Assembly: GCA_964354495.1 (NCBI GenBank)
Contig: CAYHAA010000002.1
Span: 207,154 to 239,153, forward strand
DNA length: 32,000 nt
Reading direction: 5' to 3'
Source: an uncultured archaeon
Lineage (GTDB): Archaea > Asgardarchaeota > Thorarchaeia > Thorarchaeales > Thorarchaeaceae
The notes below the pieces were generated by a model, which saw only the letters and a list, made by a program, of their open reading frames with translations, did no database searches and was not told where the DNA came from. Below, piece by piece: positions 1 to 32,000 of this stretch; positions within the stretch are counted from its first letter, which is position 1, and every line of letters starts with the position of its first letter. A program made the translations under genes and the position numbers.

Positions 1-416
1 GTACAGGTGCTAAGAGCGAGAAGGAATCCAGGCGAGCAGTCCACAAGATTGTCAAGAACATCAAAGAGGCAGGCAAAGAAATAACGGGCCGACCTGCCAT
101 AACAGTTCAGAACATCGTCGCAAGTGCTAGCCTTGGAGCAGAACTGAACCTTGAGCTTGCCGCCATGAAGCTGGAGAATACGCTCTATGAGCCAGAGCAA
201 TTTCCTGGCCTAATCTATAGAATGCGAGACCCGACAGTTGTCATACTTCTCTTTGGTTCGGGCAAGCTTGTCATCACAGGTGCGAAGTTCGAGCCGCAAA
301 TCGACGAGGCTGCCTTAAAGGTAATGAATCGTCTTCTGGAACTTGGAGTCATGAGAGTCCCTGACGGGGAGGATTGGGGGCAAGGCAAGTCTGGAAACGA
401 GAACGAAGATTGGTGA
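1..416 (+). CDS. tbp: TATA-box binding protein, 5'-truncated by the window edge
   Basis: The frame is open from position 3 and reads TGAKSEKESRRAVHKIV...VQNIVASASLGAELNLE...YEPEQFPGLIYRMRDPTVVILLFGSGKLVITGAK, i.e. the end of TBP repeat 1 and all of repeat 2, then a short acidic tail. Confidence 0.97.
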   Translation, partial: TGAKSEKESRRAVHKIVKNIKEAGKEITGRPAITVQNIVASASLGAELNLELAAMKLENTLYEPEQFPGLIYRMRDPTVVILLFGSGKLVITGAKFEPQIDEAALKVMNRLLELGVMRVPDGEDWGQGKSGNENEDW

Positions 417-508
417 GTGCTCGGAAACGTCGTATGGTTCTCATAGCTGATTGGTCAAGCCAAGGACTCCATGCCCCGGGTCCAATGGTGTCGTTTCCAT
501 TTATCCGA

Positions 509-1738
509 CTAGAAGATGTCAGACATCTGCCATAGAGGTGGAATGCAGAGTACAAGGACGACCATGGCGAATACGAACAGCGCGATGCGACCTCTTGAGA
601 CCTTGACAGTATCATTCAAGGGGCCGGGATGCCCGCCACCCCCCGATATCATAAAGATGAGGATTGCCATCATGATGAATCCTGTCAGAAGGAGGAGGAT
701 GATGCCGGCCCATCCGATTCTCTTGTGCCAGGTCGAGTCCACGATTGCTCGGAGGGCATGACCTCCATCTAGCTGTGCAATTGGAAAGAGGTTCAGTGCA
801 GTCACGAGCATTCCGACCCAAGATGCAAAAGCGACTGGATGCAGATAGATTGTGCCACCTGCGGGGATGAAGTCGACAAAGAGGTATTCCATCAGTACGA
901 ATAGATAGGGGACTGCAAGTGAGTCAGATTGGTCAGGAAAGGTATGATCGATGGCTATGAGTTGTTCAGCTGTAACTGGTACGGACATGAAGAATCCGAC
1001 TACCAAGACAACCAGAGTCACAACGAATCCAGCAAGTGGCCCAGCAAGGCCAAGGTCAAGTAGGTCGGACCGTTTTTCCGTTGGGCTCTTCTGTGAGATG
1101 AAGGCGCCAAAAGTTCCGCCAATCTGCGGTAGACCCGGAATGAAATAGGGGAGAGATGACTCGATCCCCAGTCTCTGTGCCGTCTTGTAGTGTCCCATCT
1201 CATGCGTGAATATGATTCCCATGAGAGCAGCCATGAAGAGAATCGTCGTGAATGCGATGTCCCAGACGGTGTAGCCAGAAGGATAGAAGAGAGACAAGAA
1301 TACAGGGCTCGTTGCTTGAAGGAATCCTCCAATCGCGATGGTTGAGAGCGTGACGACAAACAGGGCATAGTTGATCTTATTGTTTCCTTTCGGAGCTCTC
1401 TGCTGGGGGACAAATCGAATGATGTATTCGCCCTCCTTCTCATTACGCCAACGAATGACTGGCCAGACCTTGAGTGGCTGAGTCAATCTCGAGATTTCTT
1501 TGAATGTGGCATCTTGCTCATTATTGCTAGGAATCTGACCACCGGCCCATTGAACAACAAAAGTTGGCATGCCGTGTTCCAGCACACTCATCTTGATCAC
1601 GAATTTTCGTGACAAGATTTCATTTAGGTCAGAGAACATTGGATAGGTAATGACGCTGTCAAGAGGTTCTTCGTCGAAGGACAATCGAATCGGGTCTCCA
1701 GGGTTTTCAGGACGCTTGGAAGCCTTCACTCCTAGCAT
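509..1738 (-). CDS. Site-2 protease family (M50) intramembrane zinc metalloprotease
   Basis: HEMGH zinc motif in a hydrophobic segment, the GPLAG motif, NLFPIAQLDGGH (NxxPxxxLDG) and multiple TM helices. The true start may be downstream (TTG 1684 or ATG 1639). Confidence 0.93.
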   Translation of the reverse strand: MLGVKASKRPENPGDPIRLSFDEEPLDSVITYPMFSDLNEILSRKFVIKMSVLEHGMPTFVVQWAGGQIPSNNEQDATFKEISRLTQPLKVWPVIRWRNEKEGEYIIRFVPQQRAPKGNNKINYALFVVTLSTIAIGGFLQATSPVFLSLFYPSGYTVWDIAFTTILFMAALMGIIFTHEMGHYKTAQRLGIESSLPYFIPGLPQIGGTFGAFISQKSPTEKRSDLLDLGLAGPLAGFVVTLVVLVVGFFMSVPVTAEQLIAIDHTFPDQSDSLAVPYLFVLMEYLFVDFIPAGGTIYLHPVAFASWVGMLVTALNLFPIAQLDGGHALRAIVDSTWHKRIGWAGIILLLLTGFIMMAILIFMISGGGGHPGPLNDTVKVSRGRIALFVFAMVVLVLCIPPLWQMSDIF

Positions 1739-1782
1739 TATAAGAATATCCGCTCAGGCAGTTCCGGTCGAGGCGTCCAGGC

Positions 1783-3699
1783 TCATAGCTCAAACTTGCT
1801 CGTGAAATCGAAGGTGTTATGAATGACTTCGAGCAGCTTCATAGATTTAATCATGGAACCAACGGTTTCAACTCGAATGCCTTTCTTCCTGAGCTGCACG
1901 GAGAGACGGTCCTTAGGTTGTGGTCTTGTTGCTACGACCACGGTTTTTGCCTTGACATGGCTGTATTTGCCATCTTGAAGCACTGTAATATATTTGGACT
2001 CAATCTCAACGACATGTGCATTGACATTCAGTTCGACGCCTCTCTCTTTGAGCTGCTGAAGGATAACCCATCTTGAGGTTCTCCCGAGATCGACTCCAAT
2101 CTTCTCATCAGCATCAAACACCTTGACACTTTCCGCCTTCGATGCAAGTGCCAAGGCAGTGTAACACCCGAGAGCTTGTCCCCCAATCACGACGACAACT
2201 CCAAGGTCGTTTGGTTCAAATGACAGTACATCATATGCAGTTGTCACATGCGAACTTTCAACACCGTCAATGGCAGGGGCACCTGCCACCGTCCCTGTCG
2301 CACATATCACGCAATCAAAATTGCCTTCGAATAGGAGCTTTGAATTTGCGAGTGTGTTGAGCTTAATCTCAACGCCCAGAGTTCTAAGCTCTCGTGCCAT
2401 ATAACTGACATACGCTGCAAACTCGCCACGACCAGGAATCTTGGAGGCAAGATTCAGAAGACCACCGAGCTTGTTGTGTTCCTCAAACAGGTCAACTCTG
2501 AATCCACGAAGTGCCAAAACTCGGGAAGCCTCCATGCCTGCAGGGCCGCCACCTACTACTGCTATACGACCTGACCCCTTGGGACCTAAGCACTTCTCAT
2601 TCTCAAAACCAGCAAGAGGATTGATTGCACACGTGACAGGCTCGATCATGAAGACTCGGTCTAGGCATCCCTGATTACATCCAATGCAGGGTCGTATGAA
2701 TTTCTGCTGTCCTGTGCGGGCCTTAGTCGGAAGCTCTGGATCAGCAATGAATCCTCGTGACATTCCTATAAGCTGAACCTTTCCTCTAGACAGGATATGC
2801 TCAGCAATGGTAACGCTGTTAATCCGATTGCATGCAACGACCGGTGCCGGAACCACATCAGCTATGCCTTCAGCGAGGTAGACAAAGTGACCCCGGGGTA
2901 CATTCATGGTGATTTGAGGAACCCTTGTTTCATGCCATCCACCTGTCACATTCATGCAGTCAACTCCAGCCTTACAGAGTAAGGGTGCGACTATCTTGTT
3001 ATCCTCGAGAGTGAGGCCATCCGGTACGAAATCTTGTCCACTCATCCTGTAGAGAATCGGGAAATCACGGCCAACCGACTTGCGGATACACTTGACAATC
3101 TCAAGTGCAAACTTTGCGCGAGCCTTCAAGTCCCCGCCATATTCATCCTCACGTAGGTTCGTTGCCTTGGCCAGAAACTGATTGATAATGTAACCAGCTG
3201 AGCCTATAACCTCAACAGCATCGAACCCGGCCTGCTTAGCACGATAGGCGGCTTTCCCGAAGTTTGCCACGGTCTCGTGAATCTCATCACTTGACAGTGG
3301 CCGAGCAGTCTCGCGGGTCAGTCTGCATTTGGTCGCTGACGATGAAACAGCCTGTTCACCTATAATGAATGAGTGGACATAGCGACCTGCATGGTACAGC
3401 TGAGCAGCCACAGGAACGTCGTATGAATGGATAGCCTTCGAGAGCTTCTGTAGACCCTCAATGTGGTCATCTCGCGAGATTCCTATCATTGTTGGACTGC
3501 TCATCCCTAGATGCTCCGTGTAGCAGCCTCCAACAATGATCAATCCAGGTCCATGCTTTGCACGAGCGCTGTAGAAGTCGACGAGCCTGTCTGTCACGAC
3601 TCCATCCTCATCGCAATAGCCAAGATGTGTGGCGAGCAGAATTAGTCTGTTCTTGAGTTCCATACCCCGAATGGAAATGGGCTCCCACAACTTCATCAT
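1783..3699 (-). CDS. NADH:flavin oxidoreductase (OYE family; 2,4-dienoyl-CoA reductase/FadH-like architecture)
   Basis: N-terminal FMN TIM barrel (LKNRLIL, AQLYHAGR, AGFDAVEV, NLREDEYGG), 4Fe-4S motif CIGCNQGC...C, and a C-terminal FAD/NAD domain (VVGGGPAGMEA, ATG). Confidence 0.92.
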   Translation of the reverse strand: MMKLWEPISIRGMELKNRLILLATHLGYCDEDGVVTDRLVDFYSARAKHGPGLIIVGGCYTEHLGMSSPTMIGISRDDHIEGLQKLSKAIHSYDVPVAAQLYHAGRYVHSFIIGEQAVSSSATKCRLTRETARPLSSDEIHETVANFGKAAYRAKQAGFDAVEVIGSAGYIINQFLAKATNLREDEYGGDLKARAKFALEIVKCIRKSVGRDFPILYRMSGQDFVPDGLTLEDNKIVAPLLCKAGVDCMNVTGGWHETRVPQITMNVPRGHFVYLAEGIADVVPAPVVACNRINSVTIAEHILSRGKVQLIGMSRGFIADPELPTKARTGQQKFIRPCIGCNQGCLDRVFMIEPVTCAINPLAGFENEKCLGPKGSGRIAVVGGGPAGMEASRVLALRGFRVDLFEEHNKLGGLLNLASKIPGRGEFAAYVSYMARELRTLGVEIKLNTLANSKLLFEGNFDCVICATGTVAGAPAIDGVESSHVTTAYDVLSFEPNDLGVVVVIGGQALGCYTALALASKAESVKVFDADEKIGVDLGRTSRWVILQQLKERGVELNVNAHVVEIESKYITVLQDGKYSHVKAKTVVVATRPQPKDRLSVQLRKKGIRVETVGSMIKSMKLLEVIHNTFDFTSKFEL

Positions 3700-3874
3700 G
3701 CGTTCACCTCATCCGTGGAACGAAAACCTGCACCCAGGAAACTCTCTCTATGCAACTCCTGAATCTTCCTTCTTTGATTTCGAATCAATTCCATTTGAAG
3801 GCTCGTTGAAAGTCACAGCGAAAGCCAATAGTATCATTCAGATATACTTGTCCACTACTTAGCCATAGAGAAGA

Positions 3875-4564
3875 CTACGCTGTCAGCGTTCGTAAGATTC
3901 CCTCTAGTGCTCCCTCTGGACCTTTGAAGACTCGTACACGAAATTCGACACCCTTTCTCCTGGCGATGCCTCGGCAGGCATCGATGTTCACGCCAGGGAC
4001 GTCAACGACAGAGAATTCAACTCTCATCAGAGGTTTGCACCTTTCAGCGAACTCCAGAATAGAATCATAAGCAGCTCGGCCAAACTTTGGCTGACACAAT
4101 CTCAGATAGGTGTCAGAATCAGGCGCGTTGAGAGAGATCTGTATCCTATCCAGACCTGCATCTGCCAATTCATGAGGAACGTCACGAGAGGGATAGAGAA
4201 GAAGCGCCTGTCCGTTTGTGTTCATCCTGATGGGTCTGCGACTCAACTCTCTCATCTTCCGGATTGCAGCAATAGTCCCATCCAGATTGAGCAGTGGCTC
4301 TCCAAAACCCACTATGGCAATGTCAGTGAATTTTGACTTCCAGGTCTCCTCAATTTCCTTCACAATTTCTTCAATGGTTGGATCTTCGTCAAGGACCAGA
4401 TCAAAACCAAAGACGCCCTCACCAAAATGACGAACACAGAACAGGCAATCATTGATGCACCGAGAGGTGGGATTTATGTAGAAGCTGTTGCCGCGCCAAT
4501 ATGTCAAGTTGCCTCTAGCCATTGAGATAACACGTCTCTCTATGAATGAATACTCGCGCTTCAC
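3875..4564 (-). CDS. Radical SAM protein, TatD-associated type
   Basis: YINPTSRCINDCLFCVR (CxxxCxxC), GFGEPLL, RMNTNG and ISLNAPD. The likely start is ATG 4522. Confidence 0.85.
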   Translation of the reverse strand: MKREYSFIERRVISMARGNLTYWRGNSFYINPTSRCINDCLFCVRHFGEGVFGFDLVLDEDPTIEEIVKEIEETWKSKFTDIAIVGFGEPLLNLDGTIAAIRKMRELSRRPIRMNTNGQALLLYPSRDVPHELADAGLDRIQISLNAPDSDTYLRLCQPKFGRAAYDSILEFAERCKPLMRVEFSVVDVPGVNIDACRGIARRKGVEFRVRVFKGPEGALEGILRTLTA

Positions 4565-4615
4565 TCATCACTACATTGTCAATTAGCCATTTAATGCTCT
4601 CGAAATCATCGAGGT

Positions 4616-6325
4616 TCATTTCTTCTCTGAATCGCGCCCCCTCAAGAACAACACCAGTCCAATCAGAAGTGGTACGAGGGCCATAATCACAGCAATCGCA
4701 ATGACTGTGATAGTGAATGCGAAAGCCTGTATCATGGTAAGAATGGCTGTCGCCCACGTCATTAGAAGTGCAACCACCAGACCATAACGTATCACCTCGC
4801 CCTCGATGCCAATCTTATCAATGACTGCTGCAGCATTCTGTATCTTTGCGGGACTCAACACACTCGCGAGCCCGCCCCCAATCCCATTTGATGCAGAAAC
4901 CACCAGGGCATTTGCTCCTATCATTCCGCTTGTCTCAATGTGATATTTCGTGAACATGGCAATAGCAGAGGTTTCAGAACCCGAGATGAATCCGGCCAAG
5001 AGACCTAGGAATGGTGCCAATGCGGGATAAAGTAGTCCCAGACCAGCTGTCATTGACGCTAGAAGGAATATCATGTTATTAGATGGATCGAGTCCGTTAG
5101 CAAGGTCAGTTGGGTTAAGCCAGTCTCCTGTCGTATCGACAACCCATCCGCTGAAATTCATGACCTCAGCCATTGCAAAGAAGATTGCGGCTGCGACGAC
5201 AGGGCGAGGAGCTCGCTTCTTCAAGCCTAAGAATGTGCGTCTCAAGACATCGCGGTCAGCCCTGAAAGCTGGCACTGAGACAATAGTGGCAATTAGCATG
5301 AGCGTGTATGCTTGCCACAGGACTCTTGTAGGAATGAGAACAGGATATTCTCCAATGCTGACTGGGAAGGCAAGATCGACAAAGAGGGACTTGAAAACTT
5401 GAGGAATCATGTTCGTAACAAGACTCAGAATAACAAGAACAAGCCATGGAATGCTCGCACGTGTGAGACTCATGCCCGACTCAGTCTTAATGTCCTTGTC
5501 ATCCAAACTGTCTCTGTTGATCAATGGCACGCCTCGAATTCTGTTGTAGATGACCAGAATCAGCAGGACTGCTGCGCCCGCGAAGACATTCGTCAAGGTA
5601 GTCAATGGCAATAGGAAGTTACAGACAATAGCCATGAGTCCGGCAGTCAGGCCGCAAATACAAGCTAGAAGGAGACCGTCCCTACTGAGCAGGAGCTTGC
5701 GTCCACCTGCAATCCAGAGCATGGAAATTGCTATTCCCAGACTCACAACTGGCATGAACCATGCAAAGACTGTGCCTGCCTCCTGAAGCGATATTGTCGT
5801 GCCCCAAGCAGAGTACTCCCCGGTAAACACAACAGCTGGTACTCCAAGAAGTGAATACGTGGTCAGAGGATCGTATCCTATACAGGGGAGGGCTACGGCC
5901 ACCATAGGAGAGAATCCAAGTGCAAGCATGACTGGTGGTAGCATTGATACGGGTGTTGCACCGATTCCAACGAGGAATAGCCCAAGGCCAAAACTGATCA
6001 TTAAAATCTGCATTGGCCGGCTTCCTCCTCCGAGCGTTTTGAAGAAGACTATCAATCTCTGCAGTGCACCGGTCTCTTGCATGAATGTCATCATCAGGAT
6101 TGACGTAGCCACCATTAGGGATATCGGGAACGACTTGATGATGCCGGCTATGCTAGCTGTAAGAGCTACAGTGATGTCCGTCTGAAAAGCAACAATCGCT
6201 ATCACAATTGTCACGAACCAAACAATAATGCCTGTGATGTCCGCGGCTTTGTGTAGGAAGACCAGAAGTGCGAATGCCAAGGCAATAGGCAGGATGATCA
6301 GAACTAGACCCAAGATAGGATCCAT
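4616..6325 (-). CDS. lctP: L-lactate permease family transporter
   Basis: Highly hydrophobic 569 aa with the family-type motifs ISGSETSAIAMF and SPAKIQNAAA. The substrate is not proven. Confidence 0.85.
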   Translation of the reverse strand: MDPILGLVLIILPIALAFALLVFLHKAADITGIIVWFVTIVIAIVAFQTDITVALTASIAGIIKSFPISLMVATSILMMTFMQETGALQRLIVFFKTLGGGSRPMQILMISFGLGLFLVGIGATPVSMLPPVMLALGFSPMVAVALPCIGYDPLTTYSLLGVPAVVFTGEYSAWGTTISLQEAGTVFAWFMPVVSLGIAISMLWIAGGRKLLLSRDGLLLACICGLTAGLMAIVCNFLLPLTTLTNVFAGAAVLLILVIYNRIRGVPLINRDSLDDKDIKTESGMSLTRASIPWLVLVILSLVTNMIPQVFKSLFVDLAFPVSIGEYPVLIPTRVLWQAYTLMLIATIVSVPAFRADRDVLRRTFLGLKKRAPRPVVAAAIFFAMAEVMNFSGWVVDTTGDWLNPTDLANGLDPSNNMIFLLASMTAGLGLLYPALAPFLGLLAGFISGSETSAIAMFTKYHIETSGMIGANALVVSASNGIGGGLASVLSPAKIQNAAAVIDKIGIEGEVIRYGLVVALLMTWATAILTMIQAFAFTITVIAIAVIMALVPLLIGLVLFLRGRDSEKK

Positions 6326-6328
6326 GGC

Positions 6329-7333
6329 TCACGCCCTCTTCTCCAAGTAGCCATTCGCAAAATACCAGTCAATTGCTCTCCGGAAACCTTCCGCCATTGT
6401 AACTCTCGGCGCCCAACCCAGAAGTCGCTTTGCCTTCTCATTCGTGTACTCCCTCTCAGAACCCATCATATCCACAGACTTTGGATGCCAAAAGAATGTC
6501 ATTTTCTTACGGTTCTTTATAGGGCTTAGCAGAGCCATCCCGAACTTTGCAACGATTCCAGGAACACGGAGTCGAGGTGGTTTGACTCCAAGGTGTGTGG
6601 TCGCTACCTCGACAAACTCCTGCCAACTCATTGATTCATCAGGACAGAGAATGATTGTCTGGTTCAGAGCAGACTTCGGCGTAAGAGCGGATATGAATCC
6701 TGAAACAACATCATCGATATGTGTGTACATAAAACGAGCGCTCAGGTTGCGCGGGAGAGCAAAGACCTTACCTTGGCATAGCTGTTGCATCACCTCATAC
6801 ATCACGTAGAGGTCACCCTCGCCCATGACTCCAGTTGGTCGAAGGATAATGTGGGCCAAACCGGTGGAAGAGGTAATTTCGCGTATCGCACTTTCAGCCA
6901 TGATCTTGCTTTCTCCATAGATGTACTCCGGTTTGAGTTCGGTGTCTTCGGTGGCCGGAGGAAATCTGATTGCGCCCATAGTTTCTGTCGTGGAGCAATA
7001 TATGAATCGCTCAACGCGCGTGCCTACGCATGCATTCATCAGGTTCCTAGTACCCTCAATATTCACCTTGAACATCAATTTCTCATCGCTTGGATAGAAG
7101 TCGAAATATGCAGCAAGATGAACAACAACATCAATATCCTGAACTACTGGTTTGAGACTGCTGATGTCAAGGATCTCTGCTTCTCTGACCTGGACCTCTT
7201 TGGGGAGGTCTTCAGTATTGCTTGTCTTGCGAACGAGAGCGACAACCTCATGTCCTTCCTGCAGGATTCTTGGAACAAGATTCCTCCCAAGAAACCCGGT
7301 AGCTCCTGTGACTAGGACCTTCACCCGAAACAA
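6329..7333 (-). CDS. NAD-dependent epimerase/dehydratase (extended SDR)
   Basis: VLVTGATGFLG Rossmann motif, VVHLAA, NIEGTRNL, catalytic YGESK (YxxxK) and LRP. The likely start is GTG 7324. Confidence 0.92.
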   Translation of the reverse strand: MFRVKVLVTGATGFLGRNLVPRILQEGHEVVALVRKTSNTEDLPKEVQVREAEILDISSLKPVVQDIDVVVHLAAYFDFYPSDEKLMFKVNIEGTRNLMNACVGTRVERFIYCSTTETMGAIRFPPATEDTELKPEYIYGESKIMAESAIREITSSTGLAHIILRPTGVMGEGDLYVMYEVMQQLCQGKVFALPRNLSARFMYTHIDDVVSGFISALTPKSALNQTIILCPDESMSWQEFVEVATTHLGVKPPRLRVPGIVAKFGMALLSPIKNRKKMTFFWHPKSVDMMGSEREYTNEKAKRLLGWAPRVTMAEGFRRAIDWYFANGYLEKRA

Positions 7334-7426
7334 CCTCGCAAGCTAACGACAATAGGTCCCATTTATCTATTCCCTCTTGTTGACTGCTAAGTCTAATATG
7401 CCCTCGTGAGCATTATTCGGTGATAC

Positions 7427-8842
7427 GTGGGCACAGTGGATGAGTGGAGCGACAGTATCATGGCCGAACAACGTGAGCTTACACCAACAGAAGACTCTGC
7501 GGAAGGATGGTTCAAGCTAGCCTGTCAACACGCATCTGAAGGTCGATTGCCTGATGCAGAAAGGGCTATGATTATCGCTCTTGAGAAGCCTGAACAATCT
7601 CCAAGAGCTTGGGCGATTCTTGCGGCAATACTCCTGGCGCAGAGCAAGGAGGCTGATGCGGAAAAAGCTGGCAAGAAGGCAATCGCCCACTTATCAGAGC
7701 TCAAGATGACCTGGCCTAAACTGAGAAGCACCATTCTTTCAGGAGCAATCAGGAGGGGGGGAGACGTGAAGAGCACCAAGAAAGTCCTTCTTGATTCAGA
7801 TGCTACCTCGACATGGAAAGAGGTTCTTGACAAACTGGGAATGGCATCACCGGGTGAAACCAGAGAACCTCTATCACCAGAGATAGCAGCATCAGAAGAG
7901 AAGCCTGGTGAATTCAAACGTGAAATGGCAGAACGTTCTGTCATGACGCCTCTCAAGAAGAAAGAGGCCTTGCCAACGTTCTCAGAGAAAAGTGTTGAGG
8001 GATTAACAAAGCTCGAAGTTGAAAGACTAGAAGCGCATATCGATAAAGGCAAGGACGCCGAGGAAAATGCACCGGAAGCGACGAAACAGACTCTGCCAAT
8101 CTATCCCTCCAAGGACAGAGCTGAAGAGAAAAAGAAGCAAGAACAACAGAAAACTCCCGCAGAACAAGAGCCAAAGAGCCCTGCTACGATCAGAGCTTCC
8201 CAGGAATCTGCTTCATCATGGTTTGGCATCGCAGAAGCTCAACTAAAGAAAGGCGACTATGCTGAGGCGGAGAAGGCATACACAAGCGGACTGGCGTTGG
8301 AGCCCGAGAACTCAGAAGCGTGGACTCGTCTTGGCAGTCTCCTAATGAAGAGGGGAGACTATAAGGATGCAGAAGATGCCCTCACTGTGGCGACAAAGCA
8401 CTCTGACAAGAATGCCAATGCTTGGTACCTCCTGGGCGTCTGTCTGCAAGAACAAAACAAGTGGAGAGAATCATTCCATGCGCTCAAGACAGCAAGCGAT
8501 ATCGACCAAAACAGAGCAGACATCTGGTTCAAACTTGGACTAGCAAAGTTCAACATCGGTGAGTACCAAGATGCCGCACGTAGCTTCCTTCAAGCCCTCA
8601 GGATATCTCCGAATCAAACAGATGCCATGTTCTATCTTGCCATCTGCATGGAACGAGAAGGCAATCGACAGCATGCTCTGAGTCTATACATCAAGCTCTT
8701 GAATATGAGCGGGCTCTCTTCTAATATGCTGGAGAGGATGGCAGGTTCATTCGATAGGCTAAACAGACCTCAAGAGGCGAGAGAGGCTCGAAGGAAGGCT
8801 GCCTTGACAAGAAACACGGGATTCTGGGCTTCGCCTCAATAG
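7427..8842 (+). CDS. Tetratricopeptide-repeat protein with a central low-complexity linker
   Basis: N-terminal TPR-like helices (AEGWFKLA..., RAWAILA...), a K/E/P-rich linker and about six C-terminal TPRs (SWFGIA, EAWTRLG, NAWYLLG, DIWFKLG, DAMFYLA). The likely start is ATG 7460. Confidence 0.88.
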   Translation: MGTVDEWSDSIMAEQRELTPTEDSAEGWFKLACQHASEGRLPDAERAMIIALEKPEQSPRAWAILAAILLAQSKEADAEKAGKKAIAHLSELKMTWPKLRSTILSGAIRRGGDVKSTKKVLLDSDATSTWKEVLDKLGMASPGETREPLSPEIAASEEKPGEFKREMAERSVMTPLKKKEALPTFSEKSVEGLTKLEVERLEAHIDKGKDAEENAPEATKQTLPIYPSKDRAEEKKKQEQQKTPAEQEPKSPATIRASQESASSWFGIAEAQLKKGDYAEAEKAYTSGLALEPENSEAWTRLGSLLMKRGDYKDAEDALTVATKHSDKNANAWYLLGVCLQEQNKWRESFHALKTASDIDQNRADIWFKLGLAKFNIGEYQDAARSFLQALRISPNQTDAMFYLAICMEREGNRQHALSLYIKLLNMSGLSSNMLERMAGSFDRLNRPQEAREARRKAALTRNTGFWASPQ

Positions 8843-8975
8843 AAAAGATAGCGCACCTGAGGGCAACAGCGTCATGCATAGTTAATGTCAAATCATAGCT
8901 TCAAGACATTCACGTTAGCGCTCAATGCTGCAAAGTCCTCGCCGTCAATCTTATTAGGCGCAACCTCCAAGTTTG

Positions 8976-8991
8976 ATTCACTATTGTGAAT
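8976..8991. promoter_or_regulatory. Palindrome ATTCAC-TATT-GTGAAT, candidate operator
   Basis: Perfect 6-bp inverted repeat with a 4-nt spacer, about 20 bp upstream of an HTH regulator start. Function is inferred only. Confidence 0.3.
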
Positions 8992-9008
8992 GATGCTAAC
9001 GAGGGTAA

Positions 9009-9503
9009 GTGATGTCACAAGCAGAAAAGAAGATGGACAAGCAGATTAAGCGACGGACATGGATGATGCCACAGGAAGTGGAAGTCTGGTACGTTCTGCC
9101 TGCAATCAGACGCGAGTTCGCAAAGGCCATGAAGAAGAAGGAAGTTCCATGGAAAGGAGAGGACGGGAAAGTCAAACAGCACAAGGTCACTCAGAAAGAG
9201 ATAGCAAAGATGCTTGGAGTGACAGAGCCTGCAATAACTCAATACCTCCTGAAAAAGAAAGGCCTGAGATCCCGAGGGGACCAAGTGGATATTCCTGAAA
9301 GATTCCTTTCAGAAATTGATGTGTCAGCGGACACCATGATTGCTGCCTTTGAAAAAGCGAAGAATGATGATGATGTGTATGAGGTTATGACGAGAGAGGT
9401 CAATAGAATAATCAGGACCATGAGAGATGATGGTGCCATGTGTGACATCCACAGACGATTCTCTGTCCATGTAAAAGGCGATTGCTGCGCTTGTGATAGA
9501 TAG
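9009..9503 (+). CDS. Archaeal HTH transcriptional regulator with a C-terminal Cys/His metal-binding motif
   Basis: MPQEVEVWYVLPAIRREFAK, then the HTH TQKEIAKMLGVTEPAITQYL, and C-terminal CDIH...CCAC. This resembles the COG2522-type family. The likely start is ATG 9012. Confidence 0.8.
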   Translation: MMSQAEKKMDKQIKRRTWMMPQEVEVWYVLPAIRREFAKAMKKKEVPWKGEDGKVKQHKVTQKEIAKMLGVTEPAITQYLLKKKGLRSRGDQVDIPERFLSEIDVSADTMIAAFEKAKNDDDVYEVMTREVNRIIRTMRDDGAMCDIHRRFSVHVKGDCCACDR

Positions 9504-9564
9504 TGAAGCACGCAAAGATTTAACTCACTGAATTGAACGATGCGTTACTGTAGGGTGCGTGTAA

Positions 9565-10287
9565 TTGTCCGGAGAGGTAGTTGTTAACGTGCAGGATTCG
9601 TATGCTATTGTAAAAATAGCGCGACCTGAGAAGATGAACTCGGTCACAAAGATCATGATGGAGTCATTCAATGAGAGTGTTTCAAGGATTACCAATGAAC
9701 CAGGCGTTCGAGCAATCATATTCACAGGAGAGGGAACGAGCGCTTTCAGCGCCGGCTTTGACATGGATACGATTCAAGGACTCAAAGGTCAGGAAAAAAA
9801 GGATTTCTTCAAACTCCTAGAACGAACGATGCGCCTGATTCGTGATAACAGAACATGTATCACAGTTGCAGCTGTTAATGGATATGCAATCGGTTTCGGT
9901 GCAATGCTGGCCCTAGCATGTGACTTTAGAATCTTCTCAAGCGGAGCCATCTTCAGACTTCCAGAAACGGAACTGTCTGTCTTCCCAGGTGCAGGAGCAG
10001 CCTCCTATCTGTTGCAGCTGGTCGGACCTTCTCGAGCCAAAGACATTCTGCTGACCGCACGCAAGGTTTCCGCGAAGGAAGCCATGCAAATCGGATTGGC
10101 TGACATAGTGGTGAAACAGGAGGAGATAATGGAGAGATGTGTTGGGTTCGTCCAAGAGCTGCTGAAGAAGGATCCAAAGATACTCATTAGGACCAAAACC
10201 CTCATTGACGGAATGACGGGCAAGGATCTATCAGAAGCCGAGGAATTGGAAACCGTGTACTTGGATGAGTGGCTTCGTGAGTTGTAG
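9565..10287 (+). CDS. Enoyl-CoA hydratase/isomerase (crotonase) family protein
   Basis: RPEKMNS, FSAGFDM oxyanion motif, AAVNGYAIGFG, LACDFRI, LPE and FPGAG. TTG start. Confidence 0.93.
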   Translation: MSGEVVVNVQDSYAIVKIARPEKMNSVTKIMMESFNESVSRITNEPGVRAIIFTGEGTSAFSAGFDMDTIQGLKGQEKKDFFKLLERTMRLIRDNRTCITVAAVNGYAIGFGAMLALACDFRIFSSGAIFRLPETELSVFPGAGAASYLLQLVGPSRAKDILLTARKVSAKEAMQIGLADIVVKQEEIMERCVGFVQELLKKDPKILIRTKTLIDGMTGKDLSEAEELETVYLDEWLREL

Positions 10288-10319
10288 TCCAAACGGCTTC
10301 AAACGAAGATACAGACCCA

Positions 10320-10329
10320 TTATTTAATT
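10320..10329 (+). promoter_or_regulatory. Putative archaeal TATA box (TTATTTAATT)
   Basis: AT-rich box in the intergenic gap about 40 nt upstream of the carbamate kinase start. Confidence 0.35.
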
Positions 10330-10367
10330 AGGAGATTCAGAAGCAGAGCAGACCCTATCTTCAAGAG

Positions 10368-11354
10368 ATGATTATCATGGCAAAGAAGGCGGTTATTGCT
10401 ATTGGAGGCAATAGTCTCATTACAGATAAGAATCACCAGACAGTACCAGACCAATATGCGGCTACTGCAGAAACCTGCAAGCATATTGCAGATATGATTC
10501 AGCAGGGTTGGGACGTGGTCATTACATCGGGTAACGGGCCTCAGGTCGGCTTCATATTAAGGAGGTCTGAGCTATCAGAGCACGAATTACACCCTGTTCC
10601 GCTGGACTATTGTGGTGCTGATACACAGGGTGCCATTGGGTACATGATTCAACGCGCTTTGTATAACGAGTTCCACGCTCGAAACATGACAAAACATGTA
10701 GCATCAATCGTCACACAGGTACGAGTGTCAAAAGATGATCCAGCGTTTCAAAAGCCCTCGAAACCCATCGGAAGTTTCATGGATGAGAAGACCGCCAAAA
10801 TAAAAGAGAAGGATAATCGATGGAATGTCAAAGAAGACTCAGGAAGGGGCTGGAGAAGGGTTGTGGCCTCACCAATTCCCAGAGAAATAATCGAGCTACC
10901 GGCAATCAGAGCACTGATTGAAGATGGAATCATTGTCTATGCAGTTGGCGGTGGCGGAATACCAGTAGTTACGGATGACACGGGAAAGCTTGAGGGAATT
11001 GCTGCAGTCATTGACAAAGATCGTGCTTCGAGCCTCCTCGCGACGGGACTTGATGCAGATGTTTTGATAATCTCAACTGCTGTCGAAAACGTCTATCTCA
11101 ACTATGGAAAGAAGGATGCAAAGGCAATAGACAAGATGGATCACATTCAAGCTCAGCAATACATTCAGGAAGGGCATTTTGCTGCAGGAAGTATGCTCCC
11201 GAAAATCGAGTCATGTGTTGAGTTCATCAAGAATGGGGGAGAAATGGCAATAATCACGGACCCTCCAAACATTTCCAGAGCGCTTCGAGGAGAAACAGGG
11301 ACAACAATTGTGAGAGGGTATGCAGTTCCACCTGCGCCACAACGAAGGCGTTGA
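10368..11354 (+). CDS. arcC: Carbamate kinase
   Basis: AIGGNSL, SGNGPQVG, GADTQGAIGY, PSKPIG, GWRRVVASP, GGGGIPV, AVIDKD and GSMLPKIES. Confidence 0.96.
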   Translation: MIIMAKKAVIAIGGNSLITDKNHQTVPDQYAATAETCKHIADMIQQGWDVVITSGNGPQVGFILRRSELSEHELHPVPLDYCGADTQGAIGYMIQRALYNEFHARNMTKHVASIVTQVRVSKDDPAFQKPSKPIGSFMDEKTAKIKEKDNRWNVKEDSGRGWRRVVASPIPREIIELPAIRALIEDGIIVYAVGGGGIPVVTDDTGKLEGIAAVIDKDRASSLLATGLDADVLIISTAVENVYLNYGKKDAKAIDKMDHIQAQQYIQEGHFAAGSMLPKIESCVEFIKNGGEMAIITDPPNISRALRGETGTTIVRGYAVPPAPQRRR

Positions 11355-11407
11355 CTCATACCGCTAGATTAATCGAAGGGCCGTGCAATAGAAAGATGGG
11401 ATGAATC

Positions 11408-11788
11408 ATGAGTCCTGTACAGATAAAGACAGAAAAGGCACCAAAAGCGATTGGTCCATACTCACAGGGAATAAAGGCAAAGGGGTTCGTATTCTGCTCG
11501 GGGCAAATACCAATCAATCCAAAGACCGGAGAACTTGTGACTGGATCTATTGCTGAGCAGACGCGACAGTGCCTATTAAATGTGAAAGGCGTAATTGAAA
11601 CGGCAGGTTCCTCAATGGGCAAGGTTGTGAAGACAACGGTGTTTCTGAGAGATATGAACGATTTTGCAGAGATGAATACTGAGTATGCAAATTGGTTCTC
11701 AGATCCAGCACCGGCACGTGCCACAGTCCAGGTAGCTCGTCTTCCGAAAGATGTCGGAATTGAGATCGAAGCGATAGCTGTGCAATGA
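11408..11788 (+). CDS. ridA: RidA family reactive intermediate/imine deaminase
   Basis: [27 protein letters not shown] and [12 protein letters not shown] with the catalytic Arg retained. Confidence 0.95.
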
Positions 11789-12037
11789 TCGCCTAGTGAG
11801 CACTGTAGTTAGTCATGGGTCACTGAGTAATTCTGCCACCATCAAGGACGCAATTCGCGAAATCGAATGATTCAGTGGGAGTATTGAGTATTTCAACACG
11901 ATCAGCGACCTTCGCCCAAATGCCATTAGTGCTTGACACGAGAATTACCAAAAAGAAATGCATGTCAAGCTGCATTTGAGAATGTTTTTATCTTCGTACG
12001 ACCGGTACAGATATGCATATCGGTAAGGGTGCAAGAC

Positions 12038-13180
12038 ATGAGCTCTGACAATACAAAGATGTATAGCATTCTCGTCATAGTGATTCTTGTGGCCGGAGGG
12101 GCATTAGCTGCTCTCTATTTCTCCCAACCACAACCTGAAGAAACAGATGAACCGGCTGTAATCATCGTTGGACGAGATGCAACTTCCGTCAATGTATCAT
12201 TGACGGACATGCTAGCGATGACGACGATTACCAGGAATGGCTCGTATCAGAACTCCTATGGCAACATTAGAGGATTCGGACTGTACACGGGCGTGAGGAT
12301 TTCTGACCTTCTGGACCTGGTCGGAGGGACAGAAGAGAATGACACTGTAATTGTCATCGCTGCGGACAGCTACAACATGACATTCGATAGAAGCAAGGTC
12401 TACCCCAATGCTACCTTCCTAGAGATACAAGGTGATATGGTGCTCGCATTAAAATTCAATGGAACCAGAGTACCGGACTATGAGGAAGGCTTCAGAATAG
12501 CATTCTTGCCCGACGACGAATACTACTCAAACGCAGATGCAAATGACACGACAGATCCGGACCCGTCGGCCGCCGGGCCTCAGTGGGTTTCGAATGTTGT
12601 CACGATTTGCGTGGAACCGCCACCTCCGCCTGAACCGACTGCATTGATCCTGAGTTATGAGGATACAACACTCTCCTTTACAATGAGCGAGTTGATGGCC
12701 ATGACCCCAACAAGTGGTGAAGGGGGGTATAGGAGGTCACAAACTGGTACTATCATCGGGCCCTACAGTATAACTGGTGTCGCTTTCAGTACACTTCTTG
12801 GCTATTTGCCCGCGCTTCCTGCAGACTATAATCTCACAGCAGTGGCTAGCGATGATCGGATAACAGAATACACAAAGGAGATGGTCGAAGGCAGCCTCAG
12901 TGGTTATGACCCTTTTGGAAATCCACTTGAGTCGATTCAATCGACAATGGTGTTGGCATATCTAATAGAGGGCAGTCTAATCCCATCGGGGGACGGACCC
13001 TTGAGGATAGCATTCCTGAACGAAGATGGCAACCTAACGGATGGGTCCCTCTGGGCGAAGATGGTCGTGAACATTACAATTACAGCACTTCCAATAGCTG
13101 CAGGCCTCGATGGCGGTCCATCACCTGGCATGCCGGTCCTATCAAGCGGGAATACTCTTCAAACCGAAGTTAAGTTCTAG
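12038..13180 (+). CDS. Membrane-anchored surface protein with two tandem molybdopterin-oxidoreductase (sulfite oxidase/MsrP)-like domains
   Basis: One N-terminal TM helix, then two related domains (YTGVRISDLL...IAADSY...MVLALKFNG...FRIAF...WVSNVVTI; ITGVAFSTLL...VASDDR...MVLAYLIEG...GPLRIAF...WAKMVVNI) and 10 N-x-S/T sequons. I prefer ATG 12038 to the track's TTG 11933. Confidence 0.7.
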   Translation: MSSDNTKMYSILVIVILVAGGALAALYFSQPQPEETDEPAVIIVGRDATSVNVSLTDMLAMTTITRNGSYQNSYGNIRGFGLYTGVRISDLLDLVGGTEENDTVIVIAADSYNMTFDRSKVYPNATFLEIQGDMVLALKFNGTRVPDYEEGFRIAFLPDDEYYSNADANDTTDPDPSAAGPQWVSNVVTICVEPPPPPEPTALILSYEDTTLSFTMSELMAMTPTSGEGGYRRSQTGTIIGPYSITGVAFSTLLGYLPALPADYNLTAVASDDRITEYTKEMVEGSLSGYDPFGNPLESIQSTMVLAYLIEGSLIPSGDGPLRIAFLNEDGNLTDGSLWAKMVVNITITALPIAAGLDGGPSPGMPVLSSGNTLQTEVKF

Positions 13181-13195
13181 GCAACCAATTGTGCT

Positions 13196-13256
13196 CTCAG
13201 GACAATCTTTTTCTTCATTTCTGCAGGGCGATAGAATGAAGAAAGATTGTTCTGAG
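13196..13256. repeat. Long imperfect inverted repeat (hairpin) in intergenic DNA
   Basis: The left arm CTCAGGACAATCTTTTTCTTCATTTCT (13196-13222) pairs with the right arm AGAATGAAGAAAGATTGTTCTGAG (13233-13256). That gives 24 pairs including one G-U, two small bulges and a 10-nt loop. Confidence 0.75.
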
Positions 13257-13284
13257 TGCCCTTTTGGGCAAGGAGTGAACCCAA

Positions 13285-13914
13285 TTGGCGATAACACCGA
13301 CGGAGTGCATGGACATCGAATCGTTCCTTGGCGAAGCAGCTTCATTGATAGAGAAGAAGCTCTTCGACAAAGCACTGCTGGCGCTCCAACGTGGTCTGTC
13401 AATGGACCCGAACAATCCAAAGGCTTGGGAACGTGTTGCTGTCTGCAATCTTGAAATGGGCAAACCAAAGATGGCGATTGAAGCACTCAACAATCTTGTT
13501 AGAATACAGCCTAATTCCCAGTCAGGTTGGGCGGACAAGGGACTGCTACACCTGCTTCTCAATGAAACAACTGAAGGCATTGGCGCATTACAAAGGAGCG
13601 TCCGATTGAACCCCAGGCGAGTTCGAGACTGGGAACTACTTGCAACAGTTCTCATGTCTGAGGATCGCTGGGATGAGGCCTTGGAAGCCCTTGAGATTAC
13701 TATTGATCAGAATCCAAACTCAGCAATCGCGTGGTATAATCTTGCACTCTGCTATCTTTTCTTTGAGGAGTTCAAATTAGCAAGGAACGCGGCAGAGACA
13801 GCGCTCGCACTTGACCCATCTCTGGTGGACATTGCACACGATTGGTTCGATCTTGTTGACGTAGACATAATCATTGAGGACCATCCCTCGATATCAGATA
13901 TCGCAGCCAGCTAG
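13285..13914 (+). CDS. Small tetratricopeptide-repeat protein
   Basis: Consecutive TPRs (DPNNPKAWERVA, QPNSQSGWADKG, NPRRVRDWELLA, NPNSAIAWYNLA). The start is TTG 13285 or ATG 13309; both have GGAG upstream. Confidence 0.88.
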   Translation: MAITPTECMDIESFLGEAASLIEKKLFDKALLALQRGLSMDPNNPKAWERVAVCNLEMGKPKMAIEALNNLVRIQPNSQSGWADKGLLHLLLNETTEGIGALQRSVRLNPRRVRDWELLATVLMSEDRWDEALEALEITIDQNPNSAIAWYNLALCYLFFEEFKLARNAAETALALDPSLVDIAHDWFDLVDVDIIIEDHPSISDIAAS

Positions 13915-14127
13915 ATATTGCCCTATTCGTCGTTGCTCTACACTTTTCATGAGAAGAATTCTGCAATACAGAATTCGGGATGACTTGAAGAAATATCCTC
14001 TCTCAGTATATTTTCAAGGCTGCCATTCTTATCGTGATGAATTGGGATATACATGACACAATCTTTGAAAAGGGAGAAACGACACACAGAAGGTACTTAA
14101 GACATCCACAAAAGAGCCATACTAGAT

Positions 14128-14132
14128 GGAGG
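14128..14132 (+). promoter_or_regulatory. Shine-Dalgarno-like GGAGG for the large helical protein
   Basis: GGAGG lies 9 nt before the in-frame TTG at 14142. The same 9-nt spacing occurs for GGAG before the next two genes (16832-16835, 18232-18235). Confidence 0.55.
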
Positions 14133-14141
14133 CACGTCATT

Positions 14142-16832
14142 TTGGACAGTCACAGCTGGAGACGCGAACTTGACAAATTCGCGGAACTAAAGGGTATCTT
14201 GGTGTCGGTCAATCCGGCAATGGAAGAACAAGCAAATAGACATGTTCGAAACCTCTATGACATTTTTGCTCAGCTAAGCAAGCTTGAGAACGATTTAGCA
14301 ACAGCAGGAATGCTAAAGAAACGGAAGGTCCAAGCTGAGGTCGAAAAGACCCGAAGTGAGCTCGAAGACTCGTTCATGAAGGCAATTCGGGACTTCGCAG
14401 AGTACTTCCGAAAAGAACATAGAGATGTTATATCCATCCTTCCCAAGATTCAGGCCATAAAACCCGCAGAAGCAAAGTCCATCTCAACTATCAATTTCCC
14501 AGGAATCGGTGCAGGAGACCTGAAGGACTTCGAAGTGCTGCTCGAGTTCGCCAAGTCTTTCTCGAAGCTATACCTTGTAGTCCATCAGGAAGTTGCACGT
14601 GAAGTCAAGTCAACGCTGGATGAGAATAAGGCAACTGTCGATACATATGAGAGGCACATTACTATTGACAAGAGTGAGGTCTCGACGACTGTAGCAGACA
14701 ATGATGTTGTCGGTCTCTCGCTCCGCGATCTAATTCTTCTGAACGACAAGCTCACAGAGGACAGGAAATATCTTGACGCCCGAAAGGACGAAGTCAGCAG
14801 ACTACTTGGTTCATCGCTGGTAAGTGATACGGAATCACTACAGGCATCCGTCGAAACAGCTGCAAGATTAGGTCTGGACCTGCCAATCGAATTCTCACAG
14901 CAGCTCAGATTGATTGCCAGAGATGCCAGCAAAGCAGCTGACCTGACCACACTTGTTGCTCTCGAGAATCAACTTCATACCTCGAAAGTGAAAATGGCTA
15001 ATGTCCTAAGAGACAAGATTATCAACGTCAAGCACGAGGTCACACAGAAAATCGTCGAGGGCGGAATACCAACGACCTCGGAGATTATTCCGAGCCCTCC
15101 CACAGTCAGTGTCGAGGGAGAAGGAATTGCGGGACTCTTATCGAACTACCAACGAATGGTCGAGTGGGAAGGCCAAGTAAGAATCGCTCTTAGAGAACGG
15201 CTGTTTGAATTGCTCGACGACGTCGAAAAGGCGTCTGAAGTCCCAAAGGAGACCGGAATCAAAGATATAGTCACCGTGAGGCAGTTCATTGCAGAGTCAA
15301 AGGGTGTTCTGAAGAGTGCAGATATTGATGAGATGATCAGAATCTATCTCAAAGCTAAGGTCATGGACGACCAGTATCGAAAGGCAATCATAGATAGCAT
15401 CAGAGCGTATCTCACTCGATTCAATGAGTTGGCCACCTCAGCCGATAGAGTACTGGACCACGCGCAACTCAGTAAGAAGGCACCTAAGGTCGAAGAACTG
15501 GAAGGTGGAATCACGTATCTACTCGAGTCCCTTCTCACCTTGAGGGGAGCTGTAGAGAGCGGTGTGGCAACATTTAGAGACGCGTGTCAACAAGAGATTG
15601 ATGCAATCATACAGGATCTTCAGACAATAAAGCCAGCCTATGCTGAAATCTTCATGCCTATTATTGTTGATCTAGATGAGGGGTCCGCACGAATTCAAAA
15701 GATGGATGACTTTTCAGAGATCAAATCCGAGATGCGCTCAATCAAAGATACGATGCTTGCAAAAGCAAAAGATTCCTTGGAGAATCTCCGATACAGGCTT
15801 GGTGTGAAGATACGACTTGCAGCAGCAAAACTGATGGGTGCCGGGGTAGATATTCCTGCAGAGGTCCACGGAGCCATTAGTGAACTGAACAATGTCACTG
15901 TCGCCGCAGACACCGTCTTCGCTCTTCCTGCCGTTGCAAGAAAGATGATTGAGATCTACGAAAAGAAGATCTCGTCCAATGTCATCAACAGATTGAGCAA
16001 AGAGGTAGATGCACTTTACACATCACTTGATAGAGCGAAGAGCATTGGCGTGAAAGTGGACAAGGAGCTGAAGATGCTTCAGGAGCTCAAAGACAAACCA
16101 CCATCAGAGCTTGAAGAGGCTGCCGATGCATTTGACAAGCTCATGGGTTTGACCACATCACCTCAGGTCCACAAGAAGATTCGAGAAAGAGTCAATGAGG
16201 CTTACGTTCAGATCAAGAGTGCTGTGGCTCTCTTTGAGGACCAGGGGATGTCAGAATTCGTTGAGAGGCTGAAGGTTCTCATAGAGCAAGTCCCGGCGAG
16301 GCTCGATAAGGAATCTCCTCATGTAAATGATGCGCTTGATGTCTGTCTCACTCTAGCCAATATTCAGGAAGAGATGCTTACAGTCATTAAGAACATGGCA
16401 AATATGAGCCACGACAATTATGAACGGGAACTGAGAGCGAAGAGCCAATACTACTCCACAATCGTGAGGGTGGTCGAAAACCATCAAAACGATTTCAGTA
16501 AAGTTGTTTTCAATATCAAGAAGATGAAGGAGCTTGAGTCCACACTCAATGTGTTATCAAACCTTGATGAGGCCATAGCGTGCTTCCATGAGCTAGAGGA
16601 AATGCGAAAGCAATGGCTCGAGAAAGCTGTCGCAATGGACGATTGGCATAAATCCCTCAGGATGTTCATGACAGGTTTCAGCCCGGCTGCCAAACCTGAT
16701 GAGCGGGACAAGTTCATCGAGGAGGCAACTAGGAAGGTCAAGGAAACGTACTCCAGAGAGGATATCAGTTCTTATCTGAGCTGGGCTATCAAAGAAAGTG
16801 CACAAGCACTAGTTGGTAAGAGAAAATCATAG
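14142..16832 (+). CDS. Large (~896 aa) alpha-helical repeat/coiled-coil protein of unknown function
   Basis: Long ORF (the track starts at GTG 14034; I prefer TTG 14142 from the SD). It is L/E/K/A/I/D-rich and amphipathic-helical throughout, with no TM segment and no Walker A motif. Modules of about 61-72 aa are visible by eye. Confidence 0.8.
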   Translation: MDSHSWRRELDKFAELKGILVSVNPAMEEQANRHVRNLYDIFAQLSKLENDLATAGMLKKRKVQAEVEKTRSELEDSFMKAIRDFAEYFRKEHRDVISILPKIQAIKPAEAKSISTINFPGIGAGDLKDFEVLLEFAKSFSKLYLVVHQEVAREVKSTLDENKATVDTYERHITIDKSEVSTTVADNDVVGLSLRDLILLNDKLTEDRKYLDARKDEVSRLLGSSLVSDTESLQASVETAARLGLDLPIEFSQQLRLIARDASKAADLTTLVALENQLHTSKVKMANVLRDKIINVKHEVTQKIVEGGIPTTSEIIPSPPTVSVEGEGIAGLLSNYQRMVEWEGQVRIALRERLFELLDDVEKASEVPKETGIKDIVTVRQFIAESKGVLKSADIDEMIRIYLKAKVMDDQYRKAIIDSIRAYLTRFNELATSADRVLDHAQLSKKAPKVEELEGGITYLLESLLTLRGAVESGVATFRDACQQEIDAIIQDLQTIKPAYAEIFMPIIVDLDEGSARIQKMDDFSEIKSEMRSIKDTMLAKAKDSLENLRYRLGVKIRLAAAKLMGAGVDIPAEVHGAISELNNVTVAADTVFALPAVARKMIEIYEKKISSNVINRLSKEVDALYTSLDRAKSIGVKVDKELKMLQELKDKPPSELEEAADAFDKLMGLTTSPQVHKKIRERVNEAYVQIKSAVALFEDQGMSEFVERLKVLIEQVPARLDKESPHVNDALDVCLTLANIQEEMLTVIKNMANMSHDNYERELRAKSQYYSTIVRVVENHQNDFSKVVFNIKKMKELESTLNVLSNLDEAIACFHELEEMRKQWLEKAVAMDDWHKSLRMFMTGFSPAAKPDERDKFIEEATRKVKETYSREDISSYLSWAIKESAQALVGKRKS

Positions 16833-16844
16833 GAGCGTAAATTC

Positions 16845-18230
16845 ATGTCAGGCGCCAAGACTTCCACAGACACTGATGATACAACAAAGTCTGCAGAAAT
16901 GTTCGCAATCGGGATTGGTGAGTGTGGTTCTAATATTGTAGGATCGTACCTCCAGACCAGCCGCGACAATAAGCTGCCATCTCGTGTTCGTGGTTACCTT
17001 TTGATCAACACCGACCGAGCAGACCTCACGAAGGTACGGCAAAAATACCGAATTCCCAAGGAGAACACCCTTCTATATGGAGCATCAGAAATTGGTGTAG
17101 GTGGTCGCTTCATGGATGGATACAATGCAATCATGGAGTCCAAGGACATCATATTCGACCAACTTGCCAACTTGGGCTTTGAGGGAGTCTCGGGATTCTG
17201 TATCTTTACATCCTTAGGTGGTGGTACAGGCTGCGGCGGTACCCCTGCACTGATTGAACTACTCAAGCAGAGGTTCCAAGAGGAAGAGGGCAGACGTATC
17301 TTTGTTTATGTTGTTGGTATTCTTCCCTTCGAAGGGCAGTCAAGTGAAGCTCTGAACTCCATTTGGGCGGTCTCAAAGCTGCTTCGTGCCCAGCTTCAAG
17401 AGCGTGGCGCAGACCTCACGATCTTGCTGTCGAACAGGACTATGCTCAAGCGTATCCTTCAGTGGAGGAAGGGCGATACTGTCGACTACCTACGGAAGGA
17501 ACTTGCAGTTGACATAGCAGACATCGACTCCATTGAGAGTATGGTTCCCTCGACACTCGATGAAGGCAGTGCTGCTGAGACTCGAACTGAACAAGCTTTC
17601 GTAGAACTTGTCAACCCACTCGCTCTTGATGTTGTTGAAGCAATGCTATCACCCGGTGTCTGGGAGAGCGCAAAGGATGTCTTTCCAACCACTGATCTAG
17701 CAGACTACGCCCGAAAACTTGACCCGGTAGTTGTTCCAGCTCTGTACACCGATATTGGTCTCATCCCTGATGCAGGCAGTATGCCAAAACAACTTAGAAC
17801 GATGATTGACTATGCAGTGAAGGAATGTAGTTATGCTGACGTCGGGGAGGAGCCCAACGCAGAGAGTGTATACTATGTACTGTCGGGTCCGACCCACATA
17901 GCAAAAGCTGAGTACGGGATGCATCTCAAAGAAGCTCTGGAAAAATTCATCGCACCAGGAGCCGCAATTACTCCGTGCTATGTGCAATACCATATTCCTG
18001 ATGCAAAGACAAACTTGCTCCTTCTTCTCGGTCTGCCAAAGATACCAGAACTAGTCACTATCATCAATGAAGCCACGCAGCTGGTGAACCTTCATAGTGG
18101 TGCATCGCCGTTGAAACAAGGCTGGTTCATGCGGTCCAAAGGAACATCAAGAAAAGAGTTGGTCGATGCAATAAATGACTTCCGTGAGCTATTCAGCTAC
18201 TACATGAGTCCGGGAGAATCAATAGAGTAG
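16845..18230 (+). CDS. Tubulin/FtsZ superfamily GTPase (divergent, CetZ/FtsZ3-like with tubulin-like features)
   Basis: T1 IGIGECGSNI (aa 22-31), LINTDRADL, GVGG, signature SLGGGTGCGGTP (aa 123-134), VGILPF, LTILLSN (N197), H7 VNPL (N257), T7 TTDLADY (D284, D287) and a C-terminal LLLLLGLPKIPEL strand/helix. Confidence 0.92.
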   Translation: MSGAKTSTDTDDTTKSAEMFAIGIGECGSNIVGSYLQTSRDNKLPSRVRGYLLINTDRADLTKVRQKYRIPKENTLLYGASEIGVGGRFMDGYNAIMESKDIIFDQLANLGFEGVSGFCIFTSLGGGTGCGGTPALIELLKQRFQEEEGRRIFVYVVGILPFEGQSSEALNSIWAVSKLLRAQLQERGADLTILLSNRTMLKRILQWRKGDTVDYLRKELAVDIADIDSIESMVPSTLDEGSAAETRTEQAFVELVNPLALDVVEAMLSPGVWESAKDVFPTTDLADYARKLDPVVVPALYTDIGLIPDAGSMPKQLRTMIDYAVKECSYADVGEEPNAESVYYVLSGPTHIAKAEYGMHLKEALEKFIAPGAAITPCYVQYHIPDAKTNLLLLLGLPKIPELVTIINEATQLVNLHSGASPLKQGWFMRSKGTSRKELVDAINDFRELFSYYMSPGESIE

Positions 18231-18244
18231 TGGAGTGTGTCTAG

Positions 18245-19309
18245 TTGTCAGATGACGCTTCTTTCCATTCCGCGGACCTGATTGACAGATTGCTGCTCAT
18301 TGTGACGCTAAACTCCACATTGATCCATTTCCTCCTGAGCACCCAGGTTGAGGAGACCGTAGATCCGGATAGAGTTGATTCTCTTACACAGGGACTGCTG
18401 AGAACAAGAAAATGGATGGAAGAAGCCACAACAATGAAGGGCATTCCTCCTTCAACTCAAAATATTCTCAGTCTGATCGTCAAACGTCTGGCCCAGATTG
18501 AAAGTCTATTACCAAAGTTATCCAGTAAGGCAAAGGAGGCAGAGATAACCCCGGCACATGAGATTCTGTCCCTCCTTGATTCAGGACACGAAACAAGTCG
18601 CGCTGAGCAGCTTGAGCCAACTCAGATTCAGGGTACTGAAACTGAGCTAGTTCCACCCGCAGTACAAGTACCTGTGAAGCCCCTAGAGGCATACAAAAAG
18701 GTCGACGTGGAAGATGATATGTTTGGTCTCATTGGGCAGACTCAACGCCTGATTCAACAATACAGTCAGAGAGAGCACGTTCTTCTGCCAACTTTTTGGT
18801 TGGAGGTTTTGAGGGAGGTCCACAAGTATAAGTCGGATTCACCCTATTTGGGTGATGTTATTGAACAACCGTCCCGAATCCTGGCAAGAATCATAAGGGG
18901 ATTATTGACAGAGGCTCCAGGTGCTAGACTGCTGCAGGAACTTATGAAGAACCGTGAGCAGGAGAGCTATGTCAGTAGTTCGGAGATTGAGAGAATCGAA
19001 CGAGCAGTCGCCAAGTATTTTGCAGGTGTGGAGGGAGTCCTGAAGGAGGACAAGGTGAATTCCAAGGAGAAGATTCTAGAAGCTCAGACCGCATTTGATG
19101 GATTTGGATGGGGCGGCCCAGATCTTGAGAAGCGTCTGATTAAGAGACTGAATCAAGAATGCGAGGAGGCTCTTCATAATGCTGAATCTGCAACGGATGA
19201 GGCAAGAAAGGTCATCTACGCTGAAGTGACCAAAATGCTATGTAAGCTCCAGCATGCAATTCTGGCCGAAGCTCGACTTCAAGAGATGTTCACGCAAATG
19301 AAACCATAG
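18245..19309 (+). CDS. Hypothetical alpha-helical protein (354 aa), third gene of the tubulin-like operon
   Basis: TTG start 14 nt after the tubulin-like stop, with GGAG 9 nt upstream. It has two helical regions joined by a P/E/Q-rich linker. I recognise no family motif. Confidence 0.75.
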   Translation: MSDDASFHSADLIDRLLLIVTLNSTLIHFLLSTQVEETVDPDRVDSLTQGLLRTRKWMEEATTMKGIPPSTQNILSLIVKRLAQIESLLPKLSSKAKEAEITPAHEILSLLDSGHETSRAEQLEPTQIQGTETELVPPAVQVPVKPLEAYKKVDVEDDMFGLIGQTQRLIQQYSQREHVLLPTFWLEVLREVHKYKSDSPYLGDVIEQPSRILARIIRGLLTEAPGARLLQELMKNREQESYVSSSEIERIERAVAKYFAGVEGVLKEDKVNSKEKILEAQTAFDGFGWGGPDLEKRLIKRLNQECEEALHNAESATDEARKVIYAEVTKMLCKLQHAILAEARLQEMFTQMKP

Positions 19310-19350
19310 ACACGAAAACAGTCAGTTCTGATGGCTTGATTGCACAGCTC

Positions 19351-19356
19351 ATATAA
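19351..19356 (+). promoter_or_regulatory. Possible TATA box (ATATAA) for the acyl-CoA synthetase gene
   Basis: AT-rich hexamer about 45 nt upstream of ATG 19397 in an 87-bp gap. Confidence 0.3.
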
Positions 19357-19396
19357 GCAATACCGCACCTGAGATTGACATGCACGAGGGAGAGAT

Positions 19397-20803
19397 ATGA
19401 CCGGCATAAGAACCATGCTGAGCCCGAAAACGACAGCTGTTGTGGGAGTATCAACATCAAATCCCTTCTCGCCTGGTAATGTCATCTTTAGAAAACTAGC
19501 CTTCGAAAACGGTCTCCGTACATACCCAATCAATCCGAAGGGGGGTCTTGTCGAAGGAGTTCAGGTTTACAAGTCAATCGCGGAAGCCCCAGATGGCATC
19601 GATCTCGCTGTCATTTCTATACCTGCAGAGTATGTGCCAAAGACATTGACAGAATGCGGCGAGAAAGGCATCAAGGCAGTCATCGTTGTTTCCGGTGGTT
19701 TTGCTGAGATTGGAGGAGAAGGAGTAGATCTACAGTCAAAGATTGTGGCGATTGCAGATGAATACCATATCTCCATGGTTGGGCCAAACTGCATCGGTGT
19801 CTATGTTCCAGATCTGCTGGATACATTCTTCCTCCCTTCAGAACGTGTTGCTCGGCCTCGAAAGGGGCACGCTGTGATTATCTCACAGAGCGGGGGTTGG
19901 CTCGTTGAGAGGCTAGAGGAGTTCGCAGCGAGAAAAGTCGGTATTGCAGCGGCAGTCTCTATCGGAAACCAAGCTCAGATCAAGGTAACTGACTTCATTG
20001 AGTACTTTGGCAACGATGATGATGTGAATGTAATCGTTTGCTACTTGGAAGGATTCGGAGAAGGAGGCGGACGCCGGTTCGTCAAAGCCTGCAGAAAGAT
20101 AGTGATTGAAAAACCAGTAATTGTTTTGAAGGGCGGAGAGTCAGAAGCTGGTCACAGAGCTACTCAAAGCCACACTTCATCCCTAGCCGGAAACCAGGCT
20201 GTTGCAGGAGCTGCATTCCAGCAGTATGGGCTAATCCATGCAAGGGATGAAGATGAATTGATGGCGTATGCGAAAGTCTTCTCATTCGAGCCCAAACACA
20301 TGAGGAGTAGTAGAATCGGAGCCCTGTCTGTGAGCGGAGGCCATGGGGTCCTAGCTAGTGATGAGGCCTCTCCGTATGGACTTGAATTCCCACAGTTTTC
20401 TGCGGAAGAGCAAAGTCTGATGCGAGAGGTAATGACGACCGCCTATCAGAGCATCGCATCGTTTAGAAATCCATGTGATCTCACGGGAAGTGCTTCAGAT
20501 ATCGACTTCGAAAGAGTTTTGGCCAAGATGCTCACAATTGAGAGAATAGACGCAGGTCTCCTGCTATTGCTTCCGTATGCGCCTGGTATTTCTCTTCAGA
20601 TTGGCGCGAGAATTGCCAACGTGTCAAAACAACAAGCGAAACCTGTGGTGGTATATGTGCCAGACCTAGAGAAGTACGAGGTCATCATCAGGGGATTCGA
20701 ATTGAATGGCGTTGCAGTGGCAGATACTATTGAGGAAGCAGTTCAGATGCTGAATGGTATCAGAAAGAGGACGAAGTTCTTGCAGGGCATTGGCGCCTGC
20801 TAG
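19397..20803 (+). CDS. acdA: Acetate/acyl-CoA ligase (ADP-forming), alpha subunit
   Basis: CoA-binding domain (AVVGVS, YPINPK, DLAVISIPA, SGGFAEIG, MVGPNCIG), ISQSGG, SIGNQA, YLEG, phospho-His motif QSHTSSLAG and NPCDLTG. Confidence 0.9.
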   Translation: MTGIRTMLSPKTTAVVGVSTSNPFSPGNVIFRKLAFENGLRTYPINPKGGLVEGVQVYKSIAEAPDGIDLAVISIPAEYVPKTLTECGEKGIKAVIVVSGGFAEIGGEGVDLQSKIVAIADEYHISMVGPNCIGVYVPDLLDTFFLPSERVARPRKGHAVIISQSGGWLVERLEEFAARKVGIAAAVSIGNQAQIKVTDFIEYFGNDDDVNVIVCYLEGFGEGGGRRFVKACRKIVIEKPVIVLKGGESEAGHRATQSHTSSLAGNQAVAGAAFQQYGLIHARDEDELMAYAKVFSFEPKHMRSSRIGALSVSGGHGVLASDEASPYGLEFPQFSAEEQSLMREVMTTAYQSIASFRNPCDLTGSASDIDFERVLAKMLTIERIDAGLLLLLPYAPGISLQIGARIANVSKQQAKPVVVYVPDLEKYEVIIRGFELNGVAVADTIEEAVQMLNGIRKRTKFLQGIGAC

Positions 20804-21930
20804 GTTCCGCCTGCCACTTTCTTGTAGTCAATGTCGAGAGATTGCAGTGCTTCGACTAGTCGCCCCTTTATTATCAATTGTCTGGATGAGAAGTCTGCCA
20901 CGCTTGAACACCCTGTCAGATACATTGCCACTTTGAGACCTTCAAGCATACGCTCTAACTCGACAACCACATCAAGACTGGAACCGAATGTAGCTGGTCG
21001 CAAAAGTGGGTGGGCAACACCTGCAGCGATGGCTCCCAGACTCAATGCCTTGGCAATGTCAAGACCTGATCTAACGCCACCTGTTGCAATCACGTCAAGT
21101 TCAGTTGAATCGAGAACCATGATAATACTCAAGGCAGTTGGGATTCCCCAGTCCCAGAATTCAAGGCCTAATTGAGCTTTCACATCATCATCATCCTTGA
21201 GCGCGCGGAAGTACTCTACTGCAGCCCAACTTGTGCCGCCCACGCCTCCTACATCAACACCATCCACTCCAATCTCCTCAAGACTAGAAGCGACATCTGA
21301 AGATATGCCGGCTCCTGTTTCTTTTACAATCACAGGGACATCCACAGAATCGACAATTGCGGCTATGTTTTCCAGCACACCCTCGGAATTGCAGTCCCCT
21401 TCAGGCTGAACGGCTTCCTGTAGCGGATTGAGATGAACCGCAAGAATATCAGCCTCAATCATTGAAACAGCATCAGCGGCTAGACCCACATGCGTTGCTC
21501 CGATGTTGGCGATGAGAGGGACCGATGGAGCTTTTTCACGAACAATCTTGAAGGTGTCAATTAGCGATGGATCTTCAAATGCAGCCCTCTGACTGCCAAC
21601 TCCTATGGGTAGTCCTAGCTCTTCTGCTGCTGTGGCTAAGCGTTCGTTGATACCAAGAGTCTTAGGATGACCCCCTGTCATTCCTGCAATGACAAGGGGA
21701 GCCGAAGCCCTGAGGCCGAAGAAGTTGGATGTAAGGTCTATCTTGTTCTTGTCTATCTCAGGCAGCGCATTGTGAACAAGGTCGATGTCCTCGAACATAG
21801 TTGACCTGCGACACTGGACATCTTCCTCAAGACATATCTCGATATGTTCAATCTTTCTTCGGCGTGTGATTGATGTTTCAGTCTCATCATATTCTGATTC
21901 ATCTAGGCCAAGGGGTTTATCGTGAGCCAT
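20800..21930 (-). CDS. fni: Isopentenyl-diphosphate delta-isomerase, type 2 (FMN-dependent)
   Basis: RRRKIEHIEICL, GMTGG, GVGSQR, NIG, HLNPLQE, VIVKETGAG, GGVGGTSW and ATGGVRSG. I use ATG 21930 rather than the track's 22053. Its stop overlaps the acdA stop in the palindrome CTAG (20800-20803). Confidence 0.96.
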   Translation of the reverse strand: MAHDKPLGLDESEYDETETSITRRRKIEHIEICLEEDVQCRRSTMFEDIDLVHNALPEIDKNKIDLTSNFFGLRASAPLVIAGMTGGHPKTLGINERLATAAEELGLPIGVGSQRAAFEDPSLIDTFKIVREKAPSVPLIANIGATHVGLAADAVSMIEADILAVHLNPLQEAVQPEGDCNSEGVLENIAAIVDSVDVPVIVKETGAGISSDVASSLEEIGVDGVDVGGVGGTSWAAVEYFRALKDDDDVKAQLGLEFWDWGIPTALSIIMVLDSTELDVIATGGVRSGLDIAKALSLGAIAAGVAHPLLRPATFGSSLDVVVELERMLEGLKVAMYLTGCSSVADFSSRQLIIKGRLVEALQSLDIDYKKVAGGT

Positions 21931-22076
21931 CCGTCTGCCTCCGAGTGTGACTGAGGTGTAGGCAAGAATGCAGATAGCACTTACGGTTCGTTTGCAGAGA
22001 TTCGGTCGTGCACGGCATTTGCGTGATGCGAAGGCTTTATTCCAGTCTTGCATTGATTAGGACTCAAGTGTCCAAG

Positions 22077-22622
22077 ATGGCAGACGAAGAGAAGTATCGA
22101 GTCGAACCTCAGGAAGTGGAAGAACAGGAGGAGAAAAAAGGATTCTTCAGACCGCTTCCTCAACCTGAACAAAAACATAGGAGCACGGATGGCAAACGTC
22201 CCCAACCTGTTGTCAGACTTCTCGGAATCTCGATGTATGAAAGACATCGAGACATTCTGCTCATAGTATTGATGCCCGTGCTGACAGGTCTGATCGATAC
22301 CGCTATTTACTCCTTCGTCACAATAAGCGCAGTAGAAACAAATGCAACATACATGTTCTTATTCCCGGCACTAGCTGCAATACCAATTGGCCTAGTTGTA
22401 TCGGAAACAGGTCCAGCGTTGGTAAGTGGATTTCTTAGTGCCATTTTTTTTATGGTCTTCTTTGTGACCTTTCTTACTTCTCCTGGAATAATGCTTCCGG
22501 AATTGGGAATTGGTGACTTCATAATCAGCGGCATTGCCCTTGCCGTGGGATCCTTCATCTTCGTGGTGGTCGCTAGTATTCTTGGTGTGGTGATTGGCAC
22601 AGTAGTCCGAGAGTTCGCATGA
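22077..22622 (+). CDS. Hypothetical membrane protein (about 4 TM) with a charged N-terminal tail
   Basis: E/K/P/Q-rich N-terminus followed by four hydrophobic segments. I prefer ATG 22077 to the track's 22008. Confidence 0.7.
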   Translation: MADEEKYRVEPQEVEEQEEKKGFFRPLPQPEQKHRSTDGKRPQPVVRLLGISMYERHRDILLIVLMPVLTGLIDTAIYSFVTISAVETNATYMFLFPALAAIPIGLVVSETGPALVSGFLSAIFFMVFFVTFLTSPGIMLPELGIGDFIISGIALAVGSFIFVVVASILGVVIGTVVREFA

Positions 22623-22719
22623 AAATCAGGAGGACCGAATTCGAACATCCCAAAAGAGGCGTAATTGGCTTTCATCTTTAGAAAGGCTAATGTAGGCCAT
22701 CTTGCCAAGTCATTGTGCA

Positions 22720-23871
22720 ATGCGACACAGACTTGTTTACCCCTATTCTGATGCACTACTCGGATACGAATTAGGCAAGGACCATCCGTTGAGACCGGAG
22801 AGACTGAAGCTCACTCATATTCTTTCTGAACAACTGGGGCTCACTGAGAAAGTGGATCAGCTTGAACCTGAGCTTGCCTCAAGAGCTGACCTAGAGCTCT
22901 TTCACTCTTCCGAGTACATTGAAGCTGTGGAACGGTGTGGCGCGACTCTTGGCTCGGATCCGGAGCACGGGCTAGGTACTCCGGATAACCCTGTATTCCC
23001 CCAAATCTATGAAACGGGAGCGAGATATGTGGGTGCCACGCTTGATGCAATGAAAAGTATCATTAATGGAGCGTCCAATGCATTCTCAATTTCAGGAGGG
23101 CTTCATCATGCACATCGAAATGCCGCATCGGGATTCTGTATCTTCAATGACATTGCAGTCGCAATTAACTATCTCAAGAAGAAGAAAGGCGATGGTATCC
23201 GGTGCCTGTATTTTGATATTGATGCACATCACGGTGATGGGGTTCAGAATGCATTCTACCGCGATAAAAACGTGCTTACTATTTCAGTACATCAAACGGG
23301 AAAGACCCTCTTTCCTGGCTCTGGATTCGTGTATGAAACTGGAGGGGCTGAAGGAACTGGTTATTCAGTGAATGTGCCCTTGATACCCGGAGCAGGAAGC
23401 CCCGAACTCATCAAGACCTACGAGGAGATAGTAGTACCGCTCTCTGAAACTTACAAACCAGATTTGCTCGTCACGCAGCTGGGTGTGGACGGCCATTATT
23501 TGGACCCCCTTGCACATTTGGCGTATACGTCCTATGGATACGAAACGGTTGTCCGAGGCCTAAGAGACTTAGCCACTGATATCTGTTCCCTTGGCTGGCT
23601 TGCAGTTGGAGGTGGAGGCTACAATCCGGCAAACGTAGCTCGCCTTTGGACACTGTTCTTGTCGATTATGCTGGATGAGAAGGTACCAAAGGATGTACCA
23701 GAGGAGTTCAGGAATATATGTGTAGCAATGGGATTCGACGGTTGCCCGAAAACGATGAGAGACGAGGACGAAGTGGTCCAGATGTACTTCTCACGAGAGG
23801 AAGTATCATTGGACCTTGAGAGAACTCTCCGAAGAGTGCAAGAACTGATCTTTCCATATCATTCACTTTGA
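22720..23871 (+). CDS. Histone deacetylase family protein (AcuC/class I-like)
   Basis: HPLRPER, GTPDNPVF, SGGLHHA, GFCIFND, YFDIDAHHGDG, FPGSG, QLGVDGHYLDPL and GGGGY. The likely start is ATG 22720. Confidence 0.95.
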   Translation: MRHRLVYPYSDALLGYELGKDHPLRPERLKLTHILSEQLGLTEKVDQLEPELASRADLELFHSSEYIEAVERCGATLGSDPEHGLGTPDNPVFPQIYETGARYVGATLDAMKSIINGASNAFSISGGLHHAHRNAASGFCIFNDIAVAINYLKKKKGDGIRCLYFDIDAHHGDGVQNAFYRDKNVLTISVHQTGKTLFPGSGFVYETGGAEGTGYSVNVPLIPGAGSPELIKTYEEIVVPLSETYKPDLLVTQLGVDGHYLDPLAHLAYTSYGYETVVRGLRDLATDICSLGWLAVGGGGYNPANVARLWTLFLSIMLDEKVPKDVPEEFRNICVAMGFDGCPKTMRDEDEVVQMYFSREEVSLDLERTLRRVQELIFPYHSL

Positions 23872-23892
23872 TGGGACTGACTAATCGCGGAC

Positions 23893-24507
23893 CTACCTTA
23901 TCTGATTATCAATCCATTTGCGAAGTATCTTGATAACAAGGTCTGAAGCGGCCGCCATGATTATCGAGTCTGCGTCTTCTGATAGAAGTGAAGAAGGATC
24001 AACTCCAGACTGCGCTACGCGAAGAAGAGATGGGTAGCATAATAGTCCAAGACCTTGGACTACGTCAAGAGAGTCATTGCCTGTTATTTGGAAATCTGTG
24101 CCAAGTTTCTCAGATGGGACTATTTTTGAATCGGTATCAAGAAGCTGAAGTAGTACGTCAAGCGTGGCAATAATCTCAACGTCGGGCTCAATGCATTCCT
24201 CGAATACCTCTGGCGTTCCATCGTCGAAGACGAGCGATGCAATCTCGTCAATGTCGACTGCACGAAAACATATGGTCAGATTCTTGAAAGACTCCATTGT
24301 CGTCTGCATGTATTCTTCAAATCTCTCATCGGATAACTCATTGAGATGTTTTGCCTCTTCAAGACTGATATTCAAAGCTGCTCGACAACCATCTACAACA
24401 GGTCCAAGATACTCCATTAGCATATACTTATCCTGGTTGATAGCACCTGCAATATTGCGAAGCCTTCTCTCCAGTGTAGCATAGCCTCTCTCACTCTCTT
24501 CGGTCAA
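23893..24507 (-). CDS. Hypothetical acidic protein (204 aa)
   Basis: The ORF fills the gap between the HDAC and amidohydrolase genes and has a protein-like, D/E-rich composition. TTG start; no motif recognised. Confidence 0.65.
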   Translation of the reverse strand: MTEESERGYATLERRLRNIAGAINQDKYMLMEYLGPVVDGCRAALNISLEEAKHLNELSDERFEEYMQTTMESFKNLTICFRAVDIDEIASLVFDDGTPEVFEECIEPDVEIIATLDVLLQLLDTDSKIVPSEKLGTDFQITGNDSLDVVQGLGLLCYPSLLRVAQSGVDPSSLLSEDADSIIMAAASDLVIKILRKWIDNQIR

Positions 24508-24619
24508 TATCAGTCAAGCTGGGAGGCGTAAGACTGCATATAGAGGTACTGCTGGACACATGGGCATATCATACATTTACTGAAAAGGACAATATGCATG
24601 GTTTATTCGATGGTGTCCG

Positions 24620-25375
24620 ATGACTACTGACATACATACGCACTTGGGGACAAGTCCAAATGAAGTTCTGACTGTGAATTCAGAGAATCTCGTTGAAGAA
24701 GTGGACATGCTAATCTCACGAATGGACACCTTTGGAATTGACAAATCAGTGCTTGTACCAAATGAGCCGAAAGTTCCCACAAGCCTCTACATCAAGGCTG
24801 CTGATATCTACCCAGACAGGCTGTTTTCTGCGTGTTCTATTATTCCAAGGCCGATGGACCGGGCAAAACAACAACTAGAAGGATACGTCGACCAGGGATG
24901 CAAGGCACTGATTCTCAGTGACGATATTTACTACCCCTCCGACCCCGCAGCTCTTGCATTGGTACATGCAGCCGTTGCAAAAGACATTCCCGTATACCTT
25001 CAGAGTAACGAACTGACCGGGGAAACAATATCATTCCTAGATTCTATCACGACAGTGTATCCTGAAGGCAAATTCGTTGTATTGAGTATGGGAGGCCTCT
25101 TTGGTTTTCCACAACTCATTCCTTTAACATCTCGACCGAATCTATGGCTGGAGCTCTCAACCACATTTGCCAAGCTTGTAGAATCCCCGCTCAGGGTCTA
25201 TCTCGATGCGATTGTTCAAGATATCGGTGTGCGAAAACTCGTCTTCGGCTCTGGCTTCCATAGCCAGTATCCGGATATGATCGCAGCTCTAAACCTGATA
25301 GATTTGAACATTGAAACACGCAGATTAGTCATGAGGGAGAATGCTTGGGTGATATTGGGTGTTAGTTTCTCATAA
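24620..25375 (+). CDS. Amidohydrolase-family (TIM barrel) protein, probably degenerate
   Basis: N-terminal DIHTH, MDTFGIDKSVL, YPDRL, PVY, YPEGKFVV, PNLWLELS and KLVFGS, the layout of the Amidohydro_2 family. Confidence 0.8.
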   Translation: MTTDIHTHLGTSPNEVLTVNSENLVEEVDMLISRMDTFGIDKSVLVPNEPKVPTSLYIKAADIYPDRLFSACSIIPRPMDRAKQQLEGYVDQGCKALILSDDIYYPSDPAALALVHAAVAKDIPVYLQSNELTGETISFLDSITTVYPEGKFVVLSMGGLFGFPQLIPLTSRPNLWLELSTTFAKLVESPLRVYLDAIVQDIGVRKLVFGSGFHSQYPDMIAALNLIDLNIETRRLVMRENAWVILGVSFS

Positions 25376-25395
25376 TCATCTGTAGGAGCCAGATC

Positions 25396-25767
25396 TTACC
25401 CAGTCAGCACGCTCTCATGAACAAGACGTTCAATATCATCTGGACTAGGGAGTCCAATCACTCGTGAACGTCCAACTTGAATCATGGGGAGTGCGATAAT
25501 ATTCATCTTCTCTATTAACCCTGGTTGGTTATCTACAGGTCTTTCCCTGACTTCCACACGATTCGCGAGATAGGCAAGTCGGCATGCAGCTGACTTTGCT
25601 GCTTCAAGAGCTTCGCCACAGAATGTACAATACTCGCTCGTGAACACGTCGATTCTTAGGGGGGCAGGTCCATTCAGGGGCACTGTCTGTTCTTGTCGAA
25701 CCTCAGGATTGAGGTTAATCCTCTGTTGCATTATTGTGCCTCCATTGGAGAAGTGATGAGATCTCAT
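25396..25767 (-). CDS. Small thioredoxin/glutaredoxin-like protein
   Basis: IDVFTSEYCTFC (CxxC), cis-Pro motif ALPMIQV and RVIGLP. The start is 25767 (ATGA overlap with the upstream stop) or 25731. Confidence 0.82.
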   Translation of the reverse strand: MRSHHFSNGGTIMQQRINLNPEVRQEQTVPLNGPAPLRIDVFTSEYCTFCGEALEAAKSAACRLAYLANRVEVRERPVDNQPGLIEKMNIIALPMIQVGRSRVIGLPSPDDIERLVHESVLTG

Positions 25768-26000
25768 TCTGCGAAAACGGGCGGCTTCAACCGGACGTGC
25801 TCGGATACCGAGTCAACAGCCCGCAATGGTATGGCTTCCCAGGATTGCCTCTTTTCCTCCAAGGATCCACTCTTTTCGATTATTACCATCGGCCCGCTGC
25901 TCTCGTCGAACCATATCTTTCTTACACGTCCTAGTGGAAAGCCTCTGAAGTCACAGACAATCTTTCCTTTGAGCAACCATTTGATCTCGTCGTTCTCCAT
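25764..26000 (-). CDS. Small PRC-barrel domain protein
   Basis: LLKGKIVCDFRGFPLGRVRKIWFD...IPLRAVDSVSEHVRL matches the PRC-barrel pattern (GK-V-(D)-x-G-x-x-LG-x-V-x-x-I-x-x-D ... IP-x-x-x-V-x-x-V-x-x-x-V). I prefer ATG 26000 to the track's 26060. Confidence 0.75.
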   Translation of the reverse strand: MENDEIKWLLKGKIVCDFRGFPLGRVRKIWFDESSGPMVIIEKSGSLEEKRQSWEAIPLRAVDSVSEHVRLKPPVFAE

Positions 26001-26146
26001 AGTCCTCAGCGATTGTTCCAAGTACAAGATGAACAAGAGCCTGTGTACAACCAACGTCATTCCAGCGTAACACTAAGTCTGGATTAAAATGATTGAATCT
26101 CAAGACGCGACTTGCAGGCGATCTGTCCAACCAATGCCTGCATTCT

Positions 26147-26761
26147 CTATTGCTGCTTTTCCCCAGTTTCCTTTTCTTCATATCCCCATGAGATGATAGT
26201 GTCACTATCAGAGGGGAAGAGAGTACCGGGGAGACAGTAACCACCTATGATCATAATGATTCCAAATATGTTCAGCGCGCCGCCTATGACAATGAACAGA
26301 CGTGAATCGCTTATTTGATTCAGACCAAGATCGAAGAGTGTTGCACCTAAAACGCGATCCACGGTCAGCGTATAGTTGCCGGTGGCAATATCAATTACCA
26401 GACTGTCCTCATAGAAGATGGATTGCTCAGGCCCAACGATCTGATTCTCTTCAGTGAGAGTCATATTGACAAACGTCACATCGAGCGTCACATTATTGAC
26501 GATTGATATGTCCAAGTAGATGATTGTCTGATTGCCTGGACGCAAAGAAACAGAGACCTCAAGTTGGGGGTAGTAGTTTGCCGCGTCATACACCTCGAAA
26601 GTTCTCTGGTCGTTTTGCATTATTGAGAAATTCACATAGTGATAGGGGGCCATCACTACTATCATGCCGCCAAGGAGTATGACCATGGCTCCACCAATGT
26701 AGAGAAAAGACTTCTTGCTGAACCAGATACTACCCATCAATAATCGACCCTTATGAATCAC
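26147..26761 (-). CDS. Hypothetical two-TM membrane protein with an extracellular beta-rich domain
   Basis: Hydrophobic segments near both termini flank a V/I/T/N-rich domain with five N-x-S/T sequons. Confidence 0.7.
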   Translation of the reverse strand: MIHKGRLLMGSIWFSKKSFLYIGGAMVILLGGMIVVMAPYHYVNFSIMQNDQRTFEVYDAANYYPQLEVSVSLRPGNQTIIYLDISIVNNVTLDVTFVNMTLTEENQIVGPEQSIFYEDSLVIDIATGNYTLTVDRVLGATLFDLGLNQISDSRLFIVIGGALNIFGIIMIIGGYCLPGTLFPSDSDTIISWGYEEKETGEKQQ

Positions 26762-26868
26762 TATACTTCACTGTTATATCTATAGCGAACAATGTAATGT
26801 CTAGTGCCATTGATGGAACTATCTCCAGAACAGCCAAATAATCAAAGTGCATAAAGACGGGGACAGCT

Positions 26869-27735
26869 ATGAGATTCCTGAGTCTAGCGACAACATTGGA
26901 CGCAGTAAGCAAGACTACAAAGAGGAAAGAGAAAACCAGTCTGGTCGCCAGACTATTGAAAGAAACAGAGCTATATGAAGTAAGCCCAGCAGCGCTCTTC
27001 CTGGCCGGAAGAATCCTTCCTGAGAGTGATCAGCGTACTCTGAATGTGTCATGGAGCGGTCTAATCGGAGCTCTTCACAGTGTCATTGATTTCAGGGATG
27101 AAGATTTCAGCAAGTTCTATGAAGGCGATGCAGGAGAAGCAATTGCGGCACTGATGGAGTCAAAAGCTCATACTAAACAATCTGTGCTTTTCCAAGAGCC
27201 ACTCACTATACAATCGGTTAGTGATAGATTCACAAAGATTGCACTCGCTGGGGGAAAGGGCGCGATGAAGGAGAGGCAGTCGTTGATATCTCCACTTCTT
27301 GGAGAAGCGACACCAAGGGAGATTCGCTATATCGTTGCGCTCATTCTCAATGATATGAGAACGGGTCTCTCCCATGGCTTGCTTGTCGAGTGTATTGCAG
27401 AGGCATTCTCCGTTGACGTAGAATTAGTCAGAAGAGCATGGTATTTCACTGGCGATTTGGGTGAAGTTGCACGTCTGGCTGCAGAACATGGAAACCGGGG
27501 TCTCAAACAAGTCAATATCAAGCCCATGATTGCTGTCAAACCAATGCTCGCGAGCCCAGTCAGTGACTTGAAATCGGCTCTAGAAATTGGCGAAGGAAGC
27601 GAACTGTCTTTCGAGATGAAATTCGATGGTGCCCGCGTGCAGATTCATAAGGAGGGAGAGAATACAAGAATCTTTTCAAGAGGACTGAATGACGTCACTG
27701 AAAGCCTTCCTGATATTGTGCAGGAGGTGAGTAAG
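26869..27735 (+). pseudogene. lig: ATP-dependent DNA ligase, N-terminal 289 codons (DNA-binding domain and adenylation motif I), interrupted by an inversion
   Basis: Ligase DBD (RKEK, MRTGLS), KPMLAS, motif I FEMKFDGARVQIHK and IFSR. Ligase-like sequence stops at ...DIVQEVSK (27735); the ORF then runs into a non-native tail to a stop at 27762. Confidence 0.93.
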
Positions 27736-28553
27736 GGTCAGCTAAATCATCGTGCCTTGTAACGAAATTGGACATCGAAAGCGGCTCGCAGTTCCTTTAG
27801 GGTAGTCGCATTTTCTGGTTTCTTGTCGTCTCGAATTCCTGTTATTCGGGCGAATCTCAAAGCCAGTCCAGATTCATATTTCGGGCTCTCCTGAATTTCA
27901 GCTGCCAGAACTTCAACTACAATCTCAGGTCTTACCCTAACGAGACCTCGGCTTCTTGAAAGCTGGATACGTTGGAGTCTGTCAGTCATCGCTTGAAACT
28001 CAATATCTGTCAATCCCTTGAACGTCTTGCCCACCATTGCGTACTCGTTCGCTTCTTCATCGAGGACTGCGAGATGATAATCTGAAAGCCACTTATTCCT
28101 TCGGCCATGCCCCCACTCAGCTGCAATGATCACCAAGTCCATTGTATTAAGTGTGTGTTTAATCTTTAGCCAGTGTTTTCCACGTACACCGGGAACGTAG
28201 GGAGAGGAAACCATTTTGGCAACAAGCCCCTCATGCCCAATCTCTTTGCTTCGGAGAAAGAAGTCTTCTGCGACGCGAAGTTCACTCGTCACAACCCTCT
28301 CTGCGATCATCGAATCCGGCAGAATTCCTTCGAGTCGTTCTCTCCTTTGAGAGTACGGTTCTTCGATAAGCATCTGCCCATTCAGTTGAAGGATGTCAAA
28401 GATATAGAGAAGCAGCTTGACTTCCTGATTTGTCGTTTCAACATCTCTGGTTCTTCCGAATCTTTTCATGACCACTTGGAATGGATAGGGTTTGCCCATC
28501 GGGTCTACAGCAACAACCTCGCCGTCCAAGATGAACTGACTAGCTCTGACGCT
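27736..28553. other. 818-bp inverted segment carrying the 3' half of lig
   Basis: TAAG (27732-27735) and CTTA (28554-28557) form a 4-bp inverted microhomology. Reversing the segment gives ...QEVSK|SVRASQFILDGEVVAVD in frame. Confidence 0.9.
27747..28553 (-). pseudogene. lig: ATP-dependent DNA ligase, C-terminal 268 codons (motifs III-VI and OB domain) on the opposite strand
   Basis: ILDGEVVA (III), LYIFDIL (IIIa), HEGLVAK (IV), WLKIK (V), DLVIIAAEWGHGRR, VGKTFKGLTD, RPEIVVEV and ALRFARITGIRDDK (VI). Confidence 0.93.
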
Positions 28554-28708
28554 CTTAGGTCTTGTATTCGTTTTCTGTCATCATGGGCGCTCCTGCCTAG
28601 TTTCTATCATTCTATGAACCAATCTCTTGAACGCTCCATTGAGGAGCATCGCAGACCACAGCCTTTATAGGGAATACAGTCCGGGAAAAATCTGAAGGAG
28701 CCTCTACT

Positions 28709-29089
28709 ATGTGGTTAGAGATTACCATCATACCGTTTATCCTCTTATTCATAGTGTTCTTGATATTCTGGATAGTTCACGAGGGGTCGCGGTGGCAGAA
28801 ACATCGCTATTTGGGTGTATTCGCCAGGATTACTCAAGCTTCGCCGCGCAGGGGTTTTCTGATCTTCTTCTTCCTCACGATAATGTTCATTCCACTCGCA
28901 GTTCTAGTCATGACAGGGCTGTGGATGGACACAATGCCCTCTCCTCAAAAAGGGGATGTTGTCAATGTAATGCTCGTTACACTCGTAGTATTGTCATTCG
29001 CCTTTCCAGTTATGTGGGGTAGTTTCCGTACGTGGCGTCAGACTGTGAGAGCAGAGGCGGAAATGAAAATCAGACCAACTGGAGCATAG
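28709..29089 (+). CDS. Small hypothetical membrane protein (3 TM)
   Basis: 126 aa with three strongly hydrophobic segments separated by short basic loops. Confidence 0.7.
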   Translation: MWLEITIIPFILLFIVFLIFWIVHEGSRWQKHRYLGVFARITQASPRRGFLIFFFLTIMFIPLAVLVMTGLWMDTMPSPQKGDVVNVMLVTLVVLSFAFPVMWGSFRTWRQTVRAEAEMKIRPTGA

Positions 29090-29166
29090 TCTTCGTAGAG
29101 ATATGGCAGTCCGTTCATATCCATGGACACACCAACCATTTCTACTCTCATGATTAGAGGTGTCGA

Positions 29167-30081
29167 TTGATGACTCATGTGGAGTTGGCTGAGGGGCTTT
29201 ATGTTGTTACTGGCGGATACTTTCCAAGATGCAACACAATAGTGATCATTGATGAGGAGGTTGTCGTCATCGACCCAGGCTGCGGAATTGAGGACCTTCG
29301 AGCCTTCCTGATGACACAGGATCTCACGCTTAGGAACATCGGAACTGTCATCCTTAGTCATATACATCCTGACCACATCACACATGCAGCGCGGCTCAAT
29401 AGACTGTCCCGTTGTAGGATTGCAGCTAATGCAATCACAGCACCTCTCTTCAATGACAAGGAGAAGATGAGAGATTTTCTCGGTTTTCACAAAAGCAATC
29501 CTGTCAGAACGCTGTGGGAGGAAATGGTGAACTCAAAGATGTATGGTGCACTGGACGAAGGACATGTCGATGAAGAGCTTAGGGACGGCGACAAATTCGC
29601 GCTTGGCAAGTACACGCTTCGAATGCTCTATACTCCGGGACATCTTCCTGACCATATGTGCATTGAGATAGTGGAGCCGAACCTTGTCTTTGGAGCTGAC
29701 ATAGACCTTACGGAGTTCGGCCCTTACTACGGACATCCTAATTCCTCCGTCCCGGAATTCAAAGACTCCATTATGAGGCTACAGCACAATGACTACGATG
29801 GCCTCATCAGTGGGCATCTTGTTAACCCTCTTGTCAGAGACTACAAGACTGCACTGGCATCATACCAACGACAGATCGGGATGCGTGAGGACCTTGTGCT
29901 TGCTGCGATTATGAATGGAGCAGGTTCTGTTCAAGAAATCACGCTCAATCCTATCATCTATCCCTCCCTCACTGGTCCAGTGTTTCTCCAGTTTGAGACT
30001 TGGATGATAGAGCATCACGTAAAATCGCTTCTAGATCGAGGCTTGATTGAGGAAAAGAAGAAGCGATTCATTGCCCTATGA
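29167..30081 (+). CDS. Metallo-beta-lactamase-fold hydrolase with a C-terminal winged-helix-like extension
   Basis: VVVIDPG, LSHIHPDH (HxHxDH), TPGHLPDH, GAD, ISGH, and C-terminal HVKSLLDRGLIEE. Confidence 0.9.
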   Translation: MMTHVELAEGLYVVTGGYFPRCNTIVIIDEEVVVIDPGCGIEDLRAFLMTQDLTLRNIGTVILSHIHPDHITHAARLNRLSRCRIAANAITAPLFNDKEKMRDFLGFHKSNPVRTLWEEMVNSKMYGALDEGHVDEELRDGDKFALGKYTLRMLYTPGHLPDHMCIEIVEPNLVFGADIDLTEFGPYYGHPNSSVPEFKDSIMRLQHNDYDGLISGHLVNPLVRDYKTALASYQRQIGMREDLVLAAIMNGAGSVQEITLNPIIYPSLTGPVFLQFETWMIEHHVKSLLDRGLIEEKKKRFIAL

Positions 30082-30906
30082 TTCTTCGCTCAGAAACGCG
30101 TTCGAAGAGAGATTCTTTAGCCTCATCATCAACTCAGACTTTATGGCCCTGATTGCTTGTATGGCGGGACTGCTTTCATTGAGGTCAATGGGCGCAATCC
30201 CGCGTCGATCTGCTTCACGCACGGTTTCGTCAAAGGGAACCATTCCAATCAATGGGATGTTCTGGGATTTCAGGGCCATGGAGATGAAGCTGGCATCATC
30301 CTCCCCAGTGACCTTATTCCCTACTGCAAACACGCGTGCGAGCCCAATATCTGCTGCAAGACCTCGTATTCGTTCAATCGTATCGAGCGACCTCTTTCCT
30401 GGCTCAACGACTGCAAGAAGAGCGTCCATACCGCGTGTCGTCCCTCGACCTAGGTTCTCAATCCCTGCATCCATGTCCATGATGAAAGCCTCGTTGCTCT
30501 CAAGGCTGAGATAGTTGATGAGTGCCTTGAGAAGAGCTGCTGAAGGACACATGCAGCCTTGTCCGCCCATATTGACCGTACCAGCCACAAGAAGGCTGAC
30601 ATTGTCAGGACCTGCAATAGCGAAGTTCTCTGTCAAATCGTTGACAGTAGGGTGAATTTGGAAGAAATTCCCGAGAGCCTCGACCCATTTCATTTCAGTC
30701 TTCTGGCGAACAAGCTCCTCATTCTCAAGGAGAGGTCGTATTTTTCGAGCTATCGTATCATCCATGCCGATTGCAGACCAAAGGTTGTAGTTTGGATCAG
30801 CATCTACTGCAAGGATTCTCAGACCATCACGTCCTAGGAGTCTTGCAAGTGTGCCAGCAATGGTGGTTTTTCCGACGCCACCTTTGCCTGTGACTGCAAC
30901 TTTCAT
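30076..30906 (-). CDS. cooC: CooC-type nickel-insertion ATPase (CODH/ACS maturation factor family)
   Basis: KVAVTGKGGVGKTT deviant Walker A, AVDADP, GCMCP (CxC metal site), DMDAGIENLGRG, VVEP and VGNKV. Confidence 0.9.
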   Translation of the reverse strand: MKVAVTGKGGVGKTTIAGTLARLLGRDGLRILAVDADPNYNLWSAIGMDDTIARKIRPLLENEELVRQKTEMKWVEALGNFFQIHPTVNDLTENFAIAGPDNVSLLVAGTVNMGGQGCMCPSAALLKALINYLSLESNEAFIMDMDAGIENLGRGTTRGMDALLAVVEPGKRSLDTIERIRGLAADIGLARVFAVGNKVTGEDDASFISMALKSQNIPLIGMVPFDETVREADRRGIAPIDLNESSPAIQAIRAIKSELMMRLKNLSSNAFLSEES

Positions 30907-31059
30907 CGGGTGTTGGAGCGCGTAAGAATGTAATGAGTCTGTCGCTGTCTTCTTGTAGCATCCTCGCAGTCAAGCGGAGAGATGCCTGAAGAACAGCAAT
31001 GGGAACGGCCGATGAGATTAGTTAATAGTATCTATGTCTGCTGGAAAAATGAGAAGGTC

Positions 31060-32000
31060 ATGAGAGACGAAAAGGGACTCGGAAATGCCAATCATTTGAC
31101 TGGAGAGAAGAGCCCATACCTCTTGCAGCACGCCAAGAACCCGGTCCATTGGTATCCTTGGAATGACGAAGCCTTTGAGAAAGCGAAGAAAGAAGACAAA
31201 CCAGTCTTCCTCTCAATAGGATACAGCACCTGTCATTGGTGCCATGTCATGGCGCATGAATCCTTTGAGGATGAAGAGGTTGCGAAACTTTTGAACAACG
31301 CCTTTGTCAACATCAAGGTGGACCGCGAAGAGCGACCGGATATAGATGGCGTCTATATGCAATTGGCACAGATGTTGACCAATCGTGGAGGATGGCCTCT
31401 GACAATCATCATGACACCGGACAAGAAACCCTTCTTTGCAGGAACCTACATTCCAAAAACAACCGATCACAACTCTATTGGATTGCTGGACCTCATTCCG
31501 AGAATTGCAGAATTGTGGAGTGAAGACAGAACCAACATTGATGAAGTGGTTCAGAGAATAGAAAACGCACTAGAAGAAATGTCCTCTCAGGAGTTGAGTT
31601 CTGAACTCTCAGAGATTGATATTACAGCAGCTTTCGGCGAGTTGTCCCAACGATTCGACGAGAAACACGGAGGCTTTGGCAGTGCTCCGAAATTCCCCTC
31701 ACCTCACAATCTCGTGCTAATACTGCGGTACTGGAAAAGAACAGGTGATGCATGGGCACTTCGTATGGTCGAGAAGACACTCACAGAGATGAGGAAAGGA
31801 GGCATCTTTGACCAGTTGGGCTATGGGTTTCACAGATACTCAACTGATTCGCATTGGTTACTTCCTCATTTTGAGAAGATGCTATATGATCAGGCAAGTC
31901 TAATGCTTGCGTATACAGAAGCATATCAAGTATCCAAGAATCCCTTCTTCGCGCAAGTAGTCAGAGAGATTTACGAGTACGTGACACGTGATTTGATGAG
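31060..32000 (+). CDS. Thioredoxin domain-containing protein (YyaL/DUF255/SPATA20 family), 3'-truncated by the window edge; absent from the ORF track
   Basis: My translation from ATG 31060: [24 protein letters not shown]...[21 protein letters not shown]...[12 protein letters not shown]...GGWPL...[10 protein letters not shown]...[17 protein letters not shown]...[11 protein letters not shown]. The frame stays open to the window end. Confidence 0.95.

Follow-up and report, generated by a model that had tools for sequence, protein, structure and literature searches.

A conserved three-gene unit of Asgard archaea encodes a CetZ-like tubulin-superfamily GTPase between two helical proteins of no known family

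The window analysed here, a 32,000-nt stretch of a Thorarchaeales genome, contains three co-oriented genes on the forward strand, which we call A, B and C. Gene A (14142..16832) encodes an all-alpha-helical protein of 896 aa, modelled as a rod and belonging to no known family, gene B (16845..18230) a 461-aa GTPase of the tubulin/FtsZ superfamily, placed below in the CetZ-like Asg.Tub clade, and gene C (18245..19309) a helical protein of 354 aa, likewise of no known family, in which a disordered linker separates an N-terminal part containing a hydrophobic helix from a C-terminal domain. The spacers measure 12 nt between A and B (A stop 16830-16832, B ATG at 16845) and 14 nt between B and C (B stop 18228-18230, C TTG at 18245), and the genes carry Shine-Dalgarno sites at 14128-14132 (A, GGAGG), 16832-16835 (B, GGAG) and 18232-18235 (C, GGAG), all ending exactly 9 nt 5' of the start codon. 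Since GGAG occurs at this spacing before just 0.5% of the ATG, GTG and TTG triplets in the window (18 of 3547), its presence at three starts out of three is not due to chance. Larger gaps bound the unit: on the upstream side 227 bp separate it from a TPR gene whose last position is 13914, and on the downstream side the gap measures 87 bp and contains the TATA-like sequence catataagc. The first-pass annotation had described this arrangement, and its coordinates, spacers, start signals and bounding gaps were all confirmed.

The frame of gene A opens at GTG 14034, but we prefer TTG 14142 as its start because most orthologues are 895-896 aa long, because TTGGA is kept in 11 same-genus genomes, and because the region 5' of the TTG contains indels of lengths not divisible by three and is hence non-coding. 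In the alignment of those 11 genomes the ~93 nt immediately upstream of A (14049..14141, forward strand, including the GGAGG) are much better conserved than the remaining intergenic DNA, and we annotate them as a non-coding leader or promoter region of gene A, the same type of indel excluding a coding role. A small upstream ORF within the leader was rejected, its ATG being missing in one genome and its frame shifted by indels. The leader showed no conserved RNA structure and no covariation, and an Rfam search that included it matched no element. Contigs from two metatranscriptome libraries map onto B, one of which (151 nt, 18138-18288) spans the B-C junction; since these contigs are short, derive from relatives (90-95% identical in one run), give no readable strand or transcript ends and may reflect DNA carry-over, we grade this evidence of expression as weak. 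A query with the whole operon among RNA runs listed none.

The operon is single-copy and chromosomal, lies between metabolic genes, has the G+C content of the surrounding window and has no integrase or plasmid gene near it, so that by composition and context the locus looks native. The same genome has two more PF00091 genes, which score higher than B, carry the signature GGGTGTG and are presumably FtsZ1 and FtsZ2.

That the middle gene belongs to the tubulin/FtsZ superfamily, as first annotated, is borne out by its match to PF00091 (Tubulin; 72.2 bits against a cut-off of 33, E 9e-20, residues 19-202). In an alignment of 24 B-family sequences (29-87% identity) the motifs T1 (GxGECGxN; G23, G25, E26, G28 and N30), T4 (GGGTGCG, G126-G131, with Cys at the S/T position of GGGTG(S/T)G), T6 (N197) and T7 (TTDLAD, with D284 and D287) are invariant. 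The T7 call is made from the likeness of TTDLAD to the NxDFAD motif of FtsZ rather than from a structure of B. The family also carries an acidic insertion of ~40 residues between T6 and H7. Judged by family match and conserved motifs, B is a real GTPase of this superfamily.

Its position within the superfamily was examined by family scores, profile comparison and phylogeny. The TIGR00065 (FtsZ) model gives B just 35 bits against a cut-off of 295.2, over the N-terminal part only, in agreement with the earlier claim that B is neither FtsZ1 nor FtsZ2, and PF13809 (FtsZl1/Tubulin_2) stays below its cut-off at 19.4 bits against 27. The best sequence match of B in the PDB is CetZ (4b46, E 3.5e-10), and profile comparison with CetZ by hhalign extends over 336 columns of both the GTPase and the C-terminal domains (E 3.4e-32). 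In contrast, the canonical CetZ cluster, whose members match CetZ1 at E 1e-84 to 1e-113 (for 4b46, 3e-84 and 3e-113), does not include the B family, a separate clade outside it with 99% SH-aLRT. The proposed distinction from CetZ thus holds in one respect, since B lies outside the clade of canonical CetZ (Haloferax CetZ1 and CetZ2; PDB 4b46, 4b45 and 3zid), and fails in another, since B is CetZ-like across both domains and nearest to CetZ by profile. B also differs from CetZ in being ~70 residues longer, in its T6-H7 insertion and in its T1 (GECGSN) and T4 (GGGTGCG), and no A-like or C-like partners of CetZ genes are reported in the literature examined. An NCBIfam scan of the 10 top non-family matches, together with the distant relative P0129, returned only sub-threshold ftsZ and no CetZ-named model.

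OdinTubulin, AtubA/B and BtubA/B belong to the same superfamily as B, and we take the GECGSN of its T1 to resemble the GQCGNQ of tubulin. The Tubulin_C domain PF03953 was not found in B at E up to 1, nor in a search of genome G000, which upholds the view that B is not a tubulin of the Odin or Atub type. A quick maximum-likelihood tree unites the B family and Asgard tubulins in a group with 97% SH-aLRT, an alternative topology that places the tubulins outside is not rejected (AU p = 0.27), and the profile match between B and Asgard tubulins covers only 107 columns (E 8e-10). By these comparisons the nearest profile neighbour of B is CetZ, and its place relative to true tubulins is ambiguous. 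BtubAB, too, has a helical-repeat partner encoded alongside it (BtubC); in contrast to the A/B-pair tubulins, the present locus has one tubulin-like gene, and its partners A and C are not TPR proteins.

The clade to which B belongs has been named before. Asg.Tub, a CetZ-like Asgard clade, was defined by four sequences, OLS26264.1, PWI48967.1, KXH77455.1 and OLS30664.1, with OLS26264.1 placed in Asg.Tub-C in the supplementary files (Santana-Molina, del Saz-Navarro & Devos 2023, Front Microbiol, PMC9871819). B is 50% identical to OLS26264.1 (our P0118; E 4.4e-144), and at the C-terminus it differs hardly at all from OLS30664.1. On this sequence evidence we assign B to Asg.Tub; the protein family is therefore not new, and the word "undescribed" in the first-pass annotation was too strong. 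The 2023 study remarked that the neighbours of Asg.Tub were unknown genes, mostly coiled-coil, assigned the clade no function and reported no conserved trio (PMC9871819).

Neither flanking gene matched any Pfam or NCBIfam family above cut-off, in line with the earlier remark that they lack a recognised motif, and no homology was found between A and C. Profile searches of the PDB with both returned nothing below E 0.1, and look-ups in a language-model atlas gave a single usable match, the cluster of A itself. The AF2 model of A (pLDDT 85.9, pTM 0.39) consists solely of helices of 30-45 residues, and hhalign detected internal repeats of ~110 aa, residues 194-306 matching 329-437 (87%, E 4e-6) and 457-566 (73%); A is thus a predicted rod of helical bundles that contains internal repeats. 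Fold searches gave no significant match to it, just generic rods and bundles. The weak matches (E 0.04-0.3 with TM at most 0.2 by query, or E 0.26-0.3 with TM 0.21) include PRC1 (4l3i), MAP65 and EzrA (4uxv, E 0.30), and matches of this grade are typical of any helical rod.

In the AF2 model of C (pLDDT 80), helices at residues 5-111 are followed by a disordered stretch (113-143) and by a domain at 150-354 predicted mostly above 90. This C-terminal helical domain is conserved and ends in MKP, and the residues invariant in the alignment of the C family are D158, P182, P225, L229, G290, E295, R297 and K353. The N-terminal hydrophobic helix is modelled within a soluble three-helix bundle and is absent from the aligned C orthologues of families f15 and f8. 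With a 19-residue Kyte-Doolittle maximum of 1.59 (residues 12-31) it is a marginal candidate for a transmembrane segment in the present genome, and orthologues in family f22 reach up to 2.24. Fold searches with C (PDB, VIA-wide, AFDB clusters and atlas) returned only its own family and generic helical bundles, with no significant match; the N-terminal bundle dominated the matches, so that these results bear mostly on that part of the protein.

The distribution of the three genes was determined in 201 genomes of the phylum, representing 27 families. A, B and C were present in 77, 76 and 78 genomes, respectively, from the same eight families. Organism names on database homologues place the module in Thor-, Heimdall/Hod-, Hermod- and Baldr-type lineages. 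No match to the trio was found in the best-sampled families, f5 (21 genomes) and f9 (40 genomes), or in f3. Where the trio occurs the genes stand next to one another as A-B-C, with few exceptions; in 16 loci from the eight families this order was kept, with gaps of at most 40 nt or overlaps in all but one. The only gene clusters common to these loci are A, B and C, the flanking genes varying by family. Each Asgard family having B also has homologues of A and C linked to it, despite identities between families of 43-62% for B and down to 22-32% for C and 19-30% for A. A-B-C is thus a conserved unit, so that the first refuting condition of the first-pass annotation, flanking-gene homologues unlinked to the tubulin-like gene in other genomes, did not apply. 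The trio is what goes beyond published Asg.Tub: a clade known from four sequences is flanked almost everywhere by one and the same pair of partner families.

In the B tree, sequences cluster according to genome family, which, together with the variable flanks, fits vertical descent. Family f22 has second, A'-B' copies without C, so that an A-B pair does not always require C; the c42 gene, which lies upstream of these copies, was considered as a substitute for C and rejected, having no similarity to it. The neighbours of P0144, from the nearest orphan tubulin clade, showed no homology to A or C. True tubulins were found in this sample only in f3, f14 and f21, three families that lack the trio, but an absence of overlap between eight and three of 27 families arises by chance about one time in three, and we attach no meaning to it.

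We consider it rather probable that the locus is a vertically inherited, Asgard-restricted three-protein module in which B would form filaments, A would act as their scaffold, cross-linker or spacer and C would be a tether. In such a module B would most likely bind GTP and assemble head-to-tail into protofilaments in the manner of FtsZ, CetZ and tubulin, with the T7 acidic residues of one subunit activating GTP hydrolysis in its neighbour. The elongated rod of repeated helical bundles in A would most likely serve the filament, and the C-terminal helical domain of C would most likely connect C, as an adaptor, with the polymer or with A, while the N-terminal hydrophobic helix and flexible linker of C would tether the assembly, possibly to a membrane. 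A promoter within the conserved leader would drive transcription of the trio, and the evenly spaced Shine-Dalgarno sites could co-ordinate the amounts of A, B and C. We infer polymerisation, physical interaction among A, B and C, membrane tethering and the cellular role, which would lie in shape, scaffolding or membrane remodelling rather than in cytokinesis because the genome also has two FtsZ genes. The acidic T6-H7 insertion and the T4 Cys, which might affect the assembly of B, count against this reading, as do the marginal hydrophobicity of the N-terminal helix of C, its loss in f15 and f8 and the A'-B' copies without C. A bolder version, in which an uncharacterised Asgard cytoskeleton combines a CetZ/tubulin-intermediate polymer, a spectrin/MAP65-like rod as filament cross-linker or spacer and a membrane-tethering adaptor, with A and C founding new families, as a prokaryotic forerunner of the eukaryotic filament-plus-MAP logic that was duplicated in the Heimdall/Hod-like f22, seems to us fairly unlikely.

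The features peculiar to the B family (Cys in T4, Glu in T1 and the ~40-aa insertion before H7) would also suit a GTPase switch that does not polymerise and that, as a monomer or dimer, regulates an A-C complex, the tubulin fold having been reused for signalling; the assembly of B is predicted only, and A is big enough to be the main structural component. Against this, D284 and D287 of T7 are invariant across the family. The T7 acidic residues act in trans on the GTP of the neighbouring subunit in tubulin-family polymers, and the characterised superfamily members that keep them, namely FtsZ, CetZ, TubZ, PhuZ and tubulin, polymerise; we regard a switch as unlikely. An accessory of the FtsZ divisome, with B as a third ring protein, A as an EzrA-like or other Z-ring regulator and C as a tether of the SepF or ZipA type, is quite unlikely. 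EzrA is a spectrin-like FtsZ regulator, and the hydrophobic helix and flexible linker of C recall some FtsZ membrane tethers; the fold match of A to EzrA, however, is not significant, and ftsZ, sepF or translation genes lie near the operon in 0 of 20 loci, in line with the earlier observation that the canonical ftsZ neighbourhood is missing here. The lack of matches in f5, f9 and f3 indicates that the trio is not a core division component of the phylum, and the group nearest to B is CetZ; the CetZ proteins characterised so far function in cell shape, not in division (PMC9856176).

Like B, TubZ and PhuZ are divergent members of the tubulin family encoded in small operons with lineage-specific partners, which would be compatible with a type III DNA-segregation or mobile-element system. 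We hold this to be highly improbable, since A and C contain no HTH or other DNA-binding domain, no TubR-like gene and no iterated centromere-like repeats occur in or beside the operon, its setting is the native chromosomal one described above, and its flanks vary by family while the B tree follows genome family. No vWA or extra GTPase genes of the FtsZl1/2 type were found near the operon either, and the annotated lack of TubZRC- or FtsZl1/2-type partners was thus substantiated at the locus; partners of the BtubABC kind are missing as well.

To our knowledge the Asgard cytoskeletal proteins studied so far comprise only actins, FtsZs and true tubulins (OdinTubulin, AtubAB). The trio adds a third Asgard tubulin-family system, in which the dedicated partners fall into no known family. 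Provided that A, B and C do assemble, the module would offer a new filament system open to experiment, together with two novel classes of proteins that bind tubulin-family members, and the genes are small enough for direct in vitro work. FtsZ with EzrA, and microtubules with PRC1/MAP65/Ase1, likewise pair a tubulin-family polymer with an elongated, spectrin-like helical-bundle protein; the likeness is one of architecture only, A having no sequence similarity and no significant fold match to EzrA, PRC1 or MAP65. Outside the B family, a 262-aa gene downstream of P0129 matches C weakly (17.7%, E 0.0014), which we treat as a lead only.

The three genes lie on the forward strand as open reading frames of 896 aa (A, TTG start, 14142-16832), 461 aa (B, 16845-18230) and 354 aa (C, 18245-19309), with spacers of 12 nt between A and B and 14 nt between B and C. 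Wider gaps flank the trio, of 227 bp upstream and 87 bp downstream; a TATA-like catataagc lies in the downstream gap. GGAGG at 14128-14132 (A) and GGAG at 16832-16835 (B) and 18232-18235 (C) all end 9 nt 5' of the start codon, and GGAG with this spacing precedes only 18 of the 3547 start-like triplets of the window. The coordinates and the triplet count thus confirm the compact, co-oriented unit described in the first-pass annotation.

Although the reading frame of A extends back to a GTG at 14034, the TTG at 14142 is favoured as its start since A orthologues measure 895-896 aa in most cases, the TTGGA at the start is kept in 11 same-genus genomes, and the sequence preceding the TTG is non-coding. 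Just 5' of A, a block of ~93 nt (14049-14141) is nearly invariant in the 11 same-genus genomes, while the remaining intergenic sequence is variable. Because its indels are not multiples of three despite the strong conservation, we consider this block a non-coding leader; no conserved upstream ORF was present in it among these 11 genomes, and neither a search for conserved RNA structure nor Rfam returned anything. It probably represents a promoter plus a regulated 5' leader.

We then searched for each gene in 201 genomes sampled over the phylum. A was detected in 77 of them, B in 76 and C in 78, with the same pattern across families for all three: 38-39 of 43 genomes in family f1, 15-16 of 19 in f12, 9-10 of 10 in f22, all genomes of f15 (4), f16 (5), f2, f6 and f8 (one each), and none in f5 (21), f9 (40) or f3 (4). 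In 20 fetched loci, A, B and C were the sole gene clusters in common, always in the order A-B-C on one strand, with flanks that varied by family, and the 16 intact trios measured had gaps of at most 40 nt or overlaps, with one exception. Checked as the first-pass annotation suggested, the genes do stay syntenic in related genomes. Identity between families is 43-62% for B and falls to 22-32% for C and 19-30% for A, yet the linkage is kept; this persistence despite divergence is, at the level of sequence comparison, strong evidence that A, B and C share a function. Interruptions were seen in two genomes: a 1202-aa ORF that matches no Pfam family sits between A and B in G119 (L019:6358-9963), and an 8-kb insertion carrying HEAT-repeat, TPR, esterase-like and uncharacterised proteins separates B from C in G037 (L023:7643-15857). 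B occurs twice in three f22 genomes, and the two second copies that were retrieved (G139, L015:3560-10601; G184, L018:218-8390) belong to diverged A'-B' pairs without C (A' ~1141 aa, B' ~445 aa). In both loci a gene for a 725-740-aa small GTPase of the Gtr1/RagA/Arf family adjoins B' on the opposite strand, and a conserved 311-aa gene of no assigned function lies upstream of the pair.

B matches PF00091 at 72 bits, and falls below the cut-offs for TIGR00065 (FtsZ; 35 bits against 295) and Tubulin_2 (19 against 27); a profile search found no Tubulin_C domain. Among PDB sequences, the CetZ structures 4b46, 3zid and 4b45 match it best (E 3.5e-10 to 2.6e-4), with BtubB and alpha-tubulin next at ~E 1e-3. 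An exhaustive search over 1.84 billion cluster representatives returned five proteins below E 1e-30, beyond which matches drop to ~1e-10 and align to the N-terminal GTPase domain only, which shows the isolation of the B family. The 24-member family alignment has invariant T1 (GxGECGxN), T4 (GGGTGCG) and T6 (N197) motifs and a T7-like TTDLAD with D284 and D287. A family-specific insertion of ~40 residues between T6 and helix H7 is absent from the most distant relative, P0129.

To place B, we inferred a quick maximum-likelihood tree from 104 sequences comprising the B family, its 70 nearest non-family matches, the two FtsZ genes of the same genome and eight true Asgard tubulins found via PF03953. 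The B family was monophyletic (99% SH-aLRT) and excluded from the cluster matching CetZ1 at E 1e-84 to 1e-113; it shared a group with an orphan clade and the true tubulins (97% SH-aLRT), although an AU test did not reject the alternative with the tubulins outside (p = 0.27). Profile-profile comparison was clearer: the B family aligned to CetZ at E 3.4e-32 over 336 columns spanning both domains, to the orphan clade at E 1.9e-30 (331 columns), to Asgard tubulins at E 8e-10 (107 columns) and to the FtsZ genes of the same genome at E 5e-8 (162 columns). B is therefore CetZ-like but not a canonical CetZ.

This placement matches the published account, in which Santana-Molina et al. (PMC9871819) named the Asg.Tub clade, reported that its placement shifted between CetZ and tubulins, judged it closer to CetZ, and described its genomic context as unknown genes, most with coiled-coil regions. 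Among the four sequences that define Asg.Tub in their supplementary files, OLS26264.1 is our homologue P0118 (50% identity to B, E 4e-144) and OLS30664.1 has a C-terminus nearly identical to that of B, which makes B an Asg.Tub member. 'Non-canonical' members of the tubulin superfamily in Asgard archaea are also noted in a CetZ survey, and our literature search found no paper characterising a B-type protein or its operon. The earlier proposal of an undescribed cytoskeletal module thus stands in part: there is a genuine, conserved and functionally unexplored module, and B does fall outside FtsZ and canonical CetZ, but this GTPase nests in a CetZ-like clade named in 2023. Relative to that study, the phylum-wide count, the A'-B' paralogues, the conserved leader, the architectures of the two partners (with the internal repeats of A and the hydrophobic N-terminal segment of C), the profile comparisons, the AU test and the RNA-library contigs are new.

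Neither A nor C matched Pfam or NCBIfam above cut-off or had a PDB sequence relative, their atlas neighbours were uninformative, and they are not homologous to each other. The model of A, from a 25-sequence alignment (pLDDT 85.9, pTM 0.39), consists of helices of 30-45 residues throughout, and hhalign detected internal repeats of ~110 residues (194-306 against 329-437, 87%, and against 457-566, 73%). Conservation in A is highest close to the C-terminus (W825, W835, H836, Y878, L879). Fold searches with A yielded nothing beyond rods and helical bundles of a generic kind, with PRC1, MAP65 and EzrA recurring at non-significant scores. C (pLDDT 80) is modelled as a three-helix bundle (residues 5-111), a disordered linker (113-143) and a helical domain (150-354, mostly above pLDDT 90) carrying invariant D158, P182, P225, G290, E295 and R297, plus a terminal K353 within an MKP motif. 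The first helix of C is hydrophobic (Kyte-Doolittle 19-residue mean 1.59 here, up to 2.24 in f22), a segment missing from f15 and f8 orthologues.

The reading with the most support is a tubulin-family filament with two dedicated accessory proteins: B would form the filament, A would act as its rod-like scaffold or cross-linker, and C would be an adaptor or tether. What the data establish is the gene structure, motifs, conservation and predicted architectures, from which we infer assembly and binding. A DNA-partition or mobile-element system is unlikely, since we found neither a DNA-binding domain nor a repeat array, and the operon is chromosomal, in varied contexts. A role in core division is also unlikely given the patchy distribution of the trio and the presence in the genome, besides B, of two stronger PF00091 genes bearing the GGGTGTG signature, presumably FtsZ1 and FtsZ2. 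A non-polymerising switch is a less probable role for B, fitting poorly with its invariant T7 residues.

No RNA libraries were listed for the whole operon. Querying with B alone identified two metatranscriptome libraries containing part of it. Mapped on 13500-20000, the first gave contigs 90-95% identical covering most of B and parts of A, and also one of 151 nt (18138-18288) that spans the B-C junction; the second gave a 213-nt contig within B, 99% identical. These contigs are compatible with expression and with B-C co-transcription without proving either.

The names on close homologues place the 3.3-Mb assembly among Thorarchaeota, within the Asgard archaea, and G+C is even throughout the window. 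Upstream of the trio are genes for a TPR protein (209 aa, 13285-13914; adjoining the operon again in f1 only), a molybdopterin-oxidoreductase-like protein, an amino-acid kinase and an enoyl-CoA hydratase; downstream are an ADP-forming acyl-CoA-synthetase-like gene (19397-20803), which follows C in the same orientation in f1 and f16 loci, and an FMN dehydrogenase. Since the window has no long T-run terminator between C and the synthetase-like gene, read-through into the latter is possible.

True tubulins with Tubulin_C occurred in 7 of the 201 genomes, in families f3, f14 and f21 only (loci L024:751-3334, from G148, and L025-L030), with one adjacent pair of tubulin genes among them; none of the seven has the trio, a non-overlap that is not statistically meaningful. 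P0129 (33% identity to B) lies 3' of SMC/ScpA and dihydroorotate dehydrogenase genes (L032:7001-9149), in a locus without an A-like gene, and overlaps a downstream 262-aa gene with a weakly C-like C-terminus (hhalign 17.7%, E 0.0014). The orphan clade, which comprises P0144 and 11 further tubulin-like sequences, and the B family are equally close to CetZ in profile comparison. The orphan gene sits in a tight cluster of its own with uncharacterised 358-, 701- and 672-aa genes that have no homology to A or C (L033:191-6637); this cluster may be another uncharacterised tubulin-family module.

What the first reader, a model, noticed from the sequence alone, without database searches (positions are those of the whole stretch)
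26869..28557. DNA ligase gene split by a precise 818-bp inversion with 4-bp inverted microhomology
Seen: the 5' half (+, to K289 at 27735) and 3' half (-, from 28553) face each other. Reverse-complementing 27736-28553 yields ...DIVQEVSK-SVRASQFILDGEVV... with no base gained or lost, a 557-aa ligase with motifs I-VI in order. The breakpoints share only TAAG/CTTA. In the restored orientation, the right junction just past the stop reads GACC-CTTA-GGTC, a mini-hairpin. Known: the ATP-dependent ligase is generally the essential replicative ligase in archaea, and recombinase-driven invertons normally have longer inverted repeats and often a nearby recombinase; neither is present here. Inference: most likely an assembly or amplification artefact or a rare allele. 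If real and fixed, it implies a second ligase, split-protein complementation or an unusual switch.
Basis: partly seen in the sequence, partly recalled or inferred. Interest (0 to 1): 0.75.

Follow-up and report, generated by a model that had tools for sequence, protein, structure and literature searches.

The report
Spare DNA ligase broken by inversion
In one lineage of an uncultivated Thorarchaeote (Asgard archaeon), an 818-base piece of a second, dispensable DNA ligase gene has been flipped exactly in place at a 4-base inverted repeat; it is a real but ordinary one-off mutation, not an assembly error or a switch, and the cell keeps its other, universally conserved ligase.

Summary
Flipping 27736-28553 restores a 557-aa ATP-dependent DNA ligase with nothing gained or lost. 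The restored gene is colinear with the sister species and with about 98%-identical strains.

It is not an assembler artefact:
- The genome is a k=55 de Bruijn assembly.
- Logan's independent assemblies of five public runs carry the inverted junction.
- One of those runs carries it on a haplotype that differs from the window at one base.

It is lineage-specific. About 98%-identical strains in three other studies have the intact orientation. So do all 17 orthologues found in the 24 same-genus genomes searched.

It is tolerated. An intact LIG1/Sulfolobus-type ligase lies on contig C9 and occurs in all 41 relatives. The broken Pyrococcus/Thermococcus-type paralogue is missing from 7 of the 24 same-genus genomes.

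I found no recombinase in the 32-kb window, no long inverted repeats at the breakpoints, and no other micro-inversion in about 340 kb compared with the sister species.

Best reading (0.8): a recent microhomology-mediated inversion that turned an accessory ligase into a pseudogene. A switch, working split halves and a library artefact each remain at about 0.04-0.06.

The scan has met the same kind of event before on other DNA (Nitrosarchaeum ADH, Aquifex VapC). Interest is low to modest.

The parts
26869..27735 (+). 5' part of the accessory ATP-dependent DNA ligase gene (codons 1-289): DNA-binding domain plus the first third of the adenylation domain, including motif I (EMKFDG)
   Evidence: ORF and translation; PF04675 residues 3-177 and PF01068 profile 1-66; 89% identical to the intact G012 orthologue
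27736..27762 (+). Eight foreign codons (GQLNHRAL) and a stop that now end the 5' fragment. They are read from the reverse complement of the gene's former 3' end.
   Evidence: This exact 297-aa product is called on Logan contigs of five runs.
27732..27735 (.). Left copy of the 4-bp inverted microhomology (TAAG). The breakpoint can lie anywhere in 27731-27736.
   Evidence: joints listed with 'both = 4'
27736..28553 (-). The inverted 818-bp segment: ligase codons 290-557 (28553 to 27750: rest of the adenylation domain with motifs III-V, and the OB domain with motif VI), stop 27749-27747, and 11 nt of the former 3' flank
   Evidence: PF01068 profile 71-204 and PF04679 1-94; opposite orientation in G012 and in contigs of runs X1, X5 and X6
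28554..28557 (.). Right copy of the inverted microhomology (CTTA). In the ancestral orientation it is the loop of GACC-CTTA-GGTC.
28497..28529 (-). The only possible starts of the 3' fragment: TTG 28529-28527 (the Leu of motif III, LDGE) and ATG 28499-28497 (the 250-aa gene call in Logan). The frame is closed upstream by TGA 28580-28578.
27660..27669 (.). Left arm of a perfect 10-bp inverted repeat whose partner is 28560-28569. It lies outside the breakpoints and is probably chance.
   Evidence: I18. About 0.8 such pairs are expected in 1.3 kb by my own estimate. The crossover is not in these arms.

Best explanation
This is a real, recent, lineage-specific balanced inversion of 818 bp inside a non-essential paralogous ATP-dependent DNA ligase gene of a Thorarchaeote.

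How it arose (inferred): illegitimate recombination at a 4-bp inverted microhomology (TAAG/CTTA). The route was either a double template switch of a replicating strand or the rejoining of two breaks guided by the microhomology.

What it did:
- The gene is cut inside its adenylation domain, between motif I and motif III.
- The 5' piece keeps its promoter and start. It would give a 297-aa stub: the DNA-binding domain, motif I and 8 foreign residues.
- The 3' piece has lost its start and its upstream signals.
- The gene is therefore most likely a fresh pseudogene.

Why it is tolerated: the genome keeps an intact LIG1/Sulfolobus-type ligase on contig C9, which is the ligase conserved in all relatives.

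Shown: the inversion, its precision, its presence in reads of several runs, its restriction to one lineage, the second ligase, and the patchy distribution of the broken paralogue.
Inferred: the molecular route of the inversion and the loss of function.
For: 1. The structure is real and exact.
- Searches confirm the layout in the window.
- G012 is colinear on both flanks, and only 27738-28556 is flipped.
- No base is gained or lost.

2. It is not an assembler artefact.
- G000 contig ends overlap by exactly 55 bp in 64 cases, so the assembly is a k=55 de Bruijn graph and the junction 55-mers must be in reads.
- The exact 297-aa junction product is on Logan contigs of five runs.
- ERR3804374_19082 (236,425 bp) is 100% identical to window 22869-31762 across both junctions. 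Two more runs have long contigs.
- ERR4334727 and ERR4334728 carry the left junction on short contigs.
- The ERR4334727 contig has the ancestral C at 26895 where the window has A, so it is a second haplotype with the same inversion.

3. It is lineage-specific and derived.
- Contigs of X1, X5 and X6 come from three studies and are about 98% identical to the window. All join 27731/28557 and 27735/28553 on opposite strands, which is the intact orientation.
- All 17 orthologues in the 24 same-genus genomes searched have open frames of about 560 aa, except one cut short at a contig end.

4. It is a one-off.
- No other local inversion was found in 76 kb plus 265 kb of G000 aligned to G012.

5. It is recent.
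- There are no extra stops or frameshifts.
- Substitutions on the window's lineage are 6 non-synonymous to 8 synonymous, against 5 to 11 on the sister lineage.

6. The gene is dispensable.
- The C9 ligase is intact at 612 aa. It is closest to the solved Sulfolobus ligase 2hiv and to human LIG1.
- It is present in all 41 relatives.
- The broken type is closest to the Pyrococcus/Thermococcus ligases 2cfm and 3rr5.
- It is absent from 7 of the 24 same-genus genomes. In five of them I searched with both halves and found no trace of either. One of these five is rated 99% complete.

7. The microhomology signature.
- The 4-bp microhomology has P about 0.018 against random intervals.
- Template switching between short inverted repeats is a described route to spacer inversion (PMC8604942, abstract).
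- Microhomology-mediated short-range inversions are described in organelle genomes (PMC4417113, abstract).
Against: - I could not see raw reads of the source runs. The only raw-read run laid (X23) held nothing. Logan contigs are consensus sequences and hide minor variants.
- The five runs with the inverted form fall in two accession series and may come from one site or campaign. I could not establish that they are independent.
- The substitution pattern on the window's lineage is not measurably relaxed and both halves are still open. This fits a very recent event, but it equally fits halves that are still under selection.
- The mechanism is inferred only from the junction signature.
- Loss of function has not been tested.
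Confidence: 0.8

Rival explanations
1. Programmed, reversible intragenic inversion (an inverton or phase-variation switch) that turns the accessory ligase off and on.
For: - The inversion is exact and would restore the gene perfectly if reversed.
- Both orientations exist within one species-level group at about 98% identity.
- Intragenic invertons that introduce early stops are described, with one archaeal case (PMC10028968).
Against: - Only 4 bp of inverted identity lie at the breakpoints. The experimentally locked inverton in PMC10028968 has 11-bp repeats, and such elements are found through detectable inverted repeats.
- No recombinase, integrase or transposase lies in the 32-kb window.
- Orientation follows lineage. 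The intact and inverted forms differ by about 2% of bases, and each run shows one orientation only.
- None of the 17 same-genus orthologues is inverted.
Confidence: 0.05
2. The two pieces still work together as a split ligase, or the 297-aa DNA-binding stub has a function of its own.
For: - Both pieces remain open with no secondary damage, and N:S on the window lineage is 6:8, not clearly relaxed.
- The 5' piece keeps its native start and upstream region.
- A TATA-like element (TATAAA on the - strand, about 28661-28671) lies upstream of the 3' piece.
Against: - The cut lies inside the adenylation domain, between Pfam profile positions 66 and 71, not at a domain boundary.
- The 3' piece has no start at the break. 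The first candidates are TTG 28529, inside motif III, and ATG 28499, past motif III.
- The split is not conserved in any relative.
- The event is young enough that an absence of decay is expected anyway.
Confidence: 0.06
3. Library-level artefact: chimeric molecules made during amplification or library preparation, propagated into all assemblies of the same DNA.
For: - I could not inspect raw reads of the source runs.
- Amplification chimeras are typically inverted joins at microhomologies (my own knowledge, not tested here).
- The inverted form is seen only in ERR runs that may be related.
Against: - Both reciprocal junctions are present and exactly complementary. That needs two matched chimeras that outnumber the true sequence.
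- The form is the consensus in five runs from two accession series.
- One of these runs carries a different haplotype, with C at 26895.
- No other micro-inversion appears in about 340 kb compared with G012. That would be odd for an artefact-prone library.
Confidence: 0.04

Closest known systems
Spontaneous inversions at short inverted repeats or microhomologies. [quoted passage not shown]
   Same: - A balanced flip of the spacer between two short inverted sequences.
- No recombinase sites.
- A one-off event that inactivates a gene.
- A microhomology signature at both junctions.
   Different: - Only 4 bp of identity and a spacer of 818 bp. The PMC8604942 abstract speaks of short, non-identical inverted repeats, and by my recollection (not checked here) such template-switch events usually involve closely spaced arms.
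- Seen here as a natural polymorphism in an uncultivated Asgard archaeon, not in a laboratory assay or an organelle.
- The route itself was not tested.
Intragenic invertons (Chanin et al., 'Intragenic DNA inversions expand bacterial coding capacity', PMC10028968)
   Same: An inversion that lies almost wholly within one gene (it takes in 11 nt of the former 3' flank) and creates a premature stop. Both orientations are found among close relatives.
   Different: - Invertons are recombinase-driven and reversible, bounded by detectable inverted repeats (11 nt in the tested thiC case), and both forms coexist in one clonal population.
- Here the repeat is 4 bp, no recombinase lies in the window, and each sample shows one orientation.
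Archaeal three-domain ATP-dependent DNA ligases: Pyrococcus furiosus 2cfm, Thermococcus 3rr5 and 4eq5, Archaeoglobus 3gde. The partner paralogue resembles Sulfolobus 2hiv and human LIG1.
   Same: - The restored protein, judged by its 89.6%-identical G012 orthologue P0001, aligns end to end with 2cfm and 3rr5 at E about 1e-122.
- It has the three Pfam domains in order.
   Different: - In this genome the gene is cut in two by the inversion.
- The genome also carries the other archaeal/eukaryotic ligase type, and that type, not this one, is conserved in all relatives.
Earlier findings of this scan on other genomes: a 390-bp inversion at a 4-bp inverted repeat in a Nitrosarchaeum alcohol dehydrogenase gene (e1-2586420), and a 96-bp inversion in Aquifex vapC (e1-3078664)
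   Same: A precise small inversion inside a gene at a very short inverted repeat, judged a one-off inactivating mutation.
   Different: A different gene and organism. Here there is added population evidence: both alleles in public runs, and two haplotypes with the inversion.

Membership tests
ATP-dependent DNA ligase, three-domain archaeal/eukaryotic type (PF04675 + PF01068 + PF04679) | N-terminal DNA-binding domain | tested here: met
   PF04675, E 6e-32, profile 2-174 of 174 on the 5' piece
ATP-dependent DNA ligase, three-domain archaeal/eukaryotic type (PF04675 + PF01068 + PF04679) | One continuous adenylation (nucleotidyltransferase) domain carrying motif I lysine through motif V | tested here: not met
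   PF01068 profile 1-66 is on the + strand piece and 71-204 on the - strand piece. Motif I (KFDG) and motif III (LDGE) are on different ORFs.
ATP-dependent DNA ligase, three-domain archaeal/eukaryotic type (PF04675 + PF01068 + PF04679) | C-terminal OB-fold domain with motif VI | tested here: met
   PF04679 profile 1-94 of 94 on the 3' piece
Inverton / recombinase-driven phase-variable inversion | Inverted repeats of roughly 10 bp or more exactly at the inversion boundaries | tested here: not met
   Only TAAG/CTTA at the boundaries. The nearest longer repeat (10 bp, 27660-69 / 28560-69) is not at the crossover.
Inverton / recombinase-driven phase-variable inversion | A site-specific recombinase (invertase) associated with the locus | tested here: not met
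   No recombinase, integrase or transposase family among the ORFs of 180 aa or more, the genes next to the ligase and the called genes of the 32-kb window. The rest of the genome was not screened for invertases.
Inverton / recombinase-driven phase-variable inversion | Both orientations coexist within one population or haplotype | tested here: inconclusive
   Each run shows a single orientation, and the two orientations sit on lineages about 2% apart. But only consensus contigs could be examined, not raw reads.
Microhomology-mediated (template-switch or illegitimate) inversion | Balanced inversion with short inverted microhomology at both junctions and no inserted or lost bases | tested here: met
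   Microhomology of 4 bp or more at 1.8% of random intervals.
Microhomology-mediated (template-switch or illegitimate) inversion | Sporadic, lineage-restricted occurrence (not conserved, not recurrent at the site) | tested here: met
   Intact in all 17 same-genus orthologues and in about 98% strains of three studies. It is the only micro-inversion in about 340 kb compared with G012.
Microhomology-mediated (template-switch or illegitimate) inversion | Replication- or repair-dependent origin without a dedicated enzyme | not testable with these tools
   Inferred from the junction signature only
Naturally split archaeal genes complemented in trans (as in Nanoarchaeum; from my own knowledge) | The split is conserved in relatives and each piece has its own start | tested here: not met
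   No relative has the split. The 3' piece has no start at the break, and its frame is closed by TGA 28580-28578 with the first start at TTG 28529.

The most novel reading that the evidence does not exclude
The flip is not a dead end. It could be a rare, recombinase-independent or unknown-enzyme reversible switch with a 4-bp core. Or the two fragments could still work: a DNA-binding and motif-I stub together with a catalytic-core and OB fragment. Either would give an Asgard archaeon a way to modulate an accessory repair ligase. The evidence does not exclude this, because raw reads of the source samples could not be examined and both halves are undamaged.
Probability: 0.06. Interest if true: 0.7.

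Novelty: new member of a known kind. Interest (0 to 1): 0.22.

Why it matters
Mostly as a clean-up: the alarming reading, that the replicative ligase is broken, is wrong. The broken gene is a spare paralogue. The other ligase type, LIG1/Sulfolobus-like, is the one conserved throughout these Asgard relatives.

It is also a well-documented natural example of an exact microhomology-mediated inversion in an uncultivated archaeon:
- both alleles are present in public data;
- the ancestral sequence is known to the base;
- two haplotypes carry the derived form.

That makes it a usable marker for strain tracking and a data point on spontaneous rearrangement mechanisms in Asgard archaea. Annotators should label the two ORFs as one pseudogene, not as two ligase genes.

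Tried and rejected
- Raw reads: the only raw-read run offered (X23, about 1% of it read) laid no read on the stretch, so it is no test.
- No RNA holder was listed, so nothing can be said about expression.
- A scan of JGI metagenome contigs for the 30-mer left of the breakpoint, which would have caught either orientation, found nothing.
- A paper search for the three ERR accessions found nothing, so the relation between the five runs with the inverted form is unknown.
- The protein cluster around the G012 orthologue holds no intact protein of the window's own strain. P0123 is G012-like at 89.8%.
- The 10-bp perfect inverted repeat 27660-69 / 28560-69 was considered as the recombination site. 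I rejected it because the crossover mapped by G012 and by the X-run contigs lies at 27731-27736 / 28553-28558.
- A topoisomerase IB route was considered. The ancestral right junction reads CCCTT|A, and the genome has a TopoIB gene on C27. I left it as an untested lead because the left junction reads CTCTT|A and nothing links the enzyme to the event.
- I did not look up the restored 557-aa protein by identity, since it is not encoded as such in the window. No complex prediction was run, because I do not claim that the halves bind.
- Schofield et al. 1992 could not be read. Only its reference entry was seen.

Full report
**What is in the sequence**

The + strand ORF 26869-27762 encodes 289 residues of an ATP-dependent DNA ligase. 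Eight foreign residues and a stop follow. The - strand reads the rest of the same ligase from 28553 down to 27750, with its stop at 27749-27747.

Pfam puts the DNA-binding domain (PF04675) and positions 1-66 of the adenylation domain (PF01068) on the first piece. Positions 71-204 of PF01068 and the whole OB domain (PF04679) are on the second. Reverse-complementing 27736-28553 gives one 557-aa frame.

The breakpoints carry TAAG (27732-27735) and CTTA (28554-28557). The restored right junction reads GACC-CTTA-GGTC.

**Organism and second ligase**

The window is G000:C2:207154-239153, in a 3.3-Mb, 51-contig genome rated 97.7% complete. Source names of close homologues are Thorarchaeota (Asgard archaea), and earlier notes of this scan on the same genome agree.

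The genome has a second, intact ATP-dependent ligase of 612 aa on contig C9. It shares about 27% identity with the broken one over the N-terminal half.

- The C9 enzyme is closest to the solved Sulfolobus ligase 2hiv (E 3e-157) and scores about 298 bits on human LIG1.
- The broken type was represented in this search by its 89.6%-identical G012 orthologue P0001. It is closest to the Pyrococcus/Thermococcus/Archaeoglobus ligases (2cfm, 3rr5, 4eq5, 3gde) at E about 1e-114 to 1e-125.

**Which ligase is the conserved one**

The C9 type is found in all 41 genomes searched: the genome itself, 24 of the same genus and 16 others of the order and phylum. A few of these matches are fragments at contig ends.

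The broken type has an orthologue in 17 of the 24 same-genus genomes. Each has an open frame of about 560-610 aa, except one cut short at a contig end. Seven same-genus genomes lack it. In five of those I also searched with the 3' half and found only the C9 type; one of the five is rated 99% complete.

So the inverted gene is an accessory paralogue, and its loss is compatible with life in this genus.

**The inversion is derived and exact**

The nearest species, G012 (89% amino-acid and 87-89% nucleotide identity), is colinear with the window on both flanks. Only 27738-28556 aligns in the opposite orientation. The restored G000 sequence and G012 have the same length through both junctions.

Logan contigs from three other studies (runs X1, X5 and X6) come from strains about 98% identical to the window. 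All of them join 27731/28557 and 27735/28553 on opposite strands, which is the intact gene. The tool notes that 4 letters fit either side of each joint. These strains show no difference from the window within about 40 bases outside, or about 75 bases inside, either junction. The ancestral sequence is therefore known to the base.

**Not an assembler artefact**

Contig ends of G000 overlap by exactly 55 bp in 64 cases. The window's contig runs on into C29 and C19 in the order seen in G012. This is the signature of a short-read de Bruijn assembly with k=55. Such an assembler cannot invent a junction at a 4-bp repeat, so the junction 55-mers must be in reads.

Independently, the exact 297-aa junction product is called on Logan contigs of five runs:
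- ERR3804374_19082 (236,425 bp) is 100% identical to window 22869-31762 across both junctions.
- Two more runs have contigs of 0.2-1 Mb that carry both fragments.
- ERR4334727 (1,697 bp) and ERR4334728 (1,526 bp) cross the left junction.

The ERR4334727 contig differs from the window at one base. At 26895 it has C, the state also seen in G012 and the sister strains. The inversion therefore sits on at least two haplotypes, as expected of a heritable allele and not of a chimeric library molecule.

A comparison of 76 kb plus about 265 kb of G012 with G000 shows no other local inversion. The assembly is not riddled with such events.

**Age and consequences**

I took the 31 differences between the window and the X1 strain inside the gene and polarised them with G012.
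- The window's lineage has 6 non-synonymous and 8 synonymous changes.
- The sister lineage has 5 and 11.

There are no further stops or frameshifts. Selection is not measurably relaxed, so the event is young relative to the roughly 2% divergence.

The cut lies between motif I and motif III, inside the adenylation domain. The 5' piece keeps its start and upstream region. The 3' piece is closed upstream by TGA 28580-28578. Its first possible starts are TTG 28529, the Leu of motif III, and ATG 28499, beyond motif III. Loss of ligase function is the likely outcome, but this is inferred and not shown.

**Mechanism**

No recombinase, integrase or transposase family is encoded in the 32-kb window. 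The only inverted identity at the crossover is 4 bp. A perfect 10-bp inverted pair (27660-69 / 28560-69) lies outside the crossover and is about what chance gives.

Inverted microhomology of 4 bp or more is found at 1.8% of random 818-bp intervals of this window, so the microhomology is probably mechanistic. The signature fits either of two routes:
- a double template switch: a nascent strand ending in TAAG re-pairs with the CTTA on the opposite strand, copies the segment backwards, and switches back at the second copy;
- microhomology-guided rejoining of two breaks.

Template switching between short inverted repeats that inverts the spacer is described (PMC8604942). So are microhomology-mediated short-range inversions linked to replication stress (PMC4417113). 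[quoted passage not shown] 1992; I saw only the reference entry.

**Comparison with switches**

Intragenic invertons (PMC10028968) are recombinase-driven. They are bounded by detectable inverted repeats, 11 nt in the tested case, and both orientations coexist in one population. Here the repeat is 4 bp and no recombinase is nearby. Orientation follows lineage, since the two forms are about 2% apart, and each run shows a single orientation. I could examine only consensus contigs, so a minor fraction of the other orientation cannot be excluded. That is why the switch reading keeps a few per cent.

**Verdict**

This is a real, recent, lineage-restricted, microhomology-mediated inversion that made a pseudogene of a spare ligase in a Thorarchaeote. 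It is tolerated because the conserved LIG1-like ligase is intact.

This scan has reported the same kind of event on other DNA: a 390-bp flip at a 4-bp repeat in a Nitrosarchaeum ADH gene, a 96-bp flip in Aquifex vapC, and a 331-bp flip in an efflux ATPase gene.

It is a tidy and unusually well-documented case, but not a new kind of thing.

Noticed in passing
G000:C9:48633-50468 (- strand; locus L001:1024-2862): A second, intact ATP-dependent DNA ligase (612 aa) of the Sulfolobus/human-LIG1 type. It is present in all 41 relatives searched, whereas the Pyrococcus-type paralogue is patchy. These Thorarchaeota commonly carry both archaeal ligase types.
   Followed up: yes
G000 C1:289799-289978, C12:18256-18438, C16:58191-58370, C4:57847-58030, C6:71215-71415, C7:21113-21294, C25:3010-3206, C32:3160-3338 and others; G012 loci L040:4779-4959 and L030:13467-13688: A dispersed repeat of about 180 bp, in both orientations, with ten or more copies at 75-92% identity, shared by G000 and G012. 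It is not a tRNA and matches no Rfam family. It may be a MITE-like element.
   Followed up: partly
window 16845-18230 (+), flanked by 14034-16832 and 18245-19309: A 461-aa ORF with a Tubulin/FtsZ GTPase domain (PF00091, E 9e-20). It sits between a 932-aa and a 354-aa ORF that match no Pfam family.
   Followed up: no
G000:C27:15781-16503 (locus L045): A eukaryote-type topoisomerase IB domain (PF01028, E 1.5e-59) in a 699-aa open frame. I noted it because the ancestral right junction of the inversion reads CCCTT|A. No link was shown.
   Followed up: no
window 32000 (= end of contig C2) and G000 contigs C29, C19: C2, C29 and C19 abut with exact 55-bp overlaps and lie in this order along G012 contig C17. 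The three contigs could be joined, and the window's contig end is only an assembly-graph break.
   Followed up: partly
window 27660-27669 and 28560-28569: A perfect 10-bp inverted repeat (GAATACAAGA / TCTTGTATTC) brackets the inversion but is not at the crossover points. It is probably chance.
   Followed up: partly
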